A stretch of 64,000 nt of DNA, taken from positions 224,001-288,000 of the forward strand of contig CAWGHO010000003.1 of NCBI GenBank assembly GCA_963822445.1, in the 5' to 3' direction. Source of the stretch: an uncultured Acidobacteriota bacterium. Lineage in GTDB: Bacteria; Acidobacteriota; Thermoanaerobaculia; Gp7-AA8. Under the pieces are notes generated by a model, which searched no databases, was not told where the DNA came from, and saw nothing but the letters and a program-made list of their open reading frames with translations. Numbering within the stretch: the stretch's first letter is position 1; every line of letters starts with the position of its first letter. Shown one piece after another: positions 1 through 64,000 of this stretch. The position numbers were made by a program, and so were the translations under genes.

Positions 1-1083
1 TGCCGCCGCGGCGAAATGGCGTGCCCACGCGGCCATCGGACTTCCGGCACCGGCAAACGAGCGTTCCGCCCTGCGAAGCAATCGTTCTGCTTCAACCGCA
101 TCGTGGCGTGCATAGGCGAGCCGGCCCTCCTTGTAATCGAGATGACCGCGCACCAGAAGGTCGCGACTCGAGGAGCGATCGATGGCCTCGACGGCGTCGG
201 CGACCATCGAGTCGCCGCGGTCACGCAGGACCCCGCCAATTACCCGAGCGCGGTCTATCAGCTGTTGCGCCGCTTCATGATCGCCGTTCGCGGTGCGGTC
301 CGCCCAGAATGAGAGATACGGCCCTTCGGCGAAGGCGCGGGCCTGCTGCGGCAAGTCGCGCGTCAACGTGCGGAGCTGAGCAGGCGTGACCTCATCGATG
401 TTGGCCGTCGAGTTTTGCCATGCCTGCCGGTCTGGGATGAATTGCGCCGAAAGATGCGTGCGTACGATGGAGCTCCAGGGGGAGATGGCGTCCGCGGCAA
501 GTGCTCTCTTCCAGGGTCCTCGCGCGATCACGAAAACGCCGAACGCCTCCACGATCTTGGCTCGATTGAACGCCGCTTCCGCGTGCAGCGGCTGCAGCGC
601 GAGTGCCCGGTCGGCGGCGTCGAGAGCAGCGAGCCGGTCGGATTCGACATCGCTCTGATCGGCGATCACCGCGTGCGCGGCGGCGAGGTCATTCCATGTC
701 GAAGCATCTCGGGAGCTCTCGGGGATCGATTTCAATGCCGTTACTGCGTTCGCCGGTTCGCCAGCGAGAAGGTGCGCCGTCGCTGCTGCTTGTAAGGCTT
801 CCTTGCCAGCCGCGTCACGCGACAGCCGAAGCAATTCGCTTGCGACACCAAGTCGATTATGGGACCGCGCCGACCGTGAGACAGCCGCTGCCGCGGCACC
901 CGCCGGCCGCGTCAAGCGCAGGCCAAGAACCTTCGGATCATCCGCTGCATGACGCGCACGGGCCAACGCGATGGCGAAGTGGGCGCGATCCAGCGTGGCG
1001 CCCATCTTCGGCCAGGCGAAAGATCCAACAGCTACCGCGACCGCGACACCGATCGCGGCGAGATGCCCTGGTCGTAATCGCAT
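1..1083 (-). CDS. TPR-like protein, probably the N-terminal part of a CHAT-domain protease; runs off the window edge
   Basis: Manual translation from ATG at 1083: MRLRPGHLAAIGVAVAVAVGSFAWP (TM) ... WNDLAAAHAV ... ALDAADRALALQPLHAEAAFNRAKIVE, the same motif as the neighbouring zf-HC2/TPR gene. The CHAT domain itself is outside the window and is inferred. Confidence 0.65.
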   Translation of the reverse strand, partial: MRLRPGHLAAIGVAVAVAVGSFAWPKMGATLDRAHFAIALARARHAADDPKVLGLRLTRPAGAAAAAVSRSARSHNRLGVASELLRLSRDAAGKEALQAAATAHLLAGEPANAVTALKSIPESSRDASTWNDLAAAHAVIADQSDVESDRLAALDAADRALALQPLHAEAAFNRAKIVEAFGVFVIARGPWKRALAADAISPWSSIVRTHLSAQFIPDRQAWQNSTANIDEVTPAQLRTLTRDLPQQARAFAEGPYLSFWADRTANGDHEAAQQLIDRARVIGGVLRDRGDSMVADAVEAIDRSSSRDLLVRGHLDYKEGRLAYARHDAVEAERLLRRAERSFAGAGSPMAAWARHFAAAA

Positions 1084-1160
1084 CCCTGGTCTCGTTTGCG
1101 GAATGCCGGAAGATTAGCGCAAAACGAAGGAGGGCCGGCAAGCGGCCCTCCATGAGCATG

Positions 1161-2810
1161 CTAGGGCCATCCGGCGGGTGAACAGAAGTTCACCGGAACG
1201 GAGACGATCCATGGCAAGGGCGGGTCGCTTGGAACCGTCGATGGTCTTGCGAGCAAGTAGAACAGCGGGAAATGTTCGCGCGGGTTTTCGGAGGAAAGCG
1301 GATCCTGGAGTATGTCCTGTTCCCGCGCGTTTCCGATGAGCACCGAAGCGTATGGCTTGAGATAAATCATGGTCTCTTCCGATCCTTTGGTGATCCGGAT
1401 CGTCGCGGCAGCCGTCGTGAGTGGTAGACGCAGCTCTGCGTACTCTGCGGTGCGGCGATGCCATGTGCCCGGAACGCCGGCTTTGTTGGTAAACATGACG
1501 ATCTTCTGATCGATCGTTCCGGCGTCGAGGATGCCCGCATACAGATCGACGTGTGCCGCGACGATGGCCTCCGGCGGAGGGTCGAGATAACAAGTCGCGT
1601 CGGGTAACGGGTCGAGCGACGGCAGAATGTCCTTTTGCATGCCGGGAACGTAACGCTCGTAGGCCGCCGTCGTCGCTAGGCCGCCGGTCACGTCGACATT
1701 CAGGAACTCGATCCGATGACCCTGAAGATGCCAGCGCAGAAAATCGATTCCGCCACCAACGTGCGGTTTCGCGATCGGGTCGACGCCCGTCCATTGTTCA
1801 ACCTGATCCTCGCCGAACTCGATGAACGCGATGTGTTTTTTGTCGACGTCGGAACGCGAGTCGTATGGCAGGAGAACCCGCTTCGCGAAGGTACTGCCGG
1901 AGTTCGGGTCCGCGAAGCAGGTGATGCCCGTGAACCTCACTGCAATCGATGCTGCAGCGAGCCGCGCCGTTGCCGTCTTGGCGATCTCTGTTGCAACGTC
2001 AGATTCAGAGAGGGTAGGAGCGTCAGTTGGCTCGCCGGGAAAGAACTCGTCCGCGCCCGAGAGATCTCCGCGAAGTTCCGGCGTCTGCGGAATTCCCTTC
2101 AGCAAGGGCTGGATGCCGGCCAGCAGATCCCTGAACGTACCATCGTAGATCCGCAGCCAGTCCAGGGCTCGCGAGCTGAAGAGGGCGCGCGGCTCTCCGT
2201 CGATCTCGAGCTGAACGGCCTGCTCCTTGCGCCCGCAGGCGGCGACGATCAGCGGACCACCAATCGCGGCTTCTCCTCTGCCGAGCGATCCGAACGCGCG
2301 AACGTTCGTCAGATCGAGTGCGCCATCGATGGTCGATTGGATGAAAAGCCGTTTCGCACCCGGTGGAAGGTCGATATCGAAACCGCCCGAGAAGCACGTT
2401 TCGAGAATCAACGTCGTATCGGCATCCTCCGGAAGATGTGCGTCGCGAAACATCGCAGCGAGGTCGCTGTCCGTGATCACGGAGTCCCGTGGCGTGCTGC
2501 CGGGATGCGGAAATGCGCAGAATGCTTCCTCGAGGGTGTAGCCGGTGGACGTTTTGACCGCCGTCACCGTGCCGTGGCCCGAGAGGACAAGCATGAGTTG
2601 ATAGTTGTCTTCTGCTCCCTTCAACAAGCGTTCGACCTCTCTGCGGATGTCTTTCACCGTAGCGTCCTTGTCGGTGAGGAGCTCGGTTGCATAGCCGTAC
2701 TTTTCCCTCAGGAGTTTCTCCCAGCGCCGCGCTTCCGGAACCGCTGCTTCGAGGTCCGCGGCGTATCCGCGGTAGTTCCCCACGCCTACGATCAAGGCTT
2801 TTTTCTCCAT
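1161..2810 (-). CDS. Caspase/metacaspase (peptidase C14) fused to an uncharacterised C-terminal domain
   Basis: MEKKALIVGVGNY start after a GAAGGAGA RBS; His motif VLSGHG; Cys motif ILETCFSGG; AACGRKEQA; the C-terminal domain ends VNFCSPAGWP. Confidence 0.85.
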   Translation of the reverse strand: MEKKALIVGVGNYRGYAADLEAAVPEARRWEKLLREKYGYATELLTDKDATVKDIRREVERLLKGAEDNYQLMLVLSGHGTVTAVKTSTGYTLEEAFCAFPHPGSTPRDSVITDSDLAAMFRDAHLPEDADTTLILETCFSGGFDIDLPPGAKRLFIQSTIDGALDLTNVRAFGSLGRGEAAIGGPLIVAACGRKEQAVQLEIDGEPRALFSSRALDWLRIYDGTFRDLLAGIQPLLKGIPQTPELRGDLSGADEFFPGEPTDAPTLSESDVATEIAKTATARLAAASIAVRFTGITCFADPNSGSTFAKRVLLPYDSRSDVDKKHIAFIEFGEDQVEQWTGVDPIAKPHVGGGIDFLRWHLQGHRIEFLNVDVTGGLATTAAYERYVPGMQKDILPSLDPLPDATCYLDPPPEAIVAAHVDLYAGILDAGTIDQKIVMFTNKAGVPGTWHRRTAEYAELRLPLTTAAATIRITKGSEETMIYLKPYASVLIGNAREQDILQDPLSSENPREHFPLFYLLARPSTVPSDPPLPWIVSVPVNFCSPAGWP

Positions 2811-2886
2811 CTCGTTCTCCTTCTGCTGGTCTGCGAATGTCTCGATCCCCAGCTGAATGTCGAAGACGGACGGGCAGGAAAATTTC

Positions 2887-3708
2887 TCAGCGAATGTGTT
2901 CGAGAATTTCGATCCGCTGCCTGATTTCGCTGGTCCATGCGGATCGGGGAGCGGAAGCAAGCGCGCGACGGTAGGCCTCGCCCGCCGAATGGCGTTGCCG
3001 AAGATGCTCGAGAGCAACGCCGCGGTTGAAGGCAGCAGATGAAAGATCGGGGGCGAGGGCAAGCGCGCGGTCCGCGGCGGCGACGGCCTGTTGATAGGCA
3101 TACGGATCGCCAGACGCAGCGCCGGCAGCCACGTACGCCACAGCCAGGTCGTTCCAGTAAGCGGCACGTTCGGGGGAGGAGCGCGCGGCGTGGACGAAGT
3201 TGGCGATCGCTTTCGGGGTGTCGCCGAGGAGTAGAAAGGCCACTCCGCGGGCGTGCACGGTAGCTGGATGGTCACCGCGCAACCGACTGGTCTCCTCGGC
3301 CGCTGCGCGGAGCTCGAGCTCCGGCCCCGAAGCCTTTTGCGAGCGGATTGAATTGAACGGCTTCCACGCGAAGCCGTGGAGATTTCCTTCCACGTGCCGA
3401 TTATCGGCCACCACGGCCGCGTCTCGGACTTGCGCCAGAGGATCCGAGGTCCCTGCACGCCAGAGAACGAGCGAGATTGCGATGGCTGTCAGCGCGGCGG
3501 CGACGGCTGATCGGCGCCACCCCCACGCCGGCCTCTGCTTTTCGCTCTCGCCGAGGAACCTGATCGTCTCGCCGATTACGATTGCGCATTCCGAGCAATT
3601 GGCCGCATGCCGTACGACGTCGGAATGGTGTTCCGCATCGAGGAAACCCTCCGCGAACTCGGCCAGGAGTGCCGGATCGGGGCAGCCGCGCACCGGTCTT
3701 TCGGTCAC
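2887..3708 (-). CDS. zf-HC2 anti-sigma-like membrane protein with TPR-like C-terminus
   Basis: CPDPALLAEF...VVRHAANCSEC (HxxxCxxC); TM segment; YWNDLAVAY...AADRALALAP...AAFNRGVALE. Confidence 0.85.
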   Translation of the reverse strand: MTERPVRGCPDPALLAEFAEGFLDAEHHSDVVRHAANCSECAIVIGETIRFLGESEKQRPAWGWRRSAVAAALTAIAISLVLWRAGTSDPLAQVRDAAVVADNRHVEGNLHGFAWKPFNSIRSQKASGPELELRAAAEETSRLRGDHPATVHARGVAFLLLGDTPKAIANFVHAARSSPERAAYWNDLAVAYVAAGAASGDPYAYQQAVAAADRALALAPDLSSAAFNRGVALEHLRQRHSAGEAYRRALASAPRSAWTSEIRQRIEILEHIR

Positions 3709-4583
3709 TCTCGTTCCTCTCTCTCTGCCTGGTTCTTGTCCGTGGACAGAAATCCGAAGTCCAGATCACGGTGCCGGCTCGCCAGGACGCTGGCCGCGTC
3801 CGCCGCCGTGATGCCCGCTGCTTCGAGACGAGCGCGAAGCAGGACCAGCATCCGCTGCAGCTGCCGGTAGAGAGGCTTCTGTTCGATTCGCAGCGTTCGC
3901 GAGATGTCCGCCACGCTCATTCCTCCTTCGAAGCGTAGACGGAAGATGAGTCGATCCATGTCACGGAGGTCGCGCATCGTCGCACGAACGATGTCCTCGA
4001 TCCGGCTGGACACGTCACGCCAATATGAAGCGAATACCACTTCGTCGACACGATCATCGGCGGCGATTGCGTCGCGGGCATAGTCGATGTCGACCGGTCT
4101 GGGACGCGCCGTCCGGGTGGGAAGCTTCGTGGAGATTGTTTCTACACGCTGCCGTGTGAGATCAGGCCAGCGGCGGGTGAGAGACGGAAGAATTTCGTCG
4201 ATCGTTCGCCCATCACGGAACAGCAGAGCCTCGATGGTGATCGCCGGTTCTCCAAGGCGCCGAGCCGTTGCCGACGCATGCCACTTTCCCCACTGAGAGA
4301 TCCGATAATCGAGCAGCAACCGCTGCACGACGATGGAGATGAACGCCGCGAACGTCGATCGCCGCTGATATTTGCGGATGATGGCATAGCTGTCGTCGAT
4401 GAGTCTCAGTTTCACGTACGACGCGAAATCGTCAGCGTCGTGGGGTTGCATTCGGCCGCGACGGCACGCAAAGCGGATGGCGCGATCGATCGTCGAGAGC
4501 TCCCGGACAAACAGTGATTCCGGCTGTGTGCCGTCGGCGTCCGAGCACGCGTTGCCACCGTCGTTGTCCCGTTGCGACCCCAC
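3705..4583 (-). CDS. ECF-type sigma-70 factor
   Basis: DADDFASYVKLRL (region 2); LIFRLRFEGGMSVADISRTL (region 4); 4-bp overlap with the anti-sigma gene. Confidence 0.9.
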   Translation of the reverse strand: MGSQRDNDGGNACSDADGTQPESLFVRELSTIDRAIRFACRRGRMQPHDADDFASYVKLRLIDDSYAIIRKYQRRSTFAAFISIVVQRLLLDYRISQWGKWHASATARRLGEPAITIEALLFRDGRTIDEILPSLTRRWPDLTRQRVETISTKLPTRTARPRPVDIDYARDAIAADDRVDEVVFASYWRDVSSRIEDIVRATMRDLRDMDRLIFRLRFEGGMSVADISRTLRIEQKPLYRQLQRMLVLLRARLEAAGITAADAASVLASRHRDLDFGFLSTDKNQAEREERE

Positions 4584-4709
4584 TCATCAAAGGAGTGCCG
4601 TTGCGCCAGCGATCCACACCCCAACGTGGCTGGATGCCAGCACGATATCCACAGCAACGTCCGGCAGTGCTTTCCGCTTTGCTGCATAATCGCCGAGGAG
4701 GAAATCCAT

Positions 4710-4964
4710 ATGGCGTTGAAAGTGAACGCGGCCCAGCTCAGTCTCGAAGGTCTCCTGAAACTTCTCGGTGGATCCGCCAGCGATCGTCTGCGGTTCTGGG
4801 AAATCCTCAAGGGGATCACCACGCCCGCCGAAGCGCAGCTGATCAATCAGAACCTCAACACCATCAACGTCCTCGCGAAACAGACCGCGGCGAACCTCAA
4901 AGGTCTTCAGACCACCGCCGGCCAGATCAACAAGAGAATTGCCAAAGGGAAGAACGTCCGCTGA
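4710..4964 (+). CDS. Small 84-aa helical protein; candidate YcaO substrate/precursor
   Basis: Strong RBS GAGGAGGA before ATG 4710; MALKVNAAQLSLEGLLKLLGG...; first gene of the YcaO operon. Confidence 0.75.
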   Translation: MALKVNAAQLSLEGLLKLLGGSASDRLRFWEILKGITTPAEAQLINQNLNTINVLAKQTAANLKGLQTTAGQINKRIAKGKNVR

Positions 4965-4971
4965 CAGAGCG

Positions 4972-6678
4972 GTGGAAATCGATCTGAAGAAGGCGTTCGG
5001 CGCATCCCGCCGGACGCCTTCTGATTTTGCGGCCGCATTTTTCGAGGCCGGCGACGACCGCCGGCGCTGTGCGTTCGAGTCGCAAACGCATCGAGACGGC
5101 GTCTCCTCGCTGATCGCTTCAGCGGATGCCGATCGGGCGCTGATCGGGCCGCTCTCGCTCCCCGGAAGAGCGGGCTGCGCGCACTGCGCCCACGAGCGGA
5201 TCCGGGCGGCGGCGGCAGTCCATGACCCGCGCCGCCCGGCCACGCAACGCGCTCGTGCGGTGGCGCGGCGCGTGATGGAGCGCGAGGCTCAGGCGATCGC
5301 GGATGGCGGCACGGCGCTGCTCGATCACGTGCTCGCGGTCGATGTGCGCACGGGCGCGGAGTCGCTGCATCGCGTCATTCCGCTTTCGCGATGCCCGGTG
5401 TGCGGCGGCGCCGCGGATGCTCCCCTGATTGCTTCAGCGGCCGAGTCGCTCGACGGCTGGGTCGATCCGGTGACGGGCGTCATCAGCGCGATTCACCTCG
5501 ATCCCGAGACCGAACTGCCGTTCATCGTCACCGCGGCGCCTCCGCATGTCGTGCGGAACGATGGGACGCTGCAGCAATTGCCGATCGGATGGGGCAAGGG
5601 CCTCACCCTTCCCGACGCGGTGCTGTCGGCGGTGGGGGAGACGATCGAGCGGTACTCGGCGTCGTTCCCCGATGAATCACGCATTGTCTGGCGCCGGCCG
5701 CGCGATCTCGAAGGCGACGTTCTCGATCCGCGCGACTTTCCGCTTTACGCCGAACGGCATTACCGGCGGAAGAGCTTCCCGTATGCGCGGTTCAACGCGG
5801 CGATCCGGCATCCCTGGGTGCAGGGCACGTGGCTCGCCGGCGGCGGCGAGGTCTGGGTGCCGGCGGTGTTCGCGTTCCTCTCGCTGAAACTGCACGCGGA
5901 ACAGTTGTTCGTGCGGGAGACCTCGAACGGCCTCGCATCGTGGACGGAGCGCGACCCGGCCGCGTTGCGCGCGGTTCTCGAGCTGGTCGAGCGCGACGCG
6001 TTTCTCTCCGCGTGGATGACGGCAACGCCGGGACGCGCGGTCACGCTCGATGACGCGCTCGACCCTCGTCTCCGGCGCGTTTTCGATGCTGTCGAAACCC
6101 TTGGCGCAGCGATCGAGATCTTCACACTTCCCACGAGTGCGTGCGGGACGACGGTGCTGTGCGTCGCTCGCGGAGATGGTGAGCGCTATCCCGGCGCGAC
6201 CATCGCGCTCGCCGCCGATCTCGATCCGGCCGCGGCGCTGCAGGGCGCGATCCTCGAGCTCGGCCAGACCGCGCCTCACCTCCGGCGGATGATGCAAACG
6301 GGGGCAATCGCCATCCCCGCACGCGACACCGGCGTGCACGGGATGCTCGATCACGCCGCGTACTACTTTTCCGCCGATCGCGCGGCGGCGTTCGATTTCC
6401 TGCGCGGCGGCGGATCGATTTCCGTCCGCGCGCTGACAAGCCGCACCCGCCGGCGAACGCTCGCCGCCTGCACCGCCGCGCTCCGAAAAGCGAATGTGCG
6501 TGTCGCGCTCGTCGATGTCACCGCACCCGACGTCGCCACCGGACCGTTCCGGGTGATTCGCGCCGTGAGCCCTGACCTTCAGCCACTCTCGTACGGCTAC
6601 GGATTCGAGCGCCTTCCGGTCGAACGTGTTCGCCGGCGCGGCGTCGCGACAGGCGTACCCGTGCATCCAGTCTGGTAG
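4972..6678 (+). CDS. YcaO-family protein with a short E1/ThiF-like N-terminal region (start uncertain)
   Basis: IGPLSLPGRAGCAHC and HRVIPLSRCPVCG (zinc-site-like); GWGKG; SAVGETIERY; SNGLA; ELVERDA; C-terminal PVHPVW. Confidence 0.88.
   Translation: MEIDLKKAFGASRRTPSDFAAAFFEAGDDRRRCAFESQTHRDGVSSLIASADADRALIGPLSLPGRAGCAHCAHERIRAAAAVHDPRRPATQRARAVARRVMEREAQAIADGGTALLDHVLAVDVRTGAESLHRVIPLSRCPVCGGAADAPLIASAAESLDGWVDPVTGVISAIHLDPETELPFIVTAAPPHVVRNDGTLQQLPIGWGKGLTLPDAVLSAVGETIERYSASFPDESRIVWRRPRDLEGDVLDPRDFPLYAERHYRRKSFPYARFNAAIRHPWVQGTWLAGGGEVWVPAVFAFLSLKLHAEQLFVRETSNGLASWTERDPAALRAVLELVERDAFLSAWMTATPGRAVTLDDALDPRLRRVFDAVETLGAAIEIFTLPTSACGTTVLCVARGDGERYPGATIALAADLDPAAALQGAILELGQTAPHLRRMMQTGAIAIPARDTGVHGMLDHAAYYFSADRAAAFDFLRGGGSISVRALTSRTRRRTLAACTAALRKANVRVALVDVTAPDVATGPFRVIRAVSPDLQPLSYGYGFERLPVERVRRRGVATGVPVHPVW
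4988..5022 (+). terminator. Stem-loop just after the small ORF (attenuator or transcript stabiliser)
   Basis: AGAAGGCGTTCGGCG-CATCC-CGCCGGACGCCTTCT (15-bp stem, one G-U) followed by GATTTT. Confidence 0.55.
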
Positions 6679-6703
6679 TGTCAGGCGCGCACGGGAGGGA
6701 ACC

Positions 6704-7342
6704 ATGATCATCGGCATCCCGATCTTTCAGAAAGTCGACCTGCTCGACGTCGCCGCGGCGGTCGAGGTGTTCACTTCCATGAAATCGTACGCGCCGCAGC
6801 TCGGCGCGGAGATCTGGCTGATCGCCGAAGATGACTGCGACGTGGTCACGCGCGTGGGAGTGACCCTCAAGCCGCAGAAGTGCTTCGAGGAAGTGCCCGT
6901 GGTCGATGTGCTGTGGGTTCCGGGCGGCGATCCGTCGGCGCTGAATGCACTGATGCACGATCCGAAGCGGACGTACCTCGACTTCCTGATCACCCGCAGC
7001 GCCGGTGCACGATACGTGACCTCGGTTTGTGAAGGCGCGTTGCTGCTGGCGCAGGCCGGACTGCTCGACGGCTACCTCGCCACGACGCACTGGGCATTCG
7101 TTCCCTGCCTGAAACGCTTCAAGTCAGTCAAAGTGGCGGAAGGCTATCCGCGCTTCGTCGTCGACCGGAATCGCGTGACCGGCGGCGGGATTTCATCGGG
7201 CCTCGACGAATCGCTGAAGATCGTCGAGCTGCTCGCCGGCTACGAAGTCGCGCAGCAGGTGCAGCAGTTCACGCAGTACTACCCGGCCCCGCCCGTGGCC
7301 AGCATCATCCCCGACGCCACCGGCTGCCCGCTCGATGGGTAG
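6704..7342 (+). CDS. DJ-1/PfpI family protein (isonitrile hydratase-like subgroup)
   Basis: VDLLDV; LWVPGG; TSVCEGALLLAQAGLLDGYLATTHW; VTGGGISSGLD. Confidence 0.9.
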   Translation: MIIGIPIFQKVDLLDVAAAVEVFTSMKSYAPQLGAEIWLIAEDDCDVVTRVGVTLKPQKCFEEVPVVDVLWVPGGDPSALNALMHDPKRTYLDFLITRSAGARYVTSVCEGALLLAQAGLLDGYLATTHWAFVPCLKRFKSVKVAEGYPRFVVDRNRVTGGGISSGLDESLKIVELLAGYEVAQQVQQFTQYYPAPPVASIIPDATGCPLDG

Positions 7343-7370
7343 GGAAAACTCTTCCAGCTGACTCTCCTGA

Positions 7371-7799
7371 AATATCAACTCCCATAAAAAAATCGATCAC
7401 GCTGTTCTCCGGCGGACGCCGTCGACGCGAGCAGAGACGCTTCTTCTCGTCTGGGCGGCGGTAGCCGCGCTGCTCCCCAAGTGTCCTCTCTGTTTCCTGG
7501 CGCTCCTCGGCGCGACGGGAGCGCTGGGGACGGCTGGCTCGGCCTGGGCTGCGTGGATGCCGGCCGTCATGGTCGGCTCGCTTCTGATCTCGGTCACCGC
7601 GGTCTCCATTCGAGCGCACATGGAGCGCCGGTACGGGCCCGCGATCGTCGCCCTGATCGCCGCGGTCACGATCGTCTTGGGCAGATTCGTCTTTCACTCG
7701 ACCGCCGTCGTTTACGTCGGCGCGGCGACGCTTTTCGGCGCCGCGATCTTTCATTTCGCAATGGAGAGGATCCGATGGCACAAACCGCTGGTGTCGTGA
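7371..7799 (+). CDS. Small multi-TM membrane protein with LLPKCPLC motif (MerC-like metal-binding membrane protein); no canonical start found
   Basis: The open frame upstream of the annotated 7557 ATG reads TLLLVWAAVAALLPKCPLCFLALLGATG; a 7-A run near 7386 may hide an indel. Confidence 0.6.
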   Translation, partial: NINSHKKIDHAVLRRTPSTRAETLLLVWAAVAALLPKCPLCFLALLGATGALGTAGSAWAAWMPAVMVGSLLISVTAVSIRAHMERRYGPAIVALIAAVTIVLGRFVFHSTAVVYVGAATLFGAAIFHFAMERIRWHKPLVS

Positions 7800-9853
7800 C
7801 CCGGTATGAACGTGTGGTCGAGATTCTCGACCGCGCTGCGGCGAACAGCGACGCCGATTACGGCGGCGCCGGACGCTTCTGGTTTCCGCTCGCCAATCTG
7901 TTGCAGGCGCGCGTCCACGGCGTCCGGATGATCGCCCCCGAAGAGCCGGCGGAGCAGGCCTGCCCTTGCTGCGTGCCGGCGTCCGGCGATGGCCCGCCCT
8001 TCCCCGAGCGGGGCGCGAAGTCCGGCCTGGTGCGTGGGCTTCGCGGTCAGGCTCCGTTCGACGGAACACAGTTTCCCCGTCTGCCGTGGGGCGGCAGCCC
8101 TGTCGCGCCGGACGACATCGAGCTGATCTCGTCCTGGATCGACGATGGTTGTCCCGATCCGCAGCACGAGATCTCGCTCCAGGCGGTCGCGCAAACGTCG
8201 GCGACGAGCGTCGAGGCCATCCCGGAGGGCAACACCGAGAGCGAAACGCGGACGTGGCCTGTTTATGAAGGCTCCCCGAACGAGTACCGCTATCCCTACG
8301 GCGAGGTGAAGCAGCGGATGAACCTCGACTGCCTCCTGCCCGATCAACTGGCCCAGCTCCGTCGAGCCTTCCGGGAGATGTACCGGCTGAACAAGTGGCC
8401 CGAGGACCGGCGCAGTTACAACAACATGGCGTTGATTCACAAGAATCACTGCCAGCACGGGTGGGAGCGCTTCCTGCCGTGGCACCGCATCTACCTGTAC
8501 GAGTTCGAGCAGGTGATGCAGGACGTCTGCCCCGGCGTCACCATGCCTTACTGGGACTGGACTCTGACGCAGTATGTCCCCGAGCATCCGGAGACGGGCG
8601 CGATCATCCCGGAGTCGTTCAAGGGATTCATCACCGACGACTCGCTCGACTACCTGACGCACGCCACGCCGAAGCTGGGGGCGGCGGAAGCGAAGACGCT
8701 GTCGGAACAGGTGGTCGGCACACTGTACAGCTCCGTCACCAAATTTTTCGACGCGGTCGAGGCGGCGATCGGCAAGCCGTACACGCAGGGTGATCACCGC
8801 GATCGTTTCATCGACGCGCTCCTCGCGGCGAATTCGCTCTGGTATCCGCTGCGCTATTCGGCCGAGTTCCCGAAAGGAATCACCGGCGATCCCTTCCACT
8901 ATCACTACCCGACCGCCGAGGACATGCAGCAGATCATGGCGCTGCGCACCTTCCGCGACTTCGGCGGCGGAAGCCTCTACAACGACTCGTTCGGCTATCT
9001 CGACCAGAACCCGCACAACACGATGCACATCTGGACGGGCGGACTGAACCCGAATCCCGAGCCCGATCCCGAGTTCGGCGTGGCGCTGGGGCGCAACCGC
9101 AACCGCGCCACCAAAGCCGCCGCGCGCGTCTTCCACTCGCGTGAAGACATGTACACCCAGCCCGGCAGCGGCGACATGCTGAGCAATCTCACCGCCTCGT
9201 ACGACCCGATCTTCTGGCCCATCCACGCCAACATCGACCGCCTCTGGTCGGAATGGCAGCAGTGCAACCCGCACGCGAACCCCGCCGATCTCGACGCCGT
9301 GCTCACGCCGTGGAGCTACACCACTGCGGACACGCTCGACATGGCGCGCTTCGGCTACGAGTACGTCAAGTGCGCCTTCGTGGTGCCGGTTGGTCTCTCC
9401 GCGCCGGTGGGGCGCTTCGTCTCCCAGCCGATCGCCATTCCGAAGCCGGCGCGCAAGTCGTTCCGGCAGGTGGAGGTGCGGCTGCATCGGGTTCCGCAGC
9501 TTCCGCGCTCCTGCTTCATCCGCGTCTTCCTGAATCTGCCGGACGCAAACGCCTCCACGCCCATCGACCACGAGAACTACGCCGGTTACCTCGGCATCTT
9601 CGGCCACGGCGCATGCATCGGCGGCCCCGGGCACTGCGAGCTGCCGCCGTCGCGGGCGCGCGAGTACGACCTCCGCCCGCGCAGCCACAACACGCCGCGC
9701 AATCACCGCGTGAACGTCACCAGGACCGCCAAACGCCTGCTCGAAGGCGGTGCCGAATCGCTGCAGATCACGCTGTTGGTCATCGGCGCCGACTATCGCG
9801 AAGACAACGAGCTCCTGCGCGTCGACGGCGTCTCACTGGACTTCCTCGACTAG
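7775..9853 (+). CDS. Tyrosinase (type-3 copper) with extra N-terminal domain and C-terminal Cys/His domain
   Basis: GGAGAGGA RBS; CuA HKNHCQHGWERFLPWHR; CuB PHNTMH...DPIFWPIHANIDRLW; C-terminal FGHGACIGGPGHC. Confidence 0.92.
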   Translation: MAQTAGVVTRYERVVEILDRAAANSDADYGGAGRFWFPLANLLQARVHGVRMIAPEEPAEQACPCCVPASGDGPPFPERGAKSGLVRGLRGQAPFDGTQFPRLPWGGSPVAPDDIELISSWIDDGCPDPQHEISLQAVAQTSATSVEAIPEGNTESETRTWPVYEGSPNEYRYPYGEVKQRMNLDCLLPDQLAQLRRAFREMYRLNKWPEDRRSYNNMALIHKNHCQHGWERFLPWHRIYLYEFEQVMQDVCPGVTMPYWDWTLTQYVPEHPETGAIIPESFKGFITDDSLDYLTHATPKLGAAEAKTLSEQVVGTLYSSVTKFFDAVEAAIGKPYTQGDHRDRFIDALLAANSLWYPLRYSAEFPKGITGDPFHYHYPTAEDMQQIMALRTFRDFGGGSLYNDSFGYLDQNPHNTMHIWTGGLNPNPEPDPEFGVALGRNRNRATKAAARVFHSREDMYTQPGSGDMLSNLTASYDPIFWPIHANIDRLWSEWQQCNPHANPADLDAVLTPWSYTTADTLDMARFGYEYVKCAFVVPVGLSAPVGRFVSQPIAIPKPARKSFRQVEVRLHRVPQLPRSCFIRVFLNLPDANASTPIDHENYAGYLGIFGHGACIGGPGHCELPPSRAREYDLRPRSHNTPRNHRVNVTRTAKRLLEGGAESLQITLLVIGADYREDNELLRVDGVSLDFLD

Positions 9854-9863
9854 AAAGGCAGCG

Positions 9864-12458
9864 ATGAGAATTCCTATCTACCGCATCCATCCCGGCATCG
9901 GGGTCGCCCGCCTGGGCAACAGTCCCGACTCGTTTTACATCGGTCCGCAGCAGCGGGCCGAGCTGCCGATCGAGTGCGACGCGCTCGGCAATCCGATGCT
10001 CTCTCCGGACGGCATGACCGTGCAGCGCGTGGCCACGTTCAAGGATGCCGAGGGGCGCATCCGGCGGCAGGCGGCGCGATTCGAAGTGTGGGTGTACGAC
10101 GATGAATCGCCCGACGGACGCCCACTCCGCCGCGGAGATCCCATCGAAGGCGGCGGGAACGCCGGCGCGCTCGTCGACATCCAGTGGCGGGTCTGGCTGG
10201 CGAACAAGAAAGCGAGCTGGTACCAGTTCGATCAGCTCGAAGGGGAGCATGGATACGCGGACAACCATCCGCTGCGGAACTCCGACATCACCGACCCTGA
10301 CGCGCGGCAGCGGCTGATCATCGATCCCGGACCGCGCACGGTCGATGGATCGACGCGGCGGCGGGCCAGCTTCGACCGGGACGGCGGCGAGAACTATTCG
10401 CCGACCTTTCCGCCGCCGCTCGAGCCGTGGGCCATCGACACGCTCGGCGATCTGCTCACCGACAACGAGGGACGGCTCCTCGTCCTCGGCGGCCACGGTC
10501 ACTCCGGCTCCTATCTCTTCGACGAGTTCGGCCAGCCGCGCATCGTCGACTACGCGAACAACGACGGCTGGTTCGACGACACCTCCGACGGCCCGGTCAT
10601 GGCGCGGCTGGTCATGTTCTCCGACCTCGTCGGCGAGGTCCGCTTCATCGACGTCGAGGCGCCATCCTGGGTCATCTGCGCCTACCCGCGCTACGTTCCG
10701 GAGGTGCTCGACGTCGTGACCATGGACGACGTGATCGACGACCTCGCCATCACCGAGTTCGCGGAGCGGACCGACATCTACGGCACGGCGGGAACGTTCG
10801 GCGATCCGCCGTACATCGCGCCGACGGACACCGACGCGCTGATTCACTGGCGTGCCGGCCGGCTGCGCTGGAACCCCGACTACAAACCGTGGTTCTACCG
10901 CGACGTCTGGTCGATCCTCTTCCGCCCCGACCAGTTCACCTACCTCTGCAACATCCTCGGGCAATCGAATTTCCCGCACAACTACTCCACGCGCGGCACG
11001 TTCGATCCGGCGAAACTCTCGGTGCCGCCGCAGATCTTCTGGGCCGGCGTGCGGAAATGCGAGGCGCGCTGCATGCGCCGCCACCACGACGGCGAGCTGT
11101 TCGTCGAGACGCTCGCGCCGCTGTACCTCGTACTGCAGAAACAGATCGGCCGCGAGCTGAAGGAAAGCGGCAGGTCCCTTCCTCCCGACGGCGTCCTCAC
11201 CACGGAAATGTCCGACGCGATGCAGGAAGCGCTGAAGACATTCGGCGACGCGGTCATCGGCGCGCCGAAGGACGGCGACGACTTCGATGGCTATCTCGCG
11301 CGCTGGCGCAGCTCCTCCCAGGATCCGGAAGCGGCCGCGGCGCGCGGGGCGCTGGAGGAGCGGTTCGCGGAGATCGTCGACGGCTTCAGCGCTGGACTGA
11401 GCGACCAGCTGAAGAGCGACCTTCGGCGCCTCACCGCCGAACATCTCCGCAAGCACACCATCGGCAAGCTCCTCGACGACTGCCGGGCCACGTGCATCGC
11501 CGCGAACACCTACGATCCGTATCGCCCCGATCGGCTCTTCCTTTTCAGCTTGTTGAGGCAGCCGGGGGAGGAGAACGATTTCTTCCTTTCCGGCAAGCCG
11601 AGCTCCCGCGTGCACAACCTGCCGCTCATGCCGCTGCTGGCCGGCGACAACCCGATCTCCAACACCCTGCCGTCGAAATTTCTGCGGCTGACCGAGTACC
11701 AGTACTACGTGCTGCGGCAGTGGGCGAACGGGATCTTCTTCAACGAAGAGCTCGAAGGCTGGCCGTATCCGAATCCGTGGTGGCCGTACGACGAGACCGC
11801 CGTCCAGACCGGACGCGATCTCGACCGCGGCGCGCTGGCCAGCGTCCTCGGCGGCTCGTTCTGTCCCGGCGCGGAGGTGGGATGGGTCATGCGCAATCCC
11901 GCGATCTGGCGCGAGCCGTATCGCATCAAAGCCGATCCCGGCTACTACGAGTTCGGCCAGACCGCGGCGCAGGCGAACGCGAACCACGGCCGCATTCCGG
12001 AAATCGACTACTCCTCGTACTCGACGAACGACCTCAGTCAGAAGAGCAACTTCGACGTCGGCCTGCAGCCCGGCGACCTCACCAAGTCGATGTCCGTGCC
12101 GTGGCAGAGCGACTTCAACGAGTGCACCACGCAGCCTATCGACATCACGTACGAAGAGTGGAACACCATCAATCCCGATGAGCCGGCCGACGCGCTGATG
12201 GCGCGCGAGCAGAAGGTCTGGGAGACGCTCTGGTGGCCGGCCCACCGGCCGACGCAGACGAGCGAAGCCACGTCAGCCGGCAACATCACCTGGCTCGATT
12301 GGACGCCGGGTGTTCCGCAGACGAACGCCGGCGATCTGAAGATGGTGACCGAGTGGTGGCGGCTGCCGTTCGTCACCCGCAACGCGGCCTACGACTTCAC
12401 GTTGCCGCCGCCCCAGAACCCGCCGCCGTACGTCAGCAAGGAGCGCACGAAGCGCTGA
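9864..12458 (+). CDS. LodA/GoxA-family CTQ-dependent amino-acid oxidase
   Basis: YRIHPGIGVARLGNS; ANKKASWY; NNDGWFDDTSDGPV; GGSFCPGAE; PGDLTKSMSVPWQSDFNEC (CTQ Cys); WWPAHRP (CTQ Trp). Confidence 0.93.
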   Translation: MRIPIYRIHPGIGVARLGNSPDSFYIGPQQRAELPIECDALGNPMLSPDGMTVQRVATFKDAEGRIRRQAARFEVWVYDDESPDGRPLRRGDPIEGGGNAGALVDIQWRVWLANKKASWYQFDQLEGEHGYADNHPLRNSDITDPDARQRLIIDPGPRTVDGSTRRRASFDRDGGENYSPTFPPPLEPWAIDTLGDLLTDNEGRLLVLGGHGHSGSYLFDEFGQPRIVDYANNDGWFDDTSDGPVMARLVMFSDLVGEVRFIDVEAPSWVICAYPRYVPEVLDVVTMDDVIDDLAITEFAERTDIYGTAGTFGDPPYIAPTDTDALIHWRAGRLRWNPDYKPWFYRDVWSILFRPDQFTYLCNILGQSNFPHNYSTRGTFDPAKLSVPPQIFWAGVRKCEARCMRRHHDGELFVETLAPLYLVLQKQIGRELKESGRSLPPDGVLTTEMSDAMQEALKTFGDAVIGAPKDGDDFDGYLARWRSSSQDPEAAAARGALEERFAEIVDGFSAGLSDQLKSDLRRLTAEHLRKHTIGKLLDDCRATCIAANTYDPYRPDRLFLFSLLRQPGEENDFFLSGKPSSRVHNLPLMPLLAGDNPISNTLPSKFLRLTEYQYYVLRQWANGIFFNEELEGWPYPNPWWPYDETAVQTGRDLDRGALASVLGGSFCPGAEVGWVMRNPAIWREPYRIKADPGYYEFGQTAAQANANHGRIPEIDYSSYSTNDLSQKSNFDVGLQPGDLTKSMSVPWQSDFNECTTQPIDITYEEWNTINPDEPADALMAREQKVWETLWWPAHRPTQTSEATSAGNITWLDWTPGVPQTNAGDLKMVTEWWRLPFVTRNAAYDFTLPPPQNPPPYVSKERTKR

Positions 12459-12471
12459 AGAAGGAGACGCA

Positions 12472-12900
12472 ATGAAGCACGACAATCCGTTCGTCGGGAC
12501 GTGGAGCTACCGCAGTCTGAACAATGACCCTGATCTCTCCATCGCGTTCAACGACCTGCAATTCGGGATCGGCACGATCAAGATCACGGCCGACTCCTTC
12601 GACAGGCTCGGAGGAACGATCGGCGGGCAGGGGTGGTCGCTCAACCTGCGCGGCTCGTTCGGCTACGGTTCGCCGATGCAGATCCGCTTTCAAGGCAAAG
12701 GCGTGGTCGGTCCGGCGGAATGGATCTACGACTACATCGGCTGGCTGGTGCCGGTCTGGCCGAACAGCAACGACCAGCTGGAGCGGTCTTCGATCGTCGG
12801 CTCCATCGTGCGAACCGTCCCGCATCAGAGCGAAACGGGCACCGGTCCGATTCACCCGGCCGGCGTGGTCGCGTCCTGGTACGCCGTGCGCGCAAAGTGA
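12472..12900 (+). CDS. Hypothetical beta-rich protein between lodA and lodB
   Basis: GAAGGAG RBS; FVGTWSYRS...WIYDYIGW; stop overlaps the next gene's ATG. Confidence 0.8.
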   Translation: MKHDNPFVGTWSYRSLNNDPDLSIAFNDLQFGIGTIKITADSFDRLGGTIGGQGWSLNLRGSFGYGSPMQIRFQGKGVVGPAEWIYDYIGWLVPVWPNSNDQLERSSIVGSIVRTVPHQSETGTGPIHPAGVVASWYAVRAK

Positions 12901-13997
12901 TGCGTGTCGATGTCGCAATCGTCGGCGCCGGCCCGGCCGGAAGTGCGTGCGCGATCTCGCTGCGCGCGCACGCGCCTTCGCTTTCGGTCGCACTGATCGA
13001 AGCCTCGCCCTTCGACGCGGCGCGACCCGGTGAGACGCTTTCGCCCGCGGCGCGCCCGCTCCTCGAGCACCTCGGCGTCTTCGCCGCGTTTCGCGTCGCG
13101 GGACACGCGGAAGTACATGGAACGACCGCGTCGTGGGGCAACGATTCAGCGGAGGACAACGACTACATCTTCAACGCGCGTGGACCGGGCTGGCATCTGG
13201 ACCGAGCTCGCTTCGACGCCATGCTCGCCGAGCACGCCGCCTCGCGCGGCGCGGCACTGCTCGTCGGCGCAAAAGTGCGCGACGCCGACGGCGCCTGGCG
13301 TCTGCATCTCGCCGATGGACGAATCGTCGAAGCAGGTTTCGTCGTCGATGCGACCGGCAGCGCGGAACTGGCCAGGCGATTCCGTGCGGCGCGAGCCACG
13401 GCGTTCGATCATCTGGTCAGCTTCGGGAAATTCTTCGATGACCACTCGGACGGCGATCCGCGCACGGTCGTCCAGGCATTCGCGGATGGCTGGTGGTACA
13501 CCGCGGCGCTTCCGCGGCAGCGCCGCTTCGTCGCCTGCATGACCGACAGCGCCGTCGCCCGCCGCCTGCGTCTCAGCGACACGGCCACCTGGAGCCGGAT
13601 GCTCGAAGAGATGCCGCTGGTCGCCCGCGTCGCGCGCGGGGCGAATGCCTGCGGCCCGCTGGTCGCGCGTCCCTGCGGCTCGCGGCGGCTCGACCCGGCC
13701 GCGGGCGCCGATTGGATCGCCGCCGGCGATGCCGCGTCGCGGTACGATCCGCTTTCTTCCCAGGGAATCACCAAGGCGCTGCGCTCCGGCATCTTCGCGT
13801 CGTACGCGATCGGCGACCGACTGACCGGCGGCGACTCACGAGGACTCCGCCGCTATCATCGTTTCATCCGGTCCGAGTTCGACCACTACCTGCGCACCCG
13901 GGCGCAGGTCTATCGCGAGGAGCGGCGTTGGCCGGAGAGCGAGTTCTGGCTGAAGTTCGGAAACGACAACCCCATCCAAGACGAGCAGCAGGATTAG
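12900..13997 (+). CDS. LodB-like FAD-dependent oxidoreductase (CTQ biogenesis flavoprotein)
   Basis: VAIVGAGPAG; GETL; GWHLDRARFD; GDAASRYDPLSSQGI; sits downstream of lodA. Confidence 0.9.
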   Translation: MRVDVAIVGAGPAGSACAISLRAHAPSLSVALIEASPFDAARPGETLSPAARPLLEHLGVFAAFRVAGHAEVHGTTASWGNDSAEDNDYIFNARGPGWHLDRARFDAMLAEHAASRGAALLVGAKVRDADGAWRLHLADGRIVEAGFVVDATGSAELARRFRAARATAFDHLVSFGKFFDDHSDGDPRTVVQAFADGWWYTAALPRQRRFVACMTDSAVARRLRLSDTATWSRMLEEMPLVARVARGANACGPLVARPCGSRRLDPAAGADWIAAGDAASRYDPLSSQGITKALRSGIFASYAIGDRLTGGDSRGLRRYHRFIRSEFDHYLRTRAQVYREERRWPESEFWLKFGNDNPIQDEQQD

Positions 13998-14012
13998 AGA
14001 GGAGAGAACGTC

Positions 14013-14393
14013 ATGCCCGACTGGTCGATCAAGATCGTTCAATGCAGCACCGGCGAAGGCGCCGAATTCGTCCCTGACCTCAAAGGAAAGGTCGCCGGCG
14101 ACCCGCTGGAGTGCATGGTGGACGACCTGGTGACGTGGAACAACTGCACCACCGAGGAGCACCAGCCGTGGCCGGCCGACGACACGTACACGGCGCTTCC
14201 CAACGATCAGGTGCTCCCGCGGGGAGGCCCGAACTACCTGTCCGACATCATTCCCGCCGGAGGATCCTCGCAACCCAGTTACGACGTCGCCCAACCGTCC
14301 GCCGCGCCCGCGCAGTGGACCGTCCATTACATCTGCGTGCTCCATCCCTACGTGGAAACCGAGCGCGGAACCATCATCGGAAACGCGTACTGA
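14013..14393 (+). CDS. Small cupredoxin-like protein
   Basis: VTWNN...EEHQP and YICVLHP give a His/Cys/His copper-ligand pattern; GAGGAG RBS. Confidence 0.6.
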   Translation: MPDWSIKIVQCSTGEGAEFVPDLKGKVAGDPLECMVDDLVTWNNCTTEEHQPWPADDTYTALPNDQVLPRGGPNYLSDIIPAGGSSQPSYDVAQPSAAPAQWTVHYICVLHPYVETERGTIIGNAY

Positions 14394-14404
14394 GGAGCCA
14401 TGAC

Positions 14405-16915
14405 ATGCGCATCAATCGAATGAACCTGTTTCTGCTCACCCTTCTGTTGATCGCGGCCGTCCCGGCCACGGCGCAGTGGATTCCATGTCTGGGAGACTCC
14501 ACGACCGGCGGCGCCTGGACCGCGCCCGACCTTCCGACGATTCCCGAGCTCATTTCCAGCGGCGGCAAGCTGCGGGCCACGCTCATGCTCGTCGACGAGC
14601 AGCAGCGCATGACGTTCAAGACCCCTCCCGGCGCGGCGCCGTCGGACACGAACGTGATCAAGTGCGCGCCGCAGTACGTGCGCGCGTTCAAAGGCTTCGG
14701 CGCCACGCCTCCGCTGCCGAAACCGACCAGCGACTATCCCGATCCGATGCCCGGTCCGACCCTTCGGGCCCGCCTCGGCGACATGGTCGAGCTCACCTTC
14801 CTCAACCAGGTCAACCCTGCCAACTTCGGCAACTCCATCGACCGCGGCGACTCGAAGACCGGCACCGGCTGCGATGAGAGCAGCAACGGCTATCCGAACA
14901 AGGCCGGCGGCGGGAAGGACACGTATCCGGACTGCTTCCACGGCTCGAGCACCGCGAACATCCACTTCCACGGCACCCATACCAATCCCAACTCCACCGG
15001 TGACAACGTCTTCATCGAGATCCGCCCATCGCCTCGCAGCGGCGGGAAGCCCACCGTCACCAGGGAGACGTTCGCGAGCGCCTTCAGCGATTTCTTTCAG
15101 CGCTGCGAAGCGCAGCTCGGCCCCAACGTCCTCAGCCTCTGGCCGCACAAATGGGAAGACCTGCCCGACGCGTATACCGAGAAACAGAAGTCGCTGCTTC
15201 AGGCGTATGACATGACGCCGGACATCAAGAAGCTCTGGCCGGTGAATGCGGAGCAGATCGCGCGCGGCGACTGGCCGCAGTACTACATCGGCGCCTATCC
15301 CTACTGCTGGCAGATCCCGAAGTACACGGCGACGGTCTTCCCGCCGCCCCCTTCGACGACCGAGCACACCGGCCACACCGGCGGACCGCTCGACCCGCCG
15401 CCGCAAAAGCCGCTGCAGATGGGACAGGCGCCTGGTCTGCACTGGTATCACGCGCACAAGCATGGCTCGACGGCCATCAACGTCGGCAACGGGATGACCG
15501 GTGCGTTCGTGATCGAAGGGCAGTACGACGACGATCTCGACGCTTTCTACGGAACGGGCTGGACGCGCCGTCAGCCGGTGCTGGTGGTGAACCAGCTCGG
15601 CGTCACGCCCAATCTCATGCGCGGAGGAAGCGGCAGAACCGACAAGGGTCCCAACTTCTCCGTCAACGGCCGCATGCGCCCGGTGATGAAGATGCAGCCC
15701 GGCGAAGTGAAGCTGTGGCGGATCGTGAATACCTCCGGCCGCGCCGGAACGTTCGTGGTGGGGATGTACAACGCCGCCGGCCAGCCCGCCGTCGACGCGA
15801 GCAATAAGCCGCTGTTCACCTGGTATCAGATCGCCCAGGACGGCGTGCAGTTCAGCCCTGCCAACTTCGGGAGTCCCGGGTTCACGAACAACAAGTTCCT
15901 GCTCGCCGCCGGCAACCGCGCCGACCTTCTGGTTCAGGCGCCGCTGACGAAGGGCGTCTACAGCCTTCGCGTACAGAACGAGGTCGATCCGCAGGACCTC
16001 GCCACGCAGAACCTGGTCACGCTGTTCTCGGTGAACGTCACCGGCGCTCAGGCCACCGGCAATCTCGCCAAGCTGACCACCACCGCGCCGTCATTCCCCC
16101 CGTTCCTGACCGACATCAAACCGGAAGAGGTGAAGGGGACGAAGGAAGTGACGTTCTCCACCGGACCGACCTTCGGCGAGCATCGGATCAACCACAAGAA
16201 GTTCGACGGCGAGGTAGGGGAGCTCGTCCTCCTCAACACGGTTGAAGAGTGGAAGGTCGTGAACGAGACCTATGGCCCGCCGATCTCGCATCCGTTTCAC
16301 ATCCACATCAATCCGTTCCAGATCACGGAGATCTTCGATCCGAATGCGGTCCTGAGCACGGCGGACGGCGGCGGAACGTTGAGCACGACGAACAACAGCG
16401 CCGTCGTGACCGGCTCCGGTGCGACGAACTTCACGACCGTGCTGCGCCCCGGCTGGGTCCTCAACATCGCCGGTCAGGGTCTCGTCACGGTGCTCAGCAT
16501 CCAAGACGACACCCATCTCACGCTCACCGGCGTCGCCGGCACGACAGCCACGGGGCTGACGTACACGGTCAACACGCCGCAGTACGTGTTCCTCAACACG
16601 CCCGCACCGCTGGCAGGGCAGTGCTATCTCGATCCCGGGGACAAAACGACCTGGAAGCCTTGCGCATCCGTGCCGCAGCCGCCGGCCAAGGACAACATCT
16701 GGTGGGATGTCTTCCCGATTCCGTCAGGCGTCAGCGTGACGTGGGCCGGCGCGGCCAAGCCGCCGAACGTGCCCGGGTACTTCAGGATGCGCAGCCGCTT
16801 CGTCGACTACTCCGGCTACTACGTCATTCACTGCCACATCCTCGCGCACGAGGACCGCGGCATGATGACCGTCGTCGAAGTGGCGCCGGCGGCGTCGCCC
16901 TATTCGCACCATTGA
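14405..16915 (+). CDS. Secreted multicopper oxidase
   Basis: Signal peptide; NIHFHG, WYHAHKHG, HPFHIH, HCHILAHEDRGMM. Confidence 0.93.
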   Translation: MRINRMNLFLLTLLLIAAVPATAQWIPCLGDSTTGGAWTAPDLPTIPELISSGGKLRATLMLVDEQQRMTFKTPPGAAPSDTNVIKCAPQYVRAFKGFGATPPLPKPTSDYPDPMPGPTLRARLGDMVELTFLNQVNPANFGNSIDRGDSKTGTGCDESSNGYPNKAGGGKDTYPDCFHGSSTANIHFHGTHTNPNSTGDNVFIEIRPSPRSGGKPTVTRETFASAFSDFFQRCEAQLGPNVLSLWPHKWEDLPDAYTEKQKSLLQAYDMTPDIKKLWPVNAEQIARGDWPQYYIGAYPYCWQIPKYTATVFPPPPSTTEHTGHTGGPLDPPPQKPLQMGQAPGLHWYHAHKHGSTAINVGNGMTGAFVIEGQYDDDLDAFYGTGWTRRQPVLVVNQLGVTPNLMRGGSGRTDKGPNFSVNGRMRPVMKMQPGEVKLWRIVNTSGRAGTFVVGMYNAAGQPAVDASNKPLFTWYQIAQDGVQFSPANFGSPGFTNNKFLLAAGNRADLLVQAPLTKGVYSLRVQNEVDPQDLATQNLVTLFSVNVTGAQATGNLAKLTTTAPSFPPFLTDIKPEEVKGTKEVTFSTGPTFGEHRINHKKFDGEVGELVLLNTVEEWKVVNETYGPPISHPFHIHINPFQITEIFDPNAVLSTADGGGTLSTTNNSAVVTGSGATNFTTVLRPGWVLNIAGQGLVTVLSIQDDTHLTLTGVAGTTATGLTYTVNTPQYVFLNTPAPLAGQCYLDPGDKTTWKPCASVPQPPAKDNIWWDVFPIPSGVSVTWAGAAKPPNVPGYFRMRSRFVDYSGYYVIHCHILAHEDRGMMTVVEVAPAASPYSHH

Positions 16916-16929
16916 GATTTGGGTTCAAG

Positions 16930-16959
16930 GAGGTCGTCGCGGGAACCCGCGACGGCCTC
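16930..16959. terminator. Hairpin between convergent genes
   Basis: GAGGTCGTCGCGGG-AA-CCCGCGACGGCCTC. Confidence 0.6.
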
Positions 16960-16969
16960 ACTCGGCGGC

Positions 16970-17675
16970 TCACACTGGCTCGTGCCGCACGAGGACTGGC
17001 AAAGGACGCCGGCGGCGAACCCTCCATAACCAATAGAACATCGCACCGAACAGCACCAGGATCGGCAGCGCGCGCATCGGGCCGGTGGTGAACAGCTCGG
17101 GAAGGATTCTCGCGACCCGCTCGCGGATCGAGAAGAACGATCCCGCCGCGATGAACAGTGCGAAGCACATCCGCCACAGATGGCGCGCCAGGCGCGGTCC
17201 GCCTCGGGGCATGCCCGATCGCATGACCCGCACGTCGCCGGCCGCTGCCAGAAGAAGGACGGTGGCGAGGATGAAGGACATCACGCCGATCGTGCGAAAG
17301 GGAACTCCGCCCGACGAAAGGCCAGGGTTGTTGATGGCCTTGGCGCCGCCGGCGATTGAGGCGAGCGCGAGTCCGACTGCGACGGTCAGCGCGGCAATGT
17401 TGATCGCGCGCGTCCATCGCGACGGCGGGCGGACCGTCGTCAGCGCGGTGCCGACAAAATACATCGACAGGACCGCGGCAGCCACATTCGCCATGTCGGC
17501 TCGATGGAGAAACTCCAGGATCGACGCGGTCGTGCCCATCATCAGCATCGCGTAGACGAACAGCATCCCGCTGCGGCGGTGGATCGTTCCACCTTTCTTG
17601 ACGAACAGAGCGGCGAAGCCGAGACACAATCGCGAGCCCGCCGGCGACAACGTGAATGGGTAGAAGGGTCTGCAT
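16970..17675 (-). pseudogene. DUF2306-like membrane protein with a frameshift near 17625
   Basis: MQTLLPIHVVAGGLAIV in one frame continues as GFAALFVKKGGTIHRRSG...RLARHLWRMC in another; could be a sequencing indel. Confidence 0.7.
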
Positions 17676-17699
17676 GGTGACCAGCCTGCCGAGGCTCTG

Positions 17700-17739
17700 C
17701 TGAACTGAACCTGAACCGGGCCGTTCAGCGGTCGTTCAG
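17700..17739. promoter_or_regulatory. Two oppositely oriented PhoP/OmpR-type tandem boxes (GTTCAG-N5-GTTCAG)
   Basis: CTGAAC at 17700 and 17711 (minus-strand box); GTTCAG at 17723 and 17734 (plus-strand box); both in the divergent intergenic region upstream of the response regulator. Confidence 0.7.
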
Positions 17740-17763
17740 GAGCGACGCCCTAGCCTGCACGGC

Positions 17764-18171
17764 ATGACCAAACACAATCCACTCCTCACTGTGACCTCTC
17801 TTCTGGCCATCCTCTTCCTCTCGATTCACGTGACCGACGACATCATTCGCGGATACGAAAAATGGGGTTTCGAAAAACTCAGTTTCCTGCTGATCCTGGT
17901 CGTCTGGCTGTACGGAACGCTGGTGTTGTCCGAGCGGCGAGCAGGTCGCGTCATCATGATCCTCGGGGGACTGCTGGCGGCGCTCATACCCGCTGTCCAC
18001 ATGAGGGGCACGGGCTCTTTCGTCAAGTCCAGCGGGGCCTTCTTCTTCATCTGGACGCTCTTCGCGCTCGGCGCCACCGGAGCCCTTACCGTGATCCTCG
18101 CCGCGCGCGGACTGCGGAGGGGGAAGATAATGACCGCGGTCGAGCATGAGAGTCCTGATCGTCGAGGATGA
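17764..18171 (+). CDS. Small multi-TM membrane protein
   Basis: Hydrophobic helices; HVTDDIIRG. Confidence 0.7.
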   Translation: MTKHNPLLTVTSLLAILFLSIHVTDDIIRGYEKWGFEKLSFLLILVVWLYGTLVLSERRAGRVIMILGGLLAALIPAVHMRGTGSFVKSSGAFFFIWTLFALGATGALTVILAARGLRRGKIMTAVEHESPDRRG

Positions 18172-18808
18172 GTCACTGCTGGCCAGCCGGCTGGCCGCCA
18201 CACTCGGAGAACGCGGGTATGCCGTCGACGTTGCGGCGGACGGAGAGCGCGGCGACTTTCTCCTCGGCACCGAGACCTACGACGCGGTCATCCTCGACCT
18301 CGGGTTGCCGCGGATCGACGGGCTCACGCTGCTCGAACGCTGGCGCGCCGCCGGAATCGCGGTGCCGATCCTGGTTCTCACCGCCCGCGGAAGCTGGTCG
18401 GAAAAAGTCCGCGGCATCGACGGGGGCGCGGACGACTACCTGACCAAGCCCTTTCAGGTCGAGGAGCTGCTGGCGCGGCTCCGCGCTCTGATCCGGCGGT
18501 CGAGCGGACAGCTCACGCCCGAATTGCGGTGCGGCGCCGTGGTGCTCGATCCGAGGACGTCGCAGGTCACTCTCGATGGACAGCCGGTGAAGCTGACCAG
18601 TCATGAGCTGCGCGTGCTCTCGTATCTCATGCACCACCGCGGCCGCGTCGTTTCGCAGGGCGAGCTGACCGAGCACATCTACGCGCAGACGTTCGACCGC
18701 GACTCGAACACCGTCGAGGTCTTTATCGCGCGTCTTCGACGGAAGCTCGGCGCGTCAGCGATCGAGACCGTACGCGGACTCGGATATCGCATGCGGGCGG
18801 AATCGTGA
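18146..18808 (+). CDS. OmpR/PhoP-family response regulator
   Basis: LIVEDE; LDLGLP; GADDYLTKPF; DRDSNTVEVFIARLRRKL; IETVRGLGY. Confidence 0.95.
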   Translation: MRVLIVEDESLLASRLAATLGERGYAVDVAADGERGDFLLGTETYDAVILDLGLPRIDGLTLLERWRAAGIAVPILVLTARGSWSEKVRGIDGGADDYLTKPFQVEELLARLRALIRRSSGQLTPELRCGAVVLDPRTSQVTLDGQPVKLTSHELRVLSYLMHHRGRVVSQGELTEHIYAQTFDRDSNTVEVFIARLRRKLGASAIETVRGLGYRMRAES

Positions 18809-19792
18809 AGGGCTCTCTCCGCGCGCGCCTGTTCGTCGGAGCATTCGTCTGGATGATCGCGGTGCTTGATCGCGGTCATTGCCGCGGTGGTCAAGCTTGA
18901 CCCGGAACCATCCCGAGCTGGCGATGCGCCACGGGACGCACTTCGTGATGGCATCGCCGCCGTAGCCTTTCTCGTGGGGGGCTGGTTCCTCATCCGAAGA
19001 GCGGTTGCGCCGTTTCGGAGCCTTCGCGCCGGTCTGTCTTCGGGTTCGCGACGGACGCAGCCAGCGAATCGAAGGGGACTATCCGAGCGAAGTGCAGCCG
19101 CTCGTGGATGATCTGAATGCGCTGCTCGAGGATCGCGAGCGTGCGGTCGCGCGCGCCCTCACCACCGCAGGAGATCTCGCGCATGGATTGAAGACGCCGC
19201 TTGCCGTGCTCGCGCAGGAGGCGGAACAGGCCGGCGGCCGCGGGCCATCACGAACTCGCGGCGACGCTCCGTCAACTGGTCGAGCGGATGCAGCGGCAGA
19301 TCGAGTATCACCTCGCTCGAGCGCGTGCGACCGCGATCGTCGCATGCCGCGCCGGGACTGCGCTGCGCTGTCCTTCCGTCCGTCGAAGGTCTCGTGCGCA
19401 CGATGCGTCGTCTGCACGCGGCCCGGGAGTTGATGATCGACGTCGACGTATCGCCGTCGCACGAGATTCGCGGCCGCAGGGAAGACCTCGACGAGATGCT
19501 GGGCAATCTGCTCGACAACGCGTGCAAGTGGGCGCGCTCGCGCGTCGCTGTCTCGTCAATCATCGACGGCGCCGAGGTCTCGATCGCCGTGGATGACGAC
19601 GGCCCCGGCCTCGATCCGTCGATGCGCGCGCAGGTCCTGCAGCGGGGCGTGCGCGCCGACCAGCAGGTCCGCGGCTCCGGCCTGGGCCTGGCCATCGTCA
19701 GCGACCTCGCCGAGTTGTACGGCGGTTCGGTGACGCTGGAGACCTCGCCGCTGGGCGGAACGCGCGCGCGGCTGAAACTTCCGCGGCCTTGA
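18805..19792 (+). pseudogene. PhoQ/FeuQ-like sensor histidine kinase broken by several frameshifts
   Basis: Pieces lie in different frames: GDLAHGLKTPLAVL (H-box), LGNLLDNACKWA, DDDGPG, GSGLGLAIV. Confidence 0.8.
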
Positions 19793-19849
19793 TGTTCAGT
19801 CATCGCAGCGGCCGACAGAGACCATCGCCGGCCAGGAAATCCGTGGCGT

Positions 19850-20260
<411 letters not shown>

Positions 20261-20498
20261 GAGCTCATTGGCGCGACGTGATCACGACCGCGGCGCCATT
20301 GTTGCGCCGAGATCCTCGATAAGTGCTTGCCAGTCGTGGGCGAGCCTTCGGATCGCTTGCGCCTTCGTGAGGAGCGCGTACCAGAGTTAGGAGGCCGATC
20401 GACGTGTGCTTGATCCCGTCAGCTGACCAAGGCTCCTCGCAGAGGAATAGATGAAACGTTACTGCCGAGAACGTCACTACACAAGAGGAGGATAGCTT

Positions 20499-21359
20499 AT
20501 GAGGCACATAGCGTTAACCGTGACAATTCTTGTTACATCTATGATCTCGGTTCCTGCGATCGGACAAGGTTGGTCCGTGGCGATCGAGGAAAATGCGGCA
20601 GTAACGACATGCGGGAACAACAAGAACATACCGGTCGCCGGAGCGACTGATTGCGACACCGCCAAGAAAGCTGCGTGGGATCTGCTCAAACTACTCCAGG
20701 CGGGTGGTTGTGTCACACCATGTCCCGGTGGAACGGCGATCACCCCTGGCGTCGCAACATGCAAATACGATCCGTACACGCGCCCGAATGGTTCGAAGGC
20801 GAACCGGTGGCAGATCAACTGGACGTGGGCTTGCGCGCCGCCCATAGCACCGGGTTGCTGCAAGTGTTTGGGCGAAACGTCGAGCGTTGATCTAAACACG
20901 GGTCAGGCGAGTCCGATCGATCTGCGCTGGAAGGTGAATGGCGGCAATGCTTACACTACACCGCCATTTTCCGGCTGGATTTCCACGTTAACACCCGCCA
21001 AGTGGATTCAGCCAGTCCCTTCTCCGACGCCGAGCGCAAACGTGCCGGCGAACACGGTATTCAAGTACACGTTACAGTTCGCCGTTCCGAAGTGCACCAT
21101 CCCTATGGATGTGCGGTTGGTGGGATCATTTGCCGCGGACAATAGCGCGAAGGCCTTTCTCGACGGCGTTCAGATCGCGTCGTGTACGGGGCCGAAGTGC
21201 TTTGCCCCGACACAGTCTGGCGGGCAGGCACCCGTCAGTCTCAACGTTCCGTCAATCGCGCCGGGTAATCACACGCTCGAAATACAGGTCGCGAATATCA
21301 GCGGTCCGTCAGGTCTCATCGTCAATGCTCAACTGAAGATAGCCTGTAAGAAGGACTGA
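20499..21359 (+). CDS. Secreted Cys-rich protein with a C-terminal beta-sandwich (lectin-like) domain
   Basis: GAGGAGGA RBS; signal peptide; many Cys; AADNSAKAFLDG...GNHTLEIQVAN...PSGL; visibly lower GC than flanks. Confidence 0.75.
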   Translation: MRHIALTVTILVTSMISVPAIGQGWSVAIEENAAVTTCGNNKNIPVAGATDCDTAKKAAWDLLKLLQAGGCVTPCPGGTAITPGVATCKYDPYTRPNGSKANRWQINWTWACAPPIAPGCCKCLGETSSVDLNTGQASPIDLRWKVNGGNAYTTPPFSGWISTLTPAKWIQPVPSPTPSANVPANTVFKYTLQFAVPKCTIPMDVRLVGSFAADNSAKAFLDGVQIASCTGPKCFAPTQSGGQAPVSLNVPSIAPGNHTLEIQVANISGPSGLIVNAQLKIACKKD

Positions 21360-21439
21360 AACACCCAGGGAGTTTCGTAGGCTACATACGCGGTGTTGTC
21401 ACCTTTGGGCCGCGGTAACACAATCTTGTCGTAACGACG

Positions 21440-21473
21440 GCGCAGATCAGAGGGCCATTCCTCTGGTCTGCGC
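21440..21473. terminator. Hairpin between convergent genes
   Basis: GCGCAGATCAGAGG-GCCATT-CCTCTGGTCTGCGC. Confidence 0.55.
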
Positions 21474-21616
21474 ATCCGGCAGTTGCCTGCAAGACGTTCA
21501 ACTCGCCGGCCGGCGCTTACCTACTGCCAGAAGCTGGCACGGCCCGGCTTCGGCCCGGCGGCCGAGCCGCGGCCGAGCCGCCTACTCCGTCGCAACTGGC
21601 GTGCCTCGCGCGGCGG

Positions 21617-23644
21617 TCAGTGGACAGCGGTCCGTAGGGCTTCGACGTCGCTTGCTCGGATCCATTCCCCCGGATTGATCGCGCTCGCCGTAAAACCGCG
21701 CGCGATACCCAGTTTACTGAGCGCCGCGTCGAGCCGTTGGCGTAACTGCGAGACATGAATCGCCTTCACCGGTGTAGATCCGGCAATCAGCGTCGCGTCG
21801 GTGAACGATCCTCCGGAGATCGACGCCACGGCTTCGATAGCCAGGACGCTGGTTCGCAACTGATCGATGTGGTTTTTCTTGATCACCATACCCGGTAGCG
21901 ACGGGTCTTCGAAGCCGATCGGAACTGCGACGTCGGCGGCGCTGAACGCGGAGGGCAGCAACCGAGGCGCGCTCGCTCGTACGCGATACAGATACGCTTT
22001 GGTCGGGTCGAGGCCGGAATCGACGTAGGAGGTGCCGCTGGCGAAGGTGAGGCTCTCCCATTCACCGCCGGCAGAGCGGCGAAAGATCTCGTACTGCGAG
22101 GTGCCGGACAGGGGATCCCATTGCACCAGCGCCGATCCGTGGCTGCCGTCGGAACGCACGTTGACCGGAGCACCGAAAGCGGGAAGATCGCGGCCGATCG
22201 CCGTGCCGAAGTTGATGATTGCAGGCGCGCCCCCGTACAGATCCGCGCCGCCGCCGAACTTGGGCGTTCCACTGAGCTCGAAGTGATTGTTGAACGTGAC
22301 GAAGAGCCGCCGGTGGAGCTCGTCATAGCCGCAGTAGAAGTTGTGAAATGTGCCGATGGCCATGCTGTACATCGACGCGGGATCCTCGGTCACTGGATCG
22401 CCGTTCGACACGAAGTACTGGAGGTAATAGCCGGGTGTGGAATTGACCACTTGATAGTTGGTCATGCCTTTCGGCGCCCACATCCCGCAGTACGTCTCGA
22501 GGTCAGCCTCTGCAGTGAGGCCGAGGAGACGCCAGTAATAGGCGGCTTTGCACAGCGACGCGGCACGCGGCGCGTCGGCGCGATCCCACTTGTCGGCCGT
22601 GCAGGGGAAGTCCGCGTGGTCCTTACAGACGATCTTCAGGACGTTGGTCGTTGCCGGATCATCCCACCACGCCCAAGTGATAGGCGGTACCCGCATCTTG
22701 TCGATCGTCGGGTCGAAGCCGGCCGCGAAGAAGTAGGCCTGAAGTGTGTCGCGGGCGGCTTGGAGGTAATCGTCGTTGCCGGTTGCTGCATGAGCCATGA
22801 GGAGCATGATCACGACGTCGCCGAAGTAGCCCGCGTACGCGTCTGTATGGCAATCGCTATTGTCTTCCGCCTCATTCGTACAGAGCGCCAGGGCCTGATG
22901 GCGCCCGCCGGTCAGAAGGAGTTCGACGTTGCGGCCGCGCAGGTTGAACGTCGTGTGGGCGAAGTCATGCTGCAGGATAGCCGCTGCGAGCTCATTGGCG
23001 ACGGCGAGGTACTGCGCGCGTCTCGCCGCATCGAACGCGGCAGAGCGCGCCGCCGTGTAAAGCGCGATTGCGCTGCGCGCGCTACCGTCCGTCGCGTCGT
23101 TGTCGGAAACCGTGCGACTGACGGTGGTGTTGTTGCCGTCGAAGTCGACACGGGCCACCCAGACGGGCAGCAGCTTCGAATCGACGCCGTCGTTCATACC
23201 GGCGCCACGCAGGATCTGCAGCGTGTTGAACCAGGCGTGAAAGCGGTCGGTATTCGTGCTGCCGCGCGCCATCGACAGGATCATGCCCGCGAGCGAAAAT
23301 TCATCGGTGACGAGGCATCGCGCATCGGGATCGCCGACGGCGGCGCAGACCTCGAGGTCTGCCGAGCCGTTCAACATCTTCGCGACCAGGAGGCAATCGT
23401 TCGCACCGCCTGGACATGGGACCGTCTTCACGGGATTCCCGGCCAGATTCATGATCGCCTCCGCCAGGAGCTCGTAGGTGATAGCAATCTGCGGATTGTC
23501 TTTCGACAGAAACGTCGTCGATTCGGGCAGGCGCGAAGCGGATGTGGCCACGCTGCACGGGATCTCCGCCGCCGCGGGCACGCAGAGCATGAGGAACAGC
23601 GCTGCGGCGATCGGCTTCGGCATGATGTGCGGATTCTGACGCAC
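21617..23644 (-). CDS. Secreted protein: helical glycoside-hydrolase-like domain, FN3 domain and repeated C-terminal surface motif
   Basis: Signal MPKPIAAALFLMLCVPAAA (ATG 23623); DNDATDG; FN3 (VQWDP...YEIFRR...YVDSGL...YLYRVRA); three repeats of the type IK..HI.QLR. Confidence 0.7.
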   Translation of the reverse strand: MRQNPHIMPKPIAAALFLMLCVPAAAEIPCSVATSASRLPESTTFLSKDNPQIAITYELLAEAIMNLAGNPVKTVPCPGGANDCLLVAKMLNGSADLEVCAAVGDPDARCLVTDEFSLAGMILSMARGSTNTDRFHAWFNTLQILRGAGMNDGVDSKLLPVWVARVDFDGNNTTVSRTVSDNDATDGSARSAIALYTAARSAAFDAARRAQYLAVANELAAAILQHDFAHTTFNLRGRNVELLLTGGRHQALALCTNEAEDNSDCHTDAYAGYFGDVVIMLLMAHAATGNDDYLQAARDTLQAYFFAAGFDPTIDKMRVPPITWAWWDDPATTNVLKIVCKDHADFPCTADKWDRADAPRAASLCKAAYYWRLLGLTAEADLETYCGMWAPKGMTNYQVVNSTPGYYLQYFVSNGDPVTEDPASMYSMAIGTFHNFYCGYDELHRRLFVTFNNHFELSGTPKFGGGADLYGGAPAIINFGTAIGRDLPAFGAPVNVRSDGSHGSALVQWDPLSGTSQYEIFRRSAGGEWESLTFASGTSYVDSGLDPTKAYLYRVRASAPRLLPSAFSAADVAVPIGFEDPSLPGMVIKKNHIDQLRTSVLAIEAVASISGGSFTDATLIAGSTPVKAIHVSQLRQRLDAALSKLGIARGFTASAINPGEWIRASDVEALRTAVH

Positions 23645-23685
23645 GCCAGGCCGCTTGAGCCATAATCCGAGCCGGTCCTTCAGAC

Positions 23686-24329
23686 ATGACAGTCGTTTCG
23701 GCCGGCACCCGCCTCGGTCCCTATGAAGTCGTCTCGCGCGTTGGCGCGGGAGGAATGGGGGAGGTCTGGAAAGCGCGGGACACGCGGCTCGATCGCAGTG
23801 TGGCCATCAAGATCCTTCCGCCCGGGCTCGCGGCGGACGCGCAGTTCAGGCAGCTCGTGCACGCCGACCGCAAGGACACCGGGACCGACGTCGAGATCAT
23901 GGATGGGAGCGGGAAGTTGCGCTCCTTCGTGCGATCGGACGCGGATGACCAGCCCGGTTCGTACTCGCCGGACGGAAAGTGGATCGCCTACTGGCCGGAC
24001 GAGTCGGGCCGCAACGAAGTGTACGTACGACCGCGGAGCGGCGCCGCAGGCCGATGGCAGATCTCGAATCGGGGCGGCACGATGCCCCGCTGGGTGCTCG
24101 ACGATGAGATCGCCTACCTCAACGGGACGAAGAGATCATGACCGTTCCGGTGAAGACGTCTCCGGTCTTCACCGCAGGCGCGCCGCGCGTTCTTCTCGAC
24201 GCAAACGCCTCCGACTTCGACCTTACCCGCGGTGGCCGGGTGTTGATCGTGGAAGCGCTCGATCCAGCCGCGGCGCAGGGGCGCTTGAACGTAGTGGTGA
24301 ACTGGTTCGAAGACATCCGGCGAAAGTGA
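23686..24329 (+). pseudogene. Ser/Thr kinase-propeller gene with a ~2-kb internal deletion plus a frameshift near 24132
   Basis: GAGGMGEVWKARDTRLDRSVAIK...DAQFRQ is joined directly to LVHADRKDTG...GRLNVVVNWFED, matching the two ends of the paralog at 47299-49896. Confidence 0.85.
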
Positions 24330-27151
24330 ACGGACACTTCCCCCTCCTGCTGCGCGTGCTCGTCGTCAGCGCTGTCCTGACGTCGTTGGCTCTGCCGTCC
24401 AGCGCCCTCGATCCACGGAAGCAGATGTCGCAGTATGTCCACGACACGTGGAACACGAACGGAGGCCTTCCGCAGGACTCGCCCAACGCCATCGCCCAGA
24501 CGCCGGACGGATATCTCTGGATTGCGACACAGGAAGGGCTGGCGCGCTTCGACGGGATGAGCTTCACGACGTTCGACTCGCACACGACGCGCGGCGCGCT
24601 GCAGAACTATGTGTATGCGCTGTTCACCGACCGCAAGGGCACGCTGTGGGTCGGCGCGTCGGGAGGTTTGCTCCGCTACGAGGGGCACGGCCGCTTCTCG
24701 CGGACGGAAAGCGAGGAGGCGTGGCCCGGACCGTCGGCGAAACAAGTCACCGAGGATGCGGACGGGACGCTGTGGATCGGGTTGGGAAGTGACGGCACGA
24801 GCGGCGCGAAGGGACTGGTCCGGTATCGCGGCGGCGTACGCGCGGTGCTGCGAACGAAGGACGGACTCTCTTCGGATGTCGTGTCGTACACAGCCTTCGA
24901 TCGCAACGGCAACCACTGGCTCGCGACGTCAAAAGGCATCGACGTCCTGGCCAAAGGAAAGGTCGTTCGCTCGTACACGACCGCCGACGGCCTGGCCAGC
25001 GACATCGTCCGCGTGGTGCTCGTCGATCGCGCCGGGACGGTGTGGGCGGGGACGGAAAGCGGCCTCAGTTTCCTGAAAAACGGCCGTTTTTCGACATTCA
25101 CCACCCGCGATGGACTGACTGACGACACGATCCTGCACCTCCTGGAGGACCGCGACGGGATTCTCTGGGTCGCGACGAGCCGGGGACTGAACCGGGTTGT
25201 GGACGGAAGGATCGAAACCGCACCGCCGCTCACGGGACTGGACGACCATCAGATCAGCACGCTGTTCGAAGACCGCGAAGGGAGTCTCTGGATCGGCACG
25301 CGGGCGGGTGGGCTGCACCGCCTGCGCAGCGCGAGGTTCACCGTCGTCGGGCAGCAGGAAGGACTCCTCGGAGAGATCGCCAACGGGTTGTTCGAGGATC
25401 GCTCAGGGCGGATCTGGGTCGGCGTATCGCCCGGCGGCGTGAACGTCTTCGAGGGCGGACGCTTCCGCGCGCTGCCGGCAGTTCTGCCGAATGGAGCGCG
25501 CACTTTTCACGAAGACGCTGACGGCACCATGTGGCTTGGCTCGCGCGCCGGTGTTCATGTTCTGCGGCAGGGCAGACTCGAAACCTTTCCTCTGGCGGAG
25601 GGAAGTCACGTCACGTTTCGCGATCGGCGCGGCGTGGTCTGGGTCGGAACGGGACGCGGCCTGCTGCGTTTCGAGAACGGGACGTTTGTCAAGGTTCCCA
25701 CGCCGCGTGGATTCCCGGGCGGGGTCCGGCTGATCTTCGAAGATCGCCGCGGGCGGCTCTGGTTCGCGGGAGGCGAGGGGCTGGCCTTTCAGGACGGCGC
25801 AGGGTTTCAGGTCGACCCGCGGTTCGCGAAGGCGAACCTGATGTCGGTCAGCGAAGACGCGGACGGCACGCTCTGGTTCGGCACGTGGAGTCAGGGGCTG
25901 CATCGTCTGCGCGATGGCCGCGTGACGCGATACACGACCGCGAGCGGCCTCTACGACGACGTCGCGTGGTCGGTGCTCGACGACGGGCGTGGTTATCTAT
26001 GGATGGGAAGCAATCGCGGGATCTATCGCGTGGCGAAGAAGGATCTCGACGACTATGCGGTGCGTCGCATCACCACGATCGCGTGCAAGGTCTACGGAAT
26101 TGCGGACGGCATGCGCCGGCGCGAGACGAACTGGGGAAATCCGGCGGCGATCCGCGCACGCGACGGGCGGCTGTGGTTCGGCACGACCGGCGGAGTGGTG
26201 ATCGTCGATCCGGCCGCCGTGGGGATCAATCGCAATCCGCCGCCGGTCGTGCTCGAGCGATTCGTTGCCGACGATGCCGAGGTGCCGATGGGGAAGCGGG
26301 CCGTGCTCGCGCCGGGAACGCGCAACCTCGAGATTCATTACGCGGGCCTGAGCCTCGTTGCGCCCGACAAGATCCGCTATCGCTATCGCCTCGACGGCTA
26401 CGACGAGCGATGGATCGACGCGGGCTCGCGGCGGACCGCGTTCTACACGAACGTTGCACCGGGCACGTATCGCTTCCAGGTCATCGCAGCGAACGAGGAC
26501 GGCGTGTGGAACGAGACCGGCGCGTCGCTGGAGTTCCGTCTGAAGCCGTACTTCCGGCAGACGGGCTGGTTCTACGCGCTCGTGGTCGCCGCGCTGATCC
26601 TCTTCGGCGTCGCGTTGAACGCCTTGCGCGAGCGCCAGCGCCGCATTCGCCATCAGGCGTTCCACGATCCGCTCACCGGCCTGCCGAACCGCATGGAGCT
26701 CGATCGGCGCGCGACGCTCGCCCTCGGGGCGGCGCAGAAGCAGCGGCGATCGATCGCCATCCTCTTCCTCGACCTCGACGGCTTCAAGCGCGTCAACGAC
26801 ACCTACGGCCACGCCAGCGGAGATCGTCTTCTGCAACTGGTGGCGGCGCGCTTTCGCAGTTGTCTCCGCGACGCCGACGTGCTCGCGCGCATCGGCGGCG
26901 ACGAGTTCGCGGTGCTCGTCGATGCGATCGAGCATCGAGCCACCGCGTCCGACATCGCGTGCCGCGTCATCGACGCCGTTCGCGAACCATTCGTCGTCGA
27001 TGGCCATCCTGCCGCGATCGGCGTGAGCATCGGCATCGCCCTCCATCCCGGCGACGGCGACGACGTACGAACGATCCTGCTGGCCGCCGACCGCGCGATG
27101 TATCGCGCGAAGGTGGTCGGGAACACGTTCCGGTTCCACTCGGAAGAGTGA
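24326..27151 (+). CDS. Diguanylate cyclase with two-component-regulator propeller and Y_Y_Y sensor domain
   Basis: Signal peptide; repeated EDxDGxLWxG blades; YRYRLDGYD...YTNVAPGTYRF; TM; HDPLTGLPNR, DLDGFK, RIGGDEF. Confidence 0.92.
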   Translation: MNGHFPLLLRVLVVSAVLTSLALPSSALDPRKQMSQYVHDTWNTNGGLPQDSPNAIAQTPDGYLWIATQEGLARFDGMSFTTFDSHTTRGALQNYVYALFTDRKGTLWVGASGGLLRYEGHGRFSRTESEEAWPGPSAKQVTEDADGTLWIGLGSDGTSGAKGLVRYRGGVRAVLRTKDGLSSDVVSYTAFDRNGNHWLATSKGIDVLAKGKVVRSYTTADGLASDIVRVVLVDRAGTVWAGTESGLSFLKNGRFSTFTTRDGLTDDTILHLLEDRDGILWVATSRGLNRVVDGRIETAPPLTGLDDHQISTLFEDREGSLWIGTRAGGLHRLRSARFTVVGQQEGLLGEIANGLFEDRSGRIWVGVSPGGVNVFEGGRFRALPAVLPNGARTFHEDADGTMWLGSRAGVHVLRQGRLETFPLAEGSHVTFRDRRGVVWVGTGRGLLRFENGTFVKVPTPRGFPGGVRLIFEDRRGRLWFAGGEGLAFQDGAGFQVDPRFAKANLMSVSEDADGTLWFGTWSQGLHRLRDGRVTRYTTASGLYDDVAWSVLDDGRGYLWMGSNRGIYRVAKKDLDDYAVRRITTIACKVYGIADGMRRRETNWGNPAAIRARDGRLWFGTTGGVVIVDPAAVGINRNPPPVVLERFVADDAEVPMGKRAVLAPGTRNLEIHYAGLSLVAPDKIRYRYRLDGYDERWIDAGSRRTAFYTNVAPGTYRFQVIAANEDGVWNETGASLEFRLKPYFRQTGWFYALVVAALILFGVALNALRERQRRIRHQAFHDPLTGLPNRMELDRRATLALGAAQKQRRSIAILFLDLDGFKRVNDTYGHASGDRLLQLVAARFRSCLRDADVLARIGGDEFAVLVDAIEHRATASDIACRVIDAVREPFVVDGHPAAIGVSIGIALHPGDGDDVRTILLAADRAMYRAKVVGNTFRFHSEE

Positions 27152-27163
27152 GCCGCGCCGGTC

Positions 27164-29095
27164 TCAATCACGGAACGCCGTGGCCCCGTTGGCGAGCGAC
27201 AACATCGCCGCGGCCAGAACGAGCCCGTGTGCGGGCGCCTGATACGACGGGGTGAAGACGAAGAAAGCGGTCACGTCGATGATGGAGAGGATCATCGCTC
27301 GCGCCGCGACCGCGGCGAGAAGTCCGATGACGACGAGCATCAGCGTTGAACCGCGTCTCCACGGTGCGCTCAGGCAGAACAGAAGCATGGCCGCCACGAA
27401 GAAGATGGGGCAGGTCCACTGGTAGGCGCGACCGATCATCGCCAGCGCGCGCATGCGGAACGAATCCATGGGGTGAAGAGCGGGTGGGCCGGATACCGCG
27501 ACGGAGTATCGCTCCACCGACATCCGCATCTCGGGGCTCACCGCGACGGGCGACTCGATTTTCAGCGGAATCCTCTCGATGCGCCGGCCCCGCAGCGAAA
27601 CGACGAGGTAGTGATGGTGCGCCGGCACGCGGAGCTCGAATCGCGTCGAACGATCCGGACTCGCGAGGCGCGCGATTCTCGCCTCGGGGACGGCGCGGCC
27701 ATCCTCGGCTTCGATGATCAGTTCGACCGGGCCCTCGCGGTGAAACAGGGAGCCGGTGAGGTGCAGGGTCACGGTCTCCTCTCTCGGCGCGAGCGGCGTG
27801 TGCGTGAGCTCGTAGTCGCGGAGCTCCACCGGCAGGCCCTGGGTGTAGTGACGGGCCAGCACGAAGTCGGCGAAGGCGACGATGCGATACAGCGCGCGGG
27901 CCCACGTTCGTGCGATCTGCCTTCGCTGCCCTTTGAGGACGGGAGGCATGAGCGTGGCGCGGACGCCTCGCGTCTCGAGTCGTCCCGCACGGCTCGCTGC
28001 CTCGACCTCACGCGTGATGCGATCGTAGTACGCGCGAACCGCGGAGCCGCCGCGATCGTAGTAGCCGGCCTTCTGCACGGCCTCGCGGAATGCCCACATG
28101 AACGATGACCCGCCGATGTCGCCATCTCCCAGTTCGCCGGAGACGCGCGCCCAGCGTTCGCCGACCTCCCCTTCGAGGAAGGGCCGAAGCTCGCCGAAGG
28201 CAGGGCTGACCGCGTACACGCGTTCGCGAGTCTCCCTGGGCATCGGCATCCGTGGCCGCGTCGGATACTGGCGCACTCCGGTCATCGTTCCGTATGCGCG
28301 GACGAATGACGTCTCCTTGAACTCGACGACTGCCCAGATCCCGTAGCGCATTCCGTTCGCTACGACCAGTGCCCCGTGCGCGAGCGCGAACATCGCCACC
28401 GGAACGCTCGCCATCACGAGCGTTCGCTTCCATCCGGCACGCAGCAGAAGGGCGAGCAGCACGCAGGCCGCGAAGGGCACGATCCACACGCCTTCTTCGC
28501 GGATGTGCCAAAAGACGGCGAGCGCGACACCGCAGAGAATCAACCAGGGGACAACTCGCGCGGTGGGACGGTCGATCCGGAACAGCGCCCCGGCCGCGCC
28601 GGCGACGATCAGCAGCGCCATCGAGGAGGTGAAATGCTCGCGCGACACGATGCTCGGCAGATCGTCCGCAAAGGTCATGGGGTTGAACACCACGACCACG
28701 AACAGCGCCAGCCTCCAAAGCGGGGAGCGAATCAACGGCGCGACCGCCCTGACGAGGATGAAGGCAGCGATCACGTACAACACCTGTTGAGCAAAGAGCA
28801 GCGGAACGTGCAGTGACGACGTGAACGCGATCCACAGCGGATAGGCCGGACCCTTGATCAGCGTCAGGTGGTCGTACGGTCCGAGCCAGTGCCCATCGAG
28901 GATGGAGCGGGCTTTCCGCAGGAACCAGAGGTCGTCGTAACCGGCGAAGCTGAAGGCGGCGACGCGCCAGAATGCGACGAGCCACAACTTCGTGATCGCG
29001 GCGGCGACGATGCCGAGGATCTCGAAACGCCGCGCGGCGGAGCTCACGGGCAGGAGTATAGAAGCGGGACCGCGGCGGCCTTGTGGCCGAATCAC
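27164..29095 (-). CDS. Polytopic membrane protein, possibly a GT-C-type glycosyltransferase (start uncertain)
   Basis: YDDLWF...WLGPYDHLTLIKGPAYP; many TMs; REEGVW. Confidence 0.65.
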   Translation of the reverse strand: MIRPQGRRGPASILLPVSSAARRFEILGIVAAAITKLWLVAFWRVAAFSFAGYDDLWFLRKARSILDGHWLGPYDHLTLIKGPAYPLWIAFTSSLHVPLLFAQQVLYVIAAFILVRAVAPLIRSPLWRLALFVVVVFNPMTFADDLPSIVSREHFTSSMALLIVAGAAGALFRIDRPTARVVPWLILCGVALAVFWHIREEGVWIVPFAACVLLALLLRAGWKRTLVMASVPVAMFALAHGALVVANGMRYGIWAVVEFKETSFVRAYGTMTGVRQYPTRPRMPMPRETRERVYAVSPAFGELRPFLEGEVGERWARVSGELGDGDIGGSSFMWAFREAVQKAGYYDRGGSAVRAYYDRITREVEAASRAGRLETRGVRATLMPPVLKGQRRQIARTWARALYRIVAFADFVLARHYTQGLPVELRDYELTHTPLAPREETVTLHLTGSLFHREGPVELIIEAEDGRAVPEARIARLASPDRSTRFELRVPAHHHYLVVSLRGRRIERIPLKIESPVAVSPEMRMSVERYSVAVSGPPALHPMDSFRMRALAMIGRAYQWTCPIFFVAAMLLFCLSAPWRRGSTLMLVVIGLLAAVAARAMILSIIDVTAFFVFTPSYQAPAHGLVLAAAMLSLANGATAFRD

Positions 29096-30366
29096 TCCGG
29101 GGAGAGTTCTCGACGCCTTGCCCGGATTCGCGACAACAAGACTTCGTTACCGGGTCGTGACGCTCAAGGCGAGTCCAAACCAGCTACCGTCGTCCGAAGC
29201 CGCGATCTTCGGGACAAACGAAATGACTCGAGCACTCCTCGCCCTGCTTCTCATCCTCGGACAATTTCCTGTCGCCGCCGCCACGCGCCGGCGAGCGGTG
29301 CAACATCCGTCACCGCCCGTCCCGCCAGCGGCCATCGTGGCGGCCGCAACTCAGGTCGCCGAAGCTGCATTGAAGGCGGGCGTTCCGGCGGTTCAGATCG
29401 CGGTGTCCGAGCGCGGACGGATCATCTACTCAGAAGCATTCGGCCTGACCGACAAACTCAGTGCGACCGCGGCAACACCGAAATCCGTGCTGCAGATCGG
29501 CTCGATCACGAAGCAATTCACTGCAGCGGCGATTCTCCGGCTGGCCGAGCGCGGGGCTCTGACCCTCGACGATCGCATCGAGAAACACCTTCCGGAGTTC
29601 AACCCCCGAGGAGCGACGATCACGCTGCGGCAGCTCCTCACTCACACTTCGGGAGTTCGTCGCGAGTGGTTCCCACCCGGGCCGCCGGGGATCAACCTCA
29701 TTGCGCCGGTCACCCGTGAGCAGACCATCCAGGGCCTGAACAGCGGGCAACTGCTCGATTCCACGCCCGGCACGAAGTGGAGCTACAGCAACGCCGGCTT
29801 CATGCTGCTCGGCCTGGCGATCGAATCGATCACGGGTACGTCGTACGCCGATTTCATCCATACCGAGTTCGCGTTGCCGCTCGGGCTCCTCGACACCGGC
29901 GTGTGCGGAACGTCCAACCTGCCGGTGCCTGAAGGTTACGGCCTGTCCGGAGCGACGTGGACGCGAATGCCGGCGTTCCATCCGACGGTGATCCTGTTTT
30001 CCGGTTCGCTTTGCTCGACTGCATCCGACCTCGCCCGCTGGGCGCACCTCCTCGCAACCGGCCAAGCCATCCTGCCTGATTCGTACGCGAAGATGATCAC
30101 CCCCGCACGGCTCGCGAACAACGTCAACGTGCTTTACGGACTCGGCCTGGACGTGAAGAACGTGCTCGGGCGTCCGGCCGCGGCGCACGGCGGCTCCGTG
30201 TGGGGCTTCGAGAGTTTTCTCCTCTATTTCCCCGAACAGGAGATCGCCGTGGCGGTCATCACGAATGCGTTCCCCGGACCAGATGAGATGAGAAGGCCAA
30301 CCTCCCACGCAGTCGCAGGAATCTGCGCTGCAAGGAATGCGTCGAGCGCAAGAAAGGAGATTGGCC

Positions 30367-31473
30367 GTGAAAAAGTCTACCAGCGTCGTCACGTGTACGA
30401 GCATGCAGAGCAATATCCGTGAAGCCGAGGTGATCGGGATCGATCTTGGAGATCGCGCATCGCACTTCGTGGGTCTGAACAGAAGCGGCGAAGTAGTGGC
30501 CACAGGAAGGGCGACGACGACAGCGACGGCGATCGCCAACGAGTTCGGCGCGATCGGACCAAAGTTGATCGCCATCGAGACAGGTACCCACTCTCCTTGG
30601 GTCTCGAGACTGCTCACGCAGTTGGGCCATCGCGTAGTCGTGGCCAACTCCCGAAAGCTTCGTCTGATCTACGAAAACCGCCGCAAGAACGACCGCGTTG
30701 ACGCCGAGTACCTGGCACGGCTGGTGAGGATGGACCCGAAACTGCTCGAGCCGATCACGCATCGTTCCGAGCGCGACCAGCAGCATCTGGCACTTCTGCG
30801 TTCGCGCGACAAGCTGGTGCGGACTCGCACAGGTCTGATTACGCATGTTCGGGGCACGGTCAAGTCGATCGGTCTGCGGCTGCCGGCTTGCTCTGCAGAG
30901 GCGTTCGTAAGTCGGGCGATGCCTCTGATCCCGAAAGAGCTGAAAGCTGCTCTTGACCCTGTTCTTCGCAACGTCGAGCAGCTGAACAAAGACATCGCCG
31001 GCTACGACCGCAAGATCGAGCAACTCGCCAGGACCGAGTACCCGGCCGCGAAGCTGCTCATGCAGATCACCGGTGTGGGACCCGTGACGTCGGTGGCGTT
31101 CGTGGTCACGGTGGGCGACCCGGGCCGGTTCAGGAAAAGTCGCACGGCGGGAGCGTGGGTCGGTCTCACGCCGGGCCAATCCGCCTCGGGTCAGCAGGAC
31201 CCCCAGATGAGGATCACCAAAGAAGGAGACAACTATCTGCGACGGCTACTGGTCAGTTGCGCGCAGTACATCCTCGGGCCGAATCGACCAGACTCGGATC
31301 TGCGCCGGCACGGGTTGGCGCTGGCGGCGCGAGGCGGAAAGAACGCGAAGAAACGAGCCGTGGTCGCGGTCGCACGAAAACTCGCGGTGCTCATGCACAG
31401 GCTGTGGCGTACGGAAGGCGTGTACGAACCTCTGTTCAACGCCAACAGGAGTGCCGAGCACTCAGCAGCTTGA
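30367..31473 (+). CDS. IS110-family DEDD transposase/recombinase
   Basis: AAAGGAGA RBS before GTG; GIDLG, IETG, KNDRVD (DEDD); GVGPVT; LTPGQSASG (catalytic Ser region); ITKEGDNYLRRLL; AVARKL. Confidence 0.95.
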   Translation: MKKSTSVVTCTSMQSNIREAEVIGIDLGDRASHFVGLNRSGEVVATGRATTTATAIANEFGAIGPKLIAIETGTHSPWVSRLLTQLGHRVVVANSRKLRLIYENRRKNDRVDAEYLARLVRMDPKLLEPITHRSERDQQHLALLRSRDKLVRTRTGLITHVRGTVKSIGLRLPACSAEAFVSRAMPLIPKELKAALDPVLRNVEQLNKDIAGYDRKIEQLARTEYPAAKLLMQITGVGPVTSVAFVVTVGDPGRFRKSRTAGAWVGLTPGQSASGQQDPQMRITKEGDNYLRRLLVSCAQYILGPNRPDSDLRRHGLALAARGGKNAKKRAVVAVARKLAVLMHRLWRTEGVYEPLFNANRSAEHSAA

Positions 31474-31719
31474 GAACCAGGTAGAACCGATCAGCAAAGA
31501 AAGAAACTCGACTCGATCCCTCATCCGGGTGACTGCGAGCGGCGGCTTGGTCGGCAGCGATGCCAGACCGTGGACCAGATGGCAGCACCCAGTTGAATCG
31601 GACCTCAGCATGCACCGAGCTCGATCGAGCTCACCAAGAGTGCGAATGGAAGCAAGGTCAGGACGAGCGGCGAGAGACAAAGGAGGGCGGCGCCACGTCG
31701 CCGCCCCTTGACAGGATCA
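31474..31719 (+). ncRNA. Predicted bridge/seekRNA in the 3' non-coding region (boundaries approximate)
   Basis: Hairpin 31527-31590 carries GGCGGCT and GGACCAG, matching the target; hairpin 31601-31659 carries ATGGAAG, matching the element end; terminal hairpin 31685-31706. Confidence 0.8.
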
Positions 31720-31821
31720 GGCCTTCTCATGGAAGCCGCCTACAGGCCACACCTCCTGGCCGCCGCCGTGGCGCAAGCCGCGCTCCCCGCGCAGTAGCGA
31801 CCATTAGCACGGGAATCGCGC

Positions 31822-33125
31822 ATGACTGCCATGGACGTTTTCTCGATCCGATCGCTCTCCCGGTGCTTCGCTATGGCGCTCGCCGCGACGATCGTCGCCG
31901 GCTCCGCGCTCGCGGATCAGCGAGTCATCGTTCTCCTTCAGCCATCGCAAGGCGCGCGATCGCAAGCCGCAACGATCGATCGCAACGCGCCGCGCATCTA
32001 CGCGAAGTGGCGCGTCGTTCCGGGATTTGCCGCGACGGTTGACGACGCGGAGATGCAGCGCCTCCGCAACGATCCCGCCGTCACCTCCGTCGAACCCGAC
32101 CTCGGCGGCAGCGTGACCGCCGTTTCGAGCGAAGGGTCGATCGGCCTCAACGGAGAGCTGATCGGCCTTCCCGCGGTGCATGCGCTCGGCTACGACGGCA
32201 CCGGGAGCACGGTCGCGGTGCTCGGCACCGGCGTTTCGCCGCACCCGGATCTGAACGGCCGCATCGTCGAAGAGCGTTGTTACTGCGCGTATGCGAACGG
32301 CCAGGGATGCTGCCCGAATGGCGCAACCCAGCAATTCGGCACTGGTTCCGCGCGCGACGACCTCGGTCACGAGACCAACGTCGCCGGGGTCATCGCCGGC
32401 AGAGGCGGCATCGCGCCCATCGGGATCGCGCCGGGAGCGAAGATCGTGGCGATCCGCACGAACGACGCCACCGGCAACATCGCCTGGACTTCGCAGGTGA
32501 TCTCGGCACTCGATTCGATCCTAGCCAGCCCGGTCCACGTCGACGCCGTCAACATGAGCTTCGCCATCGGCTTTCTGTCGAACAACGCGTGCGACGGGGA
32601 TAACCCCGCACTGACCGATGCGATGGCACGCGTGCGCGCTCGCGGCATCGTCCTCGTCGCAGCGACGCGGCGACGAAGGGAATCCGTCCGCCCGCCTGCA
32701 TCTCGGGGGTTCTTTCCGTCGGCGCGGTCTACCACACGAATCTCCCGTCGGCTTCGCTGCTGGGATGCACCGACACGCCCGCGGAGGTCGATCGTGTCAC
32801 GTGCTTCTCGAACTCCGCTGCGCAGCTCGATCTCCTCGCGCCCGGTTACCGCGTTCAGTCGCCGGCGAAGAATGGTGGAGTCTCGAACGCCAGCGGAACG
32901 TCGTTCTCAGCGCCGCATGTGGCCGGGGCCGTTGCCCTGCTGCGGCAGATCGATCCACAGTTGACGCCCGACGCCATCGAGGAGCTGCTCGAGTCGACGG
33001 GACGTCCGATCGTCGACAGCCGCAGCGGCATCACCACGCCGCGCCTCGACCTCTTCGCGGCAGTGATTAAGCTGCGTCTGAATGCGACGCCGGCGGGGCC
33101 GCGGCGCCGCTCTGTTCGGCACTGA
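31822..33125 (+). pseudogene. Subtilisin-like S8 peptidase, inactivated
   Basis: Signal and prodomain; AVLGTG (catalytic Asp replaced by Gly); GHET; a 10-bp deletion near 32664 removes SGN and shifts frame; SGTSFSAPHVAG; C-terminal RRRSVRH. Confidence 0.85.
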
Positions 33126-33128
33126 CGG
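32553..33128 (+). repeat. Direct repeat copy 1 (3' part of the S8 gene)
   Basis: Near-identical to 37385-37969. Confidence 0.92.
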
Positions 33129-33352
33129 ATATCGGCTCGGCGCTGAAACTCGGACGCTGCATCTGCGACAACGTCACCTACATCGGCCGGAGCGACAGCG
33201 TGCAGATTGCGCCGGTGCTGCTCTTCAATTGGATCGATATGTCTTGATCGCTCGCGTTACGCCGTCGACCGCGATCCAGGTGACGTGCCCTGTGATGCGG
33301 AAGTGGCCGTGGCCGATGGCCAGAACCCCGCGCGGGTTACAGTACAGCCTCC

Positions 33353-34159
33353 ATGAAGCCGTTTCTCTGCGCCGCGATTCAGCTCAACTCCACGGACGAT
33401 CGCGACAGGAATCTGGAAATGGCGCTGGCCCTGATCGATCGTGCTGCAGCACGCGGAGCGGAGCTCGTGGCGCTGCCGGAAAACGCCGACTACATCGGTC
33501 CGCAGGGGGTCAAAGTCAGTCTGGCCGAACCGATCGAAGGCCCGGCCTTCACGATGTTCGCGGCAAAAGCGAAGGCCCTGGGCATCTGGCTGCTGGCCGG
33601 ATCGATCGCCGAGTCCTCGCCGATCGAAGGCAAAGCGCGCAACACCTCGGTGCTGTTCGACCCTGAAGGAACGCAACGGGCGGTGTACAGGAAGATCCAC
33701 CTGTTCGACGTCGACCTCGCCGATGGCGCGCGATTCCGTGAGAGTGACGTGGTCGAGCCTGGCCGCGACGCTGTGGTCGTCGAGACTCCGCTGGCCGTCT
33801 TCGGCCTGACGATCTGCTACGACGTCCGTTTCCCGGAGCTCTATCGCGCACTTTCGGCGCGCGGCGCCGAGGTCCTGTTCGTGCCTTCGGCGTTCACGCT
33901 GCACACCGGGAAGGACCATTGGGAGGTCCTGCTGCGTGCACGAGCCATCGAAAACACGGCGTGGGTCGTCGCGCCGGCGCAGACTGGCGATCATGGTCGC
34001 GGCCGGCGAAGTTACGGGCACTCCATGATCGTGGACCCCTGGGGTGTCGTTGTGGCGCGATGTTCCGAGGGACCGGGCTTGTGCATCGCCGAGATCGATC
34101 CGGACCGGCTCACCAGCGTGCGCAGCGAGATTCCGTCTCTGCGACACCGGGTGATGTAG
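33353..34159 (+). CDS. Carbon-nitrogen hydrolase (Nit1/deaminated glutathione amidase-like)
   Basis: ALPEN, YRKIHLFD, ICYDVRFPE (E-K-C triad); HWEVLLRARAIEN; GHSMIVDPWG. Confidence 0.93.
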   Translation: MKPFLCAAIQLNSTDDRDRNLEMALALIDRAAARGAELVALPENADYIGPQGVKVSLAEPIEGPAFTMFAAKAKALGIWLLAGSIAESSPIEGKARNTSVLFDPEGTQRAVYRKIHLFDVDLADGARFRESDVVEPGRDAVVVETPLAVFGLTICYDVRFPELYRALSARGAEVLFVPSAFTLHTGKDHWEVLLRARAIENTAWVVAPAQTGDHGRGRRSYGHSMIVDPWGVVVARCSEGPGLCIAEIDPDRLTSVRSEIPSLRHRVM

Positions 34160-34295
34160 TGCAAGCAACAACCGATCTGCCGCGGGCGCCGATGTGGCTA
34201 CCACCGACGGGTTCGTACGGCTGACCGCGACGCCGCTGGACGCGCGAAACGATCACACCGCGCTAAGTACCTGGAATCAGAGAGATGCCTCACGC

Positions 34296-34332
34296 GGCGG
34301 TGACACGGGTTCGAATCCCGTATGCGCTACCA
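34296..34332 (+). pseudogene. 3' remnant of a tRNA (Glu-like); probable integration att-site scar
   Basis: GGCGGTGAC-ACGGGTTCGAATCCCGT-ATGCGCT-ACCA gives a T-arm, acceptor 3' strand and CCA; no 5' half or D-arm upstream. Confidence 0.75.
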
Positions 34333-34467
34333 ACTCTCGCGCAACGACGGAGCTCATCTTGATGTCCTTCGTGGATAGCGCGAAGTGGCTACGGTGGTGG
34401 TTCAGGCTTGCGTCCCTCTCAAAGATCGATGGTTGGATCCCAGTCGTCGCTGACGACTGACTCCCGC

Positions 34468-34572
34468 TTTTCTCTGTGTACCTCTGTGGCTCTGTGCTGA
34501 AAGCCTTTGACTCTTTCAAGTCTTCTATGCAAAAAGCTTTCACGACAGGGCCGCCGAGATACACGGAGAAAA
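34468..34572. repeat. Imperfect ~42-bp inverted repeat with CTCTGTG sub-repeats (REP/MITE-like)
   Basis: TTTTCTCTGTGTACCTCTGTGGCTCTGTGCTGAAAGCCTTTG pairs with CAAAAAGCTTTCACGACAGGGCCGCCGAGATACACGGAGAAAA. Confidence 0.7.
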
Positions 34573-34582
34573 TCTTCGAAAC

Positions 34583-37183
34583 ATGACTGTCGCCGCAGGC
34601 TCGAAGCTTGGCCCCTACGAGATGCTCGCCCCCCTCGGCGCAGGCGGAATGGGCGAGGTGTGGCGTGCGCGCGATACGCGCCTCGATCGCAGTGTGGCCA
34701 TCAAGATCCTGCCGCAGGCCTTCTCGTCCGACTCGAAGAGCAGGCTCCGGTTCGAGCGTGAGGCCAAGGCCATCTCGCAGCTCAATCACCCGAACATCTG
34801 CTCCCTTTTCGACGTCGGACACGACAGCGGCACCGACTATCTGGTCATGGAGCTGATGGAAGGCGAGTCGCTCGCCGACCGCATTGCTCGCGGTGGTGCT
34901 CTTCCTCTCGCGGAGGTAATCCGCTATGGCGCGCAGATCGCGGACGCGCTCCATGCCGCGCATCGCCAGGGCATCGTGCATCGCGATCTCAAGCCTGGGA
35001 ACATCATGCTCACGCGCACCGGCGCGAAGCTGCTCGACTTCGGGCTGGCTCGCACCGCGGAGACCGCCGCCAGCCACGATGGGCCGACGGCGGCGTTCAC
35101 AGCGCAGCGCCCGTTGACCGAGGAGGGGACGATTGTCGGGACGATCCAGTACATGTCGCCGGAGCAGCTCACCGGCAACCCAGCCGACCATCGCAGCGAC
35201 ATCTTCGCCCTCGGTGTCGTCCTCTACGAGATGGTCACCGGACGGCGCGCATTTCCCGGAAGCACGCGCACGAGCGTGGTCTCGGCGATCATCGCGGCGC
35301 AGCCGGCTCCGCTGTCCAGCGTGCAGCCACTTGCTCCGCACTCGCTGGAGCGCTTGATCGCCGCGTGCATCGCCAAGGATCCAGAACATCGATTGCAGTC
35401 TGCTCACGATGTCGGTGTGCAGTTGCGATGGCTCGAAGGCAGCGGCGAAGAAGACCGCGCATCGACGGCAGTCCGGCGGCCGTCGCTCGCGTGGAGAATC
35501 GCAGCGCTCTCTGCTCTGGCAGCGCTGGCGATTCTTGCGTATTTCCCGGTTCGCGATCGCGGGAAGGCGCCGGTTCAGCCCATCCGATTCACGATCTCGC
35601 CTCCGCCGCAGACGAATTTCAACGGTATGCCGGCTATTTCCGCCGATGGAACCAGGATCGTTCTGAATGCGCAGTCGGCTGACGGGAAGTCGATGTTCTG
35701 GCTGCGCACGATCGATCGTCTCGAGGTGCAGCCGATCAAGGGAAGCGAGAGCGCGAACTTTGCCTTCTGGTCGCCCGACGGGCAGCAGATCGGATTCACG
35801 GCACGCGGCAAGCTGTGGCGATTCAATATGGCCGACAACACGGTCAACGCGATCTGCGACGTGCCGGATGAGCTGCCGGGCGGCGCGACGTGGAATCGCA
35901 ACGGGGTAATCGTCTTCTCCTCCGCCGGTGCGCTGCATCGGATCTCCGCTTCCGGAGGTGCAGCCGTGCGGCTGGGAGTCACCCGGCCGGGTGAATCGAC
36001 GAGCTGGCCGTGGTTCCTGCCGGACGACGATCACTTCCTTTTCGACGCGTCATTGACGAAAGATCAGGGGATCTACGCAGGCTCGCTTTCGTCGAATGTC
36101 CGGAAACTGATTCTCAAATCGGATGACATCGTTAACGCTCGCGTCGCGTACGCCGCCGGGTACATTTTCTACAACCGCGGACCGGAGCTGTACGCGCAGA
36201 AGTTCGACGCGGATAAGCTGGAATTGACCGGCGAGCCGCAGAAGATCGACGACAACGTCGAGTTTTATGCCCCGGGCCGCTCGGCGTTTTCCGTATCGCA
36301 GACCGGCACGCTCGTTTATCACCCCGCGTCTGATCCGGTCGTAGATCAGCTGGCCTTCGTTGATCGCACCGGCGTCGAGCTGGCCAGCGCCGGTCCGCTG
36401 GCAGCGTACGACAGTTTCGAGCTGTCACCCGATGACCGAAAACTGGCGTTCACGCGCTGGGGAGCGGTCAGCGCAGTCTGGATGCTCGACATAGCGCGGG
36501 GCAGCCTGACACGACTCTCCTTTGAACCATGGTCTGGGTTTCCCTACTGGACCGCCGATGGCCGGAGCATTGTCTACGCAGCCGCAGTCGATACACCGCC
36601 GAACCTGTTTCTCAGGACAGAGAACGGCTCCATTCAACGCCTGACCACGATGGCGGCCGATCACTACCCGACCGACGTGACGCCCGACGGTAAGTCCGTG
36701 ATCGCGGAGATCACCAGGCCGCCGAACGGCATGGACACCATTCTGGTCCCGTTAGCCGCGCCGAATCGCCACGTTCCCCTGATCGCCACGAAATTCGACG
36801 ATCGTGAGGCCGTGGTCTCGCCCGATGGCGCCTGGCTCGCGTACGAGTCGAACGAGAGCGGCCAGTGGCAGGTGTACGCAACCCGTCTGACACCGGGGGG
36901 CAGCCGTGTGCAGATCTCGACCACCACCGGCATCCGCGCGCGCTGGAGCCGCGACGGACGCCGCCTCTACTACGTCGACATGAGCCAGAAAAAGCTCATG
37001 GAAGTGACGATCTCCATCGTCGAGGGCGAGCTCCAACCGTCACTTCCCACGCCGCTGTTCAGCTATGACAGCACCAACTACGACGTAACCCGCGACGGCC
37101 GCTTCCTCATCGCCAGACGGCAACTGAACCCCGACGCCGCACCGATGCACGTGTTCATGAACTGGCCCTCGACTGTGCGCTGA
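34583..37183 (+). CDS. Ser/Thr protein kinase with TM and TolB/PD40-like beta-propeller
   Basis: GAGGMG, HRDLKPGN, DFG, YMSPE; SPDG repeats. Confidence 0.95.
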   Translation: MTVAAGSKLGPYEMLAPLGAGGMGEVWRARDTRLDRSVAIKILPQAFSSDSKSRLRFEREAKAISQLNHPNICSLFDVGHDSGTDYLVMELMEGESLADRIARGGALPLAEVIRYGAQIADALHAAHRQGIVHRDLKPGNIMLTRTGAKLLDFGLARTAETAASHDGPTAAFTAQRPLTEEGTIVGTIQYMSPEQLTGNPADHRSDIFALGVVLYEMVTGRRAFPGSTRTSVVSAIIAAQPAPLSSVQPLAPHSLERLIAACIAKDPEHRLQSAHDVGVQLRWLEGSGEEDRASTAVRRPSLAWRIAALSALAALAILAYFPVRDRGKAPVQPIRFTISPPPQTNFNGMPAISADGTRIVLNAQSADGKSMFWLRTIDRLEVQPIKGSESANFAFWSPDGQQIGFTARGKLWRFNMADNTVNAICDVPDELPGGATWNRNGVIVFSSAGALHRISASGGAAVRLGVTRPGESTSWPWFLPDDDHFLFDASLTKDQGIYAGSLSSNVRKLILKSDDIVNARVAYAAGYIFYNRGPELYAQKFDADKLELTGEPQKIDDNVEFYAPGRSAFSVSQTGTLVYHPASDPVVDQLAFVDRTGVELASAGPLAAYDSFELSPDDRKLAFTRWGAVSAVWMLDIARGSLTRLSFEPWSGFPYWTADGRSIVYAAAVDTPPNLFLRTENGSIQRLTTMAADHYPTDVTPDGKSVIAEITRPPNGMDTILVPLAAPNRHVPLIATKFDDREAVVSPDGAWLAYESNESGQWQVYATRLTPGGSRVQISTTTGIRARWSRDGRRLYYVDMSQKKLMEVTISIVEGELQPSLPTPLFSYDSTNYDVTRDGRFLIARRQLNPDAAPMHVFMNWPSTVR

Positions 37184-37384
37184 TTCGAAGTGCGATCCCT
37201 ACGCAATCACTCGCAGCCCAGGGCCGGGCCGTACATCCGCATGGAGCGCCCGGGCCGAAGCGACCGCCGATCTTTCCGTTCAGCGCGACCATGGCAGGTG
37301 ATTGCGCTACGTCGGGAAATGCGGAAGCTTCTCCCACTTGTAAGAACGCGAGGCACCTGCTTTTCGTTGGCAGTCCTCGCTTCT

Positions 37385-37969
37385 CATGAGCATCGCCATC
37401 GGCTTTCTGTCGAACAGCGCGTGCGACGGAGATAACCCGGCGCTCACCGATGCGATGGCACGCGTGCGCGCTCGCGGCATCGTCCTCGTCGCCGCGAGCG
37501 GCAACGACGCGGCGACGAAGGGAACCGTCCGCCCGCCTGCATCTCGGGGGTACTTTCCGTCGGCGCGGTCTACCCCACGAATCTCCCGTCGGGTTCGCTG
37601 CTGGGATGCACCGACACGCCCGCGGAAGTCGATCGTGTCACGTGCTTCTCGAACTCCGCGGCGCAGCTCGATCTTCTCGCGCCCGGTTATCGCGTTCAGT
37701 CGCCGGCGAAGAATGGTGGAGTCTCGAACGCCAGCGGAACGTCGTTCTCAGCGCCGCATGTGGCCGGAGCCGTGGCGGTGCTACGGCAGATCGATCCACA
37801 GTTGACGCCCGACGCCATCGAGGAGCTGCTCGAGTCGACCGGACGTCCGATCGTCGACAGCCGCAACGGCATCACCACGCCGCGCCTCGACCTCTTCGCG
37901 GCGGTGATGAAGCTGCGTCTGAATGCGACGCCGGCGGGGCTGCGGCGCCGCCCTGTTCGGCACTGACGG
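37385..37969 (+). repeat. Direct repeat copy 2: 5'-truncated S8 peptidase fragment
   Basis: Retains SGND but has a 1-bp deletion near 37524; ends RRRPVRH. Confidence 0.9.
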
Positions 37970-37981
37970 CCGTCCTGACGA

Positions 37982-38755
37982 TCATCGGACGAGTGATCGC
38001 CTGCGAGGCGGCGGAGTGATGGCTGGCGCGCCGATGAACCAGAGTGCGACGAGGCGGCGCTGCAGCGGTGAGGGATTCGGTCCCGACCCATGCGCGAGGT
38101 GCGGATGGAAGACGACCGCGTCGCCTGGATCGAGCGGTATCAGCGTTCGACCGCTCTCGTCGAAGACGCCTGCATTGGTGTCGGACGTGTCGTAATCGAA
38201 TTTCACGGCGCCGCCGGCATGCGAGCCGGAGAGAACCTCGAACCCGCCGTTCCCCTCGTCCGCGCGATCGAGGGCGATCACCAGATTCGCCCCGCCGTAC
38301 TTCGCGATCGCGTCGCGCTGCTGCCATGCGACGAACGCCGCGTCCTGGTGCCAGGGAAAGCCAGTGCCGACCCTGGGCGCCTTCAGGTTGATCTGATCGA
38401 CGATCCAGCGCGGCGAGGTCACGCCGACCGACTCCATGAGCTTCAGCACCCGCCTGTCGTTGCGAAGGAGGGCCACCTCCCCGTTGGCGGACGACGCAAA
38501 CGTGATCTTTCGCAGCGCGCCGGGAGCGATCGCGGTCTCACCTCGGCGCCCGCTGGCAGTCTGCACCTCGTAACGCGCGCCATCGATCTCAGCGTCGGCC
38601 AGCAGGTGCGCCCCCTTCGACGCCAGCTCATCGCTTGCCGAGCGAAGAACTTCGACCTCTCGCGGTGTGAGGAAGAGCTGAACCAGCGCCCACCCATCGC
38701 GGTCGAACCGCTCGCGGATCATCGGTGCACCGAGCGCGTGCGATGACTGCTCCAT
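37982..38755 (-). CDS. Phytanoyl-CoA dioxygenase (PhyH)-family Fe/2OG enzyme (start 38755 or 38722)
   Basis: FDRDGW; FPWHQD; IALDRADEGNGG; LAHGSGPN..R. Confidence 0.88.
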   Translation of the reverse strand: MEQSSHALGAPMIRERFDRDGWALVQLFLTPREVEVLRSASDELASKGAHLLADAEIDGARYEVQTASGRRGETAIAPGALRKITFASSANGEVALLRNDRRVLKLMESVGVTSPRWIVDQINLKAPRVGTGFPWHQDAAFVAWQQRDAIAKYGGANLVIALDRADEGNGGFEVLSGSHAGGAVKFDYDTSDTNAGVFDESGRTLIPLDPGDAVVFHPHLAHGSGPNPSPLQRRLVALWFIGAPAITPPPRRRSLVR

Positions 38756-38887
38756 CACGCGCGATTGTGCCATCACGCTCGATGGTGAGGGACGAACTGA
38801 GGGCGGAAGGTCGCACCTTGATGCGGCAGCGTGACTCCGGCAAGCCAAGCGGAGGTGTGACCCGTAACTTCCGGCGCTCTCGCGGAA

Positions 38888-39035
38888 TCTCGAACGCCAG
38901 CGGAACGTCATTCGCGGCGCCGCTTGTGGCCGACGGTCAGCCTGCCGAGCTTGACGAAGCCGGGACCTCACGCGGCGGCAGATCCTCAACCACACCTCGG
39001 GTGTTAGTCGCGAATCGTTCCCACCCGGCCCGCCG
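38888..39035 (+). repeat. Mosaic of degraded S8 and serine-hydrolase gene fragments
   Basis: 38888-38932 resembles 32881-32925; 38968-39035 resembles 29620-29687. Confidence 0.75.
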
Positions 39036-39053
39036 TGGCAAAGCCTTACTAAT

Positions 39054-40124
39054 TCAATGGACACGGACTTCAGCTGCGGACAGCCACGACTGCAGGGCGG
39101 CAACTGTTACATACCGCGCGCCGGTGCCGTGGTACTGCGCGACCAGCTCTGACCACAGCACGTTTCGCAGCGCGCGTTCCCACAACAGGGCAATCGCGCG
39201 AGACCGAAACGATAGAGCGATAACGCAATCCGACAGTTGGACTTCGCGCGTAAGAATGATGGCGCGAACGTTCTCTCTTAAAGGAAGACCAACCCGCGGA
39301 AGGAAGATCACGTCGCCCGATACACGGCCGCGCTCAATTCCATGTACTCGGCCGAGTGTCGCTGGGTTTACGTCACGCGCCAGAGACGAAAGATCTGTGG
39401 AGTGCACGTACGACACTCCCTGCTTGGCGCGTTGTGCCTCGTAAACGGGAAGGCCTCCACGGATGAGCGCCACGGATGAGCTACTCATCATGCCGCGCTT
39501 GCTACCATCTGCAACGGTAACGTGACTTTTGCGCGTAAAGCGCGCGACCAAAGCGTTCGCGCGCGTGCCACGGAAGGTGCTGTTCCTTAGTTGTGCCACA
39601 AAGGTAGTGTCATAGCCGCGACTCACTATAGATCTGGCTTGCGCATCAAGCTCCGAGTACATGAGCGATTCTGGTAGCACCGCGCAACAGACGGTTGGCA
39701 ACGCACGCGTAAGCACAGTCAAGACATGAGCCATCGCCACGGAGCAGCGGCCATTGAAATCCTCTAGGCGTACTATTACGCCTTTTGTTGCCGCCATGCT
39801 GAAGGGTGGGTTCAGGAGCGCCAAGTCCGCGCCTATTCCGACGCGTCCGGCGTGAAGCCGCGCCCACGACTTCTCGTCAAGTGCGTCCCCGCGGGAAAGA
39901 GTCCAGTCGGGATACCTTCGCCTCAGCCGCGAAATCGCAGCGTGATCGACATCGATGCCGACGCAGCGGACGTTCGGCAATATGTCTTTCGCGGCGGCTA
40001 GAAGACTTCCATCTCCGCAAGTGCTGTCGAGGCACCGCTCGCTTGCTGACTCACCTGCGGCCTCGACGACGGAACGAGCGACAGCAGGCGGCGTGTAGTA
40101 TCGATCAAGTTCAGTTGGCCACAT
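39054..40124 (-). CDS. Amino (N6/N4) DNA methyltransferase-like protein
   Basis: YYTPPAVA; LDSTCGDGSLL; NPPF. Confidence 0.82.
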   Translation of the reverse strand: MWPTELDRYYTPPAVARSVVEAAGESASERCLDSTCGDGSLLAAAKDILPNVRCVGIDVDHAAISRLRRRYPDWTLSRGDALDEKSWARLHAGRVGIGADLALLNPPFSMAATKGVIVRLEDFNGRCSVAMAHVLTVLTRALPTVCCAVLPESLMYSELDAQARSIVSRGYDTTFVAQLRNSTFRGTRANALVARFTRKSHVTVADGSKRGMMSSSSVALIRGGLPVYEAQRAKQGVSYVHSTDLSSLARDVNPATLGRVHGIERGRVSGDVIFLPRVGLPLRENVRAIILTREVQLSDCVIALSFRSRAIALLWERALRNVLWSELVAQYHGTGARYVTVAALQSWLSAAEVRVH

Positions 40125-41058
40125 GGGATGGTTTTAACGTGTAGAAATGAACGAGACCGATACCCTGTGTTCGGCCCGCCTTCCGAACCGGGTGGTCGTA
40201 CATCAATTCAGTCGAGTCCGGAAATCTCAGCGCATAGCAGACCGCGCCGACAGCATGTGGTTTGGTGCCAATAGGAGCGATGTACATGTACTTGCCACCG
40301 CTGTCGCGCTGTATGTCGGCGAGTGTTTCGAACGTCTCGAACGGACAGCTCGCGGCAGCAATTCGGATATTGCCGTGGGCTCGTGTTTCTTTCAAAAACT
40401 CAGAGTTGCTCGCATACGTTACCTGCGGATACTCGACTCTAAATCCTGGTATTCCGATGATCGCGTACACCGGCGGGAGGGGATCTAGCGTGAGCGCAAC
40501 ATGAGTCGCTCGTTTGCCCTCGAACCCGAGTAGTGCGACAAAAATAGCGTCCTGTTCCTCCTCGGGTCCGACTAGCTTAGCGAACCCGGGTAGCGGCTCG
40601 ATGCCGCGAAAGCTTTCACTCAAATCGTACTCCGTGCGCGAGGTTGGATTTGGGTGGGGGCGGTAAAAGTCTGGCTCTGCGTAGACGATGCGCAGCGTCT
40701 GGAGTGCGGCGAAGCTTGCTCGGAGCAGCGGCGCCCAAACATGATGAGCTAAGCCAGACACGTCCACATACGCGCCGGTGAAACCGTCGAAGAGCGCCGT
40801 GAGCCGATCCGAGTCGTGAAGCCCTATCTCGAAGGGCGCACCGGAACTACGCCGTGCGACCACACTGTTAGGCGTCGCACTAACAACCTCGACGCACTGC
40901 TCGGGTCGCTCGTGAAGGCACTCATCCCAGAGCGGTGCTCGGCTGCGCACTTCTGTACCGCCCGAGCTAAATATGTACCCCGCGTCAGGATCGAGATCTG
41001 ACCAACGCGGTTGCCAAACGCGCAGCGTCTTGCCAGCAGCCGCTCGCGTGCGCGTCAT
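40111..41058 (-). CDS. Hypothetical protein, possible CARF-like Rossmann fold
   Basis: VDVSGL; LLGFEGKRA; IGIPGF; IAPIGTKPHAVG; YDHP; overlaps both neighbours. Confidence 0.65.
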   Translation of the reverse strand: MTRTRAAAGKTLRVWQPRWSDLDPDAGYIFSSGGTEVRSRAPLWDECLHERPEQCVEVVSATPNSVVARRSSGAPFEIGLHDSDRLTALFDGFTGAYVDVSGLAHHVWAPLLRASFAALQTLRIVYAEPDFYRPHPNPTSRTEYDLSESFRGIEPLPGFAKLVGPEEEQDAIFVALLGFEGKRATHVALTLDPLPPVYAIIGIPGFRVEYPQVTYASNSEFLKETRAHGNIRIAAASCPFETFETLADIQRDSGGKYMYIAPIGTKPHAVGAVCYALRFPDSTELMYDHPVRKAGRTQGIGLVHFYTLKPSHVAN

Positions 41059-42935
41059 GTGGATGTTGGGCCCGCGTGCACTGATTCATAGAACGAAGAG
41101 AACATCGCGAGCTGCGTTGGCAAATCGTCTGTGGAAGTGGGCTGACCTCCCATTAGTGTCGCTAAAGCCCGCCGTGGGTTTTCGAAGATGTCTAGGAGGG
41201 CCTCCGCGGGGAATGTGCAGCGGCGCTTGCGGCGATGTGAGTACTCGAAGAACGGTGCAAAAATCGGGTGAATACGAAACTCATCATCGCGCATCTCACG
41301 TTGGGTCGTCGCCTTCGTCCTCGGCGTCGCTTCGAACGCGAGGTTAGACACACCCTCATGCAATAAGGCCAGCACGCGCATGCGCGCGTCTTCCGCGCCG
41401 GACACGACAAACGAGTTCCGCTCCGGCGACTTGCCGACGGGATCCCTTGCGAACTCAAAAAACACCTTACCAAGCGCGAGAACTAAACGTTTGATCTCGG
41501 AGCCGTGTTCGCTGAGACCTTCGAGTTGGTCTAACCGGCGCTTCCCGACTGCTCGAGCGGCTAAGGTTTGATGCTCCGGAGGCAATTGGCCCGCGTAAGC
41601 GGCCGATGCGTCGGGATCACTCGCGAGTTGCGCGATCGCTTCATCAATAAGTTCGATGAAATATCGTATATTGCCGGAGGCCAGTCCAGTAAATGTCCGC
41701 GCACCACTGAAGTACTTGCGAATCCGTGCGCCCTTGCGTCCTTTCGACAACCAGAAGAGGCTCGCGTAACCGTAGTTCCCGAGCCGAGTAGCCCACTGAT
41801 CGGGATTGTTCTTCCAGTCTCTCGCCAGATCCGTCGCCGTCCCCTTACCGCCTTCGGACCAATACTTGACGAAGTAAAGTTCGTTCTTAGGAACGTCCTT
41901 AGCCCACCGGATGAGGCCGGTGTCATTAGTTGCGATGATCTCATCAAGAACGTCCTCCGCGACCCGAGAGCATCCGAGCTTCTCAGCTTCAATCGAAAAA
42001 GACATTTCAGGTAGAAAGTCGTCCAGACTATCGGCGACTTGCAGGCCACGGTCTTGGGCGCGCTCTAGCCGGTGCTCAACGACCTGTTTCGCAAAAACTT
42101 CGAAGCTCTCCTCGCCGATATCGATCTCCGAATAATCGTCGGGCGTAGCGAGTACGTCGTTCGTGCCGCTCGTTGCACGCGAGCGCAACCCGCCACGCTT
42201 GACGCCTACTTTGTACGAAAGCGGGGGCTCTGAGTGCTTTATATAGGTGTTAAGGATCGCTTGCTGGTAGTCGAGAAGATTTTCATACTCGTCGATGCAG
42301 CAAAATACCGTTTTCCCAGTCGCGAGTGGTGACGATATGAGCGTTTCAACGAAGTGCCGCAACGGCGCCTCCTGCACGGAGAATACCGGCCGTTTCGCCT
42401 GCGTCGGATTGTTAACGTAGAGTTCCAGCGCCACGAGACTGGCATTCAGACACTTCAGGAACCCCCCGCAGTCGGTTATATCGTGCACATCGAAACTGGC
42501 TGCAACCGAAGCAATGTTGAGCGGCGTGGAACCATCGCGCTGCTCCAACCATTGTGCAAGGCGACAAAGTTCGGTTACGCAAAGAATATTAAAATAGTGC
42601 GCGAAAGCCTTCTCCCAATCACTCGTCGGAAGCTCAGTGCCTTGAAACGCGCGAACTCGATTCTTATTGATCCGGATGTAGATCCCGAGGTAGGGGAGTG
42701 TGCCAGCGGGCAGGCCTTCGGATGACAGACGGGCCGCCGACGCGTCGAACCTCAGAGAACGCAGCGACGTGGTCTTGCCAGTACCGCGCCCACCGATCAG
42801 AAAGCAAGGCCGTGCGACTTCTAGTTTCGGAAAATAGGGCGGGGCGATGAATAGGTCGCCGAAAAGCGCCGCGGACCACTCGGCCCGATAGTCGGAAAAA
42901 AAATCGCCTAACCTACGTAGCTCGCTAATACTCAT
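41055..42935 (-). CDS. ORC/Cdc6-like (STAND-related) P-loop ATPase
   Basis: YRAEW; Walker A GGRGTGKTT; Walker B CCIDEYENL; LASGNIRYFIEL; ATGA overlap with the upstream gene. Confidence 0.82.
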   Translation of the reverse strand: MSISELRRLGDFFSDYRAEWSAALFGDLFIAPPYFPKLEVARPCFLIGGRGTGKTTSLRSLRFDASAARLSSEGLPAGTLPYLGIYIRINKNRVRAFQGTELPTSDWEKAFAHYFNILCVTELCRLAQWLEQRDGSTPLNIASVAASFDVHDITDCGGFLKCLNASLVALELYVNNPTQAKRPVFSVQEAPLRHFVETLISSPLATGKTVFCCIDEYENLLDYQQAILNTYIKHSEPPLSYKVGVKRGGLRSRATSGTNDVLATPDDYSEIDIGEESFEVFAKQVVEHRLERAQDRGLQVADSLDDFLPEMSFSIEAEKLGCSRVAEDVLDEIIATNDTGLIRWAKDVPKNELYFVKYWSEGGKGTATDLARDWKNNPDQWATRLGNYGYASLFWLSKGRKGARIRKYFSGARTFTGLASGNIRYFIELIDEAIAQLASDPDASAAYAGQLPPEHQTLAARAVGKRRLDQLEGLSEHGSEIKRLVLALGKVFFEFARDPVGKSPERNSFVVSGAEDARMRVLALLHEGVSNLAFEATPRTKATTQREMRDDEFRIHPIFAPFFEYSHRRKRRCTFPAEALLDIFENPRRALATLMGGQPTSTDDLPTQLAMFSSFYESVHAGPTST

Positions 42936-43846
42936 TGATATTTCACTAGTCGAATCCAAGAACCAGGTCCTTTCGCCCAAAGGAGCGGAATAGTGCTGTC
43001 CGGAACACCATGTTCAAACGCGAACAATAAACCGAGCTCGTGAAACCCAAACAGCGGACCGTCGCCGCTTTGGAGGAAAGGCTTCAAGTCCAGTGATCCT
43101 GCGTGGCGCTGCAAGAACGCTCGTAAAGCGGTCTGAATATCGTCCATGGGCGGGTCGAGTTGGGGCGCCTGGAGTGTTTGTACTGAGTACGTGGCGTCGA
43201 GCACGTGCGTCGATACGATCGTGATTCCCGGCGCGGCGGTTTGAGCATTGCGGATCGCCGTGTCCGTGGCTATTAGCGCGAGGCAGAACGCGTCAAACGG
43301 CCGCGCAGCATGGGCTTCTTTAAAAGACTGGGGCCCGTTGCCGGGATGTGGTCGGTTCCAAGTCTTGATGAGTTGCTGCCCACTCCCGAGGAAATCGTCG
43401 ACAAACACCACCGGGCGACCTGTTGCTTTGACCTCCGCGAGCGCTTTACCGGGTTCGAAAAAGCGATCATCGTCGAGTTCAATGAGGTCCCGGAGCTTCC
43501 GGCACATTGTTTTGCCTGAATCGGTCGGACGCGGATTCTCGCCTTCGACCGGTGCGAATACAAGACTCTGGAGAAAGGTAACGGGATCGCCGGGCTGCGT
43601 GATCCTTCCTAGAAGGACATCATCCTCGAACCGGTTATACGCCGCCACGAGTAGACGGTCTGATGCCCGGTCGGCGTAGAAGATGAAGTTATCTAGAATT
43701 ATCGCGGCGAGTAGGCGCTCATGGTCGTCAGTGAAGTTGGTCAGCCACGCTGCCGGCCGAAGTCTAGGCTCGGGAGCCCACAACCCATTGTTCTTGAGCG
43801 CTTCGCATTTCGCGAGGACGCTCTCAACGTACAGATCGGCTCGCAT
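42932..43846 (-). CDS. Phosphoribosyltransferase-like conflict effector (PRTase-CE-like)
   Basis: WLTNF; PRPTDSG; PRPP loop VFVDDFLGSGQQ; FEHGVPDSTIPLLW. Confidence 0.78.
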   Translation of the reverse strand: MRADLYVESVLAKCEALKNNGLWAPEPRLRPAAWLTNFTDDHERLLAAIILDNFIFYADRASDRLLVAAYNRFEDDVLLGRITQPGDPVTFLQSLVFAPVEGENPRPTDSGKTMCRKLRDLIELDDDRFFEPGKALAEVKATGRPVVFVDDFLGSGQQLIKTWNRPHPGNGPQSFKEAHAARPFDAFCLALIATDTAIRNAQTAAPGITIVSTHVLDATYSVQTLQAPQLDPPMDDIQTALRAFLQRHAGSLDLKPFLQSGDGPLFGFHELGLLFAFEHGVPDSTIPLLWAKGPGSWIRLVKYQ

Positions 43847-44079
43847 GCGACAGCATTCTCCTCTGCGCCGCTAGTAACGGCAAGAGTTGCTTTCTACCAT
43901 TCTTCTGATGAGATCTCGGAAGGCTCGTCTCGCGTGGTGCCGGGTGTGTAGATCCTGTTGCGACCCGGCTCGGCACGCATCAATGAGTGGCTCGGCGGCA
44001 CGCCAGCCGATCTGCGGGCACGGATCTTCGGACCAGGCCTGAAGAGATTGACGTCGCTAGCCGAACAAGCTACGACGAT

Positions 44080-44477
44080 CATGGCTGGAAACGCAGATGG
44101 AGGCGGTAGTGGACCCGGGGGGCGCGGGCGTGGCTTCCAGCCAGGGTTCGGCCCCGAGTTCACCGTGAAACAAGACGCGACGACGCGTGACGATCACGCG
44201 CGGCGGTCAGGCCGGTGAGTCAACTCCGCTCACATACAAACTCGACGACTCGGAGAGCAAGAACACCATAACCCGCGACGGTCAGCAGATCGAACAGATC
44301 TCGACGGCGAAGTGGGAGGGGAACACGTTGGTGATCGTTACGCAGCTGAACTTCCAGGGCAACACGCGGGAAATGCGCCGCGTACTGTCGCTGGACGGCG
44401 GCAACCTCCTGATCGATCAGACCACCCCCGGGCGCAACGGCGACACGACGGTCAAGGTCGGCTTCAAGAAGGGTTAA
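44080..44477 (+). pseudogene. 5'-truncated, frameshifted secreted beta-barrel hypothetical protein
   Basis: GPEFTVKQDAT / TITRGGQ...YKLDDSES...AKWEGNTLVI in two frames; no signal peptide next to the island edge. Confidence 0.55.
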
Positions 44478-44492
44478 CGTGCTCTACGTCGG

Positions 44493-44520
44493 AGCCGACG
44501 CCGCGCTGCGGGCGTCGGCT
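44493..44520. terminator. Hairpin between convergent genes
   Basis: AGCCGACGCC-N8-GGCGTCGGCT. Confidence 0.55.
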
Positions 44521-44531
44521 TTGGCCCGCCT

Positions 44532-47186
44532 CTACAGGAAGTTCTCGACCAGCATCAGATCGTCGGTAGAGCTGTCGACCTTCGAGTAAAAGAGCACGAG
44601 CCCGTCGCGCGTGGCCGTCGGCACCCATTGGACGTGGCCGAGGTTTTCGGCGACGGTGTGCGTTTCCTCGGTGGCGAAGTCGAGAAAGCGCAGGCGGGCC
44701 TGACCGCCCGCGCGATCGAAATAATAGATTCCGGCATCAACCGGAACGAAGCCCCACCCCAGAAGACCGTCGACGACCCGTTTCGGCGAGCCGGAAGCAA
44801 ACGGAAGCTGCCAGAGCACGCCGTTCACGTCGTCGACGTGCGTGTAGTACAGCGAACGGCCGTCGGCTGCTTCGAGGCCGTACCAGGCGCCGCGGGTCGT
44901 GATCTGCGCCGCGGGTCCGCCGCCGAAGGGCATCTTCCAGATCTGATATTCGCCCGTGCGTGTCGAGCAGAAATACATCCAGCGTCCATCGTGCGAGAAC
45001 GTCGCGCCCTGATCGAACGCCGGATGGTCTGTCAGGCGGCGCGGTTGCCCACCCGTGGACGGCATCATGAAGAGATCGAAGTTGCCCGGTTGATTCGAGC
45101 CGAAAGCGATCCAGCGGCCGTCGTTGGACCAGCGCGGGCCGCCGGTGGCGTGGGCCTTCATGGACGTGAGTTTCACGGCGTTCGCGCCGTCGGTGTCGGA
45201 CGTCCAGATCTCCCAGTCCCCCGAACGGGTCGACGTGAAGGCCATGCGCTTTCCGTCCGGGGAGAGTTGCGCGTGAATGTCCATCCTGGTCGACGCGATG
45301 GCAACGCGCGGAGGCGCCCCGGTGGTGACACCGGGCCTGCTCATGTCGATGCGCCAGATGTTCAGGTCCGTGTAGCTCCACGCGTACACGAGCCGACTTC
45401 CACGATTCGTTGTCGCGGGCGCGATGGCCGCGAGATACCCGTCTTCACCGGCGAAGGGAAGCTTCACCGGGGGATCGTCTTCGAACGCGCTCACACGCCA
45501 GAGTCCACTCTTCGCCGAAACCAGGATCTCTTTTCCTTCGGGCAGCCACACGGGGTGCTCGCCGTTGAGGTCTCTAGAGACGACCAGACGCGATGCTCCA
45601 GCGGGCGTCACGCCGTTTCCGAGCGGCAGCGCGTGGATCTCGCCGATGCCCCAGTCCAGAGCGCGCCGGAAGATGAGAGTCCGTCCGTCAGGCGAGATCG
45701 CCGGGCTGGTGTGCGAAAGCGCTGTTGCCGGCGGTGCGGTCAACGGCCGTTTCGCCCCGGTCTCGATCGAGACGACGTAGAGCGCGTCGCGTTTTCCATC
45801 GCTCGCTGCATCGGTGATGACCAGACAGGTGCTGTCGGGACACCAGCTGATGTAGGCGGCTGGAACGTCCGACGTATTGTGCACGCGGACTTCCGTGACT
45901 TTTCGCTCCGGACCGCCGAGGGGCGCGACGAGTCTCAGCTCGTGCACGTTCTCCTTGATCATCCCGTTGACACCTCGCAGGAAGGCGATCCAGCGTCCGT
46001 CCGGCGACCAGGCAGGATTGAAGTCGCTGAGCGGATCGGTCGTCAGGCGGAGGGGCGTGCCCGAGCCGATCATTTGAACGTAGAGATCCTCGTTGTCAGC
46101 CGCCGGACCGTTCCAGGTGAATACGACCTGATTGCCATCGGGTGAAAAGGCGGGATAACGCTCCGCGCCGGCGAAGGTCGTAAGGGCCGCGGCATTGGCT
46201 CGGCTCGATTCTTCGGGGCGCGTGGTGCGGCCTGCAAACGCGATCCACAAGACTGCCGTCAACAGCGCGGCAGCGAGGATCGCCGCGGGCCACCATCGCT
46301 TCCCGTCGACGCGGCGCGCCGGACGGCTCGACGCCGTCTCCGATTCGGCGCGGAGATCTTCGAGCGCCGCTTTCAGATCCAGCATCGTCTGGAAACGGCG
46401 GGAGGGATCCTTCCGAAGACAGCGAAGGATCACCTTTTCGAGATCGACAGGGATGCTGGCGTTGACCTGCCGCGGGGGCGGAGGTTCGTCGTGGAGGAGG
46501 TTGTGGAGAATCGCGACGCGACTGTTTCCGACGAACGGTCTCCGTCCCGTGGTCATCTCGTAGAGGACGATGCCGAGGCTGAAAATGTCCGATCGCGCGT
46601 CCACCTTCAGCCCCTCGGTCTGCTCCGGCGACATGTAGGCGACGGTCCCGACGATCACTCCCTCTTCGGTGAGCGGAGCGGCCAGCGTGGGTGCATCGGG
46701 CGACAGGTCGGACGGCTCGGTCAGTTTGGCCAGACCGAAGTCCAGGACCTTGCAATGACCGTCGCTCGCGACCATCACGTTCGACGGCTTCAGATCGCGA
46801 TGAAGAATGCCCGCGCCGTGTGCGGCCGCAAGTCCGTCGGCGATCTGCATGCCGTACTGCAAGGCGAGCCGAATGGGCAGACCCTCGGCGGGAATGACCG
46901 CACTGAGCGGCCGGCCCTCGACGTGTTCCAGGACGAGGAAGTCCACTCCATCATCGGAGCGCACGTCGTGGACCGTGACGATGTTGGGATGGTTCAACGC
47001 GCTGGCGGCACGGGCCTCGCGGATGAAGCGCTCCTTCCGATTCGATTCCGCGACTTTCTCCGGAGGAATGATCTTCAGGGCCACCACGCGGTTGAGGTAC
47101 GTGTCACGGGCCCTGTACACGACGCCCATGCCGCCTTCACCGAGCTTCGCTTCGATGAGGTAGCGATCGAGTGTGCGGCCAATCAT
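44532..47186 (-). CDS. Ser/Thr protein kinase with PD40 beta-propeller
   Basis: GEGGMG, HRDLKPSN, DFG, YMSPE; WSPDG repeats. Confidence 0.95.
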   Translation of the reverse strand: MIGRTLDRYLIEAKLGEGGMGVVYRARDTYLNRVVALKIIPPEKVAESNRKERFIREARAASALNHPNIVTVHDVRSDDGVDFLVLEHVEGRPLSAVIPAEGLPIRLALQYGMQIADGLAAAHGAGILHRDLKPSNVMVASDGHCKVLDFGLAKLTEPSDLSPDAPTLAAPLTEEGVIVGTVAYMSPEQTEGLKVDARSDIFSLGIVLYEMTTGRRPFVGNSRVAILHNLLHDEPPPPRQVNASIPVDLEKVILRCLRKDPSRRFQTMLDLKAALEDLRAESETASSRPARRVDGKRWWPAAILAAALLTAVLWIAFAGRTTRPEESSRANAAALTTFAGAERYPAFSPDGNQVVFTWNGPAADNEDLYVQMIGSGTPLRLTTDPLSDFNPAWSPDGRWIAFLRGVNGMIKENVHELRLVAPLGGPERKVTEVRVHNTSDVPAAYISWCPDSTCLVITDAASDGKRDALYVVSIETGAKRPLTAPPATALSHTSPAISPDGRTLIFRRALDWGIGEIHALPLGNGVTPAGASRLVVSRDLNGEHPVWLPEGKEILVSAKSGLWRVSAFEDDPPVKLPFAGEDGYLAAIAPATTNRGSRLVYAWSYTDLNIWRIDMSRPGVTTGAPPRVAIASTRMDIHAQLSPDGKRMAFTSTRSGDWEIWTSDTDGANAVKLTSMKAHATGGPRWSNDGRWIAFGSNQPGNFDLFMMPSTGGQPRRLTDHPAFDQGATFSHDGRWMYFCSTRTGEYQIWKMPFGGGPAAQITTRGAWYGLEAADGRSLYYTHVDDVNGVLWQLPFASGSPKRVVDGLLGWGFVPVDAGIYYFDRAGGQARLRFLDFATEETHTVAENLGHVQWVPTATRDGLVLFYSKVDSSTDDLMLVENFL

Positions 47187-47298
47187 CGGAAGACGACGAT
47201 TGTATGCTCTCGTTATACTGCTCGCCGGTCGCAATCCAATTCGAGCCAATCAAAACGAGTAAATCCGACGGGTGTTGAAGCCCGCCGGCGGTAAGACC

Positions 47299-49896
47299 AT
47301 GAGCCCGACGATCACTTCCGGACAACGCCTCGGGCCCTACGAGATCGCCTCGCGCCTCGGCGCCGGCGGCATGGGCGAAGTGTGGAAGGCGCGCGACACG
47401 CGCCTCGACCGCAGCGTGGCCATCAAGATCCTTCCCGCCGCGCTCGCGCAGGACGCGCAGTTCAAACAGCGGTTCGAGCGCGAGGCGAAAACCATCTCCC
47501 AGCTGAATCATCCGCACATCTGCACGCTCTACGACGTCGGCGACGACTACCTGGTGATGGAGCTGATCGAAGGGGAGTCGCTCGCCGAGCGGCTCGAGCG
47601 CGGTGCGATGCCGTTGGCGGAAGTTCTCAAATACGGCGCGCAGATCGCCGAGGCCCTCGATCGCGCACATCGCGCAGGAGTGGTCCATCGCGATCTGAAG
47701 CCGGGCAACGTGATGATCACGCGCACCGGCGCGAAGCTGCTCGACTTCGGACTCGCCAAAGCGGCCTTCGATGATGCCGACAACGGCATGACCGTGCAGA
47801 AGCCGCTGACGCAGGAAGGCACGATCCTCGGCACCTTTCAATACATGTCCCCGGAGCAGCTCGAGGCCGCCGAGGCCGACGCGCGATCGGACATCTTCGC
47901 CCTCGGCGCACTGCTCTACGAGATGGCCACCGGCCGCCGCGCGTTCGAAGGGAAGTCGAAAGCTTCACTGATCGCGGCCATCGTCAAAGAACAGCCGCCT
48001 CCAATGTCGGAAGTGCAGCCGCTCACGCCACCTGCGTTCGAGCGTCTCGTTTCCGGGTGTCTGGCGAAGGACCCTGAGGATCGCTGGCAGAGCGCGCACG
48101 ACGTCGCGCAGCAGCTTCGCTGGATCGGCGAATCGGGGTCGCAGGTGAACGTCGCGGCGCCGCTTGTTGCGCAACGGAAGAGGCTTAACCGGTTGGCGTG
48201 GACCGTCGCCGCGATCGCCGGGATCGCGGCACTCGCGGCGGGCGCGCTTGCGTGGCGGGCGATGACGCGCGTCGAATCTCCGCAGGTCATGCGCTTCTCC
48301 GCGCCCAACACGATCGCCGCGCGGCCCGCCGACAACTACGGAATCATCGCCGTCTCTCCCGACGGCCGGGAGATCGTCTACGCCGCGTCCCTCAACGCGA
48401 CGAAGATGCTCTTCCGCAGAGCGATCGATCAGTTCGAGGCGAAGCCGATTCCCGGCACCGAAGGCGCCGTGCAACCGTTTTTCTCGCCGGACGGTAAGTG
48501 GGTCGGTTTCGTCGCGCGGCACAAGTTGATGAAGGTCGCGCTCTCGGGCGGACAGCCGATCGAGCTCGCGCATGCTGCGCTTCCCCGAGGTGCCGAGTGG
48601 CTCGAGGATGACACGATCGTTTTCTGCCCCTACTTCTACGGCGGAATCGACCGCGTCCCGGCGTCCGGCGGCACAGCCACTCCGGTCTCCAAAGTCGATC
48701 GTGCGGCGGGAGAGCGAAGCCATCGCTGGCCGCATGCGCTCCCGGGCGGGAAAGTGGTGCTGTACTCGGTGGGCCTCGGGTCGTCCTGGGACAACGCAAA
48801 AGTGGTTGCACAACGGCTCGATACCGGCGAACGGAAGGTCGTCCTCAACGGAGGATGCGACGCGCGCTACGTTCCGACGGGTCACCTCGTGTACGTGCGC
48901 GGGAACTCGTTGTATGCGGTTCCCTTCGACGCCGAGGCGCTCGAAGTGCGCGGCCAGCCGGTGGAAGTGCTGAGCGGCGTCGCCAATCACAGCGCCGGCG
49001 GTGCGGAGTTCGCGTTTTCGCGCAACGGCATGCTCGTCTACTTCTCGCCGGGCGTCGGCGGTGACGAAGGAGGGCAACTCATCGTCGTGAACCGTCGCGG
49101 CGAGCAGCAACCTGCCCGGTTGCCGGCCGGCGCGTTCTCGAGTCCCGGCTTTTCGCCGGACGGCTCCGCAATCGCTGCCGTGCGCGACTACAACATCTGG
49201 GCGATCGACACGATCCGCGGCACGAGCACCCGCGTGGCGTCGGGCGCACGTGTGGCGTGGCCGGTATGGTCGAGCGATGGCTCCCACATCTATTACTCAT
49301 CGGAGCGCTTTGGATGGTGGCAGGTCTTTGCGCGAGCCGCCGACGGCAGCGACGAGGAGCGGCAGATCTCGAAGTCAGACGCCGCCGTCGTTCCGTTGGC
49401 GATGTCTCCTGACGGCCGCGAGATGCTCGTCCGCATCGATCGCAAAGAAACGGCCGGCGATGTCGACCTCATGGATCTCGAAGGACGAATCCGCCCCTTC
49501 GCGCGGTCCGAAGCGGACGAGCTTCCCGGAGCGTTCTCGCCGGACGGCCGGTGGATCGTGTATTCGTCGGACGAGTCGGGACGCGCGGAAATCTATGTCC
49601 GTCCGGCGAGCGGCGCGGCCGGCCGCTGGCAGATCTCGATCGAGGGAGGCATCGACCCGCGCTGGGCACTGCCGGACGAGATCGCCTACCTGCAGGGCAG
49701 CAGGATCATGGCCGTCACCGTGAAGACGGCGCCGTCGTTTTCGGTCGGGACGCCGAGGCTTCTCGTCGATCGCAATGCATCGGATTTCGATCTCACCCGC
49801 GACGGACGCATCCTCATCGCCGAGGCACCAGACGCGGCATCACCCGGGCGGCTGAATGTCGTGGTGAATTGGTTTGAAGAGTTGCGGCGAAGGTAG
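47299..49896 (+). CDS. Ser/Thr protein kinase with TolB-like beta-propeller
   Basis: GAGGMG, HRDLKPGN, DFG, YMSPE; SPDG repeats. Confidence 0.95.
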   Translation: MSPTITSGQRLGPYEIASRLGAGGMGEVWKARDTRLDRSVAIKILPAALAQDAQFKQRFEREAKTISQLNHPHICTLYDVGDDYLVMELIEGESLAERLERGAMPLAEVLKYGAQIAEALDRAHRAGVVHRDLKPGNVMITRTGAKLLDFGLAKAAFDDADNGMTVQKPLTQEGTILGTFQYMSPEQLEAAEADARSDIFALGALLYEMATGRRAFEGKSKASLIAAIVKEQPPPMSEVQPLTPPAFERLVSGCLAKDPEDRWQSAHDVAQQLRWIGESGSQVNVAAPLVAQRKRLNRLAWTVAAIAGIAALAAGALAWRAMTRVESPQVMRFSAPNTIAARPADNYGIIAVSPDGREIVYAASLNATKMLFRRAIDQFEAKPIPGTEGAVQPFFSPDGKWVGFVARHKLMKVALSGGQPIELAHAALPRGAEWLEDDTIVFCPYFYGGIDRVPASGGTATPVSKVDRAAGERSHRWPHALPGGKVVLYSVGLGSSWDNAKVVAQRLDTGERKVVLNGGCDARYVPTGHLVYVRGNSLYAVPFDAEALEVRGQPVEVLSGVANHSAGGAEFAFSRNGMLVYFSPGVGGDEGGQLIVVNRRGEQQPARLPAGAFSSPGFSPDGSAIAAVRDYNIWAIDTIRGTSTRVASGARVAWPVWSSDGSHIYYSSERFGWWQVFARAADGSDEERQISKSDAAVVPLAMSPDGREMLVRIDRKETAGDVDLMDLEGRIRPFARSEADELPGAFSPDGRWIVYSSDESGRAEIYVRPASGAAGRWQISIEGGIDPRWALPDEIAYLQGSRIMAVTVKTAPSFSVGTPRLLVDRNASDFDLTRDGRILIAEAPDAASPGRLNVVVNWFEELRRR

Positions 49897-49975
49897 CCGG
49901 CCTGCGCGAGGGTAGGGAAACCCGCGAGCCCATCACTCCTTAGACGACAACGGATCCGAGAGGAGCTTCCCCTTC

Positions 49976-51163
49976 ATGAGTAATCCAATGCCGCGCACAG
50001 CGGAACACGTGTCCCAGGGCCACCCCGACAAGTTCTGCGACCAGGTCGCCGATCGCATCCTCGACGCGGCGCTGCAGGGCGCCGCAGCGATCGACACGCC
50101 GACACTCGACTCCATCCGCACCGCGATCGAGTGCCTGGTCAAAGACAATCTCCTCATCGTCTCCGGCGAAGTGAAATTGCCGCCGGCTCTCCGTGGAGAG
50201 CTCGATTTCATCGCGCTCGCGCGCGAGGTCTGGAAGGACGTCGGCTACGGCTCGATCTGGTCGGGCGGCTATGGCGACGAGGACGCGGGGCAGGCATTCG
50301 GCGAGCTGACCGTCGTCAACCACATCCGCGCGCAGTCGCCGAACATCGCCAAGGGCGATGACCGCACCGCGCCGACTGCCGACAGCGGCACGGGTTCCGA
50401 CTCCGGCGGTGCGGGCGATCAGGGAATCATGGTCGGCTACGCGACGGCGGAGACGCCGGAGATGATGCCGCGCGAGTGGGTCTACGCGCGCAACCTCTGC
50501 CGTCGTTTGAACGAGGTGCGCGTCGACGGCACGTTTCCGTGGCTGCGCTCGGACTGCAAGACGCAGGTCTCGCTCGATGCCGACGGCAACGTGACCAGTG
50601 TGATCATCGCCGCGCAGCACAATTCAGAAGTCGATCCGCGCGACCGCAAGCAGGAGCTCATCGATGGCGTCGTTCGTCCGGTCCTGCAGCAGGACGTCGA
50701 CGCGAAGAACATCCGCATCAACGGCACGGGGCGATTCGTCATCGGCGGACCGACCGGCGATGCCGGCGTCGTCGGACGCAAGATCGTCATCGACGCCTAC
50801 GGCCCGCGCATCCCCGTCGGCGGCGGCGCGTACTCCGGAAAAGATCCGACGAAGGTCGACCGCAGCGCGGCGTACATGTGCCGTCACATCGCGAAAGCGG
50901 TCATCGCGCACAAGGGCGCGCAGGAGTGCACCGTCACCATCGCCTACGGCATCGGGCAGCATCAGCCGGAGATGATCACCGCCGTCACCGAGACCGGCGC
51001 CGACGTCTCCGACTGGGTCCGCAGCAAGTTCGATCTCTCCCCGAAAGGAATCATCGAGCGCCTCGGCCTGCGCCGCCGCGACGGCTGGACCTACTACCAG
51101 ACCGCGTCGTACGGCCACTACGGGCGCGACATCTTTCCGTGGGAGAAGCCGGCGGACATCTAA
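49976..51163 (+). CDS. metK: S-adenosylmethionine synthetase (divergent)
   Basis: GHPDK, GAGDQG, GGPTGDAGVVGRK, GGGAYSGKDPTKVDRSAAY, YGHYGR. Confidence 0.93.
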   Translation: MSNPMPRTAEHVSQGHPDKFCDQVADRILDAALQGAAAIDTPTLDSIRTAIECLVKDNLLIVSGEVKLPPALRGELDFIALAREVWKDVGYGSIWSGGYGDEDAGQAFGELTVVNHIRAQSPNIAKGDDRTAPTADSGTGSDSGGAGDQGIMVGYATAETPEMMPREWVYARNLCRRLNEVRVDGTFPWLRSDCKTQVSLDADGNVTSVIIAAQHNSEVDPRDRKQELIDGVVRPVLQQDVDAKNIRINGTGRFVIGGPTGDAGVVGRKIVIDAYGPRIPVGGGAYSGKDPTKVDRSAAYMCRHIAKAVIAHKGAQECTVTIAYGIGQHQPEMITAVTETGADVSDWVRSKFDLSPKGIIERLGLRRRDGWTYYQTASYGHYGRDIFPWEKPADI

Positions 51164-51171
51164 TTGCATTC

Positions 51172-52794
51172 ATGAAGAAGCTTCTCGTCACATCGGCCCT
51201 GCCGTATGCGAACGGCCCGATTCACATCGGGCACATGGTCGAGTACATCATGGCGGACATCTGGGTGCGCTACTGGCGGCTGCGCGGCCGCGATGTCGTG
51301 CACTTCTGCGCCGATGATGCGCACGGCACGCCGATCATGATGCGCGCGCGCAGCGAGGGGCTGTCGCCGGAGGAGCTGATTCAGCGCATCTGGCACGAGC
51401 ACCGCCGCGACTTCGCCGCGTTCGGGATCGACTTCGACTACTACCACAGCACGCATTCGCCGGAGAACCGCCAGCTCTCGGAGACGATCTATCGCGCGCT
51501 CGTGGCGAACGGCTACATCGAATCGCGCGACGTCGAGCAGGCGTACTGCGTCAACGACCGGATGTTCCTCCCCGACCGGTACATCCGCGGCGAGTGCTCG
51601 CGCTGCGGGGCCGCGGCGCAGTACGGGGACGCGTGCGAGGTGTGCTCGACGACGTACACGACGCGCGACCTGCGCAATCCGTACTGCGCGAATTGCAACG
51701 CCACTCCGGAGTGGCGGAAGTCGCGCCATCTCTTCTTCCGCCTGAGCCTCTTCGCGGACCGCCTCGACTCTTGGCTGCGCGCCGGTCATGTGCAGGAGGA
51801 GATTGCGAACAAAGTGAGTGAGTGGTTCGCGGACGGTCTGCAGGACTGGGACATTTCCCGTGACGAGCCGTACTTCGGATTCGAGATCCCGGACGAGCCG
51901 GGGAAGTTTTTCTACGTCTGGCTCGACGCGCCGGTGGGCTACATGGCCACGACCCTGGCCTGGTGCCGCGAGCACGGCGCCGATTTCGACTCCTACTGGC
52001 GCGTCGAGGATGAGGCCGAGGTGGTGCACATCATCGGCAAGGACATCATCTACTTTCACGCGCTCTTCTGGCCGGCGACGCTGATGGGCTCCGGATTTCG
52101 CACGCCGTCGAGCCTCGCCGTGCACGGGTTTCTCACCGTCAACGGCGAGAAGATGTCGAAGACGCGCGGAACGTTCATCAACGCGTCGAGTTACCTCGAG
52201 CATCTCGACCCGCAATACCTGCGCTACTACTACGCGGCGAAGCTCAGCTCACGCGTGGAGGATCTCGACCTCAACTTCGACGACTTCACGCATCGCGTGA
52301 ATGCGGACCTCGTCGGCAAGCTGGCGAACGTCCCCAGCCGTACCGTTCCGTTGCTCCACAAATACGCGCAGGGCCGGCTGGGCACGCTCGATGACGCGGG
52401 CCGCGAATTGCTGTCGCACGTACGCGAGCGGCGCGACGAGATCGCCTCGCTGTACGAACGCCGCGAATTCGGACGCGTCGTCCGCGCGCTCACGGAGCTC
52501 GCGCACGTGATCAACGTCTATCTCGACAAGGCCGAGCCCTGGAAGCGATCGGCGGAGGAAGCAGACGCGATCTCAACTGCATGCACCGGCGCGCTGAATG
52601 CGTTTCGCCTGCTCGCGATCTATTTCCAGCCGATCCTTCCTGAGTGGACCGTGCGGCTTGCGAAAATGTTCGACGTCCCGGCTCTCGGCTGGAGCGATCT
52701 CGACACCGACTTGGAGAACCACGCCATCCAGCCGTACGAGCGACTCGTCGATCGAGTCGACCCGAAACGGGTTCAGGCACTCCTCGGCGAGTAG
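51172..52794 (+). CDS. metG: Methionine--tRNA ligase, short form lacking the C-terminal tRNA-binding domain
   Basis: LPYANGPIHIGH, zinc-knuckle CxxC motifs, YVWLDAP, GKDIIYFH, KMSKT. Confidence 0.95.
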   Translation: MKKLLVTSALPYANGPIHIGHMVEYIMADIWVRYWRLRGRDVVHFCADDAHGTPIMMRARSEGLSPEELIQRIWHEHRRDFAAFGIDFDYYHSTHSPENRQLSETIYRALVANGYIESRDVEQAYCVNDRMFLPDRYIRGECSRCGAAAQYGDACEVCSTTYTTRDLRNPYCANCNATPEWRKSRHLFFRLSLFADRLDSWLRAGHVQEEIANKVSEWFADGLQDWDISRDEPYFGFEIPDEPGKFFYVWLDAPVGYMATTLAWCREHGADFDSYWRVEDEAEVVHIIGKDIIYFHALFWPATLMGSGFRTPSSLAVHGFLTVNGEKMSKTRGTFINASSYLEHLDPQYLRYYYAAKLSSRVEDLDLNFDDFTHRVNADLVGKLANVPSRTVPLLHKYAQGRLGTLDDAGRELLSHVRERRDEIASLYERREFGRVVRALTELAHVINVYLDKAEPWKRSAEEADAISTACTGALNAFRLLAIYFQPILPEWTVRLAKMFDVPALGWSDLDTDLENHAIQPYERLVDRVDPKRVQALLGE

Positions 52795-52801
52795 CCGCGC
52801 G

Positions 52802-53488
52802 TCAGCTCCACTCGTACAACATCCGCACGTTGCCGCCGACGTGCCGGGTCAGCAGCGTGATGAGGTCGTCCTTCGCGCGCTGCAGGTGATCGCGGTCCGT
52901 GGCCTTGTTCCCCTGCACGATGAAGAAGCAGTGTTTCGTATCGACGCCGACCTTCGTTTTCTCGACCTGGCGCACCTCGAGGCGGCAGATCACTTCGTTC
53001 GCGTCGTCGACGTAACCGTACTCGCCGGTGCGGATGGCTTTCGGAGCGTCGGCGCCGAGCGGAACGAACCGCTCGTCGCCGCGGGTGAGACGGAGGTGGA
53101 CGTTGCCGTCTATGTGGTCGACGTCGTGCGCGCCGAGGGCAAGGTGAGTTCGCAGCGAAACGATGTTGTAGAGATCAACGAGAACGTTCACGTGCGGCAG
53201 GCGGCTCGTCGACTGCACCATCGACACGAGGTTCTCCGGCGACGCGACGAACTTGCGGTTCGAGCAGCCGACCGCTTCGTGCAGATCGCGAAATCCTTTC
53301 AGCACCGGGTCGGCTTTCGGATCGATCTGCGCGCGGAGGACCTCCTGAATCGTCGCGACGCGCGCTTCTTCGACGGCGTCGTTCATCTCTTCGTTGCGAA
53401 TGTCCTCGATCACGAAGTACACACCTCGCACGCCGAGCGAGAGGACTTCGTCGGAGATATCGAAGGACAGGTCACGCGCAGGCATCAC
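52802..53488 (-). CDS. Stand-alone B3/4 domain protein (PheRS-beta editing-like tRNA deacylase)
   Basis: ASPENL; LPHVNVLVDLYNIVSL; GAHD; GDERFVPLG; ICRLEVRQ. Confidence 0.88.
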   Translation of the reverse strand: MMPARDLSFDISDEVLSLGVRGVYFVIEDIRNEEMNDAVEEARVATIQEVLRAQIDPKADPVLKGFRDLHEAVGCSNRKFVASPENLVSMVQSTSRLPHVNVLVDLYNIVSLRTHLALGAHDVDHIDGNVHLRLTRGDERFVPLGADAPKAIRTGEYGYVDDANEVICRLEVRQVEKTKVGVDTKHCFFIVQGNKATDRDHLQRAKDDLITLLTRHVGGNVRMLYEWS

Positions 53489-54189
53489 TCACCTCGTTTG
53501 CGAACTACGAATACCCAGCTCTGATGTTCGTGAGGATATTCGCGAAACCCTTCGTGCGGCGGCTCGCTCCACGTCGCGAGGTCGATAGAGACGAGATCGA
53601 ATCCGGCGCCGGCGACCAGCGCCTCGACGTCTTCCCGGGCATAGAAGCGATAGTAGAAGCGGTCGCGATAGATCCACTCCTCCCCGGAGACGTTCTTCAT
53701 GTCGATGCCGCGCGTCGAATCGCCGAGCGCGAACACGCTGCCGAGGAGCAGCCCGCCCGGAGCGGTGATGCGCAGCAATTCGGCGATCGCCGCGCCGACG
53801 TCGCGCAGATGGCCGAGCAGGTCCCAGCAGAAGACGAAGTCGAACTGATCGTCGGTGAACGACGTGGAAAAGACGTCGGTCTGCAACGTGACGCAGTTGC
53901 GGATCCCGTTGCGGCGGCAGAGCTTGGCCGCGATGCCGAGGGCGTTGGCAGAGGAGTCGGCTGCGACGACGATCGGCACCGCCGCCGCGAGTGTGGGGAT
54001 GTTCCTGCCATCGCCGCACGGCAGATCGAGCGCGATCCGCGCGCCTGCTTCCGCGGCCATCGAGGCCGCCCGCTGCACGTGCGGGACGGCAGCTTCGCTC
54101 CAGAGCACGGCTGACATTTCGAGAATGTACGAGTCATCCCACGCGGACTTCGAGCGCTCGTCGATGCCTTCGAGTTTCGTGCTCATCAT
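53485..54189 (-). CDS. Class I SAM-dependent methyltransferase
   Basis: LDLPCGDGRN; FDFVFC; PGG; ATGA overlap with the NACHT gene. Confidence 0.9.
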   Translation of the reverse strand: MMSTKLEGIDERSKSAWDDSYILEMSAVLWSEAAVPHVQRAASMAAEAGARIALDLPCGDGRNIPTLAAAVPIVVAADSSANALGIAAKLCRRNGIRNCVTLQTDVFSTSFTDDQFDFVFCWDLLGHLRDVGAAIAELLRITAPGGLLLGSVFALGDSTRGIDMKNVSGEEWIYRDRFYYRFYAREDVEALVAGAGFDLVSIDLATWSEPPHEGFREYPHEHQSWVFVVRKRGE

Positions 54190-57100
54190 GCCGATGCCTC
54201 CGGCTCGAGTGGTTTGGAAGAACCGAGATCGTCGAGCGGGAAGGCCAGCCGGAACCCGATGTTGTCGCTCGACTCGCCGGGATGCGCCGGATAACGCCAG
54301 TAGCAGCGCATCGTCCGGGGAAGATCGTCCCACCCGCCGCCGCGGACGATCTGGAATTCGCCCTCTTCGAGCTTCGGATCGTCCTCCGGGCTGTTCTCGT
54401 AGAAATCGACCGCGTACCAGTCGGCTGTCCATTCCCAGACGTTGCCGGCCAGGTCGTAGAGGCCGAGGGCATTGGGCTCGAACGATCCGACTTCAGTCGT
54501 CGGAGGAGTCGCCTTCTCCTCGGCCCACCACGTTTTCAACGCCTCGTCAGTCGGCGACGCGACGTGCAGCGCCGCGCAATTTGCGAGCGAGTTGTTCCAC
54601 GGCAGGTTGCCCCAGGGATAAAGGCGTGCGAGCGATCCGCGCGCCGCCAGTTCCCACTGCGCTTCCGTCGGCAACTCGACCCCGTAGCCGAGCCGCCGAG
54701 CTAGCCAGTTGCAGTACGCCATCGCATCCTCGCGTGCAATCTGCACGACCGGGTGATCGAGGCGCTCGTTCGCCGTATTGCGGCCGCTGGCGCGCGGGTC
54801 GCGCCATGAGGCCTTCGGCGCCGGCTCGAAGCGATCGTTCGGGCCGATGATCTTCGTCGCCCGGCCCCACTCCGCCGCGGTGACGTGGCCGGTTGCGTCG
54901 ACGAACGCCTGGAACTCGCGATTGGTCACCAGGCGCGTCGCAAGGATGAAGGGCGAAACGCGGATGATGCGCGGCGGGCGTACGAGCTGCGGACGGATGT
55001 GCTTCGGTGCGATCTCCCATCCACCGCGAATGAAGCGCGCGCCGGGAATGATCACCGCTTCGATCCCTTCGGCTGCGATCCGCTTCAGTGCGCCGCCGTG
55101 ATTTTCGGTCAGCTTCTTCTGCCCTTCGACGCGCCGCGCATCTTCTTCTTCGAATTCGCCCTGCAGCGTTTCGGGCTGCATCAGTTCGCGCCAGAACAAC
55201 CACTTGTCGACGTCGCGTCCGCCCTGGCGGGGAATCAGCGGCGCGATCCGGCTCTGAAGGGACGGCCGGTGCGTGATCAACGACCGCGTGAACTCCGCTA
55301 CTTCCGACAGGTTCATCGGCGGCTTTGGCAGGTCTTCGAACTTCGCCGCGCGTCCGGTGAGCTCGACGAGATATTCGGCGTGGAAGTAATCGACCCAGTA
55401 GCGCTCCAGCCATTCCAGCTCGCCGTGAACCGTTTTGGCGATGTAGATGTTGTCCGGAAGCGCCGTGAGGAGCGCCTGCCGCTTCGCGTCATCGGCGGTC
55501 TCCAGCCCCGGCAGCAGCGCGAGCTCCGAGTCGGCATCGGCGAGACTCAGAGCCAGCGGTCGCGCGCCCGGCTTCGTGCTGACCCGATGCGCGAGGCGGC
55601 GGAGGAACGCGCGCTTGAGCTCCGGCTGCCATCCTCCCTGCGTGGTGGCGGCGAGCGCCGACTTTTCGAGCGCCTGGGCGATCGGCTGGATCGTTCGCTC
55701 TCCGCGCTTCCAACCCTGCAACTGCTGCTCGAGGTTGCCGGGCCAGATGACGTCTTTCGGATCCGGATGTGCGAGCACCGCGCTCATGAAATCGTCCTTG
55801 CCCTCGGGAATCGTCTTGGCGGCAACCTCCTCGACCTCTTCCATGCGGTACGGGCGCAACTCGAGAATGCGCGCGATGCGTGGCTTTCCCGGTTTGTCAT
55901 ACGATCCGAACGACGGGATCGACGCGTTGTGCGCCTCGGCGAACGCGCCGCGCGCGGTGGAGAGAATGATCTTGCATCGCCGAAAGCCGGTGGCGGGCAT
56001 GATCTGTTCGTAATTCTCCCCGAGATTCGGCTCGGCTTCGTCGAATCCGTCGAGCAGGAGCAGCAGGCGGCCTTCCTCGTGAAGATGGCGCAGCCACTTG
56101 GGCTCGTATTCGACGTCGTATGTGCTCAGCGTGTCGGTCATGAACGCGAAGAGGTTCTTGCCGGCGAGATTGCGGATGTGGAAGTACAGCGGAAGCCGGT
56201 CAGCGTATGGGTCGCCGAATACGCCGTGCAGGTAACGCTGCGCGAGCTGGTACCAGAGATTCACGAGCAGGGATGTCTTCCCGTGGCGGGAATCGCCGAC
56301 GAGCACCATGAGCCGGCAGGTGTCGTCCGCGAGTTGCTCGTCGACCCACTGGCCGGTGGTCGGGTAGTCGGTGATCCCCGGCATCGAGTTCGGAGCCGGC
56401 TGATGCGGAACCGATCCGGGGATGCTGATGACGTCGTAGCCGTTCTCGATGCGCGTGAATCCGCGGCGCAGCCTGAACTGCTGCTTGAGTGGCGCGCCGT
56501 GCGGAATGAGCAACGTGGGCGTGCCATCGACCGACTCGTATTCCGTCAACAACCGATGGAGGATCGGCCGCAGTTTCATCGTGACATCGATGTTCTCCGG
56601 CGTCAGGAGATGCAGGCTGTCGCCCAGGTGGAGGTCATTCGTCTCTGAAGCGAACCCCTGCAGCGACGCGAATGCCAGCACGTCGGCCTCGGCCCTGTTT
56701 GCTGACCACCACGTGCTCACGTCGTTGGCGCTCGGGATGATCCCGGTCTCGATCTTCAGCCGCATGCGCAGGTTGCGATCGAAACGGTCGCGCGCCGGGC
56801 GTGACAGATCGACCGTCATCTGGTGGGTTCCCGGCCAGCCCGGTGGCAGTTGGAATTCCAGCATCTCCAACCACGCGCCGACAAGCTCGATGAACGCTTC
56901 CTGCTCCTGTTTTGGCACGATCTCGCCGGCGTCCGTGCCCGACAGGGTCTGGGACGGACGAATGCCGGCTTCGCGGGCGAGCGCGAGATCGAGCGCGAAG
57001 CTGAACGTGCGGCTGCTCTGCAGTTGCTCGTGCCCTGCCTGAACGGCGCGCTCGAATGTCATCCGGCCGTCTTCACCGCGGCCGCGCCACTCGCTTCGTC

Positions 57101-57632
57101 CCTTTTCGTCGCGTTTTGCGCTGGAGAAACCCGTGCATTCGATCGGCAGAAACGCTTCGCGTCTGATGAATTCCTTCAAGTCGCTGAGCGGCGATGTGAG
57201 AAGCCCGGCATTGCTGAACAATTGCTGTTGATCGGGCCGGGCTGCTTTGGGTTGACCGTTGGACATCGCCGTACGATCGACCAGCACCATGGCGTGATCG
57301 GCAAACACGACCAGGCCGCAAAACAGCCCGTGATGCAACGCCAGAGCGGCGAACATCGCGGACAGGTCGAGACAGTTCCCCTTTTTTCCCGCCAGGATCT
57401 CGTCAGGCGTCAGGATTTTCTGTGACTGACTGAATTCGCCGGAATGAGACACATACGTGATGCCCTGCGCGGCCAGCGCTTCATAGATGTGCTTTGCGAC
57501 CGCGTCCGGCGCCGCGATTTCGTCCAGACGAGGCGCCTGAATGGGAAACCGGCTGATCACGGACGCGTGTTCGTCGACCTGTTGCGCCAGATCTTTCTCG
57601 ATGTTTCTCTGCCAGTAAACCGCCATCGTCAC
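54186..57632 (-). CDS. Multidomain protein: transglutaminase-like, possible REase-like, NACHT NTPase and FGE-sulfatase (SUMF1) domains
   Basis: GNCLDLS...HAMV...IECT; Walker A GDSRHGKTS; Walker B LLLLDGFDE; HPVV, LPTEAQWE, PNALGLYDLAGNVWEW, RGGGW, IGFR. Confidence 0.85.
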   Translation of the reverse strand: MTMAVYWQRNIEKDLAQQVDEHASVISRFPIQAPRLDEIAAPDAVAKHIYEALAAQGITYVSHSGEFSQSQKILTPDEILAGKKGNCLDLSAMFAALALHHGLFCGLVVFADHAMVLVDRTAMSNGQPKAARPDQQQLFSNAGLLTSPLSDLKEFIRREAFLPIECTGFSSAKRDEKGRSEWRGRGEDGRMTFERAVQAGHEQLQSSRTFSFALDLALAREAGIRPSQTLSGTDAGEIVPKQEQEAFIELVGAWLEMLEFQLPPGWPGTHQMTVDLSRPARDRFDRNLRMRLKIETGIIPSANDVSTWWSANRAEADVLAFASLQGFASETNDLHLGDSLHLLTPENIDVTMKLRPILHRLLTEYESVDGTPTLLIPHGAPLKQQFRLRRGFTRIENGYDVISIPGSVPHQPAPNSMPGITDYPTTGQWVDEQLADDTCRLMVLVGDSRHGKTSLLVNLWYQLAQRYLHGVFGDPYADRLPLYFHIRNLAGKNLFAFMTDTLSTYDVEYEPKWLRHLHEEGRLLLLLDGFDEAEPNLGENYEQIMPATGFRRCKIILSTARGAFAEAHNASIPSFGSYDKPGKPRIARILELRPYRMEEVEEVAAKTIPEGKDDFMSAVLAHPDPKDVIWPGNLEQQLQGWKRGERTIQPIAQALEKSALAATTQGGWQPELKRAFLRRLAHRVSTKPGARPLALSLADADSELALLPGLETADDAKRQALLTALPDNIYIAKTVHGELEWLERYWVDYFHAEYLVELTGRAAKFEDLPKPPMNLSEVAEFTRSLITHRPSLQSRIAPLIPRQGGRDVDKWLFWRELMQPETLQGEFEEEDARRVEGQKKLTENHGGALKRIAAEGIEAVIIPGARFIRGGWEIAPKHIRPQLVRPPRIIRVSPFILATRLVTNREFQAFVDATGHVTAAEWGRATKIIGPNDRFEPAPKASWRDPRASGRNTANERLDHPVVQIAREDAMAYCNWLARRLGYGVELPTEAQWELAARGSLARLYPWGNLPWNNSLANCAALHVASPTDEALKTWWAEEKATPPTTEVGSFEPNALGLYDLAGNVWEWTADWYAVDFYENSPEDDPKLEEGEFQIVRGGGWDDLPRTMRCYWRYPAHPGESSDNIGFRLAFPLDDLGSSKPLEPEASA

Positions 57633-59008
57633 CCCTCTTCAATGACGTCGAACATTTCGAACACTGGTGGTGGCGCGTACGCGCCGAAGAACTCGCTCTC
57701 TACCGTCACGCCGTACCGCCCGGGTTGCAGGTGGCCGAGGCTCACCGTCGTCGGCTGGCCTTTCGTTTCCACCGTCTGCACGATCGGCGTATCGCGCAAC
57801 TTCACGATATAGCGCGAGAACTCCGGTGCGTTCGGCGTGATCGTCACGAGCGACTCCTCCGCCGTCGTGTAGACGTCGCTGACGCCGACGTCGATCGATG
57901 CATCGCTCCGGATGGCGCGGGGTTCCCCGAGGACTGCAGTCGCGCCGGTCCATTGCATCTGCAACACGTGCTGCATCATGTTCTGCAGCAGAAACGCATT
58001 GCGCTGCACGCCGGCGTGCGAGTCGGGGACGTACACCTCGCGGCCTTTTCTCGCGAGCTCCCCGGGCACCGCGGAAAGTCGCGGCACGCGGCCGTCGCCG
58101 TCGGAGAGGGCGGCCAGCACGCCCGGACGCGGATCGAAGCGGACCTTGATCTTTCCTCCGCTCGCCTCCAGCCATTGCGGCGTCTTCTGTCCCCATCCGA
58201 CGCACGGGTGAAGATAATCGCCGGCCTTGCCGGCGAGCTCGTCGTGAAACGCCCAGCCGTTCTCGACCTGGCCCGGATCGAACGGAACCTGTTTTGCGTC
58301 GCGAATCGTCGTCCACTTCGAGCCGTCATGGACGATCGGATCGATCGGCAACAGCTCGTGCGCGGAGGCGAGCGTCTTCACGAGGTCGCTGAGATCGAGC
58401 CCCTTCTCGTGAAATCCGTTGGCGATGTAGTCGGCGATGCTGTTCGATCCGCGGTGCGGTGTTCCGAACGTGAAGATCGCGCGGCAGTCTTCAGCGCCGC
58501 CGAGGCATTCCGCCCAATAGCGGCTGACCAGACCGCCCATGCTGTGGGCGATGACGACCACCTTCGCATCGGGAAACAACTGGCGCCGCCATTGCGCCAG
58601 CAGCGGGTCGATGAATTCCTTCAGCTTCTTCGCGGAATGGCGATTCGAGCGCCGCCAGTCGTACGCGAAGAGATGAAAGTTGCCTGCGCGCGTGAGCGAC
58701 GGTTCCTCGAAGTCGAGCATGTCGTAGAGCGCGTCCCGGATCGTGCGCGGGCCGACGCTCTTGACCAGGCCATAGAAATTGAACGGCAGTTCGATGACCC
58801 GCTCGGCCGTCACTCCGTCGCCGAGATCGTCGACCGAACCGTCGTCGATCCCGGTGACCTCCAGGCTTTTTCGCGCCTCGGCGTTTCGCAGCAGCCTGAA
58901 ATACGCCGCCGGCGACGCATCCCAGAGGACCTTGCCGTCTTTGACGAGGACCGAGCCGATGATCCCCGGCACATAGACAAAGATGTCTCGCGCACGCACA
59001 CGTTCCAT
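57629..59008 (-). CDS. Alpha/beta-hydrolase lipase/acyltransferase (PGAP1/LCAT-like)
   Basis: VPGIIGS; YDWRR; AHSMGG; GTPHRGS; GDGRVP; GTGA overlap with the NACHT gene. Confidence 0.88.
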   Translation of the reverse strand: MERVRARDIFVYVPGIIGSVLVKDGKVLWDASPAAYFRLLRNAEARKSLEVTGIDDGSVDDLGDGVTAERVIELPFNFYGLVKSVGPRTIRDALYDMLDFEEPSLTRAGNFHLFAYDWRRSNRHSAKKLKEFIDPLLAQWRRQLFPDAKVVVIAHSMGGLVSRYWAECLGGAEDCRAIFTFGTPHRGSNSIADYIANGFHEKGLDLSDLVKTLASAHELLPIDPIVHDGSKWTTIRDAKQVPFDPGQVENGWAFHDELAGKAGDYLHPCVGWGQKTPQWLEASGGKIKVRFDPRPGVLAALSDGDGRVPRLSAVPGELARKGREVYVPDSHAGVQRNAFLLQNMMQHVLQMQWTGATAVLGEPRAIRSDASIDVGVSDVYTTAEESLVTITPNAPEFSRYIVKLRDTPIVQTVETKGQPTTVSLGHLQPGRYGVTVESEFFGAYAPPPVFEMFDVIEEG

Positions 59009-59099
59009 CGAATTTTTCGCTGCTACCTAGCTGGGAGTGTCGCAAGCGCGGTTTTCCCTACCTCGACGCGGCGGAAACGGAGGAAAAGGGTCGGCGCGA

Positions 59100-60587
59100 T
59101 CAGCGGCCGACGGTCACTTCCTTCTCCAGCTGATCCAGGATGCGCGCGGCCACTCCGCGGTCGCTGTGAGGGATCCGCCGGCCGTCGATGAGCTGAAATT
59201 GCTCCGAGCCTTTTCCCAGCAGGACCACGACGCCGCCGGGAAGGGCGAGCTCGATGGCTTTGGCGATTGCCGTCGGGCGGTCGACGATGGTCCGTACCTC
59301 ACCACGCTGGTCGCCCGGGCCGAGCCCCGCGATCATGTCGCGGATGATCGCGGCCGGATGCTCGTGGTTCGGATTATCGCTGGTGAGGATGCACATGTCG
59401 GAGCCGGCCGCCGCCGCGCGGGCCATCAACGGCCGTTTGCGGCGGTCGCTGTTGCCGCTGCATCCCACCACGGCGACCAAACGCCGGTCGCCCGCGATCG
59501 CCGAGATCGTCTGCAGAACCGCTTCCACGCTCTCCGGCGTGTGCGCGTAATCGACGTAGACGCTGACTCCGAGCGCGGTCGGCACCCGTTCGAGACGGCC
59601 GGGGATCGGCTTCGCGGCTGCCATTGCATCGATCGCCGCGGGCAGGGAACCGAGAACGTCGGCGGTGACAGTGAGCGCCGCCAGCACATTGCGAACGTTG
59701 TATTCACCGAGGAGAGGCAGGCGCAGGTCGCGACCGCCAATTCGCATCGTAAGGCCCGACTCATCGCACGAATATTGTTGCGGTGTCAGATCGGCGTCGC
59801 GAAGGCCGAACGTCTGAACGCGCCCCGGCGCGCACGATTCGAAGCGGCGTCCAACCGGATCGTCGCCATTGATCGCGCACAGGGTCGACGGAGACGCATG
59901 AAAGACCGGGTCGCAGATCAGCCGTTGCTTCATCGCGATGTAATTGTCGCGACCGCGGTGATATTCGAGATGATCGGAGCCGAGGTTCGTGAAGGCCACG
60001 GCCGCGAATCGAAGACCGTGGATGCGCTCCTCTGCGATTCCGATCGAGCTCACTTCCATGATCGCGTGAGTTACGGCCTGATGACGTGCTTCCGCCAGGA
60101 ACGAATGAAGCAGCAGCGGCTCGGGAGTGGTGTTGACCGCCGGCTGGAATCCGTCCGGAAGCTTCATCACGAGCGAGTTGCTCAGCGCGGTTCGTAATCC
60201 GGCCGCGCGCAATGCCGCCTCGATGAGGTGGCACGTCGTGGTCTTTCCCTTCGTTCCGGTCACGCCGATCAAGGTCAGGTTGCGGTGCGCGTTTCCTGTG
60301 AAATTCGCGCACGCAGCGGCATAGGCGCGGTTCGCATTCCGGACGACAATGCGAGCGACGTCCTGCGGCAGCGTTTCCTCTTCGTGATCTTCCTCTTCCA
60401 GCACCACAAGACGCGCGCCGTTCTTTACCGCCGCGGCAGCGGTCGTACGCAGGGTGGGGGAGCTGCATTTCACGAAGATGCTTCCGGGCCGCACGCGCTC
60501 CGGCAGGATCGCAATCGAGCTCACGTCGATCGACAGATCGGATTCGCGAACGACGTCGACGCCGGCGAGGACATCCTCGAGCTTCAC
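59100..60587 (-). CDS. murE: MurE-like ATP-dependent amino-acid ligase (variant, outside the dcw cluster)
   Basis: GVTGTKGKTT, NTTPE, MEVSS, FTNLGSDHLEYH, DYAHTP, DNPN, GKGSE. Confidence 0.85.
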   Translation of the reverse strand: MKLEDVLAGVDVVRESDLSIDVSSIAILPERVRPGSIFVKCSSPTLRTTAAAAVKNGARLVVLEEEDHEEETLPQDVARIVVRNANRAYAAACANFTGNAHRNLTLIGVTGTKGKTTTCHLIEAALRAAGLRTALSNSLVMKLPDGFQPAVNTTPEPLLLHSFLAEARHQAVTHAIMEVSSIGIAEERIHGLRFAAVAFTNLGSDHLEYHRGRDNYIAMKQRLICDPVFHASPSTLCAINGDDPVGRRFESCAPGRVQTFGLRDADLTPQQYSCDESGLTMRIGGRDLRLPLLGEYNVRNVLAALTVTADVLGSLPAAIDAMAAAKPIPGRLERVPTALGVSVYVDYAHTPESVEAVLQTISAIAGDRRLVAVVGCSGNSDRRKRPLMARAAAAGSDMCILTSDNPNHEHPAAIIRDMIAGLGPGDQRGEVRTIVDRPTAIAKAIELALPGGVVVLLGKGSEQFQLIDGRRIPHSDRGVAARILDQLEKEVTVGR

Positions 60588-61495
60588 GATCGCTCCGTCA
60601 GCGTTGCATACGATTCGAAAGGATCCTCGACGACCATCGACCGAGTGGATGATGCGTGGACGACCGACCATCCGTAATGCCGACTACGGATCACGACACC
60701 GACGTGAAGCAGGCCGCCCGGTCTTTCGATGAAAGCGAGGCGGCCGTCCCGAGGCGGGTGTGCATGGCCGAGCCCGGACGCGAACTGGTCGCTCGAATGC
60801 CGCGGAATCGTCAGGCCGAGGACTTCGCGGTAGATCCGCTGCGTCAGGCCGGAACAATCGAAGCCATCGGGTGTGGCGCCGCCGGGCTTGTAGGAGACGC
60901 CGAGGAATGAACGCGCAACGCTGCCCCAGTCATTACGCCGGACGGGAAGCCGCGGCCCTGTCGTGCAGGCACGATCGTCGATCGAATCGGTGACCCATCC
61001 CACCGTTCCATCGGCCGCCCGCACGAGCGTGCCGCTTCGCGTTTCCGCCAGAGCCATGACCGGACCATCGGAGAGAACGAGCTCGGTGGACAACGATGGA
61101 CTGGAGACCGCACCGGGCCATTCACGCCAGACGGGTGTAACACGCTCGGTCAGCGACCACCATCGCGCGATGTGGCCGGGCGTGATCATGGTCAGCACGA
61201 CGTTCCATCGCGGATTGAGCAGCGAGCGAAGGCCGCGCGCGAAACGGGTCGCGGTGTTCTCGAGGAGAGCACGAATGATGACATGCACCCGGTACCGCGA
61301 AGCGTCCACACGCACGTTTGCCGAGAAGTCCGTCCAGCGATACGCGCCGAGGAGCTCCGCGCGAAAGGACTCGACGTATGCCTCGGCAACCGACCGCACC
61401 CACTCTCCCTCGGCCGCGGACGCATTGCGGTCACCCGCGGGCAACGCGCGTACAGATCCCGGCGCGTGATAGCGCGAATGCAGCGACCCGTTCAT
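60584..61495 (-). CDS. NlpC/P60 (C40) peptidase with an N-terminal extension
   Basis: YKPGG...FDCSGL, HVGV, VHAS. Confidence 0.88.
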   Translation of the reverse strand: MNGSLHSRYHAPGSVRALPAGDRNASAAEGEWVRSVAEAYVESFRAELLGAYRWTDFSANVRVDASRYRVHVIIRALLENTATRFARGLRSLLNPRWNVVLTMITPGHIARWWSLTERVTPVWREWPGAVSSPSLSTELVLSDGPVMALAETRSGTLVRAADGTVGWVTDSIDDRACTTGPRLPVRRNDWGSVARSFLGVSYKPGGATPDGFDCSGLTQRIYREVLGLTIPRHSSDQFASGLGHAHPPRDGRLAFIERPGGLLHVGVVIRSRHYGWSVVHASSTRSMVVEDPFESYATLTERS

Positions 61496-62661
61496 CGCTG
61501 GATATCGATCCTGGACGACGGCCCGTGATAGACGGGCGCCGTACCGAATTGGCGGCTGACCGCCGTGATGTAGCGGTGAAAGCTCATGGCCACGTCGCCG
61601 TTCACCACGGCCGGCTGATAACGGCCGCGAATCGGAACGAGCTCGACGCGTTCAACTGCTCCCTCGTGCACGTCGATGTTCACGAGCATGTCCGTCCCCC
61701 ACCTGTGGTGATCGTGACCGAACGAGAAATTGCCGAGCGAGTAGAAGATCGGCTTGCCGCGATAGATCTCGACGCTGCCGGGGACATGGGCGTGATGGCC
61801 GAGAATCACATCGGCGCCACAGTCGATGAAATCGTGGGCCACCTCGACCAGGCGCGGCCACGGCACGGGACGGTCTTCCACGCCCCAGTGCAGCGACAGC
61901 ACCACGACGTCAGCTTCCGCGCGCGTCCGGCGAATGTCCTCGCCGACGATCATGGGATTGAGCGGGACCACTCCGCTTTCGTGATCGGTCGCAAAAATCC
62001 AGTCCGGACCGATCATCGAGTACGCGAGAAACGCGACGGCGAGACCATTGACCCGGAACACGGCTGGCGATCGTGCTGCATCGAGCGACACTCCGGCACC
62101 GACGACGGCGATTCCATTCGCGCGCAGCGATTCCAGCGTTGCCAGAAATCCCTCCTGCCCATAATCGAAACAATGGTTGTTGGCGAAGGACACGACGTCG
62201 ATTCCCGCTTCGGCCATGGCTCGCGCGAATGCGGGATCGGCGGCATAACAGGTGTCGTTGTTCATGCGGCGCCCGGTTCGAGCCAGCGGGCATTCGAGAT
62301 TGCCGAAGACCAGATCGGACGACTGAAACACCGCGGTGATCTCGCGGAACGGATAATCCGGCTCGTCAGCCTCAGGAGGCAGATCGAGTGGGAGACTGTC
62401 GGTGAGATGCGACGTGGCGTGTACGCCATGCACATGACGGTCGAGAGCGGCAAGCCATTGCAGGCTCTCGCGCGAATTCGCGAAGGGGAACCGTACGTGG
62501 CCCTCGAAAGGAGGGCCGATGCTCGACACGTCGGGATAGTGATAGAAGATCCGCGGCGGCTGTAAACGCCGGTCGAACATCATGTCGCCGACGGCGGTAA
62601 TGGTGAGACGCCGCGGCGGCTGCGATTCGACGATCGTCACCTCTGAGCTCCCCAAAGGCAC
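61492..62661 (-). CDS. CapA/PGA_cap family metallophosphoesterase-fold protein (start 62661 or 62640)
   Basis: AVGD, GNLEC, ANNHCFDYG, LHWG, GHHAHV, YSLGNF. Confidence 0.9.
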   Translation of the reverse strand: MPLGSSEVTIVESQPPRRLTITAVGDMMFDRRLQPPRIFYHYPDVSSIGPPFEGHVRFPFANSRESLQWLAALDRHVHGVHATSHLTDSLPLDLPPEADEPDYPFREITAVFQSSDLVFGNLECPLARTGRRMNNDTCYAADPAFARAMAEAGIDVVSFANNHCFDYGQEGFLATLESLRANGIAVVGAGVSLDAARSPAVFRVNGLAVAFLAYSMIGPDWIFATDHESGVVPLNPMIVGEDIRRTRAEADVVVLSLHWGVEDRPVPWPRLVEVAHDFIDCGADVILGHHAHVPGSVEIYRGKPIFYSLGNFSFGHDHHRWGTDMLVNIDVHEGAVERVELVPIRGRYQPAVVNGDVAMSFHRYITAVSRQFGTAPVYHGPSSRIDIQR

Positions 62662-62758
62662 CTGTTCATGCTGGGCGCGAGATCATAGTTCAGTAGGGCC
62701 GGAGATCGGATCGAGTCCCCGTTGACATAACGGCGGAAGCGATTTTAGCATTCGCGCC

Positions 62759-64000
62759 ATGACCACGAGACGGGTTGTGCGCAGCGTGCGCGCTGTGCGT
62801 CTGACGTCGCTTCTGGCCTTCCTTTCCGCTGCAATTCTCGCCGTCGCTTCACCGCCCGCCGACCCGTCGATCCGGATCTCCGTGCGCGCGGCCGCGGGCG
62901 GAGCTCCCATAGGGGATGCGTACATCGGTCTCGTTCCGATGGACCATTCTTTGGCCCGGCCGGCCCGCGAGATCGTTGCTCGCACCGGGCAGGCGGTGTT
63001 CACGATTCCGCCCGGCACATACGGCCTGACCACCGCCGCGAACGGATTCCACGCCGATCTCCGCGAAGCGCGTGTCGTCGCCGGCGTGGACAACGAGATC
63101 ACCGTGGAGCTCAACCGGGCGGTGATGATCAGCGGCACGGTGAGCGATCCGGAAGGCAATCCTATTGCGGGCGCGCACGTGACCCAGGCACCGGCCGCGA
63201 CCGCGCCTCTCGCGGACATGAGCGAGCTAGCGCTCCAGCAGGTCGGCCGGTCGATGCGCGCGATCACCGATGCGAACGGCGCCTGGCAGCTTACGGCGTC
63301 GCGATCCCCGCTTCTCATCGAAGCGAATGGATGGGCGCCGGCCTGGTTGGCTCCGAGACCGGCCGAAGCGCCGCCCGTCGACGTGGTGCTGAAAAAAGGC
63401 TCTTCGCTGAGCGTTACGCTCGACAGAACCGATCCTGCCATCTCGATCACCGCGGTTCCGACCGGTGAGAACAAACTGGGACTCCCGAGTCGGTTCCAGC
63501 AAATCATCTGGAGCCGTGAAGCGAACTATCTCTCGCTCGACTGGAGATCGCTCCCCGCCGGCGATTACAAACTGGTGGCGACCTGGCCAGATCCGCTGCG
63601 CTTCACCGCACCGGTCGAGGTAGGCCGGGTCAGTCTCGTCGAAGGAGGCGCCGGCAGTGCGCGCGTTGCTCTTCCGCCCTCGCGTCCTGCGGCTACCTCG
63701 CATCTCACCTTCCTGGTACCGCCTCGAACCGATCTGTCAGGCCTGCGCGCATTCGTCCGTGCGTCCGACGGCGTGAAGGTCGCGAGACATTCGACGACCG
63801 ATGCGCTTGGGGGGAAGGTGGTCTACGTCGACACCGCCGCTTCGCAGTCGGAGATCCATCTGACCACCAAAACGGTACTGATGACCGTTCGAGCGGATGC
63901 GCCGAAACGGGGGCTCGCGGCGCTCGAGCTCACGCACGTGCCAAGGGGTGAGGGGAAGCTGCGCATCGTGCCTGACGAGGGAATCACTCTTCCTTCGACG
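62759..64000 (+). CDS. Secreted carboxypeptidase-regulatory-like domain protein; runs off the window edge
   Basis: Manual translation: signal-like N-terminus; IPPGTYGL; ISGTVSDPEGNPIAGAHV; LPAGDYKL. Confidence 0.75.
   Translation, partial: MTTRRVVRSVRAVRLTSLLAFLSAAILAVASPPADPSIRISVRAAAGGAPIGDAYIGLVPMDHSLARPAREIVARTGQAVFTIPPGTYGLTTAANGFHADLREARVVAGVDNEITVELNRAVMISGTVSDPEGNPIAGAHVTQAPAATAPLADMSELALQQVGRSMRAITDANGAWQLTASRSPLLIEANGWAPAWLAPRPAEAPPVDVVLKKGSSLSVTLDRTDPAISITAVPTGENKLGLPSRFQQIIWSREANYLSLDWRSLPAGDYKLVATWPDPLRFTAPVEVGRVSLVEGGAGSARVALPPSRPAATSHLTFLVPPRTDLSGLRAFVRASDGVKVARHSTTDALGGKVVYVDTAASQSEIHLTTKTVLMTVRADAPKRGLAALELTHVPRGEGKLRIVPDEGITLPST

What the first reader, a model, noticed from the sequence alone, without database searches (positions are those of the whole stretch)
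31474..31719. Readable bridge/seekRNA: the IS's non-coding tail encodes both its DNA target and its own donor junction
Seen: the reconstructed empty site is GGACC-AG-CCGCC. A hairpin closed by GGGTG(A)CTGC (31527) and GCAGCACCC (to 31590) has an internal loop with GGCGGCT (31541-31547, reverse complement of the right target AGCCGCC) opposite GGACCAG (31572-31578, identical to the left target plus core). A second hairpin, closed by GACCT/AGGTC, carries ATGGAAG (31646-31652), identical to the element's right end plus core. The right-donor guide is only partial (CTCA at 31604; CTCATC at 31520). Known: IS110/IS1111 recombinases are RNA-guided, and IS1111 members encode the RNA downstream of the transposase. 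Inference: this is an intact, potentially reprogrammable RNA-guided recombinase with an AG core and a 12-bp target.
Basis: partly seen in the sequence, partly recalled or inferred. Interest (0 to 1): 0.92.

Follow-up and report, generated by a model that had tools for sequence, protein, structure and literature searches.

The report
RNA-guided IS1111-type insertion sequence
This is an intact jumping gene of the known IS110/IS1111 kind whose non-coding tail carries short sequences matching both its insertion site and its own ends, a well-supported but expected example of RNA-guided transposition.

Summary

**The element.** Window 30283-31735 is a 1453-bp IS110-family element of the IS1111 type.
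- It has 11-bp subterminal inverted repeats with 7-nt and 3-nt terminal extensions.
- Its DEDD transposase gene lies at 30367-31473, followed by a 3' non-coding region.
- The genome holds three identical copies, at GG(A/T)CC-AG-CCGCC sites.

**Comparative evidence.** I aligned 27 distinct RNAs from Acidobacteriota relatives whose transposases are 44-85% identical.
- The outer helix shows compensatory changes in 6 of 9 pairs.
- Both strands of the target loop covary with each element's own flanks (0 of 20000 permutations reach the observed match).
- The donor strands covary with each element's own ends.

**Corrections.**
- CTCA at 31604 is the real short donor guide; CTCATC at 31520 is not.
- The helix closing the donor loop is unresolved.

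**Additions.**
- Read on the other strand, the AG core is the CT core of IS621.
- The AU after the core (31579-80) sits where IS621 has its handshake guide.
- The usual target is a REP-like double hairpin. The window copy instead hit a chance 12-mer near the 3' end of a serine-hydrolase gene.

**Limits.** No RNA or activity data exist for this element.

**Verdict.** Real; a new member of a kind described in 2024; moderate interest.

The parts
30276..30282 (+). Left half of the target (GGACC) plus the core dinucleotide AG at the left junction
   Evidence: Flanks of the three copies; intact 12-mers elsewhere in the genome
30283..31735 (+). The insertion sequence, 1453 bp. AG stands at both junctions (30281-82 and 31734-35) and only one copy belongs to the element
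   Evidence: Three 100%-identical copies in the own genome; the empty site is colinear with orthologues
30283..30298 (+). Left end: extension ATGAG (30283-87) and the left 11-bp subterminal inverted repeat ATGAGAAGGCC (30288-98)
   Evidence: Read; conserved in relatives. With the core included, the left extension is 7 nt, as published for IS1111
30367..31473 (+). Transposase gene, 368 aa from GTG 30367, with AAGGAG 7 nt upstream. Domains DEDD/RuvC-like plus Transposase_20
   Evidence: Pfam PF01548 and PF02371; NCBIfam NF033542, 229 bits against a cut-off of 140; DEDD invariant in 23 relatives; Ser aligned to IS621 S241; relatives have ATG at the same place
31527..31590 (+). Target-binding module. 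Outer helix P1 (31527-36 with 31582-90). 5' guide GCGGCGG+CU (31539-47), complementary to AG+CCGCC(GC). Inner stem-loop (31549-69). 3' guide GGACC+AG (31572-78). AU (31579-80) in the handshake position
   Evidence: Consensus structure and pair counts; guide-flank covariation; AU counts
31604..31607 (+). Short donor guide CUCA, complementary to TGAG of the left-end extension (30284-87)
   Evidence: Changes with the left-end extension in relatives: CUCA, CCCA, UCCA, CCUUA; 0 of 20000 permutations reach the observed match
31612..31643 (+). Hairpin P3: GCAC (31612-15) with GUGC (31640-43), enclosing the palindrome 31617-32
   Evidence: 4 of 5 pairs invariant in 27 RNAs and 98.5% of cells paired
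31646..31652 (+). Donor guide AUGGA+AG, identical to the last 7 nt of the right end including the core (31729-35)
   Evidence: 7 of 7 identity in 22 of 24 relatives across three different 7-mers
31684..31707 (+). G+C-rich hairpin between the RNA module and the right end; role unknown
   Evidence: Listed by the terminator scan on the minus strand. A hairpin with a CCAC loop is seen in L005, L008 and L027 (by eye)
31708..31713 (+). TTGACA, a -35-like hexamer 6 nt before the right repeat; proposed -35 of a promoter completed only in the circle junction
   Evidence: TTGAC at the same distance from the repeat in relatives (by eye). Junction promoters are described for the family (PMC11187229). No sigma-70-like promoter in the integrated element
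31720..31740 (+). Right end and flank: right repeat GGCCTTCTCAT (31720-30), extension GGA (31731-33), core AG (31734-35), right half of the target CCGCC (31736-40)

Best explanation
Window 30283-31735 is an intact, recently active IS1111-type member of the IS110 family. Its 3' non-coding region encodes a bridge/seekRNA.

**Proposed mechanism (inferred from IS621 and ISEc11).**
1. The element excises as a circle in which the right end, one AG and the left end abut.
2. The RNA, bound by the DEDD/Ser transposase, pairs through one internal loop with both strands of the target. GCGGCGG-CU pairs with the top strand of AG-CCGCC(GC). GGACC-AG pairs with the bottom strand of GGACC-AG.
3. Two further single-stranded segments pair with both strands of the circle junction: CUCA with TGAG of the left end, and AUGGA-AG with the bottom strand of the right end.
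4. Strand exchange at the core inserts the element without duplication.
5. The AU after the core in the target loop matches the donor (the left end starts AT), not the target. It sits where IS621 has its handshake guide A81/U82.

**Shown here.**
- The anatomy of the element.
- Three insertions at the predicted target.
- Covariation of helices, target guides and donor guides across relatives.
- Conservation of the catalytic residues.

**Inferred.** That the guide is RNA, that a circle forms, the order of chemical steps, and reprogrammability.
For: **Family and architecture.**
- Pfam DEDD_Tnp_IS110 and Transposase_20 both match.
- NCBIfam 'IS110 family RNA-guided transposase' scores 229 bits against a cut-off of 140.
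- The element has 11-bp subterminal repeats, 7-nt and 3-nt extensions and a 3' non-coding region. These are the published IS1111 features.

**Insertions.**
- Three 100%-identical copies sit at GG(A/T)CC-AG-CCGCC.
- The empty site is confirmed by REP-like paralogues and by orthologues.

**RNA structure in 27 distinct RNAs (L014 left out).**
- P1 is paired in 97.5% of cells, with 6 of 9 pairs changed on both sides.
- The base of the inner stem is paired in 88.9% of cells.
- 0 of 500 shuffles reach the observed covariation score. Versions with the 3' partners slid pair in 27-46% of cells against 88.5%.

**Target guides (core excluded).**
- Left: cognate match 4.81 of 7 against 1.92 for non-cognate pairs, 21 elements.
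- Right: cognate match 6.38 of 8 against 4.59, 24 elements.
- 0 of 20000 permutations reach either value. This also holds with one row per distinct guide, 20 and 22 rows.

**Donor guides.**
- The 3'-strand 7-mer equals the right end in 22 of 24 elements: ATGGAAG in 15, ATAGAAG in 5, ATAGAAA in 2.
- The 5' guide matches the left-end extension at 0.92 against 0.77; 0 of 20000 permutations reach this.
- The two elements with an AA core carry AA in both loops.

**Handshake position.** AU follows the core in 24 of 27 RNAs. The left end starts AT in 21 of 21 elements. No right flank among 24 starts AT. IS621 has A81/U82 pairing with donor A6/T7.

**Catalytic residues.** D14, E59, D97 and D100 are invariant in 23 transposases. 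The serine aligns with IS621 S241.

**Order of guides.** It is as published for IS1111 seekRNAs.
Against: - There is no direct evidence that the tail is transcribed or processed. No RNA run was usable.
- No Rfam family matches at E up to 10.
- The integrated element has no sigma-70-like promoter.
- The whole tail folds no better than shuffles (z = -0.9).
- In the single-sequence fold only 4 of 9 nt of each target guide are unpaired.
- The donor guide CUCA is only 4 nt.
- The donor-loop closure is unresolved: 61.7% against 50% of cells paired for the two candidate helices. Among 27 minimum-energy folds, the conserved GG pairs with the donor 5' strand in 12, with the region 5' of the target module in 5, and otherwise or not at all in 10.
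- Several relatives match one flank poorly: L011, L015, L021, L024, L026, L029.
- Junctions in relatives were placed by conserved end motifs, not by empty sites.
- Relatives are kin, so the permutation figures overstate independence.
Confidence: 0.9

Rival explanations
1. Target guide only. The tail encodes a short seekRNA that selects the target, while the transposase recognises the element's ends directly through the subterminal repeats. On this reading ATGGAAG and CTCA resemble the ends because they are internal protein-binding copies of end sequence, not donor guides.
For: In the seekRNA study, 82-96-nt RNAs carrying only the two target matches were sufficient for transposition. That paper's introduction says end recognition may differ between the families. 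Here the donor guide CUCA is only 4 nt, and the helix closing the donor loop is unresolved. The long 11-bp repeats could serve as protein sites.
Against: Both donor segments change together with the ends: three different right-end 7-mers are matched in 22 of 24 elements, and the left-end extension is tracked by the 5' segment. The two segments have opposite strand sense, as in the target loop. Durrant et al. report donor-complementary nucleotides in the IS1111 RNAs they inspected. An internal protein site would also covary, so this rival is weakened but not excluded.
Confidence: 0.07
2. The guide acts as DNA. The conserved tail segments pair with target and ends as single-stranded DNA of the element itself, as in IS200/IS605, and no RNA is involved.
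For: Sequence covariation alone cannot tell RNA from single-stranded DNA of the same strand. No expression data exist for this element, and no promoter was found inside it.
Against: The transposase belongs to the family for which RNA co-purification, RNA supplied in trans and cryo-EM with RNA are published (abstracts and sections read). NCBIfam names the family RNA-guided. The helices tolerate G-U on the + strand: U-G 3 times at one P1 pair and G-U once at another. The family's chemistry is DEDD/Ser rather than HUH.
Confidence: 0.02
3. Chance or captured flank. The 7-mers in the tail are chance matches in G+C-rich sequence, or remnants of flank captured in an earlier rearrangement, and have no function.
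For: The genome is about 64.5% G+C. The perfect 12-mer occurs 5 times unoccupied, close to the 4.6 expected from base composition.
Against: Both target 7-mers together appeared in 20 of 20000 shuffles and all three 7-mers in 0. Guides and flanks covary across more than 20 elements with different targets. They occupy fixed positions between covarying helices.
Confidence: 0.01

Closest known systems
IS1111-family elements with a seekRNA (ISEc11, ISPa11, ISKpn4, ISPst6; Siddiquee et al. 2024, PMC11187229)
   Same: - Non-coding region downstream of the transposase gene.
- Subterminal inverted repeats of 11-13 bp with 7-nt and 3-nt extensions.
- The segment matching the target's top strand lies 5' of the bottom-strand match, and the two overlap in the target.
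- Insertion without duplication.
- GL-P----SG motif.
   Different: - The transposase is 368 aa against the 330-350 aa stated for the family.
- In a spread sample of rows from the plasmid collection, the highest identity listed was 35%, and IS4321-type hits were about 27%.
- The host is an Acidobacteriota genome.
- Donor-matching segments are evident here, whereas that paper describes target matches only.
- No experiment has been done on this element.
IS621 bridge RNA (Durrant et al. 2024, PMC11208160; Hiraizumi et al. 2024, PMC11208158)
   Same: - Two guide pairs, one for the target and one for the donor, each pairing with both strands around a 2-nt core.
- Read on the other strand, the core is CT, the donor has AT next to the core, and the target loop carries AU after the core-pairing nucleotides. 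This is exactly as in IS621 (A81/U82 with donor A6/T7).
- DEDD residues plus a serine.
   Different: - The RNA is 3' of the gene, not 5'.
- The recombination site is inverted relative to the direction of transcription.
- The subterminal repeats are long.
- One donor guide is only about 4 nt and may lie in a multi-loop, as Durrant et al. note for many IS1111 orthologues.
- Only the C-terminal domain aligns by sequence (E = 3.8e-7).
REP-targeting IS110-family elements (ISPpu9, ISPpu10; PMC12288879 seen as a search listing only; bioRxiv 10.64898/2026.03.19.712850, sections 6-7 read)
   Same: Two of the three insertions, and 3 of the 5 empty perfect sites, lie in a repeated G+C-rich palindromic element. 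The target sits right next to a hairpin.
   Different: - ISPpu10 as described there has its RNA upstream of the gene.
- Here the target lies between two hairpins.
- The window copy sits at a non-REP site inside a gene, so the hairpins are not strictly required.

Membership tests
IS110 family (DEDD RNA-guided transposases) | Transposase with an N-terminal DEDD/RuvC-like domain and a C-terminal Transposase_20 domain | tested here: met
   PF01548 (E = 5.9e-17) and PF02371 (E = 2.2e-21). NF033542 scores 229 bits against a cut-off of 140.
IS110 family (DEDD RNA-guided transposases) | Catalytic D, E, D, D and the serine of the G..P....SG motif | tested here: met
   D14, E59, D97 and D100 are invariant in 23 aligned transposases. 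GLTPGQSASG aligns with GLTPRRYESG of IS621, placing the serine opposite S241 (chain numbering is offset by 2, my reading).
IS110 family (DEDD RNA-guided transposases) | Site-specific insertion at a short conserved target around a 2-nt core, with no target duplication | tested here: met
   Three insertions at GG(A/T)CC-AG-CCGCC. A single AG restores the REP-like paralogue sequence and the orthologue-length reading frame.
IS1111 group | Subterminal inverted repeats, usually 11-13 bp, with asymmetric terminal extensions of 7 (or 6) nt on the left and 3 nt on the right | tested here: met
   ATGAGAAGGCC at 30288-98 and GGCCTTCTCAT at 31720-30, 11 of 11 complementary. The extensions are AG+ATGAG (7 nt) and GGA (3 nt), read. 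The criterion comes from PMC11187229.
IS1111 group | The long non-coding region, and the RNA, lie downstream of the transposase gene | tested here: met
   262 nt lie between the stop codon (31473) and the right end, against 84 nt upstream of the start.
IS1111 group | The transposase groups with IS1111-type transposases in a phylogeny | not tested
   No named reference set was available to build a tree. The only comparison was tblastn against plasmids, where IS4321-type hits were about 27% identical. The length of 368 aa is above the 330-350 aa stated for the family.
seekRNA / bridge RNA | Two segments in one internal loop, complementary to opposite strands of the target and overlapping at the core. 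In IS1111 the top-strand match is the 5' one | tested here: met
   The order matches PMC11187229 section 9.
seekRNA / bridge RNA | A second pair of segments complementary to opposite strands of the joined element ends (donor-binding loop) | tested here: met
   The segments are present and covary with the ends. Whether they lie in an internal loop or a multi-loop is inconclusive.
seekRNA / bridge RNA | The RNA is expressed, binds the transposase and is needed for transposition | not testable with these tools
   No RNA holder was listed among public runs.
Rfam families | A match to a curated covariance model | tested here: not met
   Nothing in 31474-31735 matched any of 4227 Rfam 15 families at E up to 10.

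The most novel reading that the evidence does not exclude
This Acidobacteriota clade may show, from natural variation alone, that IS1111-type elements use the full two-loop bridge mechanism of IS621 with the recombination site turned round relative to the RNA. On this reading:
- the core is the same CT dinucleotide;
- the donor carries the same AT next to the core;
- the target loop carries the same AU handshake dinucleotide;
- the donor guides are split across a three-way junction, closed by a helix 5' of the target module, with one donor guide reduced to about 4 nt and the long subterminal repeats making up for it.

That would reconcile the target-only seekRNA description with the bridge model. 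It would also mark a compact, distinct orthologue group for engineering: in a spread sample of plasmid-collection hits the highest identity listed was 35%.
Probability: 0.3. Interest if true: 0.5.

Novelty: new member of a known kind. Interest (0 to 1): 0.33.

Why it matters
- **A second, independent data set.** RNA-guided recombinases of the IS110/IS1111 family are being developed as genome-writing tools. Most mechanistic knowledge comes from IS621 and ISCro4, while IS1111-type RNAs are less well understood. This element and about 25 relatives form a natural reprogramming series. Target guides, donor guides and even the core change together with the DNA they should pair with. That supports a two-loop bridge logic for an IS1111-type clade.
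- **Candidate engineering positions.** The data point to specific guide positions, including a likely handshake dinucleotide.
- **Annotation.** For this genome it explains three identical repeats, a truncated serine-hydrolase gene and a link to a REP-like repeat.
- **What it does not change.** It leaves the field's picture of how these elements work unchanged.

Tried and rejected
- **Rfam.** A search of 30000-32000 at E up to 10 gave only three weak, irrelevant matches, none inside the tail.
- **Folding the whole tail.** Folding 31474-31736 gave z = -0.9, so overall stability is no argument either way.
- **Public sequencing runs.** No RNA holder was listed. Only two soil-metagenome contig sets held small shares (0.10 and 0.04), and I did not lay them.
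- **Donor-loop closure.** Neither is convincing: 50% against 61.7% of cells paired, and single-sequence folds are split.
- **CTCATC at 31520 as a donor guide.** Rejected, because the corresponding positions in relatives do not follow the left-end sequence (by eye, not counted).
- **A handshake base after the core complement in the 5' target strand.** U is present in only about 8 of 20 relatives by my reading, so I rejected it.
- **A handshake base after the core in the donor 3' strand.** C is fixed in 24 of 27 RNAs and equals the first flank base in only 9 of 24, so there is no support.
- **Solo RNA copies in the own genome.** An nhmmer profile of the RNA alignment found only the three element copies at E up to 1e-3.
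- **A sigma-70-like promoter inside the integrated element.** None was found.
- **Supplementary figures.** The supplements of the seekRNA and bridge RNA papers hold the folds of the long seekRNAs and the IS1111 structures.

Full report
**1. The observation**

- GGCGGCT 31541-47
- GGACCAG 31572-78
- the stem GGGTG(A)CTGC 31527-36 with GCAGCACCC 31582-90
- ATGGAAG 31646-52
- CTCA 31604-07
- CTCATC 31520-25
- GACCT 31601-05 and AGGTC 31655-59

In 20000 dinucleotide-preserving shuffles of 31474-31719, the two target 7-mers occurred together 20 times. All three 7-mers occurred together 0 times.

**2. The element**

- The ORF upstream of the tail carries Pfam DEDD_Tnp_IS110 and Transposase_20.
- It scores 229 bits on NCBIfam NF033542, 'IS110 family RNA-guided transposase', against a cut-off of 140.
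- The likely start is GTG 30367, 7 nt after AAGGAG. Relatives have ATG at the same place. That gives 368 aa.
- The ends carry a perfect 11-bp subterminal inverted repeat (30288-98 and 31720-30).
- Outside the repeats lie ATGAG on the left and GGA on the right. An AG stands at both junctions.
- Counting the core with the left end gives extensions of 7 and 3 nt. This is exactly what Siddiquee et al. state for IS1111-family elements, together with 11-13-bp repeats and a downstream non-coding region (PMC11187229, passages and section 6 read).

**3. Copies and target**

The genome has three 100%-identical copies of the 1453 bp. Their flanks are:
- GGCGGACC-AG / CCGCCGAG
- CCCGGACC-AG / CCGCCTAC (the window copy)
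- GGCGGTCC-AG / CCGCCGCA

The perfect 12-mer occurs 5 more times unoccupied, against about 4.6 expected from base composition. Three of those five lie in a repeated element with two G+C-rich hairpins flanking the target. One of the occupied sites has the same element, and its flanks join to the intact paralogue sequence with a single AG.

The window copy sits instead near the 3' end of a PF00144 serine-hydrolase gene. Joining its flanks with one AG gives 22 further residues to the stop codon. That is the same length as in the 4 uninterrupted same-genus orthologues I read; a fifth locus, from an unpublished genome, was not read. The insertion is therefore precise and makes no duplication.

**4. 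Relatives**

- A scan of species-representative genomes gave 3 loci with transposases 66-85% identical, from Acidobacteriota and Thermoanaerobaculia metagenome-assembled genomes.
- A search of 401 genomes of the phylum found a transposase match at E up to 1e-40 in 24 of them, the own genome included.
- In 34 of the 36 loci then held, the tail has conserved anchors and the element has the same end motifs.
- I aligned 27 distinct RNAs. Identical second copies were removed, and L014, from an unpublished genome, was left out.

**5. RNA structure**

RNAalifold and explicit pair counts give:
- An outer helix P1 of 9 pairs, 97.5% of cells paired, with 6 pairs changed on both sides. One pair, for example, is U-A 13 times, C-G 10 times and U-G 3 times.
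- The base of an inner stem-loop of very variable length, 88.9% paired. One of its pairs is C-G 12 times and U-A 11 times.
- A third hairpin, GCAC/GUGC, that is almost invariant.
- Controls: 0 of 500 shuffles reach the observed covariation score. Sliding the 3' partners drops pairing from 88.5% to 27-46%.

The two target 7-mers lie on the two strands of the internal loop between P1 and the inner stem. In the window's own minimum-energy fold only 4 of 9 nt on each strand are unpaired. This is partly unavoidable, because the two guides are complementary to each other at the core.

**6. Target guides covary with flanks**

For each element I compared two things, with the core excluded:
- the 7 nt before the core in the 3' loop strand against its left flank;
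- the 5' loop strand against the reverse complement of its right flank.

| Side | Cognate match | Non-cognate match | Elements |
|---|---|---|---|
| Left | 4.81 of 7 | 1.92 | 21 |
| Right | 6.38 of 8 | 4.59 | 24 |

None of 20000 permutations reached the observed sums. This also holds with one row per distinct guide, 20 and 22 rows.

Examples:
- L005 has flank CGAGCC-AG with guide CGAGCCAG, and flank AG-CCGGCGA with guide UCGCCGGCU.
- L013 has flank AG-CAGGTCGT with guide ACGACCUGCU.
- L010 and L011 have flank GGAGGAGG with guide CCUCCUCC.

Weak cases also exist. L011 and L015 match poorly on the left. L021, L024, L026 and L029 match poorly on the right. L021's right flank is a repeat of its own tail.

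For the window element the pairing is 5+2+5 nt at its own site. It reaches 7 nt on the right at the third copy and 6 of 7 on the left at the first. One left-side mismatch (GGTCC) is tolerated.

**7. Donor guides**

- The 3' segment AU(G/A)GAAG equals the last 7 nt of the right end, core included, in 22 of 24 elements. The 7-mer is ATGGAAG in 15, ATAGAAG in 5 and ATAGAAA in 2. The other two elements match 6 of 7.
- One second copy, L032, has ATAG at its end while its RNA has AUGG.
- The short 5' segment follows the left-end extension: CUCA with ATGAG, CCCA with ATGGG, UCCA with ATGGA, CCUUA with ATAAGG. The mean match is 0.92 against 0.77, and 0 of 20000 permutations reach it.
- Exceptions are L018, L024 and L035, each with one mismatch, and L004.
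- CTCATC at 31520 does not follow the left end in relatives (by eye).
- The two elements whose core is AA carry AA in both loops.

**8. Relation to IS621**

In IS621 the guide that pairs with the top strand runs RTG, then core, then a two-base handshake guide. In the wild type the handshake guide is A81/U82, and it pairs with donor A6/T7 after strand exchange (PMC11208158, passages read).

Suppose the site here is read on the strand opposite to the transposase gene. Then:
- the core is CT;
- the donor has AT immediately 5' of the core;
- the 3' strand of the target loop reads GGACC-AG-AU, that is, RTG, core, AU.

AU follows the core in 24 of 27 RNAs (GU in 2, AG in 1). The element starts with AT in 21 of 21. 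No right flank among 24 starts with AT. So these two bases match the donor, not the target, as the handshake logic requires.

Because both sides are nearly invariant, this rests on homology of position, not on covariation. [quoted passage not shown]

**9. What remains open**

- **Donor-loop closure.** It can also pair with CC just 5' of the target module, which would put the donor guides in a multi-loop (61.7% paired, one pair with 4 sequences changed on both sides). Single-sequence folds split 12, 5 and 10. [quoted passage not shown]
- **Expression.** No RNA run was usable and no sigma-70-like promoter lies inside the integrated element. A conserved TTGACA stands 6 nt before the right repeat. 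A hexamer with A at position 2 and T at position 6 would form 18 nt downstream only when the right end, the core and the left end's AT are joined. This fits the family's known junction promoter (PMC11187229), but the hexamer matches the -10 consensus at only 3 of 6 positions. This is inference.

**10. Catalytic residues**

D14, E59, D97 and D100 (numbered from the Met at 30403) are invariant in 23 aligned transposases. GLTPGQSASG aligns with GLTPRRYESG of IS621 (8WT6), placing the serine opposite S241. Only the C-terminal domain aligned by sequence (E = 3.8e-7).

**11. Comparison and novelty**

The element meets the IS1111 criteria I could test. The phylogenetic criterion was not tested. The RNA meets the sequence-level criteria for a seekRNA/bridge RNA; expression and function are untestable here.

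It is far from named elements. In a spread sample of hits in the plasmid collection the highest identity listed was 35%, and IS4321-type hits were about 27%. No Rfam model covers the RNA.

The class, its 3' RNA, its guide order, REP targeting and programmability were published in 2024-2026 (the ISPpu9 paper was seen only as a search listing). This is a new member of a known kind. The covariation series across a phylum and the handshake correspondence add detail, not a new principle.

**12. Verdict**

- Confidence that this is a functional IS1111-type RNA-guided element: 0.9.
- Interest: 0.33.

Noticed in passing
window 30295-30305 with 30356-30366: The sequence just inside the left repeat (GGCCAACCTCC) can pair in 10 of 11 positions with GGAGATTGGCC, which contains the Shine-Dalgarno sequence right before the GTG start. 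Relatives keep the pairing through changes on both sides, for example GGCCGACCTCC with GGAGGTCGGCC and GGTCAGGTTCC with GGAGAACCTGACC. It looks like a helix that hides the ribosome-binding site of the transposase gene.
   Followed up: partly
own genome, e.g. C3:169173, C3:175495, C2:1845038, C3:666843, C1:1109330, C2:415: A repeated REP-like element with two G+C-rich hairpins (GCCGGCG-NGA-CGCCGGC, then GG(A/T/G)CCAG, then CCGCCG-NNN-CGGCGG CGCTCC) carries the target between the hairpins. Two of the three insertions are in such elements. Relatives L004, L006 and L008 also lie beside GACGCCGGCG-type palindromes.
   Followed up: partly
window 28992-30282 and 31735-31797: The insertion cuts off the last 21 codons of a PF00144 (beta-lactamase/transpeptidase-like) serine-hydrolase gene. 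The frame now runs on into the element to 30422. Same-genus orthologues are uninterrupted. Nothing shows that it is a resistance gene.
   Followed up: partly
window 31708-31735: TTGACA lies at a fixed 6 nt before the right repeat, in this element and in relatives. A -10-like hexamer would exist only across the circle junction, made from the last four bases of the right end with the core plus the AT of the left end. It matches the -10 consensus at only 3 of 6 positions.
   Followed up: partly
window 31684-31707: A G+C-rich hairpin with a CCAC-containing loop sits between the RNA module and TTGACA. It is conserved with compensatory changes in L005, L008 and L027 but absent in others. On the minus strand it is followed by a T-rich tail and was listed as terminator-like.
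   Followed up: no
L021 (G266:C38), right end of the element: The right end is followed directly by a second copy of the start of the element's own tail, up to the contig end. This could be a tandem or nested copy or an assembly artefact. Its right flank does not match its guide.
   Followed up: no
L013 and L032 (G112): Two copies of one element carry the same RNA (AUGGAAG) but differ at the right end (CATGGAAG against CATAGAAG). The left flank GCAGCAG makes the left junction ambiguous by 3 nt.
   Followed up: no
L006 (CAVTGG010000005.1): This copy lacks the left end and left repeat, and its transposase match breaks at residue 196 of the query. It looks like a decayed copy, yet its RNA module and right end are intact and sit at a matching right flank.
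   Followed up: no

Follow-up and report, generated by a model that had tools for sequence, protein, structure and literature searches.

Putative target-loop handshake bases in the predicted two-loop RNA of an IS110-family element with IS1111 layout from an uncultured Acidobacteriota bacterium

The window analyzed here is the whole 64,000-nt stretch of DNA from an uncultured Acidobacteriota soil bacterium, and all positions refer to it. It carries a 1453-bp insertion sequence at 30283–31735, which belongs to the IS110 family and shows the IS1111 layout: the recombinase gene comes first, and the predicted bridge or seek RNA lies downstream (Table 1). The open reading frame is preceded by 54 nt and followed by 262 nt of noncoding DNA within the element, an asymmetry characteristic of the IS1111 subgroup. 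The element interrupts a gene for a β-lactamase-family serine hydrolase (PF00144; 28992–30282 and 31736–31788) 22 codons ahead of the stop codon; in the genus, nine orthologues are intact.

The recombinase features the domains DEDD_Tnp_IS110 and Transposase_20 and is recognized by the NCBIfam model NF033542, "IS110 family RNA-guided transposase," at 228.9 bits (cut-off 140). An alignment of its C-terminal domain to the solved chains of IS621 and ISCro4 gives E of 4e-7 and 1e-6, respectively, and the region of the Ser residue aligns to IS621. Among 13 relatives, D36, E81, D119, and D122 are invariant, and S284–G285 is nearly or fully invariant. As judged by its sequence, the protein combines a DEDD RuvC-like domain with a Tnp domain carrying a putative catalytic Ser-Gly, the architecture expected of an IS110-family bridge recombinase. 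The translation contains GLTPGQSASG, which follows the IS1111 subgroup motif GL-P----S/T-G; at 378 aa, the protein exceeds the 330 to 350 aa quoted for the IS1111-type family (PMC11187229), and the IS1111 assignment rests on the layout of the element.

Table 1. Features of the insertion sequence, its target, and its predicted RNA (window positions)
Feature	Position	Strand	Remarks
Whole insertion sequence	30283..31735	+	Three identical copies with differing flanks; unoccupied repeat copies; nine uninterrupted orthologous genes
Left target half GGACC and core AG	30276..30282	+	Host side; matches the guide 31572–31578
Left terminal extension ATGAG	30283..30287	+	Outside the inverted repeat; first two bases AT are the putative partners of A31579–U31580
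Left subterminal inverted repeat ATGAGAAGGCC	30288..30298	+	Reverse complement of 31720–31730; conserved in relatives
Recombinase gene	30337..31473	+	378 aa from the first ATG; Pfam PF01548 and PF02371
Predicted target-binding loop	31527..31590	+	Closing stem 31527–31536/31582–31590; inner stem-loop 31549–31569
Predicted 5' target guide GGCGG-CU-U	31541..31548	+	Reverse complement of A-AG-CCGCC at 31733–31740; would pair with the + strand of the right target half
Predicted 3' target guide GGACC-AG	31572..31578	+	Equivalent of the right target guide of IS621; would pair with the − strand, left target half and core
A-U, putative handshake-guide equivalent of the target loop	31579..31580	+	Directly 3' of the core-pairing end of the 3' target guide
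G, single linker base before the closing stem	31581	+	G 24, T 20, A 13 (n = 57)
Predicted donor-binding loop	31601..31659	+	Closing stem 31601–31605/31655–31659; inner stem 31612–31615/31640–31643; hairpin 31617–31632
Predicted 5' donor guide CUCA	31604..31607	+	Reverse complement of left-end bases 2–5
Predicted 3' donor guide AUGGA-AG	31646..31652	+	Identical to the right end 31729–31735, the last seven bases of the element
C-A, place of the IS621 donor-loop handshake guide	31653..31654	+	C matches the first host base 31736; A has no match to 31737
Right subterminal inverted repeat GGCCTTCTCAT	31720..31730	+	Pairs with 30288–30298
Right target half CCGCC, host DNA	31736..31740	+	Common to the three copies, flanks diverge after it; continues the unoccupied repeat

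The genome holds three copies of the element, which are 100% identical and differ in their flanks. Common to the flanks of all three are only GG(A/T)CCAG on the left and CCGCC on the right, beyond which the flanks diverge. The bases 30276–30282 are host DNA, since copy L003 reads GGTCC there while the copies of the element do not differ from one another. A host repeat occurs elsewhere without the element; in 12 of the 14 such unoccupied copies inspected, GGACCAG runs straight into CCG(C/G)CG—in its fuller form GCCGGCGGACCAG followed by CCG(C/G)CGAG—and one unoccupied copy matches the left flank of element copy L001 over 25 nt and its right flank over 21 nt. The genome contains 12 matches to the repeat pattern and five exact GGACCAGCCGCC sites. 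As these empty sites carry a single AG, the inserted DNA is 30283–31735 with an AG on both sides. In addition, the orthologous genes from the genus are uninterrupted at the insertion point of the window copy in nine of nine cases, and, read by eye, excision of 30283–31735 preserves the reading frame and leaves a tail of the length seen in the orthologues. The ends of the element are fixed by the unoccupied host-repeat copies, the nine orthologous genes, and 97 related elements.

The target is the 12-bp sequence GGACC-AG-CCGCC, in which AG is the core. The AG flanks the element at 30281–30282 on the host side and at 31734–31735 in the right end, and the boundary could equally sit 2 nt leftward. 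The shared core, CT on the other strand, is found at both boundaries with no other duplication, as is typical of IS110 elements. The subterminal inverted repeats are 11 bp long, which lies within the 7 to 17 bp of the IS1111 subgroup; the left repeat starts 5 nt from the left end, and the right end lies 5 nt past the right repeat. In the window copy, the left end reads as a tandem of ATGAG-ATGAG (30283–30292).

Two other placements of the left boundary are refuted by the unoccupied repeat copies: one after GGACCAGATGAG-AT (model A) and one after GGACCAG-AT with GGACCAGATGGAAGCCGCC as the target (model B). A search of the own genome for empty sites under these two models found none with up to three mismatches, the near matches being only the element's own guide. 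A gapped pattern for empty sites gave seven matches in 35 genomes of the genus compared with six for the reversed control, with no empty site among them. For the empty sites of a distant relative, genome G374 held no exact match and 13 one-mismatch matches, compared with eight in the control.

The repeat that carries the 12-bp target belongs to a GC-rich palindromic family (...GCCGGCGGGACGCCGGCGGACCAGCCG(C/G)CGAGGACGCCGGCGCTCC...), which is abundant in the genome—with examples at C3:175489, C2:149810, and C1:1139620—and across the genus. Two of the three element copies lie inside this repeat (flanks of L001 and L003), the last 25 to 35 nt of the flanks of these two copies being repeat sequence. 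For the host genome, the finding is an ordinary one: the insertion sequence occurs three times, twice inside a repeat element and once within the 3' end of a gene.

Relatives of the element were collected from the species-representative genomes of the phylum, from a scan of genome contigs, and from a scan of metagenome contigs for which 13 aligned recombinases served as the seed. This gave 114 loci, 103 of which were parsed for RNA motifs and ends; the 11 unparsed ones are mostly located at contig ends. Exclusion of six rows with visible parsing errors (L125, L146, L094, L095, L046, and L099) leaves a final set of 97 elements with 81 distinct guide pairs. The RNAalifold input consisted of 57 sequences, and changes were counted on the recombinase tree for 55 rows. 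Unpublished genomes contribute the single rows L006, L014 (G002), and L032 (G195), and G041 enters the search tallies only; no conclusion depends on these. In one relative with 83% identity (L023:1400–1510), unrelated, GC-rich DNA takes the place of the left end upstream of ...GCGCAGTCGCA, and truncation or rearrangement of this copy is probable. A distant relative with two copies (L031 and L050) has in each of them three additional bases, CAG, that separate the left target matched by the guide from the left end AG-ATAAGG and that none of the boundary models tried explains.

The RNA predicted downstream of the recombinase gene features two loops. In the target loop, RNAalifold finds 17 pairs, eight of which show compensatory changes—one pair being GC in 25, AU in 16, and CG in 11 sequences—and the G·U cells of the alignment fit transcription from the + strand. 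In the donor loop, the inner stem GCAC/GUGC is kept in 55 to 57 of the 57 sequences; its closing stem is claimed for the window sequence only, since the column-wise test failed with the alignment out of register between clades. Folds of the single sequence are undistinctive (z of −1.27, and a minimum free energy z of −1.64 for the 185-nt RNA). No Rfam family was found in 30000–32000 at E up to 1, and the search of sequencing runs listed no RNA run, the best DNA run having 0.10 of the words.

The guides of the first loop follow the flanks of the element. Among the relatives, the 5' target guide covaries with the right flank, as in GCCGGCTT with AAGCCGGC (also given as GCCGGCUU with AAGCCGGC), and the 3' target guide covaries with the left flank, e.g., GAGCCAG with GAGCCAG in L022. 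The core of the 3' target guide is nearly invariant (A in 57 and G in 56 of 57 sequences). U31548, next to the 5' guide, also matches the product in the window, yet T is found here in only 13 of 57 relatives. The guide for the top strand (31541–31548) stands 5' of that for the bottom strand (31572–31578), which is the order of the IS1111 subgroup.

The guides of the second loop follow the ends of the element. The 5-mer of the 3' donor guide equals the 5-mer of the right end in 80 of 84 elements and occurs in the states ATGGA, ATAGA, ATGGC, and ATAAG. The reverse complement of left-end bases 2–5 is found at a fixed place in the 5' strand of the donor loop in 27 of 48 cases. Divided by type, it occurs in 8/13 elements of its own type versus 4/35 of other types, and correspondingly in 19/28 versus 5/20, 2/4 versus 1/44, and 1/1 versus 0/47. 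Most relatives have ATGGG-ATGAG at the left end versus ATGAG-ATGAG in the clade of the window, and the 5' donor guide shifts too (CCCA versus CUCA). As the guides track the flanks and the element ends, respectively, the first loop is assigned to target binding and the second to donor binding. The donor loop would thereby read short extensions that lie outside the inverted repeats, and the predicted RNA has the makeup of a bridge RNA, with one loop each for target and donor and putative guides for both strands.

The core dinucleotide is identical at four places—both junctions and both guides—in all 47 elements compared, being AG in 45 and AA in two. On the − strand, these read CT and TT, and the AA variants thus keep the T of CT. 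This agrees with the rule for CT cores, in which the T is nearly invariant and the C may vary (PMC11208158). The two AA elements, L053 and L037, are distant relatives in which both junctions and both guides have changed at once, a four-way covariation.

Two further features lie between the donor loop and the right end. A GC-rich hairpin (GGGCGGCG...CGCCGCCC) at 31684–31707, located between the donor loop and a TTGACA box, is kept in close relatives; it may delimit the RNA on its 3' side or be part of a longer precursor, and the promoter scan flagged it on the − strand only. The TTGACA box itself (31708–31713) lies 22 nt from the right end, is kept in most relatives, and is a candidate −35 element of a promoter completed across the circle junction. 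Such a promoter is known for ISEc11. A promoter scan of the linear sequence 30200–31800 gave no σ70-like site.

Two matches between guides and junctions had been pointed out in an earlier note on this DNA, which proposed that the guides extend into the products of recombination. Both are present: GGACCAGATG, the 10-nt match of the target loop, is found at 31572–31581 and at the left junction 30276–30285, and ATGGAAGC, the match of the donor loop, at 31646–31653 and at the right junction 31729–31736. The junctions thereby implied, host/IS between 30282 and 30283 and IS/host between 31735 and 31736, agree with the unoccupied repeat copies. The extra bases 31579–31581 and 31653 fall, as the earlier note stated, outside the match to the substrate and match the junctions only; the empty sites run from GGACCAG into CCG(C/G)CG. 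The 10-mer occurs only at these two places in the 64-kb window, compared with a shuffle mean of 0.11 and at least two matches in 2 of 100 shuffles. The 8-mer has three matches in the window compared with a shuffle mean of 1.69, with at least three in 25 of 100 shuffles, and taken alone is within chance; its meaning comes from the relatives, in which the donor guide equals the right end as given above.

The bases next to the core of the 3' target guide, A31579–U31580, match the AT at the left end of the donor and not the cognate target, which continues with CC. Position 31579 is A in 43, G in 12, C in one, and T in one of 57 sequences, and position 31580 is T in 53 of 57. The left junction can be trusted in 56 guide pairs; all of these have AT as the first two bases of the left end, and their RNA reads AU in 37, GU in 17, CU in one, and AC in one. 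The first base thus matches the left end in 38 of 56 pairs—55 of 56 with G·T pairs included—and the second base in 55 of 56. The only common substitution, A to G at 31579, keeps G·T pairing (17/56). Across all parsed elements, four deviant RNA dinucleotides (AC, CT, AG, and TT) occur without compensating changes in the left end. Conservation at AU/AT is therefore seen without covariation, as neither partner varies informatively.

The neighboring positions behave differently from this dinucleotide. G31581 matches the third left-end base in 21 of 56 pairs, about the frequency expected from base composition or chance, and the following G31582 belongs to a closing-stem pair in all 57 sequences. 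In the donor loop, the base at the handshake position matches the host in 35 of 63 cases for the first base and in 19 of 63 for the second. Sorted by type, the RNA base equals the first host base in 16 of 44 cases for C, 18 of 18 for G, and one of one for T. On the recombinase tree, the base at the position of C31653 changes three times and the host base 12 times, with two independent contrasts only; a shuffle test on this base (34/57 versus a mean of 19.9) was set aside because one clade drives the association. C31653 thus appears not to be tuned, its base not tracking retargeting, and for both G31581 and C31653, the best reading is that of fixed scaffold bases that match by coincidence in the clade of the window. 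The handshake-like reading of the earlier note, together with the conservation among homologues by which it was to be checked, consequently holds for A31579–U31580—by position, polarity, identity to IS621, and pairing in 55 of 56 relatives with G·T included—and fails for G31581 (21/56) and C31653 (3 versus 12 changes).

A clade of L079, L087, L092, L105, and 14 other guide pairs has a G after the core in both loops, and all of its targets begin with G. The donor-loop G of this clade also looks paired in the closing stem, with guide and stem overlapping. Its first target-loop handshake base, G, equals the first base of the cognate target, which would form a pair before exchange and is unfavorable under the rule derived from IS621.

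It is very improbable that the junction matches are mere chance extensions of ordinary guides. Such an origin would suit the 8-mer, which is no rarer than chance in the window, as well as G31581 and C31653, which behave like chance matches. It is at odds with the shuffle mean of the 10-mer and is largely refuted for 31579–31580 by the family survey, in which the AU/AT match is kept.

In IS621, an element of E. coli, the 3' guide of each loop (RTG or RDG) pairs with the top strand across the CT core, and the next two bases, 81–82 and 166–167, are the handshake guides (PMC11208158). After exchange of the top strand, these pair with positions 6–7 of the other DNA (PMC11208158). The handshake guides of IS621 are AU and GU, its donor positions 6–7 are AT and its target positions 6–7 GC, which gives one pair before and three pairs after exchange (PMC11208158, PMC13626964). 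Pairing before exchange blocks insertion in this system, and pairing after exchange promotes insertion and disfavors excision (PMC11208158, PMC13626964). The equivalence of A31579–U31580 to a handshake guide is based on their position and on the identity of AU/AT to the target-loop guide of IS621 (PMC13626964).

Carried over to the window, the IS621 scheme assigns the − strand as the top strand, because the 3' guides run in the sense of the + strand. The top-strand target would then be GGCGG-CT-GGTCC and the donor circle junction ...CTCAT-CT-TCCAT..., and the 3' guide of each loop would pair with the top strand through the core, like RTG and RDG. A31579–U31580 would be unable to pair with G and G at target positions 7 and 6 and would be complementary to T and A of the donor. 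Once the first strands had been exchanged, these two bases would hold on to the donor strand coming in, as A81–U82 of IS621 do with dT7–dA6. In the donor loop, C31653 would pair with G7 of the target after exchange, and A31654 would stay unpaired. The two bases directly 3' of each 3' guide, 31579–31580 and 31653–31654, are thus predicted to be complementary to the noncognate positions 6–7 in three of four cases and to the cognate positions in none; counted as Watson-Crick pairs in the window, this amounts to zero before and three after exchange. In the relatives, pairs after exchange outnumber pairs before exchange in 43 of 43 guide pairs. By the rule of IS621, the step from zero to three pairs would push insertion forward and hold the inserted state against excision. 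From this parallel, we infer the strand exchanged first, the pairing during the reaction, and any effect on its direction; insertion is plausibly favored over excision in this element. Covariation with position 7 of the noncognate DNA, which Hiraizumi et al. described for the donor-loop handshake position among IS110 orthologues (PMC11208158), was not seen here: the target-loop partner is AT in 56 of 56 guide pairs, and the donor loop offers only two independent pairs. Taken together, we consider it probable that the locus holds an element of the IS110 family in IS1111 layout with a two-loop bridge RNA in which A31579–U31580 act as the handshake guide of the target loop.

The lack of covariation at AU/AT would also fit a different explanation, namely that AU and AT are each conserved for reasons of their own and that strand exchange makes no use of their complementarity. 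AU could be an RNA scaffold or a protein contact by the closing stem, and AT could be an end recognized by the recombinase or part of the circle-junction promoter. This fits the invariance of AT (56/56), the RNA deviants without compensation, and the neighbors G31581 and G31582, which are clearly scaffold; moreover, given the conserved TTGACA 22 nt from the right end, the left-end bases could serve a junction promoter. Nevertheless, we regard such separate causes as unlikely, although deserving of some weight, as experiments have identified this dinucleotide, equally placed with respect to the CT core, as a handshake guide in IS621, the substitution of A to G keeps its pairing with T, and pairs after exceed pairs before exchange in every guide pair compared.

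An opposite role could be assigned to the same bases if the extended matches recognized the junctions of the integrated element as substrates and promoted excision and circle formation rather than biasing insertion. The 10-nt match is the full match to the substrate of excision, and retargeting of ISEc11 needed changes of the donor flanks together with the seekRNA (PMC11187229), which would suggest that the RNA reads the junctions during excision. In IS621, however, the corresponding pairing before exchange lowered excision, and its native pattern is said to suppress excision (PMC13626964); in addition, the extra bases contribute just two to three pairs. A role in excision is hence judged improbable, and the reading of A31579–U31580 as a handshake guide that would support insertion is preferred.

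A wider interpretation is tentative, and we hold it with somewhat less than even confidence. The handshake may be ancestral to the IS110/IS1111 superfamily and hard-wired here on one side only, with an invariant AU reading an invariant AT and an untuned handshake in the donor loop. A handshake wired in this way would let every retargeted descendant keep its bias toward insertion with no need for retuning. Relative to the polarity of the CT core, the RNA gene sits at the same end as in IS621, with the RNA and recombinase genes transcribed the opposite way.

The published control of insertion versus excision at the RNA level in bridge recombinases is the handshake guide, which has been studied in IS621-type elements only. 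The same AU/AT arrangement together with the opposite gene layout suggests a general rule. For the design of IS1111-type systems, it hints that the dinucleotide following the 3' target guide should continue to match the donor end. The family survey itself yields approximately 80 natural variants of the guides for which the ends, the core, and the donor-loop code are defined. In the accessible full-text literature, no handshake guides are described for an IS1111-type element, and the 2024 covariation supplements of Durrant et al. and Hiraizumi et al. may cover them; the accessible text of PMC13626964 names IS1111 in its reference list only, and that of PMC13604230 mentions IS1111 and handshake in separate contexts.

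Compared with IS621, the system shares the two-loop RNA, the 3' guide of each loop on the core-bearing strand, and the CT core. In both, two bases directly 3' of the guide match positions 6–7 of the other partner, and the AU of the target loop stands opposite the AT of the donor. Both have one Watson-Crick handshake pair in the donor loop, with totals of three after versus zero before exchange here and three versus one in IS621. The element features several differences: the recombinase gene precedes the RNA, and the guides within the loop follow in reverse order; it carries 11-bp subterminal inverted repeats, with a donor loop predicted to read short extensions outside them; and one linker base precedes the closing stem compared with four in IS621. 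The base at the donor-loop handshake position shows no covariation with the target, and the recombinase is only distantly related (E of 4e-7 over the C-terminal domain).

The IS1111-type seekRNA elements ISEc11, ISPa11, and ISKpn4 of Siddiquee et al. 2024 (PMC11187229) resemble the present element in the long noncoding region downstream of tnp and in the subterminal inverted repeats. In them, too, the top-strand match stands 5' of the bottom-strand match, both meet at the insertion point, and the target lies inside a repeated palindromic element (PMC11187229). The accessible text describes target matches alone for these elements, with no donor-binding loop or product-matching bases, unlike the RNA predicted here (PMC11187229). 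The prediction of Durrant et al. 2024 for the IS1111 group places a bridge RNA in the right end, with loops complementary to target and donor, as in the window (PMC11208160). In that prediction, the donor-binding nucleotides often lie in a multi-loop, whereas the putative donor guides here flank a simple stem-hairpin, as in IS621 (PMC11208160).
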